DNA from: a virus
Lineage: Duplodnaviria; Heunggongvirae; Uroviricota; Caudoviricetes
Virus record (IMG/VR): IMGVR_UViG_2713896906_000008
Length of the DNA stretch: 38,183 nt
Reading direction: 5' to 3' (one strand)
Part shown: positions 1 to 38,183 of the stretch, piece after piece
How the letters are laid out: every line of letters starts with the position of its first letter
How positions within the stretch are numbered: position 1 is the first letter of the stretch
Position numbers and translations under genes: made by a program
Notes under the pieces: model-generated
Database searches by the model: none
Told to the model about the DNA's origin: nothing
What the model saw: the letters and a program-made list of their open reading frames with translations, nothing else

Positions 1-1053
1 TTACGGGGTAATGCCAACCGCTGCCGCCACTTTGTCGCCACTTGGCAGCGTTGCCAGAGGATTGAAACGGAGCGCCGTTTCCAGATGATCCGGTGCCAGA
101 TGTGCGTAACGCATCGTCATTTTTATATCGTGATGTCCGAGGATTTTTTGCAAAGCAAGGATATTTCCACCCGACATCATGAAATGCGCCGCAAACGTAT
201 GGCGCAGAACGTGTGTCAGTTGACCGCGAGGGAGCACGATAGACGTTTTTTCCATCACGGATAAAAATTGAAAATAGCAGTCTGTGAAGAAATTGAAACC
301 ATCAAGCGCCATGATCTCTTCGTAAAGCTCTTTACTGATAGGGATGCTTCTGTTTTTCTTCCCCTTCGTTCTTACAAAGGTAATTCGGTATTTAGTCACC
401 TGTGAACGGGTAAGATTTATTGCTTCTCGCCAGCGTGCGCCTGTGCTTAAGCATATCTTGACTACCAGTGCCAGAATTGGGTCCTGACGTTTGCAATCAG
501 CCAGCAATTCAACAATCTGCTCATGGGTAAGCCATGCCATCTCTTTTTCTGCGATGGTGAATTTTCGCATGTTCTCCAGTGGGTTCGGATACGACCATTC
601 GCCCAGACGGGATAGTTCGCTAAAAACACTACTTAGATAGCTTTGCTCCAGGTTAATGGTGACCGGGCTTGCTCCTTTCTTCCATTTCTCGCTGAAGTAG
701 ATCTCGCCTGTCAGTCGTTTATCTCGATAGTGGGCAAACATTTTAGAGGTGAGATCGGTTGCAAGAGGATTGCCCAGAGCGTCAACCATCAACAGCAATT
801 TGTCATAGACATGCTGCCCAGCTGTCAGAGATTTACCATGTAGTTTGAACCATAGCTCAACCACGTCTTTCAGTGTTCGACGATCCACTGATTCACCCAG
901 CCAGGGCTTTGCTTCGGTTTCTTCCATCGTGTGACGCTCAAAAGCCAGTGCTTCGCCTTTGGTGGCGAATTGTTTACGCACACGACGCCCACTTCGTCCG
1001 GCGGGGTAACATTCGCAAAGCCATTTCCCTGTGGTGAGTTTTCGTACTGCCAT
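1..1053 (-). CDS. int: P2/186-family tyrosine integrase
   Basis: 350-aa ORF; C-terminal HVLRHTFAAHF...GHHDIKMTMRYAHL fits the tyrosine recombinase R-H-R-Y catalytic region; leftmost prophage gene as in P2/186. Window begins at its stop codon. Confidence 0.92.
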   Translation of the reverse strand: MAVRKLTTGKWLCECYPAGRSGRRVRKQFATKGEALAFERHTMEETEAKPWLGESVDRRTLKDVVELWFKLHGKSLTAGQHVYDKLLLMVDALGNPLATDLTSKMFAHYRDKRLTGEIYFSEKWKKGASPVTINLEQSYLSSVFSELSRLGEWSYPNPLENMRKFTIAEKEMAWLTHEQIVELLADCKRQDPILALVVKICLSTGARWREAINLTRSQVTKYRITFVRTKGKKNRSIPISKELYEEIMALDGFNFFTDCYFQFLSVMEKTSIVLPRGQLTHVLRHTFAAHFMMSGGNILALQKILGHHDIKMTMRYAHLAPDHLETALRFNPLATLPSGDKVAAAVGITP

Positions 1054-1077
1054 AAAAAAGCCCTCATGTCAGAGGGC
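1054..1077 (-). terminator. hairpin (gccctc/gagggc) followed by T6 on the minus strand, ending the cargo operon immediately upstream of the int start codon
   Basis: Inverted repeat 1060-1065/1072-1077 with A-run 1054-1059 on the plus strand (T-run on minus). Confidence 0.4.
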
Positions 1078-1133
1078 TAAATTTAACTGTATGTTTGACC
1101 AGTGGTCAATGTATGGTTTGTGAAATCCATACA

Positions 1134-1664
1134 TTACCTTAATTTATCAAGCTCTCGTTTATTTCTTTTATCATGTATATCATTAAGAAATAATATATTA
1201 CTAGCAATGATACTAAATAACGCTATTATTTGTAGATATACTAATAACGCTGTGATAAAAAATCCAAACTTGCAGAACACGTGCTTATGCAAGGAAATGA
1301 AATCCAGATTTGAAAATATAGGTTTCGTTAAATTTATTATAACAATAGAAAATATTACAATAGCTGAAATTATAATGGTTTTCACTATCAGAGTAATTCG
1401 CTCAATATCTTTTTCTGTTTCCTTATGATAGTTTATACTAGTTATTGTTGATGGCTTTACAATTGAACTTACAGCTGCAGGGTAAATATATGCAAGCCAA
1501 ATACCTGCAATAGTGAAGATCATTGCAGAAATGTTTTGCAAGGTAGATAAAATATCTTTTATATCTGCATACGTATATTTATCTCCGAACAAATAAGCAA
1601 TAGCTATAATTGTTAGGAGAAAACATATGTGCAAAATTTTAGGTTTTATAATCATACTATGCAC
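1134..1664 (-). CDS. small inner-membrane protein with four predicted TM helices (cargo; RexB-like topology and position)
   Basis: 176-aa ORF with four hydrophobic segments; AT-rich; start overlaps stop of upstream 400-aa ORF (first ATG at 1655 lies 1 nt after the upstream TAG; track start 1664 is GTG). Confidence 0.6.
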   Translation of the reverse strand: MHSMIIKPKILHICFLLTIIAIAYLFGDKYTYADIKDILSTLQNISAMIFTIAGIWLAYIYPAAVSSIVKPSTITSINYHKETEKDIERITLIVKTIIISAIVIFSIVIINLTKPIFSNLDFISLHKHVFCKFGFFITALLVYLQIIALFSIIASNILFLNDIHDKRNKRELDKLR

Positions 1665-2859
1665 CTATTTTATGAATCTGCACTGTTGTATCATTATCAG
1701 CTTCTGGTTGTTCTATTATATCTTCATTTTTAAAACAATTCACCAAATCATTTCTATGAGCTTTTACTACACTCATTAAATATGAAGAAGAGTAATGTTT
1801 GTTTCTGTTAGAAAGGTCAACGTGAATTTCATGGCGATAAACATATTCATCTAACCAAGTAGTTGAACCATTTTTCCCATTTATTTTGAATCCGATGCGT
1901 GCGTGATCATTCCCTACATTCTCATTGTTGTTTTCTGTATCTTCTGAAATAGGATTGTGGTTTTCTATATATTCATCGATGAGTTTAGTGAACTCTTCAG
2001 GCGTAGGCGTTCCTTCGACTAATAATTCAACGCGATGTTTTTTTGATAAAATAGGAGAGCTTCTTGAGAAAACATCTCCAACTGCATCAAATAACTTCTG
2101 CCATTTTTCCCGTGTATCAGGTATGTTTGTTTCTATTACGTCATGGTAAACAATGTGAGTGATTTTTTTACACAGTTCTTCTATGTTTGCTCCACTCGTG
2201 ATCATCCTTGTTTGTTTAGTCTGTACTTTAAAAACTAAACTTTCATCATCACCTTGAGAAAAAAGAACACGTTTGTAATGAACGTCTTCAGGTGAGTCAT
2301 TACGAGGACGAGTCATATCTATGACTTTTTTATTAGGATGCTCCATCCTAAAGTCAACGTATGCTTTAATATAATGACAGAAAAGATCTGTATCCGTATT
2401 AGAACTTGGGAATCGTATGGATGCAATTTTGTTATATTCTGGAATTACCCAATAGTAGCAAGGTACGCCCCAGATATATTTACCGCCACCTTGAGTATCA
2501 GAGGCGGATACAACATTATCTGAAGTGCCGTCAATCTTACTTTCAGCATCTATACCTTGAATATTTCCAGAGTTATCACCGAGCGTTTTCCAGATAACAA
2601 ATAGATAATCTCCTGTCGTACTGTCATATGAAATATTTTTACAGTATGCTTTTGTTCTTCTATTATTATCCTTTCCCCATGGAACAGATTGTTCAACTGT
2701 TCTTGAACAGATCCAGCTATGTAAGTTACACAGAACATGGGATAAGTTCTTTTCGACTAATTCCGGCGATTTGCCTTGTCGTATTTTATAAAGGCCAAAC
2801 ATTTCTAAATCAAAAAATGTTATAATGCCGCGTTCAGTTTTAAAGTTGGTTTTACTCAT
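1657..2859 (-). CDS. hypothetical 400-aa soluble protein (cargo, co-oriented with cI)
   Basis: Long uninterrupted ORF in AT-rich island between cI and int; no motif recognised. Confidence 0.65.
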   Translation of the reverse strand: MSKTNFKTERGIITFFDLEMFGLYKIRQGKSPELVEKNLSHVLCNLHSWICSRTVEQSVPWGKDNNRRTKAYCKNISYDSTTGDYLFVIWKTLGDNSGNIQGIDAESKIDGTSDNVVSASDTQGGGKYIWGVPCYYWVIPEYNKIASIRFPSSNTDTDLFCHYIKAYVDFRMEHPNKKVIDMTRPRNDSPEDVHYKRVLFSQGDDESLVFKVQTKQTRMITSGANIEELCKKITHIVYHDVIETNIPDTREKWQKLFDAVGDVFSRSSPILSKKHRVELLVEGTPTPEEFTKLIDEYIENHNPISEDTENNNENVGNDHARIGFKINGKNGSTTWLDEYVYRHEIHVDLSNRNKHYSSSYLMSVVKAHRNDLVNCFKNEDIIEQPEADNDTTVQIHKIGA

Positions 2860-2939
2860 TGTTATTGCTTCTCTTCACCTTTTAAATCTTTCGCTTAATA
2901 TAATCACTTCTATTAGAATGACATTTGTTGAATGTCACT

Positions 2940-3821
2940 TTAATTCGAAATGATTGTGCTTCTTATGCATGCAACTACCTCGATATCAGAAAATGCACAT
3001 TCAAAGTAAGTTTCTTTACTTCTGATATTTATCATACCTTTAGGTAGCCTAGTAATTTGTCTGACGGAATAGGTTCCATCAATATTAATTAACCAGTATC
3101 CATCTAATACATCAGAAAATTTCTGATCACAGATGTATGCCACTAAACCATCCTGAACGACAATTGGTGCTGAAAGATTAGCGGGTAAAAATGACGAATC
3201 GAAAATATATGAGCCACTCTCAACCATTTTGCCTGCATTGAGATGAAATTTAGGCAGTTCTTTTACCGATGTTGTGAGAGCATTGTGCTCGCTGCCTTGT
3301 CCAGTGGCTAGCCATAAAAGAGAATTTCCTGTTTCCAACGAACATTTTATGATCCAATCAGCCGGGAATGTGTCTCGCAAATATCTATTTGCCATAGTGC
3401 TTTTAGATACATTCAGATGGTCGGCAAGTTCTTGTCTTGTTTTAAAGCCATACGCTTTCATTAGCCTGTCTATTGCATCACGTCCGCCTGAGTCCAAATT
3501 CAGATCGTTCCCAATTGGGGACTTCAGGGTGGTGGCTTGGGAAACGTGCTGAACCTTTGATGCAGTTGCCTTTGGCATGACCGGAGCCTCAGTACTCTGA
3601 GGGAATGGTACGCCTTTTCCGAATGAGAGCCACTCGATAGATGCACCCGTTTCAATTGCACACTGAATTACCCAGTCAGCAGGAAATACGTCACGCATCC
3701 AGCGCGTGCCCATAGTGCTTGCAGATACGTTGAACTGTTCGCACAGAGCTTGCCTTGTCTTGAATCCATACGCTTCAAGCATGCGCGTTATGACTGCTTG
3801 TCCTCCGTTTTTGAAATTCAT
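2940..3821 (-). CDS. cI: CI-type immunity repressor with tandemly duplicated N-terminal DNA-binding domain
   Basis: Two paralogous segments (LEAYGFKTRQALCEQFNVSASTMGTRWMRDVFPADWVIQCAIETGASIEWL and MKAYGFKTRQELADHLNVSKSTMANRYLRDTFPADWIIKCSLETGNSLLWL) resembling the 186 CI N-terminal domain, plus a C-terminal domain; divergent from apl/cII. Confidence 0.8.
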   Translation of the reverse strand: MNFKNGGQAVITRMLEAYGFKTRQALCEQFNVSASTMGTRWMRDVFPADWVIQCAIETGASIEWLSFGKGVPFPQSTEAPVMPKATASKVQHVSQATTLKSPIGNDLNLDSGGRDAIDRLMKAYGFKTRQELADHLNVSKSTMANRYLRDTFPADWIIKCSLETGNSLLWLATGQGSEHNALTTSVKELPKFHLNAGKMVESGSYIFDSSFLPANLSAPIVVQDGLVAYICDQKFSDVLDGYWLINIDGTYSVRQITRLPKGMINIRSKETYFECAFSDIEVVACIRSTIISN

Positions 3822-3847
3822 TTATTACGCCTTTGAGTAATTTTTGG

Positions 3848-3876
3848 TTGGCACTTCTCAAATGAAGAATTAGTGT
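3848..3876 (+). promoter_or_regulatory. candidate early lytic promoter (TTGGCA-N17-TAGTGT) in the cI-apl switch region
   Basis: -35/-10-like hexamers with 17-nt spacer about 70 nt upstream of the apl/cox-like start; P2/186 switch promoters are known to be face-to-face. Confidence 0.35.
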
Positions 3877-3946
3877 GTGCGAAAGTGAACTGAACAGGAT
3901 TAATCACCAGTTACCACACATCTTGTTAAACGAGGAATCTTGCATC

Positions 3947-4168
3947 ATGGCTCCACATATTTCAATCACCTTAGCTGTCCCATCTGTTTCTATTGAGAAA
4001 TACAGTGAACTGACTGGGTTATCTATCGATACTATCAATGACATGCTGGCTGATGGACGCCTTATTCGCCATCGTCTCCGTAAAGATAAAAAGCGAGAAA
4101 AGGTAATGATCAATATCGCAGCAATGACCGTTGATGCGCTCTCTGAATGCAATTTGAGTATTAACTAG
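3947..4168 (+). CDS. Cox/Apl-like excisionase/early repressor
   Basis: 73-aa ORF (from ATG 3947, GAGGA 10 nt upstream), first gene of the rightward early operon; HTH-like segment YSELTGLSIDTINDMLADGRL resembling P2 Cox. Confidence 0.55.
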   Translation: MAPHISITLAVPSVSIEKYSELTGLSIDTINDMLADGRLIRHRLRKDKKREKVMINIAAMTVDALSECNLSIN

Positions 4169-4200
4169 TTCCATTTTGGGATACATCAGGGGTGTCGACT

Positions 4201-4710
4201 ATGTTTGATTACCAAGTTTCCAAACATCCACATTTTGATGAAGCCTGCCGTGCATTTGCACTGCGCCACAATCTGGTGCAACTGGCAGAACGTGCAGGCA
4301 TGAATGTGCAGATTCTGCGGAACAAGCTGAACCCAGCTCAGCCTCATTTATTAACCGCACCAGAAATCTGGCTGCTTACCGATCTGACTGAAGATTCAAC
4401 GCTGGTAGATGGTTTTCTGGCACAGATTCACTGCCTGCCATGTGTACCGATTAATGAGGTGGCAAAAGAGAAACTGCCACATTACGTCATGAGTGCAACC
4501 GCAGAGATCGGGCGTGTTGCTGCAGGTGCGGTATCTGGCGATGTAAAAACCAGTGCAGGTCGTCGTGATGCTATCAGCAGCATTAACTCTGTTACACGAC
4601 TGATGGCGTTAGCTGCTGTTTCATTGCAGGCCCGTTTACAGGTTAATCCTGCGATGGCAAGTGCAGTTGATACTGTAACTGGCCTCGGTGCTTCATTCGG
4701 TTTGCTGTGA
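4201..4710 (+). CDS. cII: CII lysogeny-establishment activator (186 CII-like)
   Basis: [24 protein letters not shown]...[17 protein letters not shown]...[21 protein letters not shown] closely matches 186 CII as recalled; ATG 4201 preferred over GTG 4192. Confidence 0.85.
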
Positions 4711-4717
4711 GGTGCTT

Positions 4718-5014
4718 ATGCTGACGAAAGAACCATCATTTGCATCGCTGCTGGTAAAACAAAGTCCGGCAATGCACTACGGTCACGGCTGGATCATGGG
4801 TGAGGATGGTAAACGCTGGCATCCATGTCATTCACAAGATGAATTGCTGTCTGAATTGACCACGAGGAAACGGAGAAAGTCAAAATGTATGCAGCGGAAA
4901 GTGAAGTGGTTTATCAGTTTCGTTACAGAGGGGAGAGTTATTCAGTACCTGAAGATGATTTGCTCTGTTGTTATCCGTCGTTGTCGGGCGATGGCAGTTA
5001 CTTTTTCACGCTAA
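4718..5014 (+). CDS. hypothetical early protein (overlaps next ORF in another frame; 3' part may be non-coding)
   Basis: ORF from ATG 4718; N-terminal 55 aa look protein-like, C-terminal part is compositionally odd. Confidence 0.3.
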   Translation: MLTKEPSFASLLVKQSPAMHYGHGWIMGEDGKRWHPCHSQDELLSELTTRKRRKSKCMQRKVKWFISFVTEGRVIQYLKMICSVVIRRCRAMAVTFSR

Positions 5015-5109
5015 ATGATGGGACGTTTTTACGGGGAGAGCAGGTTAAAGAGACGATACGAAAAAATGTATCTCCTCTTGAACGTTACCGTAAGAACAAA
5101 GAACGATAG
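4885..5109 (+). CDS. hypothetical early protein (74 aa)
   Basis: ORF with GGAG about 10 nt upstream of ATG; protein-like composition. Confidence 0.4.
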   Translation: MYAAESEVVYQFRYRGESYSVPEDDLLCCYPSLSGDGSYFFTLNDGTFLRGEQVKETIRKNVSPLERYRKNKER

Positions 5110-5131
5110 TTGCGTTTTGGGGATATGAATT

Positions 5132-5473
5132 ATGGCAATTAATGGCGCTGCGGCGACTGTTCCATTAAGCCCCGGTGAACGCCTGAATGGACTTAATCAC
5201 ATTGCGGAGTTAAGGGCGAAAGTTTTTGGTCTGAATATTGAGTCAGAGCTTGAGCGGTTTATTAAAGATATGCGTGATCCACGCGATATTAATAGCGAAC
5301 AAAATAAACGGGCACTGGCTGCCATATTCTTTATGGCAAAAATTCCAGCTGAACGTCATAGCATCAGCATTAATGAGCTGACCACTGACGAAAAGCGGGA
5401 GTTGATTAAAGCAATGAATCATTTTCGTGCAGTGGTGAGCTTATTTCCCAGACGGCTAACCATGCCGAATTAA
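5132..5473 (+). CDS. hypothetical early protein (113 aa)
   Basis: ORF in early rightward operon. Confidence 0.6.
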   Translation: MAINGAAATVPLSPGERLNGLNHIAELRAKVFGLNIESELERFIKDMRDPRDINSEQNKRALAAIFFMAKIPAERHSISINELTTDEKRELIKAMNHFRAVVSLFPRRLTMPN

Positions 5474-5534
5474 CCAACTAATGAAATTAATGGCGTAAAC
5501 CCGCCGGGCATCCCTTTATCTAAATTCAGGAGAA

Positions 5535-5774
5535 TTGATTATGCATAATATTGAAACCCTCACGACTAAAACCGGACCGGATGATGCTGGTCTTAATCTT
5601 TTACTGACAGAGGCCCTTCTTGAAGAACGTCGGGCAAGGGCTGAGGCAATGGCTGCCCGCCTTGATAGCCTGGCGTGTCATATCACATCCCGCCAGCTAA
5701 ACCACGTCGAAGCAGCAGAACTGCTGCGTGTGACCGCTGAAGCAATCCAGAACGAAGCGCAGGAGATCCACTAA
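5535..5774 (+). CDS. hypothetical early protein (79 aa)
   Basis: ORF preceded by AGGAGA; stop overlaps the start of the next gene (TAATG). Confidence 0.55.
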   Translation: MIMHNIETLTTKTGPDDAGLNLLLTEALLEERRARAEAMAARLDSLACHITSRQLNHVEAAELLRVTAEAIQNEAQEIH

Positions 5775-6001
5775 TGGCTGATGCAATGGATCTCGTACAG
5801 CAGCGCGTTGAAGAAGAACGCCAGCGCCATATCCGTGCTGCCCGTGCCAAAACACCGGGCGTGTCTCGCGTGCTTTGTATTGAATGTGAAGCGCCAATTC
5901 CGCCAGCACGCCGCCGCGCCATTCCTGGAGTGCAGCTTTGCATTACCTGTCAGGAAATCGCAGAGCTGAAAGGCAGACATTACAACGGAGGTGCTGTATG
6001 A
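5774..6001 (+). CDS. TraR/DksA-family C4 zinc-finger protein
   Basis: 75 aa with CxxC-N17-CxxC (CIECEAPIPPARRRAIPGVQLCITC). Confidence 0.8.
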   Translation: MADAMDLVQQRVEEERQRHIRAARAKTPGVSRVLCIECEAPIPPARRRAIPGVQLCITCQEIAELKGRHYNGGAV

Positions 6002-6855
6002 GCACCATCCTGAAATGGGCGGGAAATAAAACCGCCATAATGTCCGAACTGAAAAAACACCTTCCTGCTGGCCCGCGACTGGTTGAACCTTTCGCGGGTT
6101 CCTGTGCTGTGATGATGGAGACGGATTATCCAAGCTATCTGGTTGCGGATATTAATCCTGATTTAATCAACCTCTATAAAAAGGTTGCCGCTGATTGTGA
6201 ATCGTTTATATCTCGCGCCAGAGTTTTATTTAAGGAAGCAAACAGGGAGGTGGCTTATTACAACATAAGGCAGGAGTTTAATTACTCAACTGAAATTACT
6301 GATTTCATGAAAGCGGTATATTTCCTGTATCTCAATCGTCACGGTTACCGTGGTTTATGTCGCTATAACAAGAGCGGGCATTTCAACATTCCCTACGGTA
6401 ATTATAAAAATCCGTATTTCCCTGAAAAAGAAATTCGCACATTTGCAGAAATGGCCCAGCGAGCAACGTTTATCTGCGCCAGCTTTGATGAAACGCTGGC
6501 GATGTTGAAGGCGGGGGATGTGGTGTATTGCGATCCGCCGTATGACGGTACGTTTTCCGGCTATCACACTGACGGCTTCACTGAAGATGACCAGTATCAC
6601 CTGGCATCTGTTCTTGAACATCGGTCATCAGAAGGACATCCGGTCATTGTTTCTAACAGTGACACATCCCTGATCCGTTCGCTGTATCGCAATTTTACTC
6701 ACCACTACATCAAGGCAAAACGCAGCATCGGTGTGGCAGCTGGCGAGGGTAAATCAGCAACAGAAATCATTGCTGTTTCCGGGCCGCGCTGCTGGGTGGG
6801 ATTTGATTATTCGCGTGGCGTGGACAGTTCTGCCGTGTACGGAGTACGTGCATGA
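5998..6855 (+). CDS. dam: DNA adenine methyltransferase (Dam-like, N6-adenine)
   Basis: [16 protein letters not shown] (AdoMet motif) and DPPY (catalytic motif); ATGA overlap with the TraR-like gene; frame start at ATG 5998 rather than track start 5938. Confidence 0.85.
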
Positions 6856-9266
6856 GTCATGCCGATATGAACAACTGCTGCGGCTTTAACGAGGCTGCCG
6901 CATCGTTCTCATGGAACAGCCCGAAAAAGGCCATTAACCCTTATCTGGACCCGGCGGAAGTTGCGCCGGTTTCTGCGCTTTCAAACCTGATCACTCTGTA
7001 CGCTGCCGATAACGAGCAGGAACAACTGCGCCGCGAGGCACTGAGTGATCAGGTCTGGGAGCGTTATTTCTTTAATGAATCCCGTGATCCTGTCCAGCGC
7101 GAAATGGAGCAGGATAAGCTCATTAGCCGGGCAAAGCTGGCGCATGAGCAGCAGCGTTTTAATCCAGACATGGTCATTCTGGCGGACGTCAACGCCCAGC
7201 CTTCCCATATCAGCAAGCCGCTGATGCAACGTATTAAATACTTCAGCAGCCTGGGCAGGCCAAAGGCTTATTCCCGCTATTTGCGTGAGACGATTAAGCC
7301 ATGCCTGGAACGACTGGAGCATGTGCGCGACAGTCAGCTATCCACTTCTTTTCGCTTTATGGCAAGCCATGAAGGGCTGGACGGCCTGCTAATCCTGCCT
7401 GAAATGAGTCAGGATCAGGTGAAACGCCTGTCCACCCTGGTAGCTGCGCATATGAGCATGTGCCTTGATGCAGCTTGTGGTGATTTGTACGCCACCGATG
7501 ATGTTAAGCCAGAAGAAATCCGCAAGACATGGGAAAAGGTGGCAGCAGAAACCCTGCGACTGGATGTTATCCCGCCTGCGTTTGAGCAACTTCGTCGGAA
7601 AAGAAACCGCCGTAAACCCGTGCCCTATGAACTCATTCCGGGGTCGCTGGCGCGTATGTTGTGCGCTGACTGGTGGTATCGGAAATTATGGAAGATGCGT
7701 TGCGAATGGCGGGAAGAGCAGTTGCGCGCTGTCTGCCTGGTTAGCAAAAAAGCATCACCTTATGTCAGCTATGAAGCCGTGATGCATAAACGTGAGCAGC
7801 GCCGTAAGTCGCTGGAGTTTTTCCGTTCTCATGAACTGGTGAACGAAGACGGCGACACGCTGGACATGGAGGGTGTGGTAAACGCCAGCAGCAGCAACCC
7901 TGCGCATCGCCGCAATGAGATGATGGCCTGTGTTAAAGGCCTGGAGCTTATCGCGGAAATGCGCGGTGACTGCGCCGTTTTCTACACCATCACCTGTCCG
8001 TCACGTTTCCATTCCACGCAAAATAACGGCAGGCCCAACCTGACCTGGACAAATGCGACGGTAAGACAAAGCAGTGATTATCTGGTCGGTATGTTTGCTG
8101 CATTTCGTAAGGCGATGCACAAAGCCGGATTGCGCTGGTATGGCGTGCGGGTGGCTGAGCCGCATCATGACGGTACAGTTCACTGGCACCTGTTGTGTTT
8201 TATGCGCAAAAAAGATCGTCGCGCCATTACTGCTTTGTTGCGTAAGTTTGCCATTCGTGAAGACCGAGAGGAGCTGGGGAATAACACGGGACCACGCTTT
8301 AAGTCTGAGTTGATTAACCCGCGCAAAGGAACGCCGACAAGCTACATCGCGAAATATATCAGCAAGAACATTGACGGGCGTGGTCTGGCTGGCGAGATCA
8401 GCAAGGAAACGGGTAAATCTCTGCGTGATAACGCTGAATACGTGAATGCCTGGGCGTCTTTGCATCGTGTTCAGCAATTCCGCTTCTTTGGCATTCCGGG
8501 GCGCCAGGCTTACCGTGAACTGCGATTGCTGGCTGGTCAGGCGGCAAGGCAACAGGGGGACAAAAAAGCAGGTACGCCGGTACTGGATAACCCGCGCCTT
8601 GATGCAATCCTGGCTGCTGCTGATGCTGGTTGTTTTGCCACTTACATCATGAAGCAGGGCGGCGTACTGGTTCCCCGCAAATATCACCTTATCAGAACAG
8701 CTTATGAAATTAACGAAGAGCCGACCGCCTATGGCGATCACGGTATTCGTATTTATGGCATCTGGTCACCCATTGCAGAGGGCAAGATCTGCACTCATGC
8801 AGTGAAGTGGAAAATGGTTCGTAAGGCCGTTGACGTTCAGGAGGCGGCAGCCGACCAGGGCGCTTGCGCCCCTTGGACTCGTGGCAATAACTGTCCCCTT
8901 GCTGAAAATTTGAACCAACAGGAGAAAGATAAATCAACAGATGGGGATACCAGAACTGACATTACCTGTATGGATGACAAGGAGTTGCACGATTACCTGC
9001 ATAGTATGAGCAAAAAAGAGCGCCAGGAACTGGCAGCAAGATTACGCCTGGTGAAACCGAAACGGCGTAAAGACTACAAACAGCGAATTACAGAGTATCA
9101 GCGTCAGCAGCTCGTCTATGAACTGAAGTCAAGAGGATTTGATGGCAGCGAGAAAGAGGTCGATTTACTCCTTCGCGGTGGCAGTATTCCGTCAGGAGCA
9201 GGCCTGCGTATCTTCTATCGGAACCAGCGTTTGCAGGAAGATGATAAGTGGCGGAACCTGTATTAA
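6852..9266 (+). CDS. A: rolling-circle replication initiator (P2 gpA family)
   Basis: 804 aa; HUH-like VHWHLLCF and paired-tyrosine motif [10 protein letters not shown]; ATGA overlap with dam. Confidence 0.9.
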
Positions 9267-9359
9267 TCACGTGGGTTAACAATTCGTGCTCTTAATAATA
9301 CCAGGCATATCAGGCTGATGAACGTAAAAAACGTTTTACATCAGTAAGATTATTATATA

Positions 9360-9375
9360 CTGTAAATATAAACAG
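9360..9375. promoter_or_regulatory. LexA (SOS) box CTGTaaatataaACAG
   Basis: Near-consensus CTGT-N8-ACAG; preceded by TTTACA (-35-like) and followed by a strong SD and small ORF. Confidence 0.75.
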
Positions 9376-9418
9376 TGGTTGTGCATACAGTATTGCTTGT
9401 GGTGTCATAGGAGGAAAG

Positions 9419-9589
9419 ATGCAGGACTATTTTTTGGAGTCTTTGAAGCTCCAGCGCATTGATTTTTTTCTTAAGCTTGTAGCGGCTAGTGAGTGTAGTG
9501 ATGAAGAGAAGGGGCTGGCTCTGCAGTGGGTTTCTGAGTTGACTGATGAGCTGATGGCGAGAATTCGCGCTCATGAATACAACCACTAG
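9419..9589 (+). CDS. small SOS-controlled protein (56 aa), candidate antirepressor (Tum-like position)
   Basis: ATG preceded by GGAGGA 7 nt upstream, about 45 nt downstream of the LexA box; not in the ORF track because shorter than 60 aa. Confidence 0.5.
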   Translation: MQDYFLESLKLQRIDFFLKLVAASECSDEEKGLALQWVSELTDELMARIRAHEYNH

Positions 9590-17337: not shown

Positions 17338-18396
17338 ATGAAGAAGAATACCCGCTTTGCTTTTAACGCTTACCTGCAGCAACTGGCGCGTCTGAACGGT
17401 GTGGCAGTTGAAGAACTGTCCAGCAAGTTCACCGTAGAGCCGTCCATGCAGCAGACATTGGAAGACCAGATCCAGCAGTCCGCCGCTTTCCTGACGCTGA
17501 TTAACGTCACGCCAGTGACTGAGCAGTCCGGTCAGCTGCTGGGGTTGGGAGTTGGCAGCACCATTGCCGGAACCACTGATACCACCGCGAAAGAGCGTGA
17601 ACCTGTCGATCCGACGCTGATGGTCGATGTGGAATATAAATGCGAGCAGACCAACTTTGACACGGTACTGACCTACGCGAAGCTGGACCTGTGGGCGAAG
17701 TTTCAGGATTTTCAGGTGCGTATCCGTGACGCCATCGTGAAACGTCAGGCACTGGACCGCATCATGATCGGCTTTAACGGCGTGAAGCGTGCGAAAACCT
17801 CCAACCGTAGCGAAAACCCGCTACTGCAGGATGTGAATAAAGGCTGGCTGCAGAAAATCCGTGAGGATGCACCGGATCACGTCATGGGCAGCACCACCAC
17901 GGGCGGTGAAACCACACCGGGTGCGGTGAAAGTCGGGAAAGGTGGCGAATATGCCAACCTGGACGCCGTGGTGATGGATGCCGTTAACGAGCTTATCGAC
18001 GTGGTCTATCAGGACGATGACGATCTGGTGGTGATTTGCGGTCGTGAACTGCTGTCTGACAAGTATTTCCCGCTGGTCAACAAAGAGCAGGAAAACAGTG
18101 AAAAACTGGCTGCCGATATGATCATCAGTCAGAAACGCATGGGTGGCCTGCAGGCCGTGCGTGCGCCGTTCTTCCCGCCGAATGCGCTGCTGATCACCCG
18201 TCTGGATAACCTGTCCATCTATTGGCAGGAAGACACCCGCCGCCGTTCAGTTATCGACAACCCGAAACGTGACCGGATTGAAAACTTTGAATCCGTTAAC
18301 GAAGCCTATGTGGTTGAGGACTACCGCTGCGCCGCACTGGTGGAAAACATCCAGATTGGTGATTTCAGCGCCGCCGCAGCCGAAACCGGAGCGTAA
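17338..18396 (+). CDS. N: major capsid protein (P2 gpN family)
   Basis: 352 aa, follows O. Confidence 0.9.
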   Translation: MKKNTRFAFNAYLQQLARLNGVAVEELSSKFTVEPSMQQTLEDQIQQSAAFLTLINVTPVTEQSGQLLGLGVGSTIAGTTDTTAKEREPVDPTLMVDVEYKCEQTNFDTVLTYAKLDLWAKFQDFQVRIRDAIVKRQALDRIMIGFNGVKRAKTSNRSENPLLQDVNKGWLQKIREDAPDHVMGSTTTGGETTPGAVKVGKGGEYANLDAVVMDAVNELIDVVYQDDDDLVVICGRELLSDKYFPLVNKEQENSEKLAADMIISQKRMGGLQAVRAPFFPPNALLITRLDNLSIYWQEDTRRRSVIDNPKRDRIENFESVNEAYVVEDYRCAALVENIQIGDFSAAAAETGA

Positions 18397-18399
18397 TCC

Positions 18400-19050
18400 A
18401 TGAGCCTGAGTCCCGCACGGCAGCATCGCCTGCGCGTTCAGGCTGAACAGGCCGCCCGTGAGGGCGGCAGTGTTCGCCACGCGTCGGGCTATGACCTGAT
18501 GCTGCTGCAACTGGCGGAAGACCGACGCCGTCTCAAGGGCGTTCAGTCCACGGTGAAAAAAGCGGAAATCAAGGTGGAGCTGCTGCCGAAGTACGCCGCC
18601 TGGGCAGAGGGCGTCCTGGCTGCCGGAGGCACTCAACAGGATGACGTGCTGATGTACGTGATGCTGTGGCGCATTGATGCCGGAGATTATGCCGGGGCGC
18701 TGGAGATCGGGCGTCATGCCCTGCGTCATGGCTGGGTGATGCCACTGGGTAACCGCAATGTGCAGACCGTGCTGGCAGAGGAAATGGCAGACGCGGCGCA
18801 GAGCGCAATGCTTGCCGCCACCGGCTTTGATGCCGATCTGTTGCTGCAGACGCTGGAGCTGACAGACGGTCTGGATATGCCGGACCAGTCACGGGCGCGT
18901 CTGCATAAAGCGATTGGCGCTGTCCTGAGTGAAAGCAATCCGGCTTCCGCCCTTAATCATCTCAACCATGCGTTACAGCTCGATCCCCGCTGTGGCGTGA
19001 AAAAAGACAAACAGCAGCTGGAGCGCAGACTGCGCAATGACAGCCGCTGA
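18400..19050 (+). CDS. M: terminase small/endonuclease subunit (P2 gpM family)
   Basis: 216 aa, follows N. Confidence 0.85.
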   Translation: MSLSPARQHRLRVQAEQAAREGGSVRHASGYDLMLLQLAEDRRRLKGVQSTVKKAEIKVELLPKYAAWAEGVLAAGGTQQDDVLMYVMLWRIDAGDYAGALEIGRHALRHGWVMPLGNRNVQTVLAEEMADAAQSAMLAATGFDADLLLQTLELTDGLDMPDQSRARLHKAIGAVLSESNPASALNHLNHALQLDPRCGVKKDKQQLERRLRNDSR

Positions 19051-19145
19051 CAGAACGTGCCCCCGCGCACGGGCGGCACGGGGTGGCGAAAGGCACTGCC
19101 ACATCAAAACCCCGTCCACCGCCCTCTATTTCAGGAGAAAGCAGC

Positions 19146-19610
19146 ATGAAGTTTGTTGCGCCAGAACAGGCACCGGAACAGGCGGAAATCATCAGAAATA
19201 CGCCGTTCTGGCCTGATGTGGACCTGTCGGAGTTCCGCAGTGTGATGCGCACTGACGGCACGGTGACGCAGCCGCGTTTAAAGCAGGTTGCGCTGTCGGC
19301 AATTTCGGAGGTCAATGCAGAGCTGTATGAGTTTCGCAGACGCCAGCAGATGCTGGGATATGCCTCGCTGGCAGAGGTTCCGTCGGAACAGCTGGACGGC
19401 AAAAGTGAGCGCATTCAGCACTATTTCAACGCGGTTTACTGCTGGGCACGCGCCATGCTCAACGAACGATACCAGGACTATGACGCCACGGCATCCGGTG
19501 TGAAGCGGGGCGAAGAACTGGCAGAAGCCAGCGGTGATTTGTGGCGTGACGCCCGCTGGGCCATCAGCCGGGTGCAGGATGCGCCGCACTGCACAGTGGA
19601 GCTTATCTGA
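19146..19610 (+). CDS. L: head completion protein (P2 gpL family)
   Basis: ATG 19146 with AGGAGA SD (track start 19083 is upstream of the SD). Confidence 0.8.
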   Translation: MKFVAPEQAPEQAEIIRNTPFWPDVDLSEFRSVMRTDGTVTQPRLKQVALSAISEVNAELYEFRRRQQMLGYASLAEVPSEQLDGKSERIQHYFNAVYCWARAMLNERYQDYDATASGVKRGEELAEASGDLWRDARWAISRVQDAPHCTVELI

Positions 19611-19813
19611 TGAAAGTGCGTGCGCATCAGTATGACACGGTGGACGCGCTTTGCTGGCGTCATTACGGGCGCACGCAGGGTGTCACGGAGCAGGTACTGA
19701 AGGCAAATCCGGGGCTTGCCGAATACGGCCCCTTTTTACCTCACGGGCTGCAGGTGGAGCTGCCGGACATTCCGACCACCACCACCGTGCAGACCGTCCA
19801 GCTATGGGACTGA
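19610..19813 (+). CDS. X: tail protein X
   Basis: 67 aa, MKVRAHQYDTVDALCWRHYG... as P2 gpX; TGATG overlap with L. Confidence 0.8.
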   Translation: MKVRAHQYDTVDALCWRHYGRTQGVTEQVLKANPGLAEYGPFLPHGLQVELPDIPTTTTVQTVQLWD

Positions 19814-19816
19814 ATT

Positions 19817-20032
19817 ATGACGCTTGAGCGAATCAGCGCCTTTATCACGTATTGCATCGCCGTCGTGCTGGCCTGGCTGGGAGATTTGTCCATCAAGGAT
19901 GCCTCAACGCTGGGCGGCCTGATGATTGGTGTGCTGATGCTGGCTATCAACTGGTACTACAAACACAAAGCCTACCAGCTTCTGCGCGACGGGCAGATCT
20001 CGCGGGAGGACTATGAATCCATCAATCGTTAA
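19817..20032 (+). CDS. holin (two TM helices)
   Basis: 71 aa with two hydrophobic segments and charged C-terminus, directly before the endolysin. Confidence 0.7.
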   Translation: MTLERISAFITYCIAVVLAWLGDLSIKDASTLGGLMIGVLMLAINWYYKHKAYQLLRDGQISREDYESINR

Positions 20033-20528
20033 ACGCTGCCTTGTCGGGGCCGTGCTGGCTATTGCTGCCACGCTGCCGGGTTTTCAGCAGCTTCACACCT
20101 CCGTGGAGGGGCTGAAACTGATTGCCGATTACGAAGGTTGTCGTCTGCAGCCGTATCAGTGCAGCGCGGGTGTCTGGACCGACGGCATTGGTAATACATC
20201 GGGCGTCATTCCCGGCAAAACAATCACGGAACGACAGGCAGCAGAAGGGCTGATCTCCAACGTGCTGCGTGTGGAGCGGGCGCTGGAAAGATGTGTGAAG
20301 CAACAGCCACCGCAGAAGGTGTATGACGCTACGGTGTCGTTTGCCTTCAACGTGGGGACGGGCAATGCCTGTAGTTCCACGCTGGTGAAATTGCTCAATC
20401 AGCGGCGCTGGGCGGATGCATGCCGACAGTTGCCGCGCTGGGTTTATGTGAAAGGTGTTTTTAATCAAGGGCTGGATAATCGCCGTGCGCGGGAGATGGC
20501 CTGGTGCCTTAAAGGAGCTGGACTATGA
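20013..20528 (+). CDS. SAR-type endolysin (T4-lysozyme-like, GH24)
   Basis: N-terminal hydrophobic signal-anchor CLVGAVLAIAATLPG; E-x8-D-x5-T catalytic triad (EGLKLIADYEGCRLQPYQCSAGVWTDGIGNT). Confidence 0.85.
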   Translation: MNPSIVKRCLVGAVLAIAATLPGFQQLHTSVEGLKLIADYEGCRLQPYQCSAGVWTDGIGNTSGVIPGKTITERQAAEGLISNVLRVERALERCVKQQPPQKVYDATVSFAFNVGTGNACSSTLVKLLNQRRWADACRQLPRWVYVKGVFNQGLDNRRAREMAWCLKGAGL

Positions 20529-20953
20529 CACGTGCGCTGGCGGTAGTGGCGGCGCTGGCACTCGTTGCGCTGGGCTGGCAGTCGTGGCGGCTTAACAGCG
20601 CCAGCCACACCATCGAAATGCAGCGCGCGGCGCTGAAAAGTAAAGCGCACGAACTAACGAAGAAAAATAGCCAGCTGATCAGTCTGTCCATTCTGGCTGA
20701 AACCAACAATCGGGAGCAGGCGCGGCTCTACGCCGAAGCAGAACAGACCAGTGCACTGCTGAGACAACGACAACGCCGGATTGAGGAACTGAAACGTGAG
20801 AACGAGGATTTACGCCGCTGGGCTGATACTCCTTTGCCTGCTGACATTATCCGGCTGCGGAAACGTCCGGCATTCACCGGAGGTGCAGCTTACCGTCAGT
20901 GGTTGTCCGCGAGTGACGCCGTGTCGGCTGGATCAGGCAACGCCGCGCACTAA
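20525..20953 (+). CDS. lysB: i-spanin (LysB/Rz-like)
   Basis: N-terminal TM, coiled-coil-like charged body; ATGA overlap with endolysin. Confidence 0.75.
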   Translation: MTRALAVVAALALVALGWQSWRLNSASHTIEMQRAALKSKAHELTKKNSQLISLSILAETNNREQARLYAEAEQTSALLRQRQRRIEELKRENEDLRRWADTPLPADIIRLRKRPAFTGGAAYRQWLSASDAVSAGSGNAAH

Positions 20954-21086
20954 CGGTGATCTGAACGCATTGCTGGATGAAACGGAAGCCGCCTGGGCGG
21001 TCTGTGCAGACAAAGTGGACATGATTATTGCGTGTCAGGAGCGAAACAGTGAACAAACCACAATCCCTGCGCCACGCCCTCAATAA
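20796..21086 (+). CDS. lysC: o-spanin lipoprotein (LysC/Rz1-like), start embedded in lysB in the +1 frame
   Basis: Lipobox LTLSGC after signal peptide MRTRIYAAGLILLCL. Confidence 0.75.
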   Translation: MRTRIYAAGLILLCLLTLSGCGNVRHSPEVQLTVSGCPRVTPCRLDQATPRTNGDLNALLDETEAAWAVCADKVDMIIACQERNSEQTTIPAPRPQ

Positions 21087-21480
21087 AGCGGTGCCTTATG
21101 TCCGCAATAACCCGGACAAACTGCATCTGTTTGTGGATAACGGTTCGCTGGTTGCTACGGGGGCCAGCTCCATGTCATGGGAGTACCGTTACACCCTGAA
21201 CGTGGTGATTGAGGATTTCAGCGGCGACCAGAATCTGCTGATGGCCCCGGTTTTGCTGTGGCTGCGGGATAACCAGCCCGATGCCATCAATAACCCGGCG
21301 TTACGGGAAAAGCTATTCACCTTTGAGGTGGATATTCTGCGCAACGATGTCTGTGATATCAGCCTTAACCTGCAACTGACGGAGCGTGTGCTGGTCAGCA
21401 CTGACGGCAATGTGTCGAGTGTTGAAGCTGTAGCGGAACCCGATGAACCTGAAGAAATGTGGACGGTGAAACGTGGCTGA
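21049..21480 (+). CDS. R: tail completion protein R
   Basis: GTG start with AGGAG SD; (M)NKPQSLRHALNKAV... parallels P2 gpR N-terminus. Confidence 0.8.
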   Translation: MNKPQSLRHALNKAVPYVRNNPDKLHLFVDNGSLVATGASSMSWEYRYTLNVVIEDFSGDQNLLMAPVLLWLRDNQPDAINNPALREKLFTFEVDILRNDVCDISLNLQLTERVLVSTDGNVSSVEAVAEPDEPEEMWTVKRG

Positions 21481-21922
21481 ACTGCAGAAAGTGGACGACT
21501 GGCTGAGTGCTTTGTTGGCGAATCTGGAACCAGCCGCCAGAAGCCGCATGATGCGCCAGCTGGCGCAGGAACTGCGCCGGACACAGCAGCAGAATATCAG
21601 GATGCAGCGCAACCCTGATGGCAGCAGCTATGAACCTCGACGGGTAACAGCACGCAGTAAAAAGGGACGCATAAAACGCCAGATGTTTGCAAAGCTTCGC
21701 ACCACAAAATACCTGAAAACTGCCGCCAGCGTGGACTCTGCCAGCGTGCAGTTTGAAGGTAAGGTACAGCGCATTGCCCGTGTTCACCATTACGGCCTGC
21801 GTGATCGCGTCAGTCGAAAAGGACCGGAGGTCCGCTATGCAGAGCGCCGCTTGCTGGGTTATAGTAATAATAGTTATCTAATCGTTAGTGATTTACTAAT
21901 GAAATGGCTAACGCATCGTTAG
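21473..21922 (+). CDS. S: tail completion protein S (3' end apparently altered by adjacent cargo insertion)
   Basis: 149 aa, MAELQKVDDWL...; last ~20 codons abruptly AT-rich. Confidence 0.8.
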   Translation: MAELQKVDDWLSALLANLEPAARSRMMRQLAQELRRTQQQNIRMQRNPDGSSYEPRRVTARSKKGRIKRQMFAKLRTTKYLKTAASVDSASVQFEGKVQRIARVHHYGLRDRVSRKGPEVRYAERRLLGYSNNSYLIVSDLLMKWLTHR

Positions 21923-21933
21923 CCATTACGAGA

Positions 21934-23199
21934 TTAATGAGTTTTAAGTGCCTCTGTTAAAGATTTTCGATGATGTTCCCAAAAGGCAAAATCATTTACG
22001 TTTGAACTAAACCTCAAATGCTCTTCAGAATATATTGTTTCACGGTGATCGCATCCAAGAAGACATAGAATTAATCTGGTTAGATATATTGTTAAGTGTT
22101 CACAAGCAACTGCAATGTTTATCAAGTTGTCACTTGGTATAATTACACCATGTATAATTATATTTCTGATTTCAGAAAGTCCTAGCTTACCAGATTCATT
22201 AAATAATGGCCATAAGTCATGAGTATGGATTAAATGTTCTTTAAGAAATTCTTGTGTGGCATCTTTTAATGATATTCTATTCAGTTCTCCTAGTTTGCTT
22301 TTTATTTTTCCTCTAGTTGTTGAATCTTTGATAACGTCCTGGGTGATGACTCTTTCAATTGTTTGTCTTAATGATTTAAACTCGCTTTCACATAGAATGA
22401 AGGACGTATTGTTTTTTTCTTTATGAGTTAAGATAATAGATTCAAAAGATTGGAAAAGTGAAAGGTATCGAGACTCAAGATATTGGTTTGATGCATTGAG
22501 GACATTAATGGCTAATCGGATGTTCTGTCTGTAATGGGATGACAAATATGTGTGAAACATATTTTCAATATTTTCTTTGGCTTGTAATGGCATCATCAAG
22601 TGTTCTTTTTTGGTATCCTTAATAGGATTTTTTATCCTACAGCGAAAAACTGTATATACACCATCATTAGATTTTAGGTTCCAGTAACGACAAACTACTT
22701 TGTTACTATTGAGAAATGATAAGATATCATTAAATGCGTCAATTTTGTCAATGTAGTTATTTCTTACATCATCAATGGTTAAATTAGAGTTATTGGACTT
22801 TATTTTTAGGATTTGTTTTGTGCTGATTTCAAATTTTTCATTGCGCTCTAGTTTTGATTCGATATCTAATTTTATATCTTCGTTATTATTAAGTTTAACA
22901 ATAATAGGCTCTGATTTTGTAAGAGATATGTTACCATCCGAAGATGGATTGTACTGAATGTTAGGGGAGAGTAGTTGATGGTCACTGTTGTAGAATGTTA
23001 TTTCCGTATCCGGCGTATTATGTGCTTTATTATTTATAATGACTTCATTGGGAATGATGTTAAATGTATAGTGTTGAGTTTTTCCTGAGTGACAGTCGGC
23101 GATGTTTTCTATTCTACAATCGATTAGTTTTATCACTGAGCGAACATCACCATTTACATAATGAGTACAAAATTCAATGTCTAAATTATTTTTTTTCAT
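21934..23199 (-). CDS. hypothetical 421-aa cargo protein; possible C-terminal HEPN-like domain (Rx4H motif)
   Basis: AT-rich ORF between S and V; C-terminal alpha-rich region with SEIRNIIIHG (R-x4-H). Confidence 0.65.
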   Translation of the reverse strand: MKKNNLDIEFCTHYVNGDVRSVIKLIDCRIENIADCHSGKTQHYTFNIIPNEVIINNKAHNTPDTEITFYNSDHQLLSPNIQYNPSSDGNISLTKSEPIIVKLNNNEDIKLDIESKLERNEKFEISTKQILKIKSNNSNLTIDDVRNNYIDKIDAFNDILSFLNSNKVVCRYWNLKSNDGVYTVFRCRIKNPIKDTKKEHLMMPLQAKENIENMFHTYLSSHYRQNIRLAINVLNASNQYLESRYLSLFQSFESIILTHKEKNNTSFILCESEFKSLRQTIERVITQDVIKDSTTRGKIKSKLGELNRISLKDATQEFLKEHLIHTHDLWPLFNESGKLGLSEIRNIIIHGVIIPSDNLINIAVACEHLTIYLTRLILCLLGCDHRETIYSEEHLRFSSNVNDFAFWEHHRKSLTEALKTH

Positions 23200-23380
23200 A
23201 AAGTTTGATGGTTTTTTTACTATAGGTCTTTATCTGAATCCTATCCCAGTTTTCTTTATTGTTGACAGTGACATTGCAAGTCATTTCGATACTGTTTTCT
23301 TTTTTTATAATATCGTTATTAATAGTAATTGGGTTGTGGTCATAAAAAAAAGTAACTTTAATTGATTCATACGTGTTCAC
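23186..23380 (-). CDS. small 64-aa protein, first gene of the S-V cargo operon
   Basis: GTG start preceded by AGGAGA 9 nt upstream; 14-nt overlap with the 421-aa ORF. Confidence 0.55.
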   Translation of the reverse strand: MNTYESIKVTFFYDHNPITINNDIIKKENSIEMTCNVTVNNKENWDRIQIKTYSKKTIKLYEKK

Positions 23381-23395
23381 TGATGTTTATCTCCT

Positions 23396-23413
23396 TGTGT
23401 GGTAAGCGACACA
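23396..23413. promoter_or_regulatory. Ogr/B-type late-activator dyad TGT-N12-ACA (late promoter of V operon)
   Basis: TGTgtggtaagcgacACA about 60 bp upstream of V start. Confidence 0.6.
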
Positions 23414-23459
23414 ATATTATCAAATTTTGAATCAAGAAAAAGGCTGCCATAGTTGCCTT

Positions 23460-24038
23460 ATGAACGCACAATTAACCGAAATCATGCGCCTTATCACCAA
23501 CCTGATCCGCACTGGGGTAGTCACCGAAGTGGACAGGGAAAACTGGCTTTGCCGAGTGAAAACGGGCGAGCTTGAAACTAACTGGATCAGTTGGCTGACG
23601 TTGCGTGCAGGAAATGCCCGGACATGGTGGCGACCATCGGAAGGTGAGCAGGTGGTGCTGCTGAGTCTGGGCGGAAATCTTGAAACCGCCTTTGCGCTGC
23701 CCGCTGTCTATTCGAATCAGTTTGCGCCACCGTCGACGTCGGCGGACGCCTGTGTGACAGAATATCCTGACGGTGGCTGGTTTGAATACGAACCAGCCAC
23801 CGGGCGCTGGTATGTCAGGGGCATCAAATCCATGGTCATTGAGGCTGCCGATAACATCACCCTGAAAACCAGTGAGTTTATGCTGGAGGCTGAGTGCACG
23901 CGTATTAACAGCGAAGTGGTGGTCAATGGTGGCGTTACTCAGGGCGGCGGAGCGATGAGTTCTAACGGGATCGTGGTTGATGCGCATCAGCATACTGGCG
24001 TCCTGAAAGGCGGCGATACAACCGGAGGCCCGGTATGA
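23460..24038 (+). CDS. V: baseplate spike/assembly protein V
   Basis: MNAQLTEIMRLITNLIRTGVVTEVD... parallels P2 gpV. Confidence 0.88.
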   Translation: MNAQLTEIMRLITNLIRTGVVTEVDRENWLCRVKTGELETNWISWLTLRAGNARTWWRPSEGEQVVLLSLGGNLETAFALPAVYSNQFAPPSTSADACVTEYPDGGWFEYEPATGRWYVRGIKSMVIEAADNITLKTSEFMLEAECTRINSEVVVNGGVTQGGGAMSSNGIVVDAHQHTGVLKGGDTTGGPV

Positions 24039-24394
24039 CGCTTTATAGCGGGATGAACAATACCAGCGGTAAAGCCATTACTGATATTGACCATCTGCGC
24101 CAGTCGGTGCGGGACATTTTGCTGACGCCGCAGGGTAGCCGCATTGCCCGTCGGGAATATGGTTCCCTGCTGTCGGCACTGATAGACCAGCCACAAAATC
24201 CGGCATTACGCCTGCAGGTCATGTCGGCAGTGTATGTGGCGCTGAGTCGCTGGGAGCCACGGCTGACGCTGGATTCCATCACCATTAACAGCAATTTTGA
24301 CGGTTCAATGGTGGTGGAGCTGACCGGGCGGCGTAATAACGGTGTGCCTGTTTCCCTTTCCGTATCAACAGGAGCAGAGAATGGCAGTGATTGA
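24035..24394 (+). CDS. W: baseplate wedge protein W
   Basis: 119 aa, ATGA-coupled to V. Confidence 0.85.
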   Translation: MTLYSGMNNTSGKAITDIDHLRQSVRDILLTPQGSRIARREYGSLLSALIDQPQNPALRLQVMSAVYVALSRWEPRLTLDSITINSNFDGSMVVELTGRRNNGVPVSLSVSTGAENGSD

Positions 24395-25289
24395 CCTTTC
24401 GCAGTTGCCTGCGCCGCAGATTGTGGATGTGCCGGACTTTGAGACGCTGCTTGCCGAACGCAAGGCCGAATTTGTTGCGCTTCATCCGAAAGATGAGCAG
24501 GAAGCAGTGATCCGCACGCTGGAACTGGAATCTGAACCCGTCACCAAATTGCTTCAGGAGAACGCTTACCGTGAGTTGCTTCTGCGCCAGCGCATTAACG
24601 AAGCCGCGCATGCTGTGATGGTGGCTTACGCGATGGGCAGCGATCTTGACCAGCTCGCTGCCAACTACAACGTGAAACGCCTGACGGTGACGCCTGCTGA
24701 TAATGACGCTGTGCCGCCCGTTGCAGCTGTGATGGAAAGCGATGAAGCGTTACGCCTGCGTGTGCCTGCAGCCTTTGAGGGGCTTTCTGTTGCGGGGCCA
24801 ACTGCCGCTTATGAGTTTCATGCACGAAGCGCCGACGGTCGGGTGGCGGATGCCAGTGCAACCAGTCCGGCACCTGCAGAGGTGGTGCTGACTGTCCTTA
24901 GCCGCGAAGGCGACGGAACAGCAGAAAAAGACTTGCTGGATGTGGTGGAGAACGCCCTGAACAGTGAGAACGTCCGCCCGGTGGCTGACCGTCTGACGGT
25001 TCGCAGCGCAGAAATCATCCCGTATCGCGTGGAAGCCACCATTTTTCTTTATCCGGGACCGGAAGCAGAGCCGGTAATGGCCGCGGCAAAAGCCAGCCTG
25101 CAGAGGTACATCGCCAGTCAGACGCGGCTTGGTCGGGATATTCGCCGTAGCGCCATCTTTGCCGCCCTGCATGTTGAGGGGGTGCAGCGTGTGGAGCTGG
25201 CTTCGCCGCTGGCAGATGTGGTCCTGAACAAAACACAGGCGGCATCATGTACGCAGTGGAGCGTAACCAACGGAGGAACGGATGAATAG
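24381..25289 (+). CDS. J: baseplate protein J
   Basis: ATG 24381 with AGGAG SD; position and size as P2 gpJ. Confidence 0.88.
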   Translation: MAVIDLSQLPAPQIVDVPDFETLLAERKAEFVALHPKDEQEAVIRTLELESEPVTKLLQENAYRELLLRQRINEAAHAVMVAYAMGSDLDQLAANYNVKRLTVTPADNDAVPPVAAVMESDEALRLRVPAAFEGLSVAGPTAAYEFHARSADGRVADASATSPAPAEVVLTVLSREGDGTAEKDLLDVVENALNSENVRPVADRLTVRSAEIIPYRVEATIFLYPGPEAEPVMAAAKASLQRYIASQTRLGRDIRRSAIFAALHVEGVQRVELASPLADVVLNKTQAASCTQWSVTNGGTDE

Positions 25290-25887
25290 TCTGCTGCCAC
25301 CGGGTTCAACACCACTGGAGCGCCGACTGGCGCGAACCTGCAGCGGGATTTCTGATCTGCAGGTGCCACTGCGTGACTTGTGGAATCCTGCGACCTGTCC
25401 GGTCAGTTTCCTGCCTTATCTCGCCTGGGCGTTCTCTGTGGATCGCTGGGACGAGAGCTGGACAGAAAGCGTCAAACGCCAGGTGGTGAAGGATGCTTTT
25501 TATATTCATCAGCACAAAGGAACCACCAGTGCCGTGCGGCGGGTGGTGGAGCCGTTCGGCTTCCTGATCCGCATTATTGAGTGGTGGCAGACCGGAGAAA
25601 CACCAGGCACGTTTCGCTTGGATATCGGCGTGCAGGATCAGGGCATCACTGAAGATACCTATCTGGAACTTGAGCGGCTGATAAGCGATGCCAAACCATG
25701 TAGCCGTCACATGATCGGCATGTCCATCAATCTGCAGACCAGCGGTCCGCATTGGGTGGGGGCCGCCAGCTATCTTGGCGAAGAAATCACGATCTATCCG
25801 TATATCAACGAAACAATTATTTCCGGCGGCACCGCGCATGAAGGTGGGGCGGTCCATGTTATTGACACAATGAGAGTGAATCCATGA
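25282..25887 (+). CDS. I: baseplate/tail protein I
   Basis: LWNPATCPVSFLPYLAWAFSVDRWDESW parallels P2 gpI. Confidence 0.85.
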   Translation: MNSLLPPGSTPLERRLARTCSGISDLQVPLRDLWNPATCPVSFLPYLAWAFSVDRWDESWTESVKRQVVKDAFYIHQHKGTTSAVRRVVEPFGFLIRIIEWWQTGETPGTFRLDIGVQDQGITEDTYLELERLISDAKPCSRHMIGMSINLQTSGPHWVGAASYLGEEITIYPYINETIISGGTAHEGGAVHVIDTMRVNP

Positions 25888-27614
25888 GCACAAAATTTTA
25901 TACCCTGCTGACGGATATTGGCGCGACGAAACTTGCCAGCGCCGCCGCGCTCGGTGTGCCTTTAAAAATTGCCCATATGGCGGTCGGCGATGGCGGCGGA
26001 ACATTGCCAACGCCGGACGCAAAGCAGACAGCATTGGTAAATGAGAAACGCCGGGCTGCGCTGAATATGCTCTATATCGACCCGCAGAACAGCAGTCAGA
26101 TTATTGCTGAACAGGTGATCCCTGAAAACGAGGGCGGTTGGTGGATACGTGAAGTGGGCTTGTTTGATGACTCCGGGGCATTGATTGCCGTAGGCAACTG
26201 CCCGGAAAGCTATAAGCCGCAATTGGCTGAAGGCAGCGGGCGCACCCAGACCGTGCGCATGGTGCTGATTACCAGCAGCACGGACAATATCACCCTGAAA
26301 ATCGACCCTGCCGTCGTGCTGGCAACCCGTCATTATGTAGATCAACAAATAGAAATTCATGAGCAATCGCGCCGCCATCCTTCTGCGTCTTTGACAGAAA
26401 AGGGATTTGTACGTCTGTATAGCGGTGTGGAAAGCAATGATGAAACAGTCGCTGCAACGCCAAAAGCAGTGAAAATAGCGATGGATAATGCCAGCGCCAG
26501 ACTGGCAAAAGACCGCAATGGTTCTGATATTCCCAATCCGGCACTGTTTGTTCAGAATCTGGGATTGAAAACGACTGTTGATAAAGCTGCATCAGCGATT
26601 CAGCCAGGAGATTATGGAATTGGCCTGGCTTATCTGAAAACCATGGGAACCAAATCGCAATTTTTTGCTTATGGTACAGCTGTCGGCTATCCAGAAGTGC
26701 CAACACATGGTGCTGGTTTCCAGGCCTGTTACAACGACAATCGACGTGCACAAATTTATGTCGCTAATGATGGCAAGATGTACTGTCGATTCAGCATGTT
26801 ATCGAAAATTGCCGATGATGAAACACCGTGGAATCAGGTGTTCACCAGTGCACATTATCCAGAAGCATCAGTGAGTGTTAAAGGAATGGTGCAACTGGGG
26901 AACGATGTAAACAGCGTGTCAGAAAATGTTGCGGCGACATTGAAAGCGGTAAAAATTGCGATGGACAACGCCAGCGCGAGACTGGCAAAGGACCGCAATG
27001 GTGCTGATATTCCTGACCCGACTTTGTTTATTCAGAATCTGGGACTTAAACCGACGGTTGATAAGGCTGAAAGTGCTCTGCAACAGGGAGCATACGGAAT
27101 CGGTAGCAATAATAACTACGAAATGGGTGAGGTTTCACAGTTTCTTGCATATTCAGGTAATGCAGATGAAGTGCCATCGAATGGTGCAGGTTTTCAGGCT
27201 GCGTATAACAAGAACAGACGCGCGCAGATTTTCATCACCGGAGCAGGGGAAATGTATCACCGTTTCAGCGGCTCTGATACGGTTAAAGACAATACAACAC
27301 TATGGCGTCGGGGTGTTTGTGAAGATGAATTTTCATTTGGCAGCAATTATCACCGAATAACTGGCGGTGTGCTGAAGCAGTTTTTTAACAGTTATTTTTC
27401 CGGGGCAACTGGTGTGGTGAATAAAGAGTATCAGGTGAATTTTCCGACACCATTTGCCCGTCAGTGCTGGTACGTGATCCCCGTTTTCCGTTCGTCACAC
27501 GGTGGGAGTGTTGAGGGTGTCGCCATTACAGCTATTACTGCAACTGGCTTTACTCTGAGCATCACCGGAGATAACGGTGGATGGAATATTGGGTTTATTG
27601 CGGAGGGGGTCTGA
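25884..27614 (+). CDS. H: tail fiber protein H (with internal ~160-aa tandem duplication)
   Basis: Conserved N-terminus MSTKFYTLLTDIGATKLASAAALG...; ATGA-coupled to I. Confidence 0.88.
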   Translation: MSTKFYTLLTDIGATKLASAAALGVPLKIAHMAVGDGGGTLPTPDAKQTALVNEKRRAALNMLYIDPQNSSQIIAEQVIPENEGGWWIREVGLFDDSGALIAVGNCPESYKPQLAEGSGRTQTVRMVLITSSTDNITLKIDPAVVLATRHYVDQQIEIHEQSRRHPSASLTEKGFVRLYSGVESNDETVAATPKAVKIAMDNASARLAKDRNGSDIPNPALFVQNLGLKTTVDKAASAIQPGDYGIGLAYLKTMGTKSQFFAYGTAVGYPEVPTHGAGFQACYNDNRRAQIYVANDGKMYCRFSMLSKIADDETPWNQVFTSAHYPEASVSVKGMVQLGNDVNSVSENVAATLKAVKIAMDNASARLAKDRNGADIPDPTLFIQNLGLKPTVDKAESALQQGAYGIGSNNNYEMGEVSQFLAYSGNADEVPSNGAGFQAAYNKNRRAQIFITGAGEMYHRFSGSDTVKDNTTLWRRGVCEDEFSFGSNYHRITGGVLKQFFNSYFSGATGVVNKEYQVNFPTPFARQCWYVIPVFRSSHGGSVEGVAITAITATGFTLSITGDNGGWNIGFIAEGV

Positions 27615-28048
27615 TGAGTTATTTTTACAGTCCATCAAGAAATGCATTTTATAACAGTGAACTGAAATCTGATTATTACGATGCTCTCGATGCGTGGCCG
27701 GATGACTGTATTGAGGTAAGTGATGCAGTCTATCAGGAGTTTTATCTTGGTTATCGGGAAGGGTACAAAATGGTTGCAGGCACTGATAACCAGCCATCAT
27801 GGGAAGAACGTCCACCATTGACCCATGAGGAACAGATGGAACAGGCAGAAATGATGAAACAGATGCGCATTAATGAGGCTAACAACCTGATTAATGAAAA
27901 ACAATGGCCATCAAAATTACAGCTTGGCAGGCTGAACGAAATGGAGACAACCAGATTTAATGCGATGCTGGATTATCTTGAGTTACTTGAAAATATTAAT
28001 GTAAGTGATGCCCCGGATATAGTCTGGCCTTTATCACCAGAAGTCTGA
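27614..28048 (+). CDS. G: tail fiber assembly protein G
   Basis: ATG overlapping H stop (TGATG); position after H. Confidence 0.75.
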   Translation: MSYFYSPSRNAFYNSELKSDYYDALDAWPDDCIEVSDAVYQEFYLGYREGYKMVAGTDNQPSWEERPPLTHEEQMEQAEMMKQMRINEANNLINEKQWPSKLQLGRLNEMETTRFNAMLDYLELLENINVSDAPDIVWPLSPEV

Positions 28049-28054
28049 ATACAT

Positions 28055-28070
28055 CCCCGCGTCTGCGGGG
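28055..28070 (+). terminator. GC hairpin (ccccgc-gtct-gcgggg) after G
   Basis: 6-bp perfect stem, weak U-tract. Confidence 0.4.
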
Positions 28071-28087
28071 ATTGCTGTATCCGCCGT

Positions 28088-28105
28088 TGTGCCATTTTTC
28101 ATACA
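28088..28105. promoter_or_regulatory. Ogr/B-type late-activator dyad TGT-N12-ACA (late promoter of FI operon)
   Basis: TGTgccatttttcatACA about 85 bp upstream of FI start. Confidence 0.65.
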
Positions 28106-28180
28106 AACCACATAACGTGCATCCTGCTCGTTTCAACCAGAACATAGGCAGACCCCCTCTACTACCGGAGAGACTGCCTT

Positions 28181-29353
28181 ATGGCTCAGGATTACCACCA
28201 CGGGGTGCGCGTTGTTGAAGTCAACGAAGGCACCCGATCCATTACCACGGTGAGCACCGCCATCGTGGGTATGGTCTGCACGGGCGATGATGCCGATGCA
28301 AAAATGTTTCCTCTTAATAAACCCGTGCTGATCACTGATGTGCTGACTGCCAGCGGTAAAGCGGGTGAATCCGGTACGCTGGCCCGTTCGCTGGATGCCA
28401 TTGCTGACCAGGCAAAACCCGTGACCGTTGTTGTGCGTGTGCCGCAGGGTGAAACGGAAGAAGAAACCACGACCAATATCATCGGCGCAGTGACTGCTGA
28501 AGGTAAAAAAACAGGCATGAAAGCTCTGTTATCTGCCCAGTCACAGCTCGGCGTTAAACCGCGCATTCTCGGCGTGCCAGGCCACGATAACAAAGCCGTT
28601 GCGACTGAGTTGCTGAGCGTGGCGCAAAGCCTGCGTGGGTTTGCTTACCTGTCAGCGTATGGCTGCAAGACAGTGCAGGAGGCGATCACTTACCGCGAAA
28701 ACTTCAGCCAGCGCGAAGGGATGCTGATCTGGCCTGACTTTACTGGCTGGGACACGGTGCTGAATGCCGAAGCAACTGCATATGCCACCGCCCGTGCGCT
28801 CGGTCTGCGCGCCAAAATTGATGAGCAGACCGGGTGGCACAAAAGCCTGTCCAACGTGGGCGTGAACGGTGTCACCGGAATTTCTGCTGATGTGTTCTGG
28901 GATCTGCAGGACCCGGCAACCGATGCAGGTCTGCTGAACCAGAACGACGTCACCACGCTTGTGCGTAAAGACGGTTTCCGCTTCTGGGGTTCCCGCTGCC
29001 TGAGTGATGACCCGCTCTTTGCCTTCGAAAACTACACCCGCACGGCGCAGGTGCTGATGGACACGATGGCAGAAGCACACATGTGGGCGGTGGATAAACC
29101 GTTTAACCCGTCGCTGGCCCGCGACATTATCGAAGGTATCCGCGCCAAAATGCGCAACCTGGTCAGTCAGGGCTATCTCATTGGTGGTGATTGCTGGCTG
29201 GATGAGTCGGTGAACGACAAAGACACGCTGAAAGCCGGAAAACTCACCATCGACTACGACTACACGCCAGTGCCGCCACTTGAAAACCTGATGTTGCGTC
29301 AGCGCATCACCGATCAGTACCTGGTGAATTTCGCCAGCCAGGTCAGCGCGTAA
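28181..29353 (+). CDS. FI: contractile tail sheath protein FI
   Basis: 390 aa, position and size. Confidence 0.92.
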
Positions 29354-29362
29354 GGGGACAAC

Positions 29363-29878
29363 ATGGCTTTACCACGCAAATTAAAACACCTGAACCTGTT
29401 TAACGACGGGAATAACTGGCAGGGGATCGTTGAGTCGCTGACGCTGCCGAAATTCACCCGCAAATATGAGAAGTATCGCGGCGGCGGAATGCCGGGTGCA
29501 GTGGATGTGGATCTGGGGCTGGATGACGGCGCACTGGATACAGAGTTTTCTATTGGTGGTACTGAACTGCTGCTGTTTAAGCAGATGGGCAAAGCCACGG
29601 TGGATGGCATCCAGTTGCGCTTTACCGGCTCTATTCAGCGTGACGATACCGGGGAAGTGCAGGCCGTAGAGCTTGTCGTGCGTGGACGTCACAAAGAAGT
29701 GGATTCCGGCGAGTGGAAGACGGGCGAAAGCAACACTACCAAAGTGACCAGCACCAACAGCTACGCGAAGCTGACTATTAATGGTGAGGTGCTCTATGAA
29801 GTGGATCTTATCAACATGGTGGAAATTGTGGACGGTGTGGACCTGATGGAAGCGCACCGCAACGCCCTCGGCCTCTGA
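29363..29878 (+). CDS. FII: tail tube protein FII
   Basis: 171 aa, follows FI. Confidence 0.9.
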   Translation: MALPRKLKHLNLFNDGNNWQGIVESLTLPKFTRKYEKYRGGGMPGAVDVDLGLDDGALDTEFSIGGTELLLFKQMGKATVDGIQLRFTGSIQRDDTGEVQAVELVVRGRHKEVDSGEWKTGESNTTKVTSTNSYAKLTINGEVLYEVDLINMVEIVDGVDLMEAHRNALGL

Positions 29879-29932
29879 TGTATCTGAACGGCGCGGAATG
29901 CCGCGCCAGAACCTAATTTACAGGACAACAAA

Positions 29933-30235
29933 ATGAGCGATAAACAGACTGAAAAGACCATTCAACTGGATACCCCCATCATGCGCGGTAAAACAGAAAT
30001 TACCGAAATTGTGTTGCGTAAACCGCAGTCTGGTGCGCTGCGCGGCACACGCCTGCAGGCCATTATGGATATGGATGTGAACGCGATGATGACCGTGATC
30101 CCCCGCATCTCCAGTCCGGCACTGACTGCACAGGAAATCGCAGAGATGGACCCGGCAGATCTCACAGCCATGTCGGTTGAGGTTGTCACTTTTTTGTTGA
30201 AGAAGTCGGTGCTTGCCGGTTTACCGACAGCCTGA
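29933..30235 (+). CDS. E: tail assembly chaperone E
   Basis: 100 aa before tape measure gene. Confidence 0.8.
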   Translation: MSDKQTEKTIQLDTPIMRGKTEITEIVLRKPQSGALRGTRLQAIMDMDVNAMMTVIPRISSPALTAQEIAEMDPADLTAMSVEVVTFLLKKSVLAGLPTA

Positions 30236-30369
30236 CGGTTGACGATTTGGTGGCAGATATCGCCACCATTTTTCACTGGCCGCCATCCGTTACTGACGTT
30301 ATGCCGCTGACCGAAGTGCTGGAATGGCGGTATAAAGCGATTCAGAGATGCGGGGCTAACGATGAGTGA
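29933..30369 (+). CDS. E': E+E' product via programmed -1 frameshift at T_TTT_TTG (30190-30196)
   Basis: Slippery heptamer in E frame; -1 frame stays open to a TGA at 30367-30369 overlapping the T start. Confidence 0.65.
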
Positions 30370-33300
30370 TAACAACCTGCGCCTGCAGGTCATTCTTAAT
30401 GCGGTTGACAAACTCACCCGCCCATTCCGTGCTGCACAGGCCAGTTCGAAAGAGCTGGCTGGCGCAATTCAGAATACCCGAAACAGCCTCAAAGAACTGA
30501 ATAAGCAGGCTGGCAGAATTGATGAATTTCGCAAGACGCGCTCGCAACTAGCCATAACAGCCAACAACCTGAACGCAGCCCGCGAAGAGGCGGCAAAACT
30601 CGCCACACAATTTGCTGCCACTAACAGGCCAACCGCCGCGCAGGCAAAGTTATTCAGTCAGGCCAAAACACGAGTACAGAAACTTCAGCAGACCTATAAC
30701 GGCTTGTTGGGGGCGGTCCAGAGACAACGTCAGGCACTTAAAGAATCAGGGATTGATACCAGACAACTCAGTAGTGCCCAGCGAGAACTTAAGAAAAATG
30801 CTGAAGAAACAAGGCAGGCACTGGAGGGCCAGCAAAAAGCACTTAAACGTCTGGGTAAACAACAGGCACGGATGAACGCTGCCAGAGAACAATACTCAAG
30901 ACGGCTTGAAGTGCGCGATCGCATCGCAGGAGCCGGAGCCACTACCACGGCTGCAGGGCTGGCAATGGGTGCGCCAGTGATGGCGGCAGTAAAAAGCTAT
31001 ACCAGCATGGAAGATGCCATGAAAGGTGTGGCAAAGCAGGTCAATGGTCTGCGTGACGATAATGGCAACCGCACTGCACGTTTTTATGAAATGCAGGATG
31101 CCATCAAGGCTGCCAGCGAACAGTTGCCGATGGAAAACGGTGCGGTGGACTTCGCTGCACTGGTTGAAGGAGGTGCGCGCATGAACGTCGCAAACCCTGA
31201 CGACAGCTGGGAAGACCAGAAACGTGACCTGCTGGCCTTCGCCAGTACGGCAGCAAAGGCGGCAACAGCCTTTGAGCTGCCAGCGGATGAACTGTCAGAA
31301 AGTCTGGGGAAAATCGCCCAGCTCTACAAAATACCTACCCGCAATATTGAACAGCTCGGCGATGCGCTGAACTATCTGGATGATAACGCCATGTCGAAAG
31401 GGGCGGACATCATTGATGTGATGCAACGTCTGGGCGGTGTAGCTGACCGTCTGGATTATCGTAAAGCGGCGGCACTGGGTTCCACCTTTCTGACACTGGG
31501 CGCTGCGCCGGAGGTTGCAGCCAGTGCAGCAAACGCGATGGTGCGTGAATTGTCCATTGCCACCATGCAAAGCAAGAGTTTCTTTGAAGGGATGAATCTG
31601 CTGAAACTCAATCCTGAAGTGATTGAAAAGCAGATGACGAAGGATGCGATGGGAACTATCCAGCGTGTGCTGGAGAAGGTGAACGCACTGCCGCAGGACA
31701 AGCGTCTGTCTGCCATGACCATGTTGTTTGGTAAAGAGTTTGGTGATGACGCGGCGAAACTGGCAAACAACCTTCCGGAACTGCAGCGCCAGCTAAAACT
31801 GACAGCGGGCAATGATGCGCTCGGTTCCATGCAGAAAGAATCTGACATCAACAAAGACTCACTTTCTGCTCAGTGGTTGCTGGTCAAAACCGGAGCGCAG
31901 AACACCTTCAGCAGCCTGGGCGAAACGCTGCGCCAGCCGCTGATGGATATTCTGTACACGGTGAAAAGCATCACGGGAGCGTTGCGCCGCTGGGTGGAAG
32001 CTAACCCGGAACTGACAGGCACACTGATGAAAGTAGCGGCTGTTGTGGCTGCGGTTACCGTAGGCCTCGGCACCTTAGCGGTGGCGCTGGCTGCAGTGCT
32101 GGGGCCGCTGGCAGTCATCCGTCTGGGATTCTCTGTGCTGGGTATCAAAACGTTACCTTCCGTTACGGCAGCAGTAACACGAACCAGCAGCGCGTTGTCC
32201 TGGTTAGCTGGCGCTCCACTGGCACTGCTGCGACGCGGGCTTGCTTCATCGGGCAACGCAGCGGGTTTACTTACTGCGCCGTTGTCGTCTTTGCGCCGCA
32301 CGGCATCACTGACGGGGAATGTCCTGAAAACTGTAGCAGGTGTGCCGGTTGCACTGTTGCGGTCTGGATTATCCGGTTTACGTGCTGTTGCTGTGATGTT
32401 TATGAATCCACTGGCAGCACTACGCGGTGGACTGGCTGCCGCAGGCGCGGTGCTGCGAGTACTGGCATCCGGTCCGCTGGCGATGCTGCGCGTTGCCCTG
32501 TATGCCATATCTGGTCTGTTAGGTGCTCTGCTCAGTCCGATAGGTCTTGTGGTTACTGCACTGGCGGGCGTGGCGCTGGTTGTCTGGAAATACTGGCAAC
32601 CCATCACCGCATTTCTCGGTGGCGTGGTGGAAGGATTCAAAGCGGCGGCAGGTCCCATCAGTGCTGCATTCGAACCACTTAAGCCTGTGTTTCAGTGGAT
32701 TGGCGACAAAGTACAGGCGCTGTGGGGCTGGTTTACTGATCTGCTGACGCCCGTTAAGTCGACCTCTGCCGAACTGCAGAGCGCAGCGGCAATGGGGCGA
32801 CGATTCGGGGAGGCTCTGGCGGAGGGGCTGAATATGGTCATGTATCCGCTGGACTCCCTGAAATCCGGTGTTTCCTGGTTGCTGGATAAACTCGGCATTG
32901 TCAGTAAAGAAGCTGCAAAGGCGAAACTGCCGGAAAGCGTGACGCGTCAGCAACCTGCGACGGTGAATGCAGACGGTAAAGTGATGATGCCATCGGGTGG
33001 TTTTCCATCATGGGGATATGGCTTTGCGGGGATGTATGACAGCGGCGGCTATATCCCGCGCGGGCAGTTTGGCATCGTCGGTGAAAACGGGCCGGAAATT
33101 GTTAACGGCCCGGCAAATGTGACCAGCCGGAGAAATACAGCTGCACTGGCTGCCGTTGTTGCCGGAATGATGGGCGTTGCTGCCGCGCCTGCAGAGCTTC
33201 CACCGTTGCATCCTTTGGCACTTCCCGCGAAAGGCGGCGAAGCGATGGTGAGTCGTGCAGCCACTGTGCCGCCCGTTCACCGGATTGAGGCACCGACGCA

Positions 33301-33439
33301 GATCATCATTCAGATGCAGCCAGGACAAAGTGCGCAGGATATTGCGCGGGAGGTGGCACGCCAGCTTGATGAACGTGAACGCAGGCTGAAGGCAAAAGCC
33401 AGGAGTAACTACAGCGATCAGGGGGGATACGACGCATGA
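30362..33439 (+). CDS. T: tail tape measure protein T
   Basis: 1025 aa, coiled-coil N-terminus, Gly/Ala-rich TM-like repeats. Confidence 0.9.
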   Translation: MSDNNLRLQVILNAVDKLTRPFRAAQASSKELAGAIQNTRNSLKELNKQAGRIDEFRKTRSQLAITANNLNAAREEAAKLATQFAATNRPTAAQAKLFSQAKTRVQKLQQTYNGLLGAVQRQRQALKESGIDTRQLSSAQRELKKNAEETRQALEGQQKALKRLGKQQARMNAAREQYSRRLEVRDRIAGAGATTTAAGLAMGAPVMAAVKSYTSMEDAMKGVAKQVNGLRDDNGNRTARFYEMQDAIKAASEQLPMENGAVDFAALVEGGARMNVANPDDSWEDQKRDLLAFASTAAKAATAFELPADELSESLGKIAQLYKIPTRNIEQLGDALNYLDDNAMSKGADIIDVMQRLGGVADRLDYRKAAALGSTFLTLGAAPEVAASAANAMVRELSIATMQSKSFFEGMNLLKLNPEVIEKQMTKDAMGTIQRVLEKVNALPQDKRLSAMTMLFGKEFGDDAAKLANNLPELQRQLKLTAGNDALGSMQKESDINKDSLSAQWLLVKTGAQNTFSSLGETLRQPLMDILYTVKSITGALRRWVEANPELTGTLMKVAAVVAAVTVGLGTLAVALAAVLGPLAVIRLGFSVLGIKTLPSVTAAVTRTSSALSWLAGAPLALLRRGLASSGNAAGLLTAPLSSLRRTASLTGNVLKTVAGVPVALLRSGLSGLRAVAVMFMNPLAALRGGLAAAGAVLRVLASGPLAMLRVALYAISGLLGALLSPIGLVVTALAGVALVVWKYWQPITAFLGGVVEGFKAAAGPISAAFEPLKPVFQWIGDKVQALWGWFTDLLTPVKSTSAELQSAAAMGRRFGEALAEGLNMVMYPLDSLKSGVSWLLDKLGIVSKEAAKAKLPESVTRQQPATVNADGKVMMPSGGFPSWGYGFAGMYDSGGYIPRGQFGIVGENGPEIVNGPANVTSRRNTAALAAVVAGMMGVAAAPAELPPLHPLALPAKGGEAMVSRAATVPPVHRIEAPTQIIIQMQPGQSAQDIAREVARQLDERERRLKAKARSNYSDQGGYDA

Positions 33440-33921
33440 TGATGGTGCTGGGATTGTACGTGTTTATGCTGCGCACTGTGCCGTATCAGGAACTGCAGTA
33501 TCAACGCAGCTGGCGACATGCGGCAAACAGCCGGGTAAACCGACGTCCGTCCACGCAGTTTCTGGGACCGGAAAACGACATGCTGACGCTTTCCGGTGTT
33601 CTTATGCCGGAGATAACAGGCGGCAGGCTGTCGTTGCTGGCACTGGAGCAGATGGCAGAACAGGGGAAAGCATGGCCCCTGATTGAAGGCAGCGGCACGA
33701 TTTACGGCATGTATGTGATTGAGGGACTGAATCAGACTAAAACGGAGTTTTTCCGCGACGGTATGCCGCGCCGGATTGAGTTCACCCTGTCGCTCAAACG
33801 AGTGGATGAATCCCTGTCCGATATGTTCGGTGATCTCAGTGCGCAACTGAATAATCTGCAGGACACGGCAACGTCTGCCTTAAGCGATATCAGTAAAACG
33901 GTGGGAGGGCTGCTGTCGTGA
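33436..33921 (+). CDS. U: tail protein U
   Basis: 161 aa, ATGA-coupled to T. Confidence 0.88.
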   Translation: MMMVLGLYVFMLRTVPYQELQYQRSWRHAANSRVNRRPSTQFLGPENDMLTLSGVLMPEITGGRLSLLALEQMAEQGKAWPLIEGSGTIYGMYVIEGLNQTKTEFFRDGMPRRIEFTLSLKRVDESLSDMFGDLSAQLNNLQDTATSALSDISKTVGGLLS

Positions 33922-35018
33922 ATTTCAGCTCTGAACTGCTTAACAAAGGCAACAAAACTCCCGCATTCAGCATCAGTATTGAGGGCAGGGATATCACCAC
34001 TGTGCTGGATAACCGCCTGATGAGTTTGACGCTGACGGATAACCGGGGCTTTGAAGCGGACCAGCTTGATCTGGAGCTGGATGACGCTGACGGAAAAATC
34101 GTGCTGCCGCGCCGTGGTGCGGTCATTACGCTGGCGCTGGGCTGGAAGGGGCAGCCGCTTTTCCCTAAAGGGGCATTCACAGTGGACGAGATTGAACACA
34201 CTGGCGCACCGGACCGCCTGACTATCCGGGCGCGAAGTGCTGATTTTCGGGAAACGCTGAATACCCGCCGTGAAAAATCGTGGCATAAGACCACCGTCGG
34301 GGAAGTGGTGAAGGAAATAGCCGCGCGGCACAAGCTGAAGATGGCACTGGGTAAAGACCTGTCGGATAAGCCCGTGGAGCATATAGACCAGACTAATGAG
34401 AGTGACGGCAGTTTTCTGATGCGGCTGGCGCGACAGTACGGTGCCATCGCGTCGGTGAAAAATGGCAATCTGTTATTCATTCGGCAGGGACAGGGTAAAA
34501 GTGCTAGCGGTAAACTACTGCCGGTGATCACTATCACGCGTAAGGACGGCGACAGTCACCGCTTTACCCAGGCAGATCGCGGAGCTTACACGGGCGTAAT
34601 TGCCAGCTGGTTGCATACCCGCGAACCCGCGAAGAAAGAAAGCACCACGGTGAAGCGTAAGCGCAGGACTAAGAAGCAGAAGAAAGAGCCGGAAGCGAAG
34701 CAGGGCGATTACCTGGTGGGTACGGATGAAAACGTGCTGGTACTCAATCGCACCTATGCCAACCGGAGCAACGCCGAACGGGCAGCGAAAATGCAGTGGG
34801 AACGCCTGCAACGCGGCGTTGCGTCATTCTCGCTACAACTGGCGGAAGGGCGGGCAGATCTCTACACGGAAATGCCTGTGAAGGTCAGTGGTTTTAAACA
34901 GCCGATAGATGATGCGGAATGGACCATTACGACTCTGACACATACCGTCAGCCCGGATAACGGTTTTACGACCAGTCTGGAGCTTGAAGTGAGGATTGAT
35001 GATTTCGAAATGGAATGA
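33918..35018 (+). CDS. D: tail protein D (late gene control D)
   Basis: 366 aa, ATGA-coupled to U; last tail gene. Confidence 0.9.
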   Translation: MNFSSELLNKGNKTPAFSISIEGRDITTVLDNRLMSLTLTDNRGFEADQLDLELDDADGKIVLPRRGAVITLALGWKGQPLFPKGAFTVDEIEHTGAPDRLTIRARSADFRETLNTRREKSWHKTTVGEVVKEIAARHKLKMALGKDLSDKPVEHIDQTNESDGSFLMRLARQYGAIASVKNGNLLFIRQGQGKSASGKLLPVITITRKDGDSHRFTQADRGAYTGVIASWLHTREPAKKESTTVKRKRRTKKQKKEPEAKQGDYLVGTDENVLVLNRTYANRSNAERAAKMQWERLQRGVASFSLQLAEGRADLYTEMPVKVSGFKQPIDDAEWTITTLTHTVSPDNGFTTSLELEVRIDDFEME

Positions 35019-35108
35019 TTCTTCGCAATGGAGAACTTTTAAGTTTGCGAAATGGAATAATGCGGTATCATTATTGTGATTTTAGCAAAAATGGGGAGAA
35101 CTCGAAAA

Positions 35109-35327
35109 ATGATGATTTGCCCACTGTGTGGAAGTGCCGCCCATACTCGCAGCAGTTTTCAGGTATCTTCATTGACTAAAGAGCGTTACAACCAGTGCCA
35201 GAATATTAACTGCAGCCATACTTTTGTAACCCATGAAACTTTTGTTCGTTCGATTGCAACGCCAAAAGAGTCAAATCCGGTTCAGCCGCATCCAATGAAA
35301 TCAGGACAGGTGGCGCTCTCTCTTTGA
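35109..35327 (+). CDS. ogr: late gene transcription activator, zinc-finger (P2 Ogr / 186 B family)
   Basis: MMICPLCGSAAHTRSS...ERYNQCQNINCSHTF matches Ogr CPLC...H...C.N.NC zinc-binding pattern; rightmost prophage gene. Confidence 0.85.
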   Translation: MMICPLCGSAAHTRSSFQVSSLTKERYNQCQNINCSHTFVTHETFVRSIATPKESNPVQPHPMKSGQVALSL

Positions 35328-35407
35328 CGCTGCCGCCATTTTGTCGCCATCGTTAAAAAACAGTGCTTCTAACGTCATGATTTTAAACGGCATAAATTTC
35401 AGGCAAC

Positions 35408-35450
35408 AAAAAACCCATCAACCTTGAACCTAAATGGCGGGGTTGATGGG
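35408..35450 (-). terminator. rho-independent terminator downstream of ybjL (10-bp stem cccatcaacc/ggttgatggg + T6 on minus strand)
   Basis: Inverted repeat 35414-35423/35441-35450, A-run 35408-35413 on plus strand. Confidence 0.6.
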
Positions 35451-35562
35451 CTCCACAAAATGGGGACATCAAAGAAAAGCAGTGGCACTAATTAAGACTG
35501 ATGCCCCGAAGAAAAGTTCTGCGCTTGTGCAAAAAAATTTCATTCTCAGGGCAACTTCAGGT

Positions 35563-38183: not shown

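What the first reader, a model, noticed from the sequence alone, without database searches (positions are those of the whole stretch)
1134..2859. Rex-like two-gene cargo (400-aa soluble protein + 4-TM membrane protein) co-transcribed downstream of the cI repressor
Between cI and int, on the same strand as both, lies an AT-rich insert of two overlapping genes: a 400-aa soluble protein and a 176-aa four-helix membrane protein. This mirrors the lambda cI-rexA-rexB arrangement (soluble sensor plus 4-TM effector expressed from the repressor transcript), suggesting a lysogen-expressed exclusion module. Neither protein shows motifs I recognise.
Basis: partly seen in the sequence, partly recalled or inferred. 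Interest (0 to 1): 0.65.

Follow-up and report, generated by a model that had tools for sequence, protein, structure and literature searches.

The report
Rex-like two-gene prophage defence candidate
Between the repressor and integrase genes of a 186/P2-like E. coli prophage sits a conserved gene pair, a soluble protein with the fold of phage lambda RexA plus a four-helix membrane protein. It is already catalogued as the untested defence candidate PDC-M18 and most likely works as a Rex-type abortive-infection system.

Summary
On the minus strand, between cI (2940-3821) and int (1-1053), lies an AT-rich stretch (28-38% GC against 45-55% in the flanks). It holds a 400-aa soluble protein (A, 1657-2859) and a 173/176-aa protein with four hydrophobic helices (B, 1134-1655/1664).

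Both proteins match the two components of the PADLOC candidate system PDC-M18 (E 2e-36 and 5e-24). They are homologues (28% and 37% identity) of the P4-satellite hotspot system 4 of Rousset et al. 2022, "RexA + 4TM". That system was cloned and gave no protection against eight phages.

The A-B pair is kept in 49 of 50 related loci across several phyla. About a quarter of distinct contexts place it directly downstream of a prophage repressor.

Most likely it is a lysogen-expressed Rex-type abortive-infection module in which A senses and B is the membrane effector. Function, transcription and trigger are untested. It is a new member of a known kind, of moderate interest.

The parts
1657..2859 (-). 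Gene A: 400-aa soluble protein, PDC-M18A family with a RexA/RdgC-like fold. Putative sensor and DNA-binding component.
1134..1655 (-). Gene B: 173-aa protein from ATG 1655 (176 aa if GTG 1664 is used) with four transmembrane helices, PDC-M18B family. Putative membrane effector.
   Evidence: ORF. AGGTG Shine-Dalgarno 7 nt before ATG 1655, and RefSeq uses this start. PADLOC PDC-M18B E 5.1e-24. PHROG 37654. Four hydrophobic segments and four helices in the AF2 model. 37% identity, E 7e-34, to pFR81 protein 2. A homologue lies directly downstream of A in 49 of 50 loci.
2860..2939 (-). 80-nt spacer between cI and A. It holds a weak sigma-70-like site (ATGTCA-16-TATATT, 2924-2897) and the ribosome-binding region of A. 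No terminator-like site lies on this strand.
   Evidence: In the 63%-identical clade the same spacer is only 22-24 nt (L005, L031), which leaves no room for a separate promoter plus terminator.
2940..3821 (-). cI immunity repressor, 186 type, 293 aa with a duplicated N-terminal HTH domain. It is the upstream gene of the presumed lysogenic transcript.
   Evidence: Pfam Phage_CI_repr (two stretches, E 4.6e-59) plus Phage_CI_C (E 1.2e-25). Annotated as phage repressor protein CI in RefSeq.
1054..1133 (-). Conserved int-proximal segment that bounds the cargo slot. It contains the palindrome TTGACCACTGGTCAA (1095-1109) and a GC-rich hairpin followed by a T run (1078-1059) whose 3' arm (GAGGG) is the likely Shine-Dalgarno of int.
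   Evidence: Terminator-like site. Folding energy -15.7 kcal/mol, z -2.3. Near-identical in four prophages that carry four different cargos, with conservation starting right after the cargo stop codon.
1..1053 (-). Tyrosine integrase of the 186/P2-like prophage, the downstream boundary of the slot.
   Evidence: Pfam Int_N plus Phage_integrase. PHROG 1. RefSeq annotates it as phage integrase, next to rcdA at the attachment site.

Best explanation
The two genes form a Rex-type, prophage-encoded abortive-infection (exclusion) module of the PDC-M18 family. It sits in the swappable cassette slot between cI and int of a 186-like prophage.

Proposed mechanism:
- In the lysogen the pair is transcribed with cI from the lysogenic promoter. 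A weak promoter of its own is also possible.
- A is a soluble protein with the RexA/RdgC fold. It probably forms a dimer that binds DNA non-specifically, and it acts as the sensor of an infecting phage, responding to a phage protein or to replication or recombination intermediates.
- Activated A engages B, an inner-membrane protein with four helices and both ends in the cytoplasm. B oligomerises into a channel or otherwise damages the membrane.
- The cell is depolarised, ATP is lost and growth stops, which aborts the superinfecting phage's cycle and protects the clonal lysogen population.

Shown here: the gene anatomy, family membership (PDC-M18), the fold similarity of A to RexA, the topology of B, the strict A-B linkage, the recurrent placement behind repressors and the cassette nature of the slot.

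Inferred: co-transcription with cI, DNA binding and dimerisation of A, the A-B interaction, channel activity of B, and any protection phenotype.
For: - Both proteins match both components of PADLOC candidate PDC-M18, E 2e-36 and 5e-24.
- They are homologous to P4-hotspot system 4, 'RexA + 4TM' (169 loci), at E 2.6e-49 and 7e-34. That system is itself PDC-M18.
- B has four transmembrane segments and a basic C-terminal tail.
- A-B are adjacent in 49 of 50 loci, from Enterobacterales to Planctomycetota and Gordonia, with gaps of -50 to +38 nt.
- The gene directly upstream on the same strand is a repressor-type HTH protein in 6 of 27 distinct contexts. Two unrelated families are involved: Phage_CI_repr in 4 and HTH_3 in 2, one of these with Peptidase_S24. 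Spacers are as short as 22-24 nt.
- The slot holds other defence-like cargo in sister prophages: a KAP NTPase, a 558-aa ATPase and a 325-aa hypothetical protein.
- The int-primase interval is a reported minor P2 defence hotspot (PMC13586616).
- The layout matches lambda cI-rexA-rexB.
Against: - No sequence-level link to RexA or RexB was found. The PADLOC RexA and RexB HMMs hit the lambda proteins at 9e-110 and 9e-61, yet a scan of A and B at E up to 1 returned only PDC-M18 models.
- Pfam RexA does not hit A, pFR81A or any of 79 family members.
- hhalign probabilities are below 1%, and for B against RexB they are no better than a reversed control.
- The cloned P4 homologue (pFR81) is listed among tested systems without detected activity on an 8-phage panel.
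- A terminator-like hairpin follows B, and a promoter-like site precedes A, so the transcription pattern is not settled.
- A is 120 residues longer than RexA.
Confidence: 0.6

Rival explanations
1. A mainly modulates the prophage's own lysis-lysogeny switch, as lambda RexA does independently of RexB by binding DNA and CI to stabilise the lytic state. B tunes or sequesters A. Exclusion of other phages would be secondary or absent. This reading does not exclude the best explanation.
For: A has the RexA fold. It sits next to cI here and next to repressors of two families elsewhere. The switch-modulating role of RexA is published (PMC11077077). The tested P4 homologue showed no defence phenotype.
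Against: The same A-B pair occurs in the P4 psu-int hotspot, behind P2 gpA, and next to resolvases, transposases and unrelated chromosomal genes, where no cognate repressor is adjacent. Repressor partners belong to unrelated families, which argues against a specific A-CI interaction. B is strictly co-conserved with A.
Confidence: 0.12
2. It is a superinfection-exclusion system acting at the envelope. B, in the inner membrane, blocks DNA injection or another early step of incoming phages in the manner of SieA/SieB or Imm, and A is a cytoplasmic regulator or chaperone. No cell suicide is involved.
For: It is a small polytopic inner-membrane protein encoded in a lysogen-expressed region next to the repressor. 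Lambda itself encodes SieB near this region.
Against: No similarity to known Sie or Imm families in PADLOC, PHROGs or Pfam. The strictly conserved 340-400-aa RexA-fold partner is not expected for injection blockers. Validated RexAB-type systems with this architecture act through membrane damage and growth arrest (PMC12894663).
Confidence: 0.07
3. It is a toxin-antitoxin-like addiction module that stabilises the prophage or satellite. B is a membrane toxin and A its antidote, or the reverse as in mycobacteriophage Butters gp30/gp31. There would be no dedicated anti-phage role.
For: It is a tightly coupled two-gene operon with a membrane protein, carried on mobile elements. The roles of Rex-like components are known to be reversed in Butters (PMC12894663).
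Against: Rousset et al. 2022 report no toxicity for their homologous clone. In RexABpp, deleting either gene abolished defence. The slot and the P4 and P2 hotspots are dominated by defence systems.
Confidence: 0.05
4. It is cargo without current function in E. coli: a horizontally acquired AT-rich cassette that is silent (for example H-NS-repressed) or decaying.
For: Very low GC. It is found in only 12 of 5,426 complete E. coli genomes. The tested homologue was negative. One truncated A without B was seen (L016).
Against: Both ORFs are intact and 99.6-99.9% identical in 12 genomes. Length, motifs and synteny are conserved down to about 25% identity across phyla. Coupled start and stop signals are preserved.
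Confidence: 0.06

Closest known systems
PADLOC phage-defence candidate PDC-M18 (A+B), which is P4-hotspot system 4 'RexA + 4TM' of Rousset et al. 2022 (plasmid pFR81, E. coli IAI75)
   Same: Both window proteins hit the PDC-M18A and PDC-M18B HMMs over their full length. The pFR81 proteins hit the same models and align with the window proteins at 28% and 37% identity. The order is the same, with A upstream of a four-helix B. Both are cargo of the P2/P4 phage-satellite world.
   Different: It is a divergent subclade: 400 aa against 361 aa, with an acidic insertion and C-terminal tail. It is carried in the cI-int slot of a 186-like helper-type prophage, not in the psu-int hotspot of P4. The family is a candidate only, and pFR81 showed no activity against the 8-phage panel.
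Phage lambda RexA/RexB exclusion system (Pfam PF15969; PADLOC RexA and RexB; PDB 8TWQ)
   Different: No significant sequence similarity by BLASTP, HMM or profile-profile search. A is 400 aa against 279 aa and B is 173 aa against 144 aa. Foldseek does not recover the match. Homology of B to RexB is unsupported, being no better than a reversed control.
Pseudomonas putida prophage P1 RexABpp (PP_5643/PP_5644), an experimentally validated RexAB-type system (PMC12894663)
   Different: PP_5643 is smaller, about 37.5 kDa with its tag. HHpred links it to RexA at 98% probability, which I could not obtain for the PDC-M18 family. Two extra genes separate it from the repressor. Its sequence could not be retrieved, so direct homology to A and B is untested.
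Actinophage Rex-like pairs: Sbash gp30/gp31, CarolAnn gp44/gp43 and Butters gp30/gp31
   Same: Prophage-expressed two-component exclusion with a cytosolic RexA-like protein and a membrane RexB-like protein. The RexA homologues dimerise and bind DNA (PMC11077077; PMC12894663).
   Different: Different hosts, and no sequence comparison was done here. In Butters the roles are reversed, with the soluble protein as effector.
Defence-cassette hotspots of P2-like phages and P4 satellites (Rousset 2022; PMC13586616)
   Same: An AT-rich swappable cassette with conserved flanks. Alternative cargos occupy the same slot in sister prophages. The integrase-primase interval is reported to hold 8% of P2 defence systems.
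   Different: This is not the major gpA-gpQ hotspot. That hotspot is separately occupied in this window by PDC-M03. The slot is inside the lysogenic cI-int operon, which ties its expression to immunity.

Membership tests
PADLOC PDC-M18 (candidate defence system) | Protein A matches a PDC-M18A profile over its full length | tested here: met
   PDLC04494 E 2.1e-36, residues 13-374 on profile positions 7-336 of 339. Five further PDC-M18A profiles also hit.
PADLOC PDC-M18 (candidate defence system) | Protein B matches a PDC-M18B profile | tested here: met
   PDLC04500 E 5.1e-24, residues 4-172 on profile positions 1-161 of 174.
PADLOC PDC-M18 (candidate defence system) | A and B are adjacent on the same strand, with A first | tested here: met
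   A at 1657-2859 and B at 1134-1655/1664, both on the minus strand. The same arrangement is found in 49 of 50 related loci.
PADLOC PDC-M18 (candidate defence system) | Demonstrated anti-phage activity | not testable with these tools
   No paper in the library reports activity. Only one paper mentions PDC-M18. The P4 homologue pFR81 is listed without detected activity.
Canonical lambda RexAB (Pfam PF15969 RexA; PADLOC RexA and RexB) | The soluble protein matches the RexA sequence profile | tested here: not met
   No PF15969 hit for A at E up to 1, for 79 family members at E up to 0.1, or for pFR81A at E up to 10. The PADLOC RexA HMM hits lambda RexA at 9e-110 but not A. hhalign probability is 0.2-0.7%.
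Canonical lambda RexAB (Pfam PF15969 RexA; PADLOC RexA and RexB) | The membrane protein matches the RexB sequence profile | tested here: not met
   The PADLOC RexB HMM hits lambda RexB at 8.6e-61 but not B. hhalign of the B family against the RexB family gives E 0.22, worse than the reversed control at 0.014.
Canonical lambda RexAB (Pfam PF15969 RexA; PADLOC RexA and RexB) | RexA/RdgC two-domain fold of the soluble protein | tested here: inconclusive
Canonical lambda RexAB (Pfam PF15969 RexA; PADLOC RexA and RexB) | Partner is an inner-membrane protein with four transmembrane helices, encoded directly downstream | tested here: met
   Four hydrophobic segments and four helices. Start of B is 1 nt after, or 8 nt overlapping, the stop of A.
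Canonical lambda RexAB (Pfam PF15969 RexA; PADLOC RexA and RexB) | Located directly downstream of the immunity repressor on the same strand and transcribed from the maintenance promoter | tested here: inconclusive
   Position and strand are met, with an 80-nt spacer and no terminator-like site between cI and A. Transcription itself cannot be tested. A weak promoter-like site lies at 2924-2897.
Canonical lambda RexAB (Pfam PF15969 RexA; PADLOC RexA and RexB) | Exclusion of superinfecting phage (T4 rII) through membrane depolarisation | not testable with these tools
   This needs plaque assays and membrane-potential assays.
RexAB-type systems in the broad sense (P. putida RexABpp, Sbash, CarolAnn) | Sequence or profile homology of A to a validated member such as PP_5643 | not tested
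   The PP_5643 sequence could not be obtained. Scans of viral and metagenome contigs with the published primer found nothing. Terminal peptides deduced from the primers match none of the sampled family members.
RexAB-type systems in the broad sense (P. putida RexABpp, Sbash, CarolAnn) | A dimerises and binds DNA non-specifically; over-expression of A causes B-dependent growth arrest | not testable with these tools
   Experimental features, reported for RexApp and RexBpp in PMC12894663.
P2/P4 defence-cassette hotspot cargo | A variable cassette between conserved flanks, with alternative cargo in sister elements | tested here: met
   The 80-nt int-proximal flank is conserved in four prophages that carry PDC-M18, a KAP NTPase, a 325-aa hypothetical protein or a 558-aa ATPase. 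The low-GC cassette is shown. The interval is reported as a minor P2 hotspot.

The most novel reading that the evidence does not exclude
PDC-M18 may be a large, ancient sister branch of the RexAB superfamily: 502 clusters at 50% identity (E up to 1e-3), found from Enterobacterales to Planctomycetota and Actinobacteria. If so, lambda Rex would be one small twig of a widespread two-component system in which a DNA-clamp sensor drives a four-helix channel. In 186-like prophages the module is wired into the cI-int lysogenic operon, so it might do double duty. It could abort superinfecting phages, possibly including P2/P4 competitors, and, like RexA, feed back on the prophage's own CI/Apl switch. 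That would give a tractable E. coli system for finding the long-sought trigger of Rex-type sensors.
Probability: 0.2. Interest if true: 0.6.

Novelty: new member of a known kind. Interest (0 to 1): 0.4.

Why it matters
RexAB was the first abortive-infection system described, and after 70 years its trigger and activation mechanism are still unknown. The window pair belongs to a much larger and more diverse family than the canonical RexAB Pfam family. That family is catalogued only as a candidate and has so far tested negative in one limited screen.

Three findings make a concrete case for retesting PDC-M18. Its soluble component shares the RexA/RdgC fold. The pair is strictly co-inherited. It has repeatedly been captured directly behind prophage repressors of unrelated families. 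Retesting should use native lysogenic expression, a broader phage panel and T4 rII. The family could then serve as comparative material for working out Rex mechanisms.

The finding also documents, with base-pair boundaries, a cassette slot inside the cI-int operon of 186-like prophages that exchanges defence-like cargo independently of the classic gpA-gpQ hotspot.

Tried and rejected
- Pfam and NCBIfam scans of A and B found nothing significant.
- HMM searches of the PDB sequences with the 14- and 79-sequence A profiles gave only noise: ribosomal protein L28, centrin and troponin C, E above 0.04.
- A Pfam scan of 79 diverse A-family members, looking for a transitive RexA hit, found none.
- hhalign of A profiles against lambda RexA, a 22-sequence RexA alignment and a broader RexA alignment derived from IMG/VR gave probabilities below 1%. 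The same held for the B family against the RexB family, where a reversed-sequence control scored better. Cross HMM searches gave only E 0.01-1 on tiny databases.
- I tried to reproduce Rousset's Pfam "RexA" label for the P4 homologue. The current Pfam gives no hit even at E up to 10.
- Foldseek of the A model against the PDB found nothing significant. Against BFVD it found only three uncharacterised siphovirus proteins.
- AlphaFold of B could only be run as a single sequence and gave a low-confidence model (pLDDT 63), so no fold search was done on it.
- A second word-indexed homology search with the alignment added only one sequence.
- I tried to retrieve P. putida PP_5643 and PP_5644 for a direct comparison. 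Scans of viral and metagenome contigs with the published primer found nothing. Peptide ends deduced from the primers matched no sampled family member.
- The search for related loci with the 79-sequence alignment failed because no stretch was conserved enough, so a 36-sequence alignment was used instead.
- I considered a HAD-hydrolase plus transmembrane-protein system, which Rousset validated against T7. I rejected it because the sequences are unrelated.
Full report
**1. What is in the sequence**

The window is a 186/P2-like prophage of Escherichia coli. It is essentially identical to IMG/VR contig UViG_2740892218_000010 and to prophages inserted next to rcdA in 12 complete E. coli genomes.

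On the minus strand, the genes are, from higher to lower coordinates:
- a 186-type CI repressor (2940-3821, 293 aa; two Phage_CI_repr HTH domains plus Phage_CI_C);
- an 80-nt spacer;
- gene A (1657-2859, 400 aa);
- gene B (1134-1655 or 1134-1664, 173 or 176 aa);
- an 80-nt conserved segment;
- the integrase (1-1053).

Divergently from cI lie apl/cox, cII, fil, dam and the gpA replication gene.

GC content is 28-38% from about 1050 to 3000, against 45-55% on either side. A has no hydrophobic segment. B has four, and they appear as four long helices in a low-confidence model.

The start of B is probably the ATG at 1655, which has an AGGTG 7 nt upstream and is the RefSeq start.

**2. What family it belongs to**

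Pfam and NCBIfam recognise neither protein. PHROGs places them in two families of unknown function.

PADLOC places A in PDC-M18A (E 2.1e-36, full length) and B in PDC-M18B (E 5.1e-24). These are the two components of a phage-defence candidate.

The only paper in the library that mentions PDC-M18 equates it with cluster 4 of the P4-satellite hotspot, which is system 4 of Rousset et al. 2022. Rousset's supplementary tables list that system with these details:
- 169 occurrences;
[quoted passage not shown] They cloned one example, pFR81 "RexA + 4TM" from E. coli IAI75. It appears in Table S2B, "additional tested systems", not in Table S2A, the validated systems. No protection was therefore recorded against their eight phages.

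The window proteins are true but divergent homologues of the pFR81 proteins: A at 28% identity (E 2.6e-49) and B at 37% identity (E 7e-34). The pFR81 proteins hit the same PADLOC models.

**3. Size and coherence of the family**

An exhaustive profile search of 1.84 billion representative proteins found 502 clusters at E up to 1e-3, and 298 at E up to 1e-10. Most proteins are 340-390 aa. The most conserved feature is a G-x-P-x-Y-Y-W-x-x-P motif, residues 131-140 in A.

I fetched 19 loci from species-representative genomes and 31 from viral contigs. In 49 of the 50, a B homologue (phmmer E 5e-11 to 5e-56) starts between 50 nt before and 38 nt after the stop of A. The single exception is a truncated A.

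Hosts include Enterobacterales, Vibrionales, Alteromonadales, Oceanospirillales, Pseudomonas, Betaproteobacteria, a Planctomycetota MAG and Gordonia. A and B therefore form an obligate two-gene unit.

**4. Is it Rex-like?**

*Sequence level: no.*
- BLASTP finds nothing.
- The PADLOC RexA and RexB models hit the lambda proteins at 9e-110 and 9e-61, but a scan of A and B at E up to 1 returned only PDC-M18 models.
- Pfam RexA does not hit A, 79 diverse family members or pFR81A.
- Profile searches of PDB sequences do not find 8TWQ.
- hhalign against single-sequence and family RexA profiles gives probabilities below 1%.
- B against RexB scores worse than a reversed-sequence control.
- The only hint is a recurrent, co-linear, non-significant pairing of the GxPxYYW motif region of the A family with the most conserved RexA segment, L88-G-F-P-S-F93.

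*Fold level: probably yes.*
- The AlphaFold2 model of A has pLDDT 73 and pTM 0.67. The N-terminal 180 residues and the C-terminal helix are confident, and the middle is weaker.
- RdgC is exactly the structural relative reported for RexA, so the top two hits agree with each other.
- The order of secondary-structure elements in the model also fits the published RexA architecture of a split globular domain with an inserted dimerisation domain. It runs from a beta-rich N-terminal domain, through a central beta-sheet-plus-helices domain, to a return strand region and a long C-terminal helix.
- Against this, Foldseek did not recover RexA. In BFVD it found only three unnamed siphovirus proteins of RexA-like size.

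I therefore treat the RexA fold as likely but resting on one method. B resembles RexB only in being a small protein with four transmembrane helices.

**5. Genomic logic**

The layout reproduces lambda: cI-112 nt-rexA-15 nt-rexB, all on one strand.

Among 27 non-redundant upstream neighbours of family members, six are repressor-type HTH proteins on the same strand. Four are Phage_CI_repr (186 type) and two are HTH_3, one of these with Peptidase_S24 (lambda type). In the 63%-identical enterobacterial clade the cI-A spacer is only 22-24 nt, which effectively forces co-transcription.

Other contexts include:
- the classic P2 gpA-side hotspot (L034);
- positions beside integrases, a resolvase and a transposase;
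- the P4 hotspot.

The module is thus a mobile cassette that has repeatedly landed where lysogens express genes.

In the window itself no terminator-like site separates cI from A. A weak sigma-70-like site lies at 2924-2897. A GC-rich hairpin with a T run (1078-1059; -15.7 kcal/mol, z -2.3) follows B.

The 80 nt next to int, including this hairpin and a TTGACCACTGGTCAA palindrome, are nearly identical in four prophages. Between this segment and cI those prophages carry four different cargos: PDC-M18, a KAP P-loop NTPase, a 325-aa hypothetical protein and a 558-aa ATPase. Conservation begins right after the cargo's stop codon.

This defines a cassette slot inside the cI-int operon. A 2026 survey reports the integrase-primase interval as a minor P2 defence hotspot holding 8% of systems. 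That pL and pE transcribe cI and int together in phage 186 is my recollection of the Dodd and Egan literature. The papers I opened did not state it explicitly.

**6. Mechanism proposed**

I draw on the lambda literature and the P. putida RexABpp study, which found that:
- both genes are required for defence;
- RexApp binds DNA;
- over-expressed RexApp causes RexBpp-dependent membrane permeabilisation and growth arrest;
- suppressors map to rexB.

By analogy, the most likely mechanism is as follows. A and B are made in the lysogen. A is a DNA-binding dimer with the RexA/RdgC fold, and it senses an infecting phage. Activated A switches on oligomeric B in the inner membrane. Depolarisation or membrane damage then arrests the cell and aborts the infection.

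Only the anatomy, the family assignment, the fold of A, the topology of B and the genomic associations are shown here. The rest is inference. I put about 0.6 on this explanation.

The rivals are a role in the prophage's own switch (not exclusive of the main explanation), envelope-level superinfection exclusion, an addiction module, and silent cargo. They are set out with their tests in the Rival explanations section.

**7. Novelty and verdict**

However, the idea is not new. The family is already in PADLOC as a candidate. Its P4 representative was already flagged as a possible distant RexAB homologue and tested, with a negative result, in 2022. A RexAB-type system of the same architecture was validated in P. 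putida in 2026. The int-side interval of P2-like phages is already noted as a minor hotspot.

This analysis adds five things:
- the demonstration that canonical sequence models do not capture it;
- the strict A-B linkage across phyla;
- the recurrent capture behind unrelated repressors;
- base-pair definition of the cI-int cassette slot.

I rate it a new member of a known kind, with interest about 0.4. It is worth a properly designed retest, but it is not a surprise.

Noticed in passing
window 10324-11936 (+), with neighbours at 9754-10308 (+) and 12834-13484 (-): The classic P2 gpA-gpQ hotspot of this prophage holds a second candidate defence pair, PADLOC PDC-M03. One gene is a HipA_C-like kinase (303 aa, PDC-M03A E 4e-36). 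It overlaps by 4 nt a HIRAN-domain protein (234 aa, PDC-M03B E 4e-36). An Rv2179c-like 3'-5' exonuclease precedes the pair, and a 216-aa ORF without any family match follows it.
   Followed up: partly
window 9300-13500 compared with NZ_CP023388.1 3344626-3347176 (L095): Strain 1105 carries an int-B-A-cI region 99.9% identical to the window. At the gpA-gpQ hotspot, however, it has a 561-aa 'ATP-dependent nuclease' plus a 111-aa hypothetical protein instead of PDC-M03. The two cargo slots of the prophage therefore assort independently.
   Followed up: partly
window 2940-3821 (-): The CI repressor is 293 aa and has two tandem Phage_CI_repr HTH domains (about residues 10-70 and 115-177) before the CI_C domain. 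Related 186-type CIs next to homologous cargo are 188-190 aa with one HTH (L005, L031), and another sister prophage has a 312-aa CI (L004). This is a duplicated-HTH immunity repressor variant.
   Followed up: no
window 1054-1133 (-), hairpin 1078-1059, palindrome 1095-1109: The segment next to int is conserved across prophages with different cargos. It contains a GC-rich hairpin plus T6 whose 3' arm (GAGGG) is the probable Shine-Dalgarno of int, 8 nt before the ATG. It could act both as terminator of the cI-cargo transcript and as a translational brake on Int. A 7+7-bp palindrome, TTGACCACTGGTCAA, overlaps a promoter-like site (TTGACC-18-TAAATT).
   Followed up: partly
L003 5082-6533; L004 4088-5065; L096 3937-5613; L097 3938-5614: Other cargos occupy the same cI-int slot in sister prophages. 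They are a 483-aa KAP-family P-loop NTPase, a 325-aa hypothetical protein, and a 558-aa protein annotated 'chromosome segregation ATPase' that is present in both an E. coli phage and a Klebsiella phage. None was analysed further.
   Followed up: no
window A residues 379-400 (DNA about 1657-1725); alignment A1 columns 420-439: The disordered C-terminal tail of A (pLDDT about 25) still keeps a conserved acidic 'A-D-N-D ... G-A' ending throughout the enterobacterial clade. More distant family members lack it. It could be a partner-binding or degradation tag.
   Followed up: no
BFVD entries A0A8S5S8L2, A0A8S5QGP5 and A0A8S5MSR5: Three uncharacterised gut siphovirus proteins of 277-314 aa are the only significant Foldseek matches of the A model among viral predicted structures (E 4e-9 to 8e-7). 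They have RexA-like size and may be further unrecognised Rex-type sensors.
   Followed up: no

What the first reader, a model, noticed from the sequence alone, without database searches (positions are those of the whole stretch)
2940..3821. Immunity repressor with a tandem duplication of its DNA-binding domain
The cI-like repressor is 293 aa rather than the ~190 aa of 186 CI because the N-terminal DNA-binding domain is present twice (about 60 percent identical copies separated by a flexible linker), followed by one C-terminal oligomerisation domain. A single-chain pseudo-dimer of DNA-binding domains would change operator geometry and possibly immunity specificity.
Basis: seen in the sequence. 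Interest (0 to 1): 0.5.

Follow-up and report, generated by a model that had tools for sequence, protein, structure and literature searches.

The report
Prophage repressor with two DNA-binding heads
The immunity repressor of this 186-like E. coli prophage carries two different DNA-binding domains on one oligomerisation domain. This layout is common in enterobacterial prophages but I found no study of it, and it looks like a way to build new or broader phage immunity rather than a simple duplication.

Summary
The ORF at 2940-3821 (-) encodes a 293-aa CI with two Phage_CI_repr HTH domains (aa 4-70 and 110-176, 54% identical, E 8e-32). A roughly 40-aa linker predicted to be disordered separates them, and one Phage_CI_C domain follows. 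It is not an artefact: 12 complete E. coli genomes carry it at 99% identity or more.

"Tandem duplication" is only partly right. D1 is 90% identical to the DNA-binding domain of a different single-domain CI lineage. Residues 95-293 form a complete 198-aa-type CI, with the remnant of its N-terminal tail still present.

The architecture is a family trait: 46 of the 120 best homologue clusters have it, and so do relatives at 40-45% identity. D1 has been exchanged among lineages.

In 23 of 24 single-domain relatives, the operator matching D2 (GTTCCC-N4-GGGGAC) lies at the lytic promoter pR. It lies there in 0 of 33 two-domain phages. In the window, a perfect copy sits inside cI, about 350 bp from pR. 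The operator type at pR follows D1.

Best reading: a bivalent repressor in which D1 represses pR, while D2 binds flanking sites and/or the pR of ancestral-type phages. A single-chain pseudo-dimer is not supported. DNA binding was not tested experimentally. I rate it a new variant of a known kind, of moderate interest.

The parts
2940..3821 (-). cI gene, 293 aa, a two-headed 186-type immunity repressor (RefSeq WP_001682733.1 in E. coli strain 1105)
3612..3812 (-). D1: distal PF07022 HTH domain (aa 4-70), recognition helix VSASTMGTRWMRD. It is 88-90% identical to the NTD of the single-domain CIs P0113, P0099 and P0100.
3495..3611 (-). Inter-domain linker (aa 71-109). aa 75-105 are predicted disordered and hypervariable among homologues. 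Its C-terminal part (ATTLKSPIGNDLNLDS) is the remnant of the N-terminal tail of a single-domain CI (MSTSKYPIGDELTFES).
3294..3494 (-). D2: proximal PF07022 HTH domain (aa 110-176), recognition helix VSKSTMANRYLRD, orthologous to the NTD of single-domain CIs
2967..3257 (-). PF16452 C-terminal oligomerisation domain (aa 189-285). The model superposes on the 186 CI CTD (2fkd) with TM 0.94 and rmsd 1.2 A.
3848..3876 (+). Inferred lytic promoter pR: -35 TTGGCA (3848-3853; TTGACA in relatives), 17-nt spacer, -10 TAGTGT (3871-3876). The layout is the same as the annotated 186 pR.
   Evidence: The consensus scanner did not call it.
3824..3841 (.). Candidate operator O-up: a 7-4-7 inverted repeat, ATTACGC-CTTT-GAGTAAT, just upstream of the -35 and next to the cI start
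   Evidence: Positionally homologous to the operator of the P0113-type phage.
3853..3870 (.). Candidate operator O-central: a 7-4-7 inverted repeat, ACTTCTC-AAAT-GAAGAAT, filling the pR -35/-10 spacer. It is identical in the L009 and L010 relatives. It is homologous to ACTTTCC-AAAT-GGAAAGT of the P0113-type phage and has the same geometry as 186 ATCTCTC-AATT-GGGAGAT.
3507..3522 (.). Perfect D2-type operator, GTTCCCAATTGGGGAC, inside cI at the linker/D2 junction, about 347 bp left of O-central (an FL-like position). It matches 15/16 the pR operator of 198-aa-CI phages (GTTCCCATTTGGGGAC).
4167..4184 (.). Weaker D2-type site, AGTTCCATTTTGGGATAC, in the apl-cII gap, about 313 bp right of O-central (the position of 186 FR). 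It is also conserved in phages with other CI types, so the assignment is uncertain.
3947..4168 (+). apl (Cox-like excisionase/repressor, phrog_575), first gene of the rightward lytic operon
4201..4710 (+). cII (PF06892 Phage_CP76)
9360..9589 (+). The only perfect LexA box in the window (CTGTAAATATAAACAG, 9360-9375), followed by a 56-aa ORF (9419-9589, phrog_698). It sits at the place where 186 has p95-tum. Candidate SOS-controlled antirepressor acting on this CI. This link is inferred, not shown.

Best explanation
The gene encodes a 186-type CI immunity repressor in which a second, heterologous HTH domain (D1) is tethered by a roughly 40-residue disordered linker to the N-terminus of a complete single-domain CI (D2 + C-terminal domain). 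Each subunit therefore carries two different DNA-binding heads.

Shown: the architecture; its spread as a family trait; purifying selection on both heads; the different ancestry of D1 and of D2+CTD; the absence of the D2-type operator from pR in all two-headed phages examined; and the way the pR operator type follows D1.

Inferred, step 1: D1 pairs, from subunits dimerised through the CTD, bind two 18-bp inverted repeats. One lies in the -35/-10 spacer of pR and the other just upstream of the -35. Together they repress the lytic operon and define the phage's own immunity.

Inferred, step 2: D2 keeps the ancestral specificity (GTTCCC-N4-GGGGAC). It binds the perfect copy inside cI (3507-3522) and perhaps the weaker site in the apl-cII gap. 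These lie about 350 and 315 bp on either side of pR, like FL and FR of 186, so they could stabilise a looped or wrapped CI oligomer.

Inferred, step 3: the same D2 head could also repress the pR of superinfecting 198-aa-CI phages, which would give one-way cross-immunity.

Inferred, step 4: induction is probably by an SOS-controlled antirepressor rather than by self-cleavage.
For: Architecture.

Family trait: 46 of the 120 best 90%-identity clusters are 291-330 aa and all have two HTH domains. 37 of the best 150 50%-identity representatives have two or more HTH stretches. That includes relatives at 40-45% identity with PF07022 x2 + PF16452.

Both heads are functional: for window versus L010, D1 has dS 0.33 and dN 0.006, and D2 has dS 0.46 and dN 0.05. 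D1 versus the P0113 NTD has saturated synonymous sites but pN 0.064.

Mosaic origin.

D2-type operator: it lies in the cI-apl spacer with 2 or fewer mismatches in 23/24 distinct single-domain loci and in 0/33 two-domain loci. The two-domain loci show 4-6 mismatches, which equals the shuffled background (Fisher p 4.5e-15). The window has a 0-mismatch copy at 3507-3522; 0 of 3000 shuffles of the gene reach this.

pR tracks D1, case 1: the window's pR aligns with that of the P0113-type phage. That phage has four exact ACTTTCC half-sites, all at pR and in the same 7-4-7 layout with 29 bp between operator centres.

pR tracks D1, case 2: L093 has a D1 helix like that of 186 CI, and pR operators CTCAC-N5-GTGAG like the 186 FL/FR sites TTCAC-N5-GTGAA.

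pR tracks D1, case 3: main-clade two-headed CIs share one pR whichever D2 helix they carry. That pR resembles those of single-domain phages with a Q-type helix.

Antirepressor and cleavage: no Peptidase_S24 match. LexA box plus small ORF at the tum position.
Against: No DNA binding was measured, so all operator assignments rest on sequence comparison.

The window's pR repeats are imperfect. O-central has 5/7 symmetric positions and O-up 6/7, and neither is statistically compelling alone (one search is circular).

The window's D1 has the same recognition helix as P0113 apart from one residue (A versus T), yet the half-sites differ at 2-4 of 7 positions.

D1 and pR are adjacent on the DNA, so inheriting them together could be mere linkage.

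The internal D2-type site is inherited from the 5' end of a single-domain cI and is degenerate in the closest relatives (L009 GTTCCCAATAGGGTTC, L010 GTTCACAATTGGGTTC). It may therefore be a relic.

The FR-like sequence is conserved across phages with different CI types and may serve pE or cII expression instead.

186 CI recognises two operator geometries with a single head (annotated sites). One head could therefore do everything here too.

The loci in the Fisher test are phylogenetically related.
Confidence: 0.55

Rival explanations
1. Single-chain pseudo-dimer. D1 and D2 of the same polypeptide sit side by side on the two half-sites of one operator, so a monomer does what a dimer of 186 CI NTDs does.
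For: There are two homologous HTH domains in one chain joined by a flexible linker long enough to allow it. Engineered single-chain 434 and Arc repressors work this way (own knowledge).
Against: The candidate operators are inverted repeats of one half-site type each. The pR repeats contain no GTTCCC-type half-site, and the 3507-3522 site is a symmetric D2-type repeat. The oligomerising CTD is kept intact. D1 is exchanged between lineages independently of D2, which would break a co-adapted hybrid operator.
Confidence: 0.08
2. Only D1 binds DNA. D2 is a conserved but non-binding spacer or structural module left from the ancestral single-domain CI, for example needed for CTD packing or as a docking site for the antirepressor. 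The D2-type sites are relics.
For: The D2-type operator is gone from pR in all 33 two-headed loci. The internal site is degenerate in L009, L010 and many other lineages. The FR-like sequence is conserved whatever the CI type.
Against: The D2 recognition helix is identical to that of many single-domain CIs that must bind DNA. D2 is under purifying selection with omega about 0.1. The window's internal site is a perfect operator, better than its homologue in single-domain phages, which has 2-3 mismatches.
Confidence: 0.17
3. D2 is the working head, as in single-domain CIs. D1 is an accessory: a decoy that soaks up antirepressor, or a head devoted only to repressing heteroimmune competitors.
For: D2+CTD alone is a complete CI. 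D1 is on a long flexible tether. D1 is closely related to the head of another immunity group.
Against: There is no D2-type operator in the window's pR-pL region, where the best match has 4 mismatches, equal to background. pR is homologous to that of the D1-related lineage. Across lineages the pR type follows D1 and not D2.
Confidence: 0.12
4. The extra domain is an artefact: an assembly duplication, a fused annotation of two genes, or a decaying pseudogene.
For: None was found. One relative (L018/P0106, Dryocola) does carry a frameshifted copy.
Against: It is one uninterrupted ORF. The copies are 61% identical in DNA. The gene is identical or near-identical in 12 complete genomes and 2 viral contigs. 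Dozens of diverged full-length homologues exist. Both domains are under strong purifying selection.
Confidence: 0.01

Closest known systems
Coliphage 186 CI repressor (PDB 2FJR/2FKD; PF07022 + PF16452)
   Same: The same two Pfam families. The top sequence and fold match is 2fjr (E 2.4e-27 by sequence, 3.6e-18 by Foldseek), and the CTD superposes on 2fkd with TM 0.94. The gene position (int-cI facing apl-cII) and the pR layout, with an inverted repeat filling the -35/-10 spacer, are also the same. Candidate flanking sites lie about 300-350 bp on either side, like FL and FR.
   Different: 186 CI has one HTH head per subunit (192 aa) and uses it for both operator geometries. Here there are two different heads per subunit, so a 14-mer wheel, if it forms, would carry 28. 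The linker is about 40 aa and disordered. The operator sequences differ. No Tum homologue is present.
Single-domain CIs of related enterobacterial P2/186-like prophages: the 198-aa type (P0005, phage vB_EcoM-813R9, Klebsiella phage KP12) and the 206-aa P0113 type
   Same: aa 95-293 of the window protein is 73% identical over the full length to P0005. D1 is 90% identical to the P0113 NTD. The P0113-type prophage uses the same att site between rcdA and ybjL.
   Different: Those proteins have one head each, and their cognate operator sits at their own pR. The window protein combines both kinds of head, with a pR related to the P0113-type one but diverged from it.
Engineered single-chain repressors (covalently linked 434 or Arc DNA-binding domains)
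   Same: Two homologous DNA-binding domains in one polypeptide joined by a flexible linker (own knowledge for the engineered proteins; for this one).
   Different: The engineered proteins lack an oligomerisation domain and place both domains on one operator. Here the CTD is retained, and the operator candidates are homotypic inverted repeats, which argues for pairing between chains.
Lambda CI / LexA-type self-cleaving repressors (HTH + Peptidase_S24)
   Same: N-terminal HTH plus a C-terminal beta-rich oligomerisation domain, with distant fold similarity of the CTD to LexA and lambda CI CTDs. One distant relative, P0234, even has PF07022 x2 + Peptidase_S24.
   Different: The window protein has no Peptidase_S24 match. 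Induction is expected through an antirepressor, not RecA-stimulated cleavage.

Membership tests
186-type CI repressor (Phage_CI_repr + Phage_CI_C) | N-terminal PF07022 helix-turn-helix domain | tested here: met
   PF07022 E 4.6e-59, in two copies at aa 4-70 and 110-176
186-type CI repressor (Phage_CI_repr + Phage_CI_C) | C-terminal PF16452 oligomerisation domain with the 186 CI CTD fold | tested here: met
   PF16452 E 1.2e-25 at aa 189-285. The AF2 model versus 2fkd gives TM 0.94 and rmsd 1.2 A.
186-type CI repressor (Phage_CI_repr + Phage_CI_C) | First gene of the leftward lysogenic operon (cI-int), facing apl-cII across the pR/pL switch of a P2/186-like prophage | tested here: met
   int 1-1053, cI 2940-3821, apl 3947-4168, cII 4201-4710, replication gene 6852-9266 and Ogr 35076-35327. 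Two cargo genes lie between int and cI.
186-type CI repressor (Phage_CI_repr + Phage_CI_C) | One DNA-binding domain per subunit (about 190 aa) | tested here: not met
   Two HTH domains, 293 aa. 186 CI aligns only to aa 114-284.
186-type CI repressor (Phage_CI_repr + Phage_CI_C) | Inverted-repeat operators at pR plus flanking FL/FR sites | tested here: inconclusive
   Candidates lie at 3824-3841, 3853-3870, 3507-3522 and 4167-4184. They are supported by homology and comparative patterns but not by binding data.
186-type CI repressor (Phage_CI_repr + Phage_CI_C) | Assembly into a wheel of seven dimers | not testable with these tools
   Only a monomer model could be made. The wheel is described for 186 CI in bioRxiv 10.1101/2021.10.29.466366.
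186-type CI repressor (Phage_CI_repr + Phage_CI_C) | Inactivation by the SOS-induced antirepressor Tum | tested here: inconclusive
   A LexA box at 9360-9375 and a 56-aa ORF lie at the syntenic place. The ORF shows no BLASTP similarity to 186 Tum.
Single-chain pseudo-dimeric repressor | Both domains of one chain occupy the two half-sites of one operator (hybrid half-sites expected when the domains differ) | tested here: not met
   Each operator candidate is an inverted repeat of one half-site type. No site combines a D1-type half with a D2-type half. This is sequence inference only.
LexA / lambda CI self-cleaving repressors | Peptidase_S24 catalytic C-terminal domain | tested here: not met
   No PF00717 match at E up to 1. 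There is only distant fold similarity to LexA CTDs.

The most novel reading that the evidence does not exclude
Two-headed CIs are a general, modular immunity device of enterobacterial 186-like phages. The distal head and the adjacent pR operator cassette are swapped together between lineages to create a new immunity type. The proximal head keeps the ancestral specificity. The phage thus escapes repression by ancestral-type prophages while its own repressor still shuts down ancestral-type superinfecting phages. This is asymmetric cross-immunity. The proximal head also supplies the flanking-site contacts for looping or wrapping.
Probability: 0.3. Interest if true: 0.7.

Novelty: new variant of a known kind. 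Interest (0 to 1): 0.45.

Why it matters
186 CI is a model system for cooperative, DNA-wrapping repression. How its single head reads two operator geometries has been under study since the 1990s (own knowledge). A natural relative with two distinct heads per subunit splits recognition between modules, so it offers a way to test which contacts drive promoter repression and which drive looping or wrapping.

If D2 still recognises ancestral-type operators, these repressors would give one-way cross-immunity between prophages. That would be a simple route to competitive exclusion and to new immunity groups, and it bears on prophage ecology in E. coli, Salmonella and Klebsiella.

The repressors are also natural templates for bivalent synthetic repressors.

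The architecture is common in databases, where it is labelled only 'phage repressor protein CI'. I found no paper describing it.

Tried and rejected
(1) Assembly or annotation artefact: rejected.

(2) Recent duplication within this gene: rejected. D1 is closer to single-domain NTDs of another lineage (90%) than to its own D2 (55%) or to any other lineage's D1 (below 70%). Synonymous sites between D1 and D2 are saturated.

(3) The consensus promoter/terminator scan over 3700-4250 found nothing. pR was instead placed by homology to relatives (TTGACA-17-TAGTGT/TAATGT) and by the 186 annotation.

(4) A generic repeat search of 3300-4400 gave many short chance pairs. Only the comparison with related phages made sense of them.

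(5) A strict 7-mer inverted-repeat tabulation across loci missed the 6-4-6 operators. It was replaced by a mismatch scan against GTTCCC-N4-GGGGAC.

(6) I looked for P0113-type half-sites (ACTTTCC) at the window's pR and found none. The window's D1-type half-sites have therefore diverged.

(7) A candidate CI site at the ogr promoter (TTCTTCGCAATGGAGAA, 35019-35035) is the only match in the window (expected 0.27). Its spacing is one base longer than at pR, so I left it as uncertain.

(8) A pattern built from the two pR repeats finds no further copies near the switch. This test is circular.

(9) The 56-aa ORF after the LexA box has no similarity to 186 Tum and no Pfam or PADLOC hit.

(10) An internal start at Met82 (GAGG 8 nt upstream) could give a D2+CTD isoform. 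The Met is absent from P0003, so I did not pursue it.

(11) Literature searches for tandem-HTH 186-type CI, PF07022 and single-chain natural phage repressors returned nothing relevant.

(12) The scan of one genome per species returned mostly single-domain CIs, with only 2 two-domain loci out of 80. The IMG/VR scan supplied the two-domain loci.
Full report
**What is there**

The window is a 186/P2-like prophage of E. coli. Reading from the left, it has int (1-1053, -), two cargo genes, cI (2940-3821, -), apl (3947-4168), cII (4201-4710), a fil-region, DUF5347, DUF2732, a DksA-like gene, Dam, the replication endonuclease (6852-9266), the late genes and Ogr (35076-35327). The host genes ybjL and grxA follow at the right end. 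In E. coli strain 1105 the same prophage lies next to rcdA.

The cI ORF encodes 293 aa. Pfam finds Phage_CI_repr (PF07022) twice and Phage_CI_C (PF16452) once. A domain HMM places the two HTH copies at aa 4-70 (D1) and 110-176 (D2). The copies are 54% identical over 70 aa, with E 8e-32, and 61% identical in DNA.

186 CI (2fjr) aligns only to aa 114-284. An AlphaFold2 model built on 44 homologues has mean pLDDT 82.6. It shows two five-helix domains with pLDDT about 90, a linker (aa 75-105) with pLDDT below 50, and a beta-rich C-terminal domain. That domain superposes on the 186 CI CTD with TM 0.94.

An artefact is excluded. The gene is present at 99% identity or more in 12 complete E. coli genomes, and 18 genomes in all hold at least 80% of the 1.5-kb query. 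It is 100% identical on two IMG/VR contigs.

**It is a family trait, not a one-off**

Of the 120 best 90%-identity clusters, 46 are 291-330 aa and every one has two HTH domains. The other 74 are 186-229 aa, and all but one of them have a single domain. That one, P0106, is a frameshifted two-domain copy. The two-domain clusters come from E. coli, Salmonella, Klebsiella, Citrobacter, Enterobacter, Kosakonia and Edwardsiella. The sources name them only 'phage repressor protein CI'.

About 20 deposited Klebsiella phage genomes among the 40 listed phage records carry one, as shown by single-piece matches covering about aa 6-293.

I also searched 1.84 billion representatives with D2 alone. Only 224 proteins matched at E 1e-3 or better. 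Of the best 150, 37 have two or more HTH stretches. These include proteins only 40-45% identical that also have PF07022 x2 + PF16452, and one with PF07022 x2 + Peptidase_S24.

I found no paper describing this architecture. The 2011 survey of P2-like regulatory genes looked at 18 CI proteins and mentions only longer linkers or longer C-terminal domains (PMC3448106).

**Origin: a heterologous head added to a complete CI**

D2 groups with the NTDs of single-domain CIs (mean 76% identity). D1 does not form one group. The window's D1, together with those of P0002 and P0003, is 88-90% identical to the NTD of the single-domain 206-aa CIs P0113, P0099 and P0100. It is below 70% identical to every other lineage's D1 and 55% to its own D2. 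Other two-domain lineages have D1s that pair with other single-domain groups.

Residues 95-293 align end to end with the 198-aa CI P0005 at 73% identity. The linker segment ATTLKSPIGNDLNLDSGG is the counterpart of the single-domain N-terminus MSTSKYPIGDELTFESGG. The DNA alignment runs up to the single-domain start codon.

Segment by segment, the best DNA match of D1 is the P0113-type phage (79%). The best match of the CTD is the P0005-type phage (80%). cII is 95-96% identical to other two-domain phages.

Both heads are under purifying selection. For window versus L010, D1 has dS 0.33 and dN 0.006, and D2 has dS 0.46 and dN 0.05. Between D1 and the P0113 NTD, synonymous sites are saturated but pN is 0.064. 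So 'tandem duplication' describes the architecture, not the recent history. D1 behaves as an exchangeable module.

**Operators**

The 186 record annotates three CI sites at pR, including ATCTCTC-AATT-GGGAGAT between the -35 and the -10. It also annotates the flanking sites FL and FR (TTCAC-N5-GTGAA), about 305 bp left and 373 bp right of pR.

The P0113-type phage has four exact ACTTTCC half-sites, all within 57 bp at pR and none elsewhere in 6.6 kb. One pair forms ACTTTCC-AAAT-GGAAAGT between TTGACA and the -10.

The window's cI-apl spacer aligns with that region. At the homologous places it has ATTACGC-CTTT-GAGTAAT (3824-3841) and ACTTCTC-AAAT-GAAGAAT (3853-3870). The second repeat lies between -35 TTGGCA and -10 TAGTGT. 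The centres of the two repeats are 29 bp apart, as in the P0113-type phage and in L093. Among the two-headed relatives, L009 keeps both repeats unchanged. L010 keeps the second unchanged and has one change in the first.

Single-domain phages with a D2-like head have a different operator at pR, GTTCCC-N4-GGGGAC. It is identical in prophages from three genera.

I scanned 143 loci for this operator. It lies in the spacer with 2 or fewer mismatches in 23 of 24 distinct 197/198-aa loci. It lies there in 0 of 33 two-domain loci. The two-domain loci show 4-6 mismatches, which is the shuffled background. Fisher p is 4.5e-15, with the caveat that the loci are related.

Two-domain phages do keep a copy at the linker/D2 junction, inherited from the 5' end of the single-domain gene. 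In the window this copy is perfect: GTTCCCAATTGGGGAC at 3507-3522. None of 3000 shuffles of the gene reaches zero mismatches. It matches the single-domain pR operator at 15 of 16 positions.

A weaker relative, AGTTCCATTTTGGGATAC, lies in the apl-cII gap at 4167-4184. The two sites lie about 347 bp left and 313 bp right of the pR operator, which corresponds to the positions of 186 FL and FR.

**The operator type at pR follows D1**

Three further comparisons point the same way.

- L093 has a D1 helix (SSSTLANRYTRD) resembling that of 186 CI (SSSSLSNRYTRG). Its pR operators, CTCAC-N5-GTGAG, resemble the 186 FL/FR sites.
- L094 has a D1 84% identical to the L022/L061-type NTD. Its cI-proximal spacer is homologous to theirs.
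- The large clade with D1 helix ISQSTMANRYARD shares one pR (TTGACA..TATTCT..TTTTGTGAAG..GTCACGA) whether D2 carries ISKSTLATRYMRD or VSKSTLANRYLRD. That pR resembles those of single-domain phages with a Q-type helix.

**Mechanism proposed**

Shown: two intact, selected heads of different ancestry on one oligomerisation domain; loss of the D2-type operator from pR; and a pR type that correlates with D1.

Inferred, step 1: D1 pairs repress pR and set the phage's own immunity.

Inferred, step 2: D2 binds the flanking D2-type site or sites. This would help a CI oligomer loop or wrap DNA, as FL and FR do for the 186 wheel of seven dimers (bioRxiv 10.1101/2021.10.29.466366).

Inferred, step 3: D2 may also repress the pR of superinfecting 198-aa-type phages.

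Weak points:
- No binding data exist.
- The pR repeats are imperfect.
- D1 and pR are adjacent on the DNA, so their co-inheritance could be linkage alone.
- The internal site is degenerate in the closest relatives.
- The FR-like sequence is conserved across CI types.

**Induction**

CI has no Peptidase_S24 domain. The only perfect LexA box in the window (9360-9375) precedes a 56-aa ORF (phrog_698), at the place where 186 has p95-tum. The ORF is not similar to Tum. An SOS-controlled antirepressor is therefore likely but unproven.

**Verdict**

The protein belongs to the 186 CI family by domains, fold and context. It fails the 'one head per subunit' feature.

It is best filed as a new variant of a known kind: common in databases, with no description that I could find. 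Interest is moderate (0.45). A specialist would find the modular two-head design and the operator partition worth testing, but domain addition to a repressor is not in itself surprising.

Noticed in passing
window 1134-2859 (- strand): The two ORFs between int and cI (176 aa, predicted membrane protein; 400 aa) match both components of the PADLOC candidate defence system PDC-M18 (B: E 5e-24; A: E 2e-36) and have no Pfam family. Other relatives carry different cargo at the same spot: GmrSD_N + HEPN in L092, an AAA ATPase + DUF4276 in L009, and SNIPE/T5orf172 in L006. The int-cI gap therefore looks like a defence-gene hotspot.
   Followed up: partly
window 9754-11936 (+ strand): Downstream of the replication gene lie an Rv2179c-like 3'-5' exonuclease (9754-10308), a HipA_C-like kinase (10324-11235) and a HIRAN-domain protein (11232-11936). 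The last two match both components of PADLOC candidate system PDC-M03 (E 4e-36 each).
   Followed up: partly
window 9360-9589: The single perfect LexA box in the window (CTGTAAATATAAACAG) lies 44 bp upstream of a 56-aa ORF (phrog_698, function unknown) with a good RBS. This is the position of 186 p95-tum, but the ORF has no similarity to Tum. It is a possible new small SOS-controlled antirepressor.
   Followed up: partly
window 21934-23199 (- strand): A 421-aa ORF lies on the opposite strand in the middle of the late (lysis/tail) genes. It has no Pfam or PADLOC match and is probably another cargo gene.
   Followed up: no
window 12834-13484 (- strand): A 216-aa ORF with predicted transmembrane segments (phrog_36961, unknown function) lies between the early region and the portal/terminase genes. 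An AT-rich stretch encoding a proline-rich 63-aa ORF (12582-12773) sits next to it.
   Followed up: no
window 35019-35035: The inverted repeat TTCTTCGCAATGGAGAA lies just upstream of the Ogr/Delta late activator gene. It is the only match in the window (0.27 expected). It resembles the pR half-sites but has a spacer one base longer. It may be a CI site at the late-activator promoter, like 186 pB.
   Followed up: partly
window 3576-3578 (- strand; Met82 of CI): There is an in-frame ATG with GAGG 8 nt upstream, inside the linker. Initiation there would yield a 212-aa D2+CTD protein resembling a single-domain CI. The Met is not conserved in P0003.
   Followed up: partly
window 35563-38183, and L011 1-1197: The prophage is inserted between rcdA (ybjK) and ybjL. 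ybjL (35563-37248) and grxA (37926-38183) are at the right end of the window. The P0113-type single-domain prophage uses the same site (L001).
   Followed up: partly
L018 (Dryocola sp. BD586), cI at about 2432-3370: A two-domain cI carries a frameshift in the C-terminal domain (protein P0106, 229 aa, both HTH domains but no PF16452). This is a decaying copy, or a naturally truncated two-head protein.
   Followed up: no
proteins P0234, P0235, P0224, P0195: Distant relatives show other multi-HTH layouts. P0234 has PF07022 x2 + Peptidase_S24. P0235, P0195 and P0224 have four, five and seven matched HTH stretches. Only P0235 (HTH_3 x4) and P0195 (no HTH family reported) were scanned with Pfam. Stringing several HTH heads in one chain recurs beyond the 186-type CTD.
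   Followed up: no
L092, L095, L016, L129-L153: first about 60 nt of cI: Main-clade two-domain CIs have a conserved 18-aa N-terminal extension (MSxxKNTFRHxxD..). Its coding DNA contains a conserved inverted repeat (CACATGGCGAAATGTG) just upstream of the pR -35, which overlaps the cI start codon. This is probably an operator embedded in coding sequence.
   Followed up: partly

What the first reader, a model, noticed from the sequence alone, without database searches (positions are those of the whole stretch)
9340..9589. Near-consensus LexA box driving a 56-aa ORF immediately after replication gene A
CTGTaaatataaACAG overlaps a promoter-like region and is followed by a GGAGGA SD and a 56-aa acidic ORF. 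Phage 186 is known to place its SOS-controlled antirepressor (tum) in the equivalent region, so this is a candidate small antirepressor. No terminator is evident before the exonuclease/kinase operon, so SOS induction might also read through into that module.
Basis: partly seen in the sequence, partly recalled or inferred. Interest (0 to 1): 0.55.

Follow-up and report, generated by a model that had tools for sequence, protein, structure and literature searches.

The report
SOS-controlled Tum antirepressor of P2-like prophage
This is the DNA-damage switch of a P2/186-family prophage: a LexA-repressed promoter driving a small antirepressor (Tum) that lifts CI repression. The near-identical gene in E. 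coli HS has already been shown to be needed for induction, so the finding is correct but ordinary.

Summary
A 17/20 match to the LexA consensus (TACTGTAAATATAAACAGTG, 9358-9377) lies in a p95-like promoter. It is followed by a GGAGGA ribosome-binding site and a 56-aa acidic ORF (9419-9589), directly after replication gene A.

Profile comparison links the ORF family to the N-terminal half of phage 186 Tum (hhalign 96.6%, E 4.7e-10). The ORF is 53/56 identical to Fels-2 STM2728 and to the E. coli HS "DuoHS" tum gene. Published in-frame deletion of that gene, like lexA(Ind-), abolishes mitomycin C induction (PMC12055606). About 20% of complete E. coli genomes carry the module. It is therefore already known, although RefSeq calls it hypothetical and PHROGs lists its family as unknown function.

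Details I did not find described in the papers I could search:
- A second LexA box overlaps the first (9373-9392), with the geometry of the ColE1 colicin operator. It is conserved in about 25 of 32 related loci.
- This allele is cut 6 codons short by a nonsense change.
- The usual downstream dinI/tumB gene is replaced by an exonuclease plus PDC-M03 defence-candidate cargo. No terminator lies between, so read-through is possible but untested.
- Tum does not covary with the very diverse CI repressors.
- A second LexA-like operator sits upstream of int.

The parts
9335..9340 (+). -35 hexamer TTTACA of the tum promoter (p95-like)
   Evidence: At least 90% conserved across 32 distinct related operator regions, while the following 17 nt vary. 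Same position relative to the LexA box as the annotated -35 of 186 p95.
9356..9363 (+). -10 region TATACTGT: either TACTGT (9358-9363, 17-nt spacer, as annotated for 186 p95) or TATACT (9356-9361, 15-nt spacer). Both overlap LexA box 1.
   Evidence: Not called by the generic promoter scan.
9358..9377 (+). LexA box 1, TACTGTAAATATAAACAGTG (17/20 to consensus)
   Evidence: Found in 0 of 100 shuffles. Best LexA-like 20-mer in the window. Half-sites conserved in 32 loci.
9373..9392 (+). LexA box 2, CAGTGGTTGTGCATACAGTA. It overlaps box 1 by 5 nt (15-nt offset), with a weak left half (GTGG) and a perfect right half (ACAG).
   Evidence: Third-best LexA-like 20-mer in the window (approximate HI 11.2). 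A box at the same offset is present in about 25 of 32 related loci, whereas the -15 control position scores HI >= 25 in every locus where box 1 was identified correctly (L009 and the truncated L012 excepted). Same geometry as the ColE1 cea operator.
9410..9415 (+). Shine-Dalgarno GGAGGA, 3 nt before the ATG
   Evidence: Conserved as (A)GGAGG(G/A)AA(G/A)ATG in related loci.
9419..9589 (+). tum (TumA-type antirepressor), 56 aa. The stop codon TAG is at 9587-9589.
   Evidence: 53/56 identical to Fels-2 STM2728 and to E. coli HS ECHS_RS04495, the published tum. Homologous to 186 Tum residues 2-44. AF2 model is a two-helix hairpin with pLDDT 92.
9590..9606 (+). Remnant of the last codons of the ancestral 62-codon gene, now behind the premature stop
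   Evidence: Still aligns with ATGGAT...stop of the HS and Fels-2 genes. The nearest 62-aa allele (strain 45E) reads ...EYNRVMDLLG* where the window reads ...EYNH*MDLPS.
9607..9762 (+). Spacer to the downstream cargo. It has no intrinsic terminator and no called promoter. A hairpin at 9627-9663 lacks a U-run.
   Evidence: fold z-score -0.98. Homology to Fels-2 and HS ends here.
9763..11936 (+). Co-oriented cargo that occupies the place of dinI/tumB: an Rv2179c-like 3'-5' exonuclease, a HipA_C-like kinase and a HIRAN protein (the last two are PADLOC candidate system PDC-M03 A/B). Possible read-through target.
   Evidence: Found in only 6 of 5426 E. coli genomes and in no phage record.
2940..3821 (-). 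CI repressor, the presumed target of Tum. It is 186-type with a duplicated N-terminal HTH domain.
   Evidence: PF07022 (two stretches) + PF16452. 31% identical to 186 CI, 44% to Fels-2 CI, 49% to DuoHS CI.

Best explanation
The region is the SOS-induction module of a Fels-2/186-like (P2-family) prophage.

In the lysogen, LexA occupies two overlapping operators (9358-9377 and 9373-9392). These cover the -10 region and transcription start of a p95-like promoter and keep the 56-aa tum gene silent. DNA damage activates RecA, LexA cleaves itself, and the promoter fires. The small acidic two-helix Tum protein accumulates, binds the prophage's 186-type CI repressor and stops it holding the lytic promoter, so the prophage enters lytic growth.

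Shown here by sequence: the operator, promoter, SD and ORF; their conservation; homology to the N-terminal part of 186 Tum; and the presence of a 186-type CI.

Shown by others on near-identical or related genes: tum and cleavable LexA are both required for mitomycin C induction of E. coli HS DuoHS, and 186 Tum inhibits CI DNA binding.

Inferred only: that LexA binds both boxes cooperatively as at colicin operators; that this truncated allele still works; and that it acts on this particular double-HTH CI.
For: - LexA box: 17/20 to consensus, found in 0 of 100 shuffles. It is the best LexA-like site in the window, and box 2 is the third best.
- Conservation: -35, both boxes and the SD are conserved in 32 distinct loci from Escherichia, Citrobacter, Klebsiella, Enterobacter, Pantoea, Erwinia, Serratia and others.
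- Layout: identical to the annotated p95/LexA/tum unit of 186. The gene sits in the same slot after gene A as in 186, PSP3 (tumA/tumB) and Fels-2.
- Homology to Tum residues 2-44: hhalign 96.6%, E 4.7e-10. Direct cross-family phmmer hits reach 8e-11. 186 Tum hits the window protein's PHROG family, and the two proteins also share weaker PHROG hits.
- Genetics: 53/56 identity to the E. coli HS gene that PMC12055606 deleted as tum. Primers NHR24 and NHR28 fuse exactly its ATG and TGA. Delta-tum and lexA(Ind-) abolish MMC-induced lysis and virion foci.
- Literature: Lemire et al. 2011 state that Fels-2 and PSP3 carry tum split in two, with the upstream gene encoding the antirepressor.
- Target: a 186-type CI is present.
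- Fold: confident two-helix hairpin model (pLDDT 92), and the homologous core is intact.
Against: - Nothing was tested on this allele or this prophage.
- The protein is 6 residues shorter than the 62-aa norm because of a nonsense change.
- Its CI has an extra HTH domain and is only 44-49% identical to the CIs of Fels-2 and DuoHS, so compatibility is assumed.
- Box 2 is weaker here (approximate HI 11.2) than in relatives (6.4-10.3).
- The generic promoter scan finds no sigma-70 site.
- Direct BLASTP to 186 Tum or PSP3 TumA finds nothing. The link rests on profiles and intermediate sequences.
- My HI values come from a matrix of sites recalled from memory.
Confidence: 0.85

Rival explanations
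1. The module is a relic in this particular prophage. The LexA-controlled promoter is real, but the truncated Tum no longer inactivates this prophage's CI, so the prophage is not SOS-inducible through it.
For: - Premature stop at codon 57 relative to the 62-aa form found in 30 of 33 compared loci.
- Box 2 spacer is more degenerate than in relatives.
- The CI has an unusual duplicated HTH and is 44-49% identical to the CIs paired with characterised tum genes.
- The dam gene is annotated as frameshifted in the closest complete genome.
- One related locus (L036) shows that operator and ORF can decay together.
Against: - The region homologous to Tum (residues 2-44) and both predicted helices are intact.
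- The family's C-terminal tail is its most variable part.
- The same tum sequence, part of a 496-bp stretch from the end of gene A to the cargo, is 100% identical in four complete genomes and 99.6% in a fifth.
- PSP3 also has a double-HTH CI, and its record notes UV induction through tumA.
Confidence: 0.1
2. In this prophage the main job of the SOS promoter has shifted to the cargo. After dinI/tumB was replaced, the LexA-controlled transcript reads through into the exonuclease / HipA-like kinase / HIRAN genes and makes that module DNA-damage inducible. Tum would then be a passenger or secondary product.
For: - No terminator-like site lies in the 173-nt gap, and no consensus promoter was found for the cargo.
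- The cargo is co-oriented.
- In 186 the p95 transcript continues past tum into orf97.
- In Fels-2, STM2726-2728 were treated as one operon. That operon was among those flagged after treatment with a mutagen, though the direction of change was not seen.
- In 20 of 33 loci the next gene (dinI) follows tum by only 10-14 bp.
Against: - Absence of a terminator in a simple scan is weak evidence.
- A perfect TATAAT at 9666-9671 could belong to a cargo promoter with a poor -35.
- Prophage defence cargo is normally expressed in the lysogen, not only after SOS (inference from general knowledge).
- Downstream cargo is on the opposite strand in several related loci, so co-transcription is not a conserved feature of the module.
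Confidence: 0.1
3. The LexA-like sequence is a chance AT-rich palindrome in an intergenic region and the small ORF is not a gene.
For: The 16-nt core pattern alone is expected 0.61 times per window. The ORF has no Pfam or PADLOC family.
Against: - The 20-mer occurs in 0 of 100 shuffles.
- Operator half-sites, -35 and SD are conserved across genera while the spacers vary.
- The protein family has 452 cluster hits with E <= 0.01 in the 5.8-billion-protein collection, and 64 representatives with E <= 0.001 in the 1.84-billion-protein library.
- There is genetic evidence for the ortholog.
Confidence: 0.01

Closest known systems
tum of E. coli HS prophage DuoHS (ECHS_RS04495, 62 aa) and its Fels-2 ortholog STM2728
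   Same: - 53/56 identical protein.
- Upstream region identical through -35 and box 1.
- Same position after gene A.
- DuoHS sits at the same chromosomal site, next to rcdA, as the closest complete-genome relative of the window (SF-173).
- Delta-tum and lexA(Ind-) block MMC induction of DuoHS.
   Different: - The window allele stops 6 codons early.
- It is followed by an exonuclease/PDC-M03 cargo instead of dinI (tumB).
- The box 2 spacer differs (TTGTGCAT against TTATACAT or TTATATGT).
- The CI is only 44-49% identical and has an extra HTH domain.
Tum antirepressor and the p95 SOS operon of coliphage 186
   Same: - LexA box whose first six bases are the -10 hexamer, with the gene directly after replication gene A.
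- Residues 2-44 are homologous.
- Acts on a CI of the same Pfam architecture.
- 186 Tum inhibits CI DNA binding (record note; PMC7708051).
   Different: - 186 Tum is 146 aa, with a DinI-like C-terminal half and internal starts. The window protein is only the N-terminal module.
- 186 has a single LexA box; the window has two overlapping ones.
- Pairwise BLASTP is negative.
TumA/TumB of Salmonella phage PSP3
   Same: - Split arrangement: a small upstream antirepressor gene (60 aa) under a LexA box.
- PSP3 CI also has a duplicated HTH (286 aa).
- Shared C-x6-[LI]AL-x-[LW][IV] motif.
   Different: - Only weak profile similarity to the window family (hhalign 9%, E 0.0036). PSP3 TumA is closer to 186 Tum (86%).
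- PSP3 has a single LexA box and keeps tumB.
Dual overlapping SOS boxes of colicin operons (ColE1 cea)
   Same: - Two 20-mers offset by 15 nt that share CAGTG, the second with left half GTGG.
- ColE1 TGCTGTATATAAAACCAGTGGTTATATGTACAGTATT against window TACTGTAAATATAAACAGTGGTTGTGCATACAGTATT. Fels-2 is identical to ColE1 over the last 22 nt.
- Colicin dual boxes bind two LexA dimers and prevent untimely expression of a lethal product (PMC2994835).
   Different: - It controls a prophage antirepressor, not a colicin.
- In ColE1 the boxes lie just downstream of the -10; here box 1 overlaps it.
- LexA binding to box 2 was not tested for any tum promoter that I could find.
LexA-controlled antirepressors of other temperate phages (Gifsy GfoA/GftA, N15 AntC)
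   Same: Same logic: LexA represses a small antirepressor that binds a non-cleavable repressor (PMC3121763).
   Different: No sequence relationship was found. The gene order with dinI is reversed in the Gifsy phages.

Membership tests
186-type Tum / TumA antirepressor module | Sequence homology to the N-terminal (non-DinI) part of 186 Tum | tested here: met
   hhalign of the window family against the Tum N-terminal family: 96.6%, E 4.7e-10, residues 2-44 to 2-44. Cross-family phmmer hits reach 8e-11. Reciprocal PHROG hits. Pairwise BLASTP alone is negative.
186-type Tum / TumA antirepressor module | Gene located directly after replication gene A of a P2/186-family phage | tested here: met
   gpA (PF05840) ends at 9266 and the ORF starts at 9419. 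Same slot as in 186, PSP3, Fels-2 and DuoHS.
186-type Tum / TumA antirepressor module | Promoter overlapped by a LexA operator | tested here: met
   By sequence only: 17/20 consensus box starting at the -10, as in the annotated p95, conserved in 32 loci. LexA binding itself was not tested.
186-type Tum / TumA antirepressor module | Cognate repressor is a 186-type CI (non-cleavable, PF07022 HTH + PF16452 C-terminal domain) | tested here: met
   Window CI 2940-3821(-) matches both domains (E 4.5e-59 and 1.2e-25) and has no LexA/S24 peptidase domain.
186-type Tum / TumA antirepressor module | Required for SOS (mitomycin C or UV) induction of the prophage | not testable with these tools
   Shown for the 95%-identical DuoHS gene. 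Not shown for this allele.
186-type Tum / TumA antirepressor module | Protein binds CI and prevents operator binding | not testable with these tools
   Reported for 186 Tum (Shearwin et al. 1998, as cited in PMC3121763 and PMC7708051).
186-type Tum / TumA antirepressor module | DinI-like moiety fused (186) or encoded by the next gene (tumB) | tested here: not met
   No dinI homolog lies downstream in the window, and 13 of 33 compared loci also lack it. It is not essential to the antirepressor role: in PSP3 the upstream gene alone carries that activity. This marks a variant rather than an exclusion.
Colicin-type dual overlapping SOS operator | Two LexA 20-mers offset by 15 nt and sharing 5 nt | tested here: met
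   9358-9377 and 9373-9392. Same register as ColE1. Present in about 25 of 32 related loci, with the -15 control position never LexA-like in the loci where box 1 was identified correctly (L009 and truncated L012 excepted).
Colicin-type dual overlapping SOS operator | Binding of two LexA dimers giving tight repression and late induction | not testable with these tools
   Known for colicin operators (PMC2994835). Only inferred here.

The most novel reading that the evidence does not exclude
One nearly invariant Tum works as a general key for many hetero-immune P2-family prophages. Across 26 loci, Tum identity (median 82%) is uncorrelated with CI identity (median 41%; Spearman -0.06). Pairs with at least 90% identical Tum have CIs that are a median 40% identical. 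The identical tum+cargo segment sits beside CIs whose C-terminal domains are only about 30% identical.

If Tum recognises the conserved HTH surface of all these CIs, then SOS induction of one prophage would trans-induce co-resident hetero-immune relatives, as reported for the Gifsy phages. Immunity type and induction key would then evolve independently. In this prophage the SOS regulon would also extend to int, through a second LexA operator, and possibly to the defence-candidate cargo.
Probability: 0.3. Interest if true: 0.5.

Novelty: already known. Interest (0 to 1): 0.2.

Why it matters
As a discovery it matters little. LexA-controlled Tum antirepressors have been textbook for phage 186 since the 1990s, and the near-identical gene in E. 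coli HS has been knocked out with the expected phenotype.

The practical value is in annotation. The gene is labelled "hypothetical protein" in RefSeq, and its PHROG family is listed as unknown function. Yet it is the induction switch of a prophage type present in about a fifth of complete E. coli genomes. It also lies at the left edge of the gpA-gpQ defence hotspot of P2-like phages.

The side observations give cheap, testable questions about how tightly and how broadly these prophages respond to DNA damage. They are the colicin-style double operator, the lack of Tum-CI covariation, the SOS-like operator at int, and the possible SOS read-through into hotspot cargo.

Tried and rejected
- Pairwise BLASTP of the ORF against 186 Tum and PSP3 TumA found nothing. 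Homology appeared only through diverse family members and profiles.
- Pfam and PADLOC had no family for the ORF.
- A PDB sequence search found nothing. Foldseek of the AF2 model against PDB gave only generic helical hairpins (best E 0.83), so the fold says nothing about mechanism.
- Rfam on 9000-10000 gave only chance-level hits.
- The generic promoter/terminator scan of 9200-9850 found no promoter. The promoter was assigned by homology to 186 p95 instead.
- Folding the tum-cargo spacer showed no significant structure (z -0.98).
- The cargo's wider context could not be traced. It occurs in 6 E. coli genomes and in no phage record.
- My crude terminator finder on 34 related loci was uninformative.
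- I tested for Tum-CI covariation, expecting specificity pairing, and found none.
- The search for related loci with the diverse alignment failed for lack of a conserved stretch. I repeated it with closer sequences.
- Bunny et al. 2002, the original Fels-2/lexA paper, is not in the library. Its content is cited only through Lemire et al. 2011.
- The two P2 hotspot papers do not mention tum, LexA or SOS.
- The MX toxicogenomics paper lists the operon STM2726-2728 as flagged after a mutagen, but I could not see the direction of change. I use it only as weak support.

Full report
**1. What the window is**

The window is a P2/186-family prophage of E. coli. Its gene order is:
- int (1-1053, minus strand)
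- two cargo genes
- a 186-type CI (2940-3821, minus strand)
- cII, a TraR/DksA-like gene and dam
- replication gene A (6852-9266, PF05840)
- the finding
- cargo, then the portal/terminase genes and the late genes

The segment 9269-9595 is 93-95% identical to Fels-2, to several Klebsiella and Escherichia phages, and to prophages in 1101 of 5426 complete E. coli genomes. Only 5 genomes match across the whole of 9267-9762.

**2. Observation check**

The LexA box:
- The full box TACTGTAAATATAAACAGTG (9358-9377) matches the consensus at 17/20.
- The 16-nt core alone would be unremarkable: 0.61 are expected per window.
- The 20-mer with at most 3 mismatches never occurs in 100 shuffles.
- It is the best LexA-like 20-mer of the window under an approximate heterology index (4.6). 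I built the matrix from 16 E. coli sites recalled from memory, so these values are only indicative. They fall in the range published for real sites: recA 4.31, lexA 6.39/8.31, colicin E1 7.48/11.06 (PMC2994835).

The other elements:
- -35 TTTACA lies at 9335-9340.
- The -10 overlaps the start of the box, exactly as annotated for p95 of phage 186. The generic sigma-70 scan does not call this promoter.
- GGAGGA lies at 9410-9415 and the ATG at 9419.
- The ORF encodes 56 aa with net charge about -5.

**3.

A second LexA-like box, CAGTGGTTGTGCATACAGTA, lies at 9373-9392 and overlaps box 1 by CAGTG. It is the third-best LexA-like 20-mer in the window (approximate HI 11.2).

I fetched 31 related loci from one-genome-per-species contigs and added Fels-2 and E. 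coli HS. Among these:
- The -35, both half-sites of box 1 and the right half-site of box 2 are conserved at 75-100%. The left half of box 2 is less so (GTGG, its last base conserved in only about 60-75% of regions). The promoter spacer and the N8 spacers vary.
- About 25 of 32 distinct regions have a box at the +15 offset.
- In the loci where box 1 was identified correctly, the -15 control position never scores below HI 25 (the exceptions are L009, where the scan picked box 2 so the -15 position is box 1, HI 6.9, and the truncated L012).

The geometry is that of colicin operators. I confirmed that my recalled ColE1 sequence TGCTGTATATAAAACCAGTGGTTATATGTACAGTATT is exact in plasmid ColE1, directly upstream of the colicin E1 ORF. 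Fels-2 is identical to it over the last 22 nt.

Colicin dual boxes bind two LexA dimers and prevent untimely expression of a lethal product. The same logic fits a gene whose expression kills the lysogen. 186 and PSP3 have single boxes.

**4. What the ORF is**

Direct comparisons and curated libraries gave little:
- BLASTP to 186 Tum or PSP3 TumA finds nothing.
- There is no Pfam family.

Searches for relatives showed a sizeable family:
- The family has 452 cluster hits with E <= 0.01 in the 5.8-billion-protein collection.
- It has 64 representatives with E <= 0.001 in the 1.84-billion-protein library, reaching down to about 37% identity.
- The shared motif is D-x3-E-x5-R-I-x11-C-x6-LA-x2-W-x2-EL.

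Those distant members link the family to 186 Tum and, weakly, to PSP3 TumA:
- They hit stand-alone "Tum protein" homologs of the 186 Tum N-terminus directly (phmmer 8e-11).
- The profile-profile comparison gives 96.6% probability, E 4.7e-10, aligning residues 2-44 of both proteins.
- PSP3 TumA is related to 186 Tum (86%, E 5e-6). It is only weakly related to the window family.
- PHROG hits tie the three groups together: 186 Tum hits all three families, and the window protein hits its own family and, weakly, that of PSP3 TumA. All of these PHROGs are labelled "unknown function".

The structure adds little about function:
- AlphaFold2 gives a confident two-helix hairpin (H5-23, H28-54, pLDDT 92), with the conserved Cys26 in the turn.
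- There is no informative structural match.

**5. Experimental evidence from the literature**

- Lemire et al. 2011 (PMC3121763) state that Tum is an antirepressor fused to a DinI-like half. They also state that Fels-2 and PSP3 have tum split in two by a stop codon, and that in PSP3 the upstream gene carries the antirepressor activity.
- The phage records annotate PSP3 tumA/tumB and, for Fels-2, STM2728 followed by a DinI/TumB gene.
- The decisive evidence is the Phollow paper (PMC12055606). It made an in-frame delta-tum in the E. coli HS P2-like prophage DuoHS. Delta-tum and lexA(Ind-) both abolish mitomycin C-induced lysis and virion foci.
- That paper's primers, NHR24 (reverse complement GTGGTGTCATAGGAGGAAAGATG+TGA) and NHR28 (...ATG TGA GGTGACTTTTATGCGCATTG), fuse the start and stop of ECHS_RS04495, a 62-aa "hypothetical protein".
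- The first primer sequence is also exact in the window at 9399-9421.
- The window ORF is 53/56 identical to that gene.

**6. What is particular to this copy**

(a) The allele is truncated. The nearest 62-aa allele (strain 45E) reads ...AKIRAHEYNRVMDLLG*, while the window reads ...ARIRAHEYNH*. The remaining codons are still recognisable behind the stop. The Tum-homologous core is untouched, and the family's C-terminal tail is variable.

(b) The dinI/tumB gene is absent. It follows tum by 10-14 bp in 20 of 33 loci and is missing in 13, including the window.

(c) Homology to relatives ends at about 9606. Cargo follows: an Rv2179c-like 3'-5' exonuclease, then a HipA_C-like kinase and a HIRAN protein that match PADLOC candidate system PDC-M03 A/B. 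This cargo is rare: 6 E. coli genomes and no phage record.

(d) The 173-nt gap holds no terminator-like site and no significant structure.

Read-through from the SOS promoter is therefore possible. It has a precedent in 186, where p95 runs through tum into orf97. It remains untested, and related loci often have oppositely oriented cargo.

**7. Tum and its target**

The window CI is 186-type with a duplicated HTH domain, like PSP3 CI. I expected the antirepressor and the repressor to covary, but they do not.
- In 26 loci, pairwise Tum identity (median 82%) is uncorrelated with CI identity (median 41%; Spearman -0.06, p 0.25).
- The 78 pairs with at least 90% identical Tum have CIs with a median identity of 40%.
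- Strain SF-173 has the identical tum+cargo DNA. Its CI shares the two HTH domains with the window's CI (roughly 90% identical or more), while the C-terminal domain is only about 30% identical.
- Across loci the HTH domain is the conserved part of CI (median 62% against 34% for the C-terminal domain).

I infer that Tum recognises a conserved surface, plausibly on the HTH domain. That would fit an acidic protein that blocks DNA binding. This step is inference only.

**8. Mechanism and rivals**

The best explanation (confidence 0.85) is LexA-repressed expression of a Tum-type antirepressor that inactivates CI after DNA damage.

The rivals are:
- The allele or its pairing with CI is non-functional in this prophage (0.1).
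- The promoter now mainly serves the cargo (0.1).
- The whole thing is chance (0.01; refuted by the conservation and the published genetics).

**9. Novelty and score**

The module is already known and very common. What the public annotation lacks is the name.

I did not find the following described in the papers I could search:
- the double operator
- the absence of Tum-CI covariation
- the dinI-to-cargo replacement at the edge of the gpA-gpQ defence hotspot (the hotspot papers do not mention tum, LexA or SOS)
- the int operator

All of these are modest extensions of known biology. Interest is 0.2.

Noticed in passing
window 1054-1115 (minus strand, upstream of int); also L038 18306-18360: A second LexA-like operator lies about 50 nt upstream of the int ATG. 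On the int strand it reads CACTGGTCAAACATACAGTT (1104->1085). It is the second-best LexA-like 20-mer in the window (approximate HI 8.3).

It lies inside a promoter-like site TTGACC-18-TAAATT (1109->1080). A terminator-like hairpin AGCCCTC-tgacat-GAGGGCT plus a T-run follows (1078->1059). The hairpin abuts the int ATG and contains the likely SD.

The arrangement is conserved in all 6 loci with this int type. E. coli HS has CACTGGTTATACATACAGTA (HI 4.4) within TTGACA-17-AAAAAT, and its hairpin arms differ from the window's by compensatory changes. This suggests that int is insulated from cI/cargo read-through and has its own SOS-controlled promoter, starting inside the hairpin's 5' arm. I found no paper describing this.
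   Followed up: partly
window 9763-11936: The cargo in the gpA-gpQ hotspot has three genes: an Rv2179c-like 3'-5' exonuclease (PF16473), a HipA_C-like kinase and a HIRAN-domain protein. The last two match PADLOC candidate defence system PDC-M03 A/B (E 4e-36 each). The cargo is found in only 6 of 5426 complete E. coli genomes and in no phage record.
   Followed up: partly
window 1134-2859 (minus strand): Two genes between int and cI (176 aa and 400 aa) match PADLOC candidate system PDC-M18 B/A (E 5e-24 and 2e-36). This is a second cargo slot. SF-173, which shares the tum-cargo region, carries different genes here.
   Followed up: no
window 2940-3821 (minus strand): The CI repressor has a duplicated N-terminal HTH domain (two PF07022 stretches, residues about 9-68 and 114-176), as in PSP3 CI. 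CI proteins are mosaics. The SF-173 CI shares both HTH domains with the window's CI (roughly 90% identical or more), but its C-terminal domain is only about 30% identical.
   Followed up: partly
whole window against E. coli genomes: The window is a mosaic not seen as a whole in the complete-genome collection. The int-cI part is 100% identical to strain 1105. The tum-cargo part is 100% identical to SF-173, FDAARGOS_1283, N1420 and GmF052, which carry a different int-cI region.
   Followed up: partly
L001 5090-5126 (Fels-2) and L039 401-437 (ColE1): The Fels-2 tum operator and the ColE1 colicin E1 operator share an identical 22-nt stretch, CAGTGGTTATATGTACAGTATT. This could reflect either strong constraint from tandem LexA binding or common descent of the operator.
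   Followed up: no
window 12484-13484 (minus strand): Three tandem small ORFs (46, 63 and 45 aa) each contain a polyproline run followed by a similar motif...PPPPPPSKPPTRQV......PPPPPPPKPPITRLV......PPPPPRPTPPARRIV.... On the coding (minus) strand they lie directly downstream of a 216-aa ORF with hydrophobic stretches that look membrane-spanning (not tested) (12834-13484), all within the cargo hotspot.
   Followed up: no
L036 about 9940-10063 (Siccibacter turicensis): In one related locus both the operator (CTGT...GTAT, approximate HI 16.7) and the tum ORF (20 aa) are degraded together. This is consistent with the promoter and gene being one functional unit that decays in a defective prophage.
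   Followed up: no
protein P0049: One UniRef cluster of this Tum family is named 'Levan regulatory protein', which looks like a propagated misannotation. The named NCBI members are labelled 'hypothetical protein'.
   Followed up: no

Follow-up and report, generated by a model that had tools for sequence, protein, structure and literature searches.

In a P2-like Escherichia albertii prophage, the AT-rich island that separates tail gene S from tail gene V is a horizontally acquired one-gene moron cassette. Its gene probably encodes a 481-residue HEPN RNase for defense, which is probably off or weakened in the copy carried by the window (the whole stretch of 38,183 nucleotides that was analyzed). 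Judged from the nucleotide sequence, the two open reading frames of 64 and 421 codons in the island are one 481-aa gene, split after residue 63 by one extra A that turns an A7 run into A8. Because the frameshift splits the gene, the window allele is probably inactive or weakened.

The cassette and its slot

The island spans ~1.6 kb. GC content was 0.25 to 0.36 over positions ~21,860 to 23,459, compared with 0.51 to 0.62 in the flanks, and averaged 0.31 for the whole island versus 0.50 for the remainder of the window. This confirmed the AT-rich insert between S and V that an earlier note on this DNA had described. The features at its borders are as follows.

21473..21922, plus strand: gene S (tail completion/virion morphogenesis), last in its late operon; PF05069, E 4.8e-40; named S in relatives
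21860..21922, plus strand: last 21 codons of S, AT-rich and cassette-specific (YSNNSYLIVSDLLMKWLTHR, then the stop); part of the swapped module
21903..21927, no strand assigned: perfect 11-bp hairpin (AATGGCTAACG / CGTTAGCCATT) that includes the S stop codon and lies where the convergent S and HEPN genes meet
23396..23413, plus strand: PV activator dyad TGT-N12-ACA (Ogr-type), inside the swapped cassette and abutting the ribosome-binding site of the HEPN gene
23460..24038, plus strand: gene V (baseplate spike); PF04717, E 7e-18; homology with all relatives restarts exactly at its ATG

DNA homology to a prophage with an empty slot (L002) and to one with other cargo (L003) stops at ~21,859 and restarts at the V ATG at 23,460. 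The TTG at 23427, given as the V start by the ORF lister, was rejected in favor of this ATG. From the abrupt AT richness of the S 3' end, the earlier note had suspected that the insertion replaced the native end, and it had proposed an alignment of S as a check. The comparison with relatives supported the replacement: the swapped segment begins at ~21,860, and insert-less relatives have a different S tail with normal GC. Five distinct S tails were found, each with a different cargo. Most of them retain D-[ILM]-[IL]-x-[QK]-[WL]-L, and the tail of the Ec3ApeA cassette has R instead of D. Since each cassette brings an S tail and a PV promoter of its own, the recombination joints are placed. The earlier note had also placed the dyad of the V late promoter beside the insert. 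Its center lies 55 nt upstream of the V ATG, which is identical to the spacing in P2 (annotated activator site to V start), and the empty-slot prophage L002 has a TGT-N12-ACA of its own.

The hairpin is identical in the relative L001, lacks a U-tract, and has a folding energy of -15.5 to -17 kcal/mol (z -4.0 and -4.9 versus shuffles). It is a candidate bidirectional terminator or RNA-stability element; a consensus scan called no canonical terminator, the hairpin included. A consensus scan upstream of the HEPN gene likewise found no sigma-70 promoter. Read by eye, TGATAATAT at 23423-23415 is a candidate extended -10 element.

In P2, the nonessential minus-strand Orf30 occupies the same place, between the S terminator and the PV activator site, in line with the non-essential ORF that the earlier note had named for P2. 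The HEPN gene is likewise placed after the S operon ends and before the Ogr-dependent PV, is antisense and AT-rich, and is absent in related phages. The S-V slot was empty in ~33 of ~51 sampled E. coli records in which both flanks matched as one place. Other prophages carry Septu PtuA/PtuB (E 1.6e-138 and 5e-100) or PDC-S59 (E 1.7e-197) there, and further morons of the slot are a DUF6216 protein, an FRG-domain protein, and, in E. coli EC416, an Ec3ApeA-type gene. Orf30 and the DUF6216, FRG, PDC-S59, and Septu morons resemble the HEPN gene in position, minus strand, AT richness, and dispensability, but have no sequence kinship to it. As possible relatives, P2 Orf30 and the cargo proteins of 271 and 429 aa from other prophages were rejected as unrelated in sequence.

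The split gene

The two reading frames and the elements that connect them were located at the following positions.

23391..23396, minus strand: Shine-Dalgarno sequence AAGGAG of the full-length HEPN gene, 10 nt upstream of the GTG, read from sequence
23186..23380, minus strand: 64-codon ORF starting with GTG, the true gene start; native residues 1-63 plus one out-of-frame codon
23189..23196, minus strand: A8 homopolymer with the +1 frameshift; relatives have A7, GGA6, or an in-frame A8
21934..23199, minus strand: 421-codon ORF starting with ATG; codons 4-421 correspond to native residues 64-481, comprising the remaining N-terminal domain and the HEPN domain

The two ORFs had been taken for a minus-strand operon whose first gene had a strong Shine-Dalgarno sequence. 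The Shine-Dalgarno sequence is present, but the operon had to be abandoned, since the 64-aa ORF is no separate gene and relatives encode a single protein of 481 to 482 aa. The 64-aa ORF aligns residue for residue with the N terminus of 481-aa homologues. The homologues from Salmonella and Citrobacter (481 to 482 aa) are single proteins, and that of E. coli 23CRST035 is a single 481-aa CDS, which reads TATG-GAAAAAACAA where the window has TATGAAAAAAAATAA. In the window, the 421-codon ORF starts with the ATG at 23199-23197, and the 64-codon ORF ends with the TAA at 23188-23186. Removal of one A from the window gave a 481-codon frame without stops.

An intact gene with A7 is present in the IMG/VR contig UViG_2740892218_000010 (L024), which departs from the window at just two positions in 7,443 bases, the A-run base and a substitution at 25618. 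The run is GGA6 in L001, L022, and L023 and an in-frame A8 in Salmonella. The A8 allele of the window was present in three assemblies (GCA_001514925.1, Logan DRR017181, and Logan DRR017182), and the 421-aa ORF is an exact match to WP_237763730.1 from Escherichia albertii. In direct profile searches its one hit was phrog_22870, whose function is unannotated, over profile positions 62-481 (E 1.5e-272). Cluster members of 64 to 67 aa were considered as recurrent frameshift products and rejected, because they proved to be C-terminal pieces lying at the ends of contigs.

HEPN domain, family, and relation to ApeA

21937..22590, minus strand: all-helical C-terminal HEPN (Apea-type) domain, native residues ~264-481
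22150..22167, minus strand: catalytic-motif codons R-N-I-I-I-H, native R405..H410 (R345..H350 in the 421-aa ORF)

The earlier note had assigned SEIRNIIIHG of the 421-aa ORF to the HEPN Rx4-6H motif of an alpha-rich C-terminal region; its R codon is at 22167-22165 and its H codon at 22152-22150. Among 100 diverse homologues, E313, W390, R405, and H410 were invariant, and N406 and G411 were conserved in 97 and 98%, respectively. AlphaFold gave a pLDDT of 46 with a 6-sequence alignment, and a high-confidence model was obtained only with a 100-sequence alignment. In this model the C-terminal part has an all-alpha HEPN fold of the up-down helical-bundle type, in agreement with the motif assignment. 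The description of the protein was correct for its helical C-terminal part but missed the conserved, beta-rich N-terminal half. In the model, 16 strands and two helices make up residues 1-250, ahead of the HEPN domain. Strands 3-13, 30-39, and 48-52 and a short helix lie within native residues 1-63, and the split point lies in the loop of residues 61-65, which joins two secondary-structure elements. C35 and position 40 were 84% conserved in the family, and conserved aromatic positions were found at 129, 171, 233, and 245. Three independent fold searches gave Hcp/tail-tube-like fold similarity for the N-terminal domain; the phage's own tube protein had no sequence or profile similarity to it.

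Profile searches, which the earlier note had named as a check for HEPN/Abi proteins, gave no direct match for the window protein but matches for part of its family. The profile PF18739 (HEPN_Apea) has 136 positions and a gathering score of 24.4 bits. The window protein and its Salmonella homologue P0001 did not match it even at E<=10, and 32 of the 100 relatives matched at E<=0.01 (best 5.1e-10), with the matches mapping to residues ~311-450. Seven sampled matches scored 14.4 to 20.2 bits, all under the gathering score, and covered most of the profile, five of them nearly all. Searches of Pfam, PADLOC, NCBIfam, and PDB sequences with the window ORFs and close full-length homologues yielded no direct match to the HEPN protein. 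PADLOC had no match for the window ORFs, P0001, or P0003; its "Cas13-ApeA" models were weakly matched by 11 of the 100 relatives (10 by one model, best E 1.5e-4, and 1 by a second), and its model named ApeA by none of them. The Pfam ApeA N-terminal model matched neither P0001 nor any of the 100 relatives. A tblastn search with P0001 in 50,697 phage records found no match, and a profile query in a word-indexed protein search returned 5 proteins only.

The family comprises 439 cluster representatives (50% identity), nearly all of ~480 aa, and occurs in hundreds of Salmonella genomes. An IMG/VR locus search with an 11-sequence profile recovered 19 loci, and in all 19 the family members, 22 to 39% identical, were in the same S-V slot, as they were in four further public-assembly prophages examined. 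One member was found in Tn7-like cargo adjoining an nSTAND NTPase, and distant members are solitary chromosomal genes. No conserved neighbor or partner gene was found in the 10 or more contexts examined.

The nearest characterized relatives are the single-protein ApeA defense RNases (Gao et al. 2020; Ec1-Ec4ApeA in bioRxiv 10.64898/2026.01.26.701840), in line with the single-protein, Abi-like HEPN system that had been suggested. ApeA cleaves tRNA anticodons and forms ligand-activated oligomers, and R-to-A mutants lose defense (bioRxiv 10.64898/2026.01.26.701840; bioRxiv 10.64898/2026.03.20.713152). According to these preprints, mutation of the HEPN arginine abolishes protection by Ec1ApeA and Ec2ApeA, and Ec3ApeA gives moderate phage protection. 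Like the window gene, ApeA encodes a single protein with a C-terminal Apea-type HEPN domain, has no partner, is AT-rich, and resides on mobile elements. Both proteins have an [IT]RNxxxH[S]G motif and, in helix 1, an ALESL-like motif with a conserved E (RTRNNIVHSG and WIALESL in Ec3ApeA versus EIRNIIIHG and FQSFESI in the window family). The Ec3ApeA-type C terminus was taken from the E. coli EC416 gene, the ApeA sequences in the preprint being given to residue 400. A profile comparison with canonical Ec3ApeA aligned 43 columns, in helix 1 only (E 0.0046, probability 7.5%).

Outside the HEPN domain the two differ. ApeA has ~580 to 600 aa, and the window protein, with 481 aa, is ~100 residues shorter. 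By published description, validated ApeA has a helical N-domain and a PafA-like Mid domain on a split HEPN domain, with a ligand pocket, whereas the model of the window protein has a beta-rich N-terminal half with Hcp/tube-like barrels in place of this architecture. Because the N-terminal domain is unlike the one in validated ApeA, trigger and oligomer are not transferable. The modeled architecture is instead that of ApeA-NTD1 (~300 aa, mostly beta, with conserved aromatics) fused to HEPN(Apea), which was described computationally among conflict systems with PCC7424_5050 as the prototype (Anantharaman et al. 2013; PMC3710099). An Hcp/tube-like fold and residence in the P2 slot are not part of that description, and apart from it our literature search found no paper treating ApeA-NTD1 proteins. 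The Salmonella orthologue is named "ApeA N-terminal domain-containing protein" in UniProt. A "minimal" homologue of 467 aa, Bp1ApeA (WP_076938731.1), which according to the ApeA preprints could not be transformed, may belong to the same family. Compared with HepT/MntA and other minimal HEPN toxins (PDB 7ae2, 8xdj, 1jog, 1wwp, and 2hsb), the window protein is larger by a factor of 3 to 4 and includes a fused N-terminal domain; HepT/MntA has an MNT antitoxin partner, whereas the window gene has none.

Proposed role and alternative readings

In the mechanism that we propose, the intact 481-residue chain would consist of a ~250-residue beta-rich domain of the ApeA-NTD1 type, followed by an Apea-type HEPN domain with the invariant RNxxxHG. 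The gene would be driven in the lysogen by its own promoter, antisense to the late operons. By analogy to ApeA, HepT, and other HEPN RNases, two HEPN domains would dimerize to form a composite RNase site, which the N-terminal domain would hold silent until an infection cue is received. The activated enzyme would then cut RNA, the likeliest targets being tRNA anticodon loops or phage RNA, and this cleavage would block the superinfecting phage. The A8 copy may retain low-level function by polymerase slippage, reinitiation at the overlapping ATG, or reassembly of the fragments.

The chances are about even that the frameshift abolishes function altogether, leaving the locus in this strain as a decaying pseudogene relic with no present role. 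The frameshift cuts off conserved strands of the N-terminal domain, so that strands 1-3, with C35 and position 40, are severed from the remainder of the domain, and the internal ATG has no Shine-Dalgarno sequence. The canonical ApeA gene in the same slot of E. coli EC416 is likewise frameshifted, which suggests that such genes are costly and often knocked out. On the other hand, the lesion is one base with no stop elsewhere in the frame, the split is in a loop with both halves still fully encoded, and a preprint on the P2/P4 hotspots reports that defense pseudogenes are rare there. The gene is also intact in the nearly identical prophage L024, indicating that the frameshift event was very recent and is reversible. 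dN/dS values of 0.35 to 0.6 among close alleles are based on few substitutions and are uninformative on function.

The same A-run could act as a phase-variation switch, with slipped-strand A7 (on) and A8 (off) states toggling a costly RNase gene in the population, which we consider unlikely. Both alleles occur in otherwise near-identical prophages, A8 was found in three assemblies, and tract length differs among lineages (A6, A7, and A8). However, no more than two states were observed, and in few genomes, the three A8 assemblies may stem from a single lineage, runs of 7 to 8 A are common in DNA of 30% GC, and the 64- to 67-aa cluster members, as C-terminal pieces from contig ends, supply no further cases.

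It is a still more doubtful proposition that the beta-rich N-terminal domain is a true tail-tube/Hcp-type module serving as the sensor or assembly platform of the HEPN RNase. Such a module could form an Hcp-like ring, a doughnut analogous to the ApeA decamer reached by a different path, or it could join the tube, sheath, or baseplate proteins of an invading contractile-tailed phage in a mixed assembly and thereby, as a structural mimic, trigger the RNase. If so, P2-like phages would keep diversified alleles (down to 22% identity) at one slot against rival phages, and the slippery A-run would be the on/off switch of a tube-mimic weapon beside the phage's own tail genes.

T6SS effectors are known in which an Hcp protein carries a C-terminal toxin extension. 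With this precedent, the Hcp/tail-tube-like result of the three fold searches and the location of the gene among the tail genes of contractile-tailed phages in every phage locus found would fit a tail-borne injected RNase effector or a host-shutoff RNase serving the lytic cycle or the virion instead of lysogen defense. We regard such a role as very improbable. The gene runs antisense to the two late operons and is part of neither, its place being between the S hairpin and PV; its absence from most related prophages, including the ~33 of ~51 E. coli slots that are empty, indicates that it is dispensable for virions. In the slot, the gene is interchangeable with Septu, PDC-S59, and ApeA, and the distant family members on chromosomes stand alone. 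In contrast to T6SS Hcp proteins with toxin extensions and to phage/CIS tubes, the window gene has no evident T6SS or virion context and no sequence similarity to them, the phage's own tube protein included.

Least probable is a true two-gene module of a 64-aa antitoxin or regulator and a 421-aa HEPN toxin, for which the overlapping stop/start (ATGAAAAAAAATAA) would permit translational coupling and partners are common among HEPN toxins (e.g. HepT/MntA), but the 64-aa ORF aligns with the N terminus of a single protein in every relative, family lengths are uniform at ~480 aa, and the conserved neighbor expected of a toxin-antitoxin pair was seen in no context examined.

For the lysogen defense RNase, the reading that we prefer, the consequences concern annotation, phage, and family. 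The E. albertii annotation of a 64-aa and a 421-aa product (WP_237763730.1) represents a frameshifted single gene. At the S-V boundary, P2-like phages have a real slot for defense cargo, beyond the two classical P2 hotspots. The HEPN occupant of this slot belongs to a widespread family that combines an ApeA-type HEPN domain, a predicted RNase, with a different beta-rich front end and for which PADLOC gives no call, and the high-confidence model provides a basis for the design of R405/H410 mutants and for the search for the trigger.

One frameshifted gene between S and V

The window is a P2-like (Peduoviridae) prophage. Exact stretches of 3.7 to 21.3 kb each are shared with three assemblies, Escherichia albertii GCA_001514925.1 (contig BBVW01000005.1), Logan DRR017181 and Logan DRR017182. 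The following features were located around the boundary between tail genes S and V.

Features of the S-V region
21473-21922: S (PF05069, E 4.8e-40)
21903-21927: perfect 11-bp hairpin spanning the S stop codon, between convergent genes
21934-23199, minus strand: 421-codon ORF
23186-23380, minus strand: 64-codon ORF, GTG start, AAGGAG 10 nt upstream
23396-23413: PV activator dyad TGT-N12-ACA, carried by the cassette
23460: true ATG of V (PF04717, E 7e-18)

GC content was 0.25-0.36 in the island versus 0.51-0.62 in both flanks, and 0.31 over 21860-23459. In P2 the same place, flanked by the terminator of the S operon and the activator site of PV, is occupied by the nonessential minus-strand Orf30. 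The S and V matches, GC step, ORFs and Orf30 position therefore confirm the AT-rich insert at 21934-23380 as the earlier note had placed and described it. The dyad centre lies 55 nt from the V ATG, as in P2, and the hairpin had z-scores of -4 and -4.9 against shuffled sequences.

The reading of the insert as a two-gene operon was not borne out. Among 5,426 complete E. coli genomes the same insert occurred in one, strain 23CRST035, as a single 481-aa CDS (junction TATGAAAAAAAATAA in the window versus TATG-GAAAAAACAA). Homologues in Salmonella and Citrobacter have 481-482 aa; the Salmonella protein was present on at least 428 contigs and lay between S and V in all 26 contigs read. Removal of one A from the A8 run at 23189-23196 gave a stop-free frame of 481 codons. 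Exactly this A7 allele occurs in the IMG/VR contig UViG_2740892218_000010 (38,182 bp versus 38,183 bp), which over 7,443 bases differed from the window just by the A-run base and one substitution at 25618. The single-CDS relatives, the A7 allele and the restored frame thus identify the two ORFs as parts of one protein. As aligned, the 64-aa ORF supplies native residues 1-63; native residues 64-481 correspond to residues 4-421 of the 421-aa ORF. Judged from these sequences, the lesion arose very recently, by expansion of the homopolymer, and is found in three assemblies.

In the AlphaFold2 model the frameshift falls in a loop at residues 61-65 and cuts off strands 1-3, which hold the conserved C35 and position 40. 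The chances are about equal that the window allele is dead and that some function is kept by slippage on the A-run, by a restart of translation at the overlapping ATG or by fragment reassembly.

Many Salmonella entries in the cluster of the 481-aa homologue are short "partial" proteins of 64-278 aa. The four that were read (64-103 aa) were all C-terminal fragments, and short-read contigs seem often to break within this AT-rich gene.

The HEPN family and its predicted fold

Neither the window protein nor its close homologues matched any entry of Pfam, PADLOC, NCBIfam or the PDB sequences; their sole match was phrog_22870 (function not assigned). An exhaustive HMMER search yielded 439 cluster representatives, with lengths of about 480 aa in nearly all cases; 100 of them were aligned (17-38% identity to the query, except for a Citrobacter homologue at 70%). 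E313, W390, R405 and H410 were invariant, and N406, G411, N367, R368, A425 and R435 were at least 92% conserved. The suggested HEPN Rx4-6H motif is upheld by R405 and H410, which are invariant across the 100 relatives within an RNxxxHG motif that fits it. In profile searches of the kind proposed, Pfam HEPN_Apea hit 32 of the 100 members (best E 5e-10), at about residues 311-450 and over most of the 136-position profile in sampled members, but not the window protein or its close homologues. The UniProt entry of the Salmonella orthologue (P0001/A0A744JWZ8) is named "ApeA N-terminal domain-containing protein"; in hmmscan no such Pfam match was obtained for it, even at E<=10, or among the 100 relatives. 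This mismatch may stem from a filter effect or from the use of another Pfam version.

AlphaFold2 was run with the 100-sequence alignment on the 481-aa form from Salmonella (92% identity to the window). The model (pLDDT 94.1, pTM 0.90) was beta-rich at residues 1-250 and all helical at 264-480. For the beta-rich front end, Foldseek searches against PDB and against viral models both led to the Hcp/tube class. Model and alignment together show a predicted HEPN fold with invariant R and H, fused to a conserved N-terminal domain.

By membership tests the family falls outside ApeA as validated. PADLOC models named ApeA did not match it, its N-terminal architecture differs from that of validated ApeA, and profile similarity to Ec3ApeA was confined to helix 1. 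It fits the computationally defined ApeA-NTD1 + HEPN(Apea) architecture (Anantharaman et al. 2013, PMC3710099), for which no experimental work was found in the literature searched.

Cargo of the S-V slot

Cassette joints were mapped by aligning the window with two prophages, phage 500465-1 (L002, slot empty) and L003 (different gene). Homology ended at about 21859, some 21 codons before the S stop, and resumed exactly at the V ATG. This loss, together with tails specific to each cargo, supports the proposal that the insert replaced the S 3' end. The pattern D-[ILM]-[IL]-x-[QK]-[WL]-L was kept in most tails, with D changed to R in the Ec3ApeA cassette.

S tails by cargo
Window cassette: YSNNSYLIVSDLLMKWLTHR
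Empty slot and PDC-S59: VNDDVEAMTRDMILQWLAG
271-aa cargo: INNKMQSVIGDILHQWLFK
Septu: MNEYAENIVKDILFQLLIK
Ec3ApeA type: VNDDLYFLTRRILLQWLAR

For the survey of the slot, 60 records were taken, spread over the 1,049 E. coli records that matched. In roughly 51 of these the two flanks matched as one place, and in about 33 of the 51 the slot was empty; the others held varied minus-strand cargo.

Cargo found in the S-V slot
271-aa hypothetical protein
DUF6216 protein, including in the P2-like prophage of the laboratory E. coli B derivatives C43(DE3) (NZ_CP011938, 884080-886091) and B95.deltaA
FRG-domain protein
PDC-S59, E. coli Ecol_AZ147 (locus L016, 867-2156; PADLOC E 1.7e-197)
Complete Septu, PtuA (E 1.6e-138) and PtuB (E 5e-100), E. 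coli WP4-S18-ESBL-08 (locus L017, 3030-4912), one record

In two other strains an IS1 insertion adjoins the cargo, next to a DUF6216 protein in EC19 and next to a hypothetical protein in 2024CK-00475. The 5' flank cloned with Ec3ApeA, for which protection was shown by experiment, opens with the V start codon region in reverse complement. In E. coli EC416 (NZ_AP027404, locus L044, 3601-5354) the slot holds a canonical Ec3ApeA-type gene with GC 0.32 versus 0.56 in the flanks. The EC416 gene is also frameshifted, being annotated as hypothetical proteins of 195 and 372 aa, and is a second disrupted ApeA-type gene at this slot.

HEPN family members just 22-39% identical to the query share the slot, which was occupied in 19 of 19 IMG/VR loci recovered and in four further prophages from public assemblies. 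In the 19 loci, identity to the window was 50-99% for S and 65-100% for V, and that of the HEPN protein to the query was 27-98%. HEPN divergence does not track S/V divergence, a pattern consistent with the exchange of alleles at a defence slot. More distant members occur as solitary genes, one of them next to an nSTAND NTPase in Tn7-like cargo and another next to Mrr-like, HTH and terminase genes. In none of the family contexts examined was there a conserved partner gene.

Further genes were noted elsewhere in the window.

Other genes in the window
1134-2859, minus strand: AT-rich two-gene pair (GC 0.31-0.36) between integrase (1-1053) and CI repressor (2940-3821); matches PADLOC candidate PDC-M18A (400 aa, E 2e-36) and PDC-M18B (176 aa, E 5e-24), no Pfam domains
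9754-11936, plus strand: classical gpA-portal hotspot with three genes, an Rv2179c-like 3'-5' exoribonuclease (E 5e-50), a HipA-like kinase (PDC-M03A, E 4e-36) and a HIRAN-domain protein (PDC-M03B, E 4e-36)
12834-13484, minus strand: 216-aa ORF in an AT-rich stretch (GC 0.34) adjoining the portal gene, no Pfam or PADLOC match
35563-37248, minus strand: Asp-Al_Ex/TrkA_C transporter, host-type (E 9e-84)

A GC dip to 0.42 near 35,000-35,500 probably marks the right end of the prophage.

Proposed mode of action

For this single-gene cassette, resident in a defence slot and frameshifted in the window, a route can be proposed by analogy with ApeA and HepT. The HEPN gene would be expressed in the lysogen from a promoter overlapping PV, and the HEPN domains would dimerise to form the RNase site. 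An infection cue would activate the enzyme under control of the N-terminal domain, and cleavage of tRNA anticodon loops or phage RNA would stop the superinfecting phage. An ApeA-like mode of action is therefore probable for the protein on this analogy.

A HEPN RNase is an expected occupant of a P2 cargo slot, and the copy in the window is broken. Worth attention are the HEPN family itself, with its predicted tube/Hcp-like front end, and the S-V slot, a defence hotspot in which Ec3ApeA and Septu are also found.

Follow-up and report, generated by a model that had tools for sequence, protein, structure and literature searches.

An apparently ordinary compact junction at the Z/fun position between G and FI of an Elveevirus-like P2-family prophage

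Introduction

In phage P2, the fun(Z) gene lies on the minus strand between the tail fibre assembly gene G and the tail sheath gene FI, in an interval of 2,377 bp. The same position (Z/fun) has been described as a secondary hotspot, where defence genes occur alongside tail-fibre swaps and invertases (PMC13586616; bioRxiv 10.1101/2024.10.15.618418), and PMC9122126 covers the main hotspot. The stretch of DNA analysed here (38,183 nucleotides, referred to as the window) carries a P2-like gene order with 132 bp between G and FI, which raises the question of what, if anything, this position holds. An earlier note, prepared from the letters of the window, had claimed that the position is empty and that the interval contains only a hairpin and the dyad of the FI late promoter. 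Both elements were recovered in our analysis; the spacer contains no gene or conserved ORF, and no fun(Z) or neaT homologue was found in the window. The spacer is very probably an ordinary compact junction of two late operons in a P2-family (Peduoviridae, Elveevirus-like) prophage, with no accessory gene. The features discussed below are listed in Table 1.

TABLE 1. Coordinates of the features discussed (positions in the window unless P2 is named)
Feature	Position	Strand	Basis
Integrase	1-1053	-	
PDC-M18 B (PADLOC candidate defence system), int-CI, overlaps A	1134-1664	-	E 5e-24
PDC-M18 A (PADLOC candidate defence system), int-CI	1657-2859	-	E 2e-36
186-type CI repressor	2940-3821	-	
Replication endonuclease (A)	6852-9266		
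Rv2179c-like 3'-5' exoribonuclease, downstream of A	9754-10308	+	
HipA_C-like kinase, PADLOC candidate PDC-M03	10324-11235	+	E about 4e-36
HIRAN-domain protein, PADLOC candidate PDC-M03	11232-11936	+	E about 4e-36
GC-rich perfect hairpin followed by TTTT (terminator-like), about 50 bp before the cos-like sequence	12248-12267		
cos-like sequence GGCGTGGCGGGGATACGAG	about 12318-12336		matches about 14/19 bases of P2 cosL
ORF of 216 aa, between cos-like site and Q	12834-13484	-	
Matching TGT-N12-ACA dyad, divergent P/O late promoters (comparison site)	16392-16409	+	motif
ORF of 421 aa, S-V junction (P2 orf30 position)	21934-23199	-	
Matching TGT-N12-ACA dyad, V late promoter (comparison site)	23396-23413	+	motif
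Module swapped relative to CFT073 phi-b0847 (C-terminal part of H, G, hairpin)	26343-28082	+	blastn blocks, alignment
G-type tail fibre assembly gene, last in V operon	27614-28048	+	phrog_188 E 2.5e-49, match from residue 12
Short ORF, 40 aa	27973-28095	-	ORF list
Short ORF, 49 aa	27996-28145	-	ORF list
G-FI intergenic spacer, 132 bp, without gene (Z/fun slot, unoccupied)	28049-28180	.	ORF map, relatives, Rfam, RefSeq
Stem-loop directly 3' of G stop, where 186 has terminator t45; without T-run	28049-28080	+	sequence, fold
Short ORF, 48 aa	28072-28218	+	ORF list
TGT-N12-ACA dyad (TTGTG from 28087), predicted Ogr/B-type late activator site of promoter P_F	28088-28105	+	motif, alignment
-10-like element GAACATAGG	28140-28148	+	aligns with P2 GAAAAT preceding the mapped start 17626-8 and with 186 pJ start
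Shine-Dalgarno GGAGAG, 8 nt 5' of FI ATG	28167-28172	+	sequence; GGAG invariant in 11 relatives
FI tail sheath gene, first in F operon	28181-29353	+	phrog_23 E 8.5e-146
Ogr/B-type zinc-finger late activator (CX2CX22CX4C), predicted factor for the dyad	35109-35327	+	NF007241 E 3.6e-28
Host sRNA gene rybB, directly right of ogr	35405-35483	-	RF00110, 106.5 bits
YbjL-type permease, right of rybB	35563-37248	-	
P2 V-operon terminator, in G-FI gap	15639-15666 (P2)		
P2 fun(Z), 528 aa, in G-FI gap	15675-17261 (P2)	-	
P2 pF activator site, in G-FI gap	17555-17583 (P2)		
P2 mapped pF start, in G-FI gap	17626-17628 (P2)		

Genome organization and location of cargo genes

The genes of the window follow the P2 order, Q-P/O-N-M-L-X-Y-K...R-S/V-W-J-I-H-G/FI-FII-E-T-U-D-ogr, with an integrase and a repressor in addition, and are colinear with those of CFT073 phi-b0847 and GF47. 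The window is recognizable as an Elveevirus-like Peduoviridae (P2-like) prophage with host flank. Its FI protein is 99% identical to that of phage Cartapus, 98 to 99% identical to those of Elveevirus members, and 68% and 70% identical to P2 FI and 186 J, respectively. On the other side of the spacer, the ORF map places the stop codon of G at 28046-28048; the longest form of the G ORF begins at 27581, and the likely start at 27614 overlaps the stop of H. E. coli GF47 and 2014C-3307, which have G, the spacer, and FI in common with the window, carry this G-type gene with an annotated length of 435 bp.

The earlier note had located the cargo of this prophage at the cI-int, A-cos, cos-Q, and S-V junctions, and ORFs are indeed found at all four. 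Two genes between int and CI match PADLOC candidate system PDC-M18 and gave no Pfam or NCBIfam match; between A and the cos-like site, the HipA_C-like and HIRAN genes together match PDC-M03 A+B. The position of the cos-like site supports the division of the cargo into A-cos and cos-Q groups. The 216-aa and 421-aa ORFs at the cos-Q and S-V junctions had no match in Pfam, NCBIfam, or PADLOC. At the right end, rybB and the ybjL-type gene follow ogr, and since the rcdA ... ybjL location is shared by CFT073 phi-b0847, attR (the right end of the prophage) would be located at or beside rybB.

No conserved gene in the G-FI spacer

ORFs overlapping the spacer are 22 to 49 aa in length, and the three of 40 to 49 aa, which were covered by a PHROG search, matched no PHROG family. 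The presence of these three (48, 49, and 40 aa), together with a stable hairpin that could mark the 3' end of an RNA, leaves room for the idea that a small gene has gone unannotated in the spacer, either a microprotein or a small RNA, for instance one derived from the 3' untranslated region of G and ending at the hairpin. However, the small ORFs were rejected as genes, as their start, frame, or length was not kept in 10 close relatives, and the blocks that are invariant among 11 close relatives (the hairpin arms, TTGT..CAT..ACA, CGTGC, CCAGAACATA in the -10 region, GGAG, and ATG) coincide with regulatory motifs, so that the conservation pattern of the spacer reads as regulatory and not as codon-like. 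No Rfam family rose above noise in the spacer at gathering or permissive thresholds; a weak match (E 1.5) to the RsmY terminator stem was dismissed as generic. Similarly, the RefSeq/PGAP annotation of 133 E. coli genomes with a related spacer leaves the matching region blank, and tblastn searches with P2 fun(Z), tin, old, and orf30 and with CFT073 neaT produced no match anywhere in the window. A hidden gene of this type is highly improbable, and just as improbable is the more specific proposal that the hairpin forms the 3' end of a stable sRNA processed from the G 3' untranslated region or that one of the short ORFs is translated. If either were true, the "empty" slot would yield a product after all.

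Comparison with P2 and 186

A synteny comparison with P2 and related prophages, which the earlier note had named as the way to check its claim, gave the same flanking genes, with the slot filled in P2 and compact in the window. The P2 interval extends from the end of G at 15274 to the start of FI at 17652, and its promoter-proximal part can be aligned with the window. P2 and the window share a pF-type promoter, with the activator site ~55 nt 5' of the mapped start in P2, whereas fun(Z) on the opposite strand and the new V-operon terminator at 15639-15666 are found only in P2. We also noted in P2 a T-tailed stem-loop just 5' of the pF activator site (17519-17551), which is unannotated in the P2 record and can be aligned with terminator t45 of 186 over the right arm and tail of the latter.

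The closest annotated counterpart of the compact layout is 186 itself, in which the G-J(FI) gap is 128 bp (132 bp in the window) and carries the annotations terminator t45, B-protein site, promoter pJ, and the pJ start point. The two spacers correspond block for block (stop, hairpin, TTGTGCCA...CA dyad, -10, Shine-Dalgarno sequence, and ATG), although the flanking proteins of 186 are only about 70% identical to those of the window. The annotated B site of 186 is identical to the window sequence at 15 of 20 bases, the dyad centre precedes the ATG by 81.5 nt in 186 and by 84.5 nt in the window, and the distance from TTGTG to the ATG is 94 nt in the window and 91 nt in both P2 and 186.

Distribution of the compact state

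A scan with an FI profile of one genome per species yielded 80 loci in Enterobacterales. The ORFs upstream of FI were classed with an iterated tail-fibre-assembly HMM and an invertase HMM, which replaced an earlier tblastn classing with six tail-fibre-assembly proteins that had missed many loci. An assembly gene was followed directly by FI, with a gap of 116 to 227 bp, at 19 of the 80 loci; a recombinase (invertible fibre cassette) stood directly upstream of FI at 12; and at 28, FI was separated from the last recognised assembly gene by other ORFs, many of which, in Photorhabdus and Xenorhabdus, are alternative fibre genes in inverted orientation. The remaining loci were unclassifiable (13) or had too little upstream sequence (8). 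The 19 compact loci, together with 186, Klebsiella 4LV2017 (spacer of 133 bp), and the window, formed the set of 22 compact spacers examined further. In nearly all 22, the stop codon is closely followed by a hairpin, often with unrelated stem sequences.

Within E. coli, about 1009 complete genomes carry this FI type. Of these, 118 have a spacer that is homologous along 80% or more of its length and has nothing annotated in it, and 35 have the same G in addition. Among eight evenly spaced samples of E. coli genomes with this FI, three are compact (131, 106, and 106 bp) and five have invertase cassettes. Prophages of the Cartapus type, which are Elveevirus members, likewise have the TGT-N12-ACA dyad, in a 142-bp gap 5' of their nearly identical FI, but they differ from the window in having an inverted alternative fibre tip, a second assembly gene, and a Gin-like recombinase between the first assembly gene and FI. 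In Enterobacter sp. kpr-6 (about 6200-8000), an FI of 93% identity directly follows lysis and R/S-like ORFs, and no I, H, or G homologue was found upstream of it; this prophage may be rearranged or partly deleted.

The empty state is thus common and has already been described, and we claim nothing new for it: it is annotated in 186, and the literature treats the slot as an optional moron position.

Late promoter of the FI operon

The sequence of the dyad in the spacer, TGTGCCATTTTTCATACA, is a perfect TGT-N12-ACA, which is the published consensus of the four Ogr-dependent late promoters of P2 (PMC3931495, citing Christie & Calendar 1985 and Julien & Calendar 1995). The dyad corresponds in alignment to the B-protein site annotated in 186 and to the pF activator site of P2, and it is invariant across the 11 close relatives. 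The bare motif occurs at chance level across the whole window (9 found versus 10.6 expected), and TTGTG-N12-CA, counted over the same range, is not enriched either; therefore, the argument for the dyad rests on placement and conservation and not on enrichment. With respect to placement, three of the nine sites are located upstream of O/P (16392), V (23396), and FI (28088). All three have the form TTGTG...ACA, and at each of these promoters CATA[A/G]G/T follows the dyad at a similar offset. In addition, the dyad begins 87 to 94 nt before the FI ATG in 20 of the 22 compact loci.

Transferring the mapped starts of P2 and 186 to the window predicts a transcription start at ~28152, and the dyad centre (28096.5) lies at about -55 (about -55.5) relative to this position. 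A scan of positions 27500 to 28700 with the sigma-70 consensus revealed no promoter on the plus strand and none in the spacer, as expected for an activator-dependent promoter, for which such a scan is uninformative. The window itself encodes a homologue of Ogr/B with the motif CPLC-X22-C-X4-C, which is 51% identical to P2 Ogr. The dyad, the lack of a good sigma-70 -35/-10 pair, and a cognate activator in the same element are features of a P2/186-type late promoter.

On this basis, transcripts of V-W-J-I-H-G would meet a GC-rich stem-loop just past the G stop codon. Some 15 bp beyond the stem-loop, an Ogr/B-type activator would bind the TGT-N12-ACA dyad, centred ~55 nt upstream of the start, and would recruit RNA polymerase to a promoter with a weak -10 and no -35 element, driving expression of FI-FII-E-T-U-D. 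While the motifs and their spacing were read directly from the window, activator binding, a start near 28152, and termination at the hairpin are predictions from homology to the mapped sites of P2 and 186.

Hairpin downstream of G and its altered tail

The core of the hairpin (28053-28072) has the sequence ATCCCCGC-GTCT-GCGGGGAT and forms a perfect 8-bp stem with six GC pairs that begins 5 nt after the G stop codon; pairing of ATACA with TGTAT lengthens the stem to 28049-28080. The fold has an energy of -16.4 kcal/mol (z = -2.57), with equally good folds in 7 of 200 shuffles, and the window contains 8 distinct perfect hairpins of at least 8 bp, compared with 3.1 +/- 1.7 in shuffles. The stem hardly varies inside the close subfamily, and the hairpins cannot be aligned between subfamilies.

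The sequence that follows the stem is GCGGGGATTTTTTT in most relatives, which carry TTTTTTT there, and GCGGGGATTGCTGTAT in the window and near-identical E. coli copies. The 4LV2017 and WP5-S18 versions of the hairpin are among those with the T-run. The tail of the window hairpin reads TGCTGTATCC, and its best 8-nt stretch holds four T residues; the altered tail pairs with the upstream ATACA, so that CCGCCG remains and there is no U-tract. Because of the missing T-run, the hairpin was not called in a terminator scan of positions 27500 to 28700. Compared with the window, 186 has a weaker hairpin (-6.8 kcal/mol) with a T-rich tail. Of the two hallmarks of an intrinsic terminator, a GC-rich stem-loop just after the last gene is present, and a T-run directly after the stem is absent. 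Designation of the hairpin as a terminator is therefore only partly justified, and a terminator role in this prophage is doubtful.

These observations bear on the view that the hairpin is no terminator here, that the V operon reads into FI, and that the stem-loop at most stabilises or processes the mRNA. The replacement of the T-run and the failure of the scan to call the hairpin speak for it, but both the stem and its location are conserved in relatives whose terminators are canonical, partial termination is still possible with weak U-tracts, and the equivalent element of 186 is annotated as a terminator. We regard such complete loss of the function as a real possibility, though one with a somewhat less than even chance. 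With the T-run lost, termination of the V operon at the compact junction is probably weak or leaky. Read-through into FI would run in the same direction and within the same late class, and no consequence of it is expected. The missing T-run is the sole local peculiarity of the spacer.

Mosaic joint and the CFT073 sibling

The closest E. coli sibling of this prophage, CFT073 phi-b0847, represents the occupied allele of the slot. Its backbone and that of the window form colinear blocks that are 87 to 96% identical (blastn) and that extend into the host flank (ybjL, ybjM, and grxA); therefore, the two prophages occupy the same chromosomal site (rcdA ... ybjL). From 28083 onwards the pF promoter sequence is the same in both. 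CFT073 phi-b0847, however, holds neaT between G and FI, where it replaces the hairpin segment and is encoded on the opposite strand. This AT-rich gene, which encodes a 343-aa acyltransferase, is a published moron, and its slot has been called "moron position 2" (PMC3573123). Conversely, the S-V junction is empty in CFT073 (68 bp) and holds the 421-aa ORF in the window.

Nucleotide homology with CFT073 ends at 26342 and resumes at 28083, about 5 nt before the TTGTG of the dyad. It follows that the variable part comprises the C terminus of H, G, and either the hairpin or cargo and that the promoter belongs to the conserved right side. The onset of homology within the spacer differs among relatives: it lies at 28083 for CFT073, at 28135 for Klebsiella 4LV2017, and at 28180 for the Cartapus type, in which homology to the window begins only at the FI ATG. 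These three different onsets identify the spacer as a recurrent recombination joint (mosaic) of the tail-fibre and sheath/tube modules, with no single fixed site, as judged from the alignments.

Such exchange could also mean that the slot is secondarily empty, i.e., that an ancestral cargo gene or invertase cassette was lost when the segment containing the H C terminus and G was replaced from a donor with a compact junction. The non-homology of 26343-28082 to an otherwise 87 to 96% identical sibling, the differing points at which homology begins, the prevalence of invertase cassettes among the sampled E. coli prophages with this FI (5 of 8), and the restriction of the exact G plus spacer to just 35 genomes all speak for such a loss. 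On the other hand, compact junctions that carry a homologous promoter occur in many genera, and 186 has one. Moreover, P2 retains a t45-like relic beside pF, downstream of fun(Z), and the compact state therefore looks ancestral, the fun(Z) block of P2 having apparently entered such a junction between G and the original terminator of the V operon. Secondary loss is thus conceivable but rather unlikely, and an ordinary compact junction of the V and F operons is the reading that we prefer.

Implications

For annotation of this prophage, the result is a correct negative that carries little weight alone: no lysogenic-conversion or defence gene is located at the Z/fun position. The junction also provides a clean empty-site reference, as the border at 28083, beside the dyad, can be set against the neaT-containing locus of CFT073, and this helps to delimit cargo in related prophages. 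Finally, siblings residing at one chromosomal site fill different hotspots, the window at int-CI, A-cos, cos-Q, and S-V and CFT073 phi-b0847 at G-FI.
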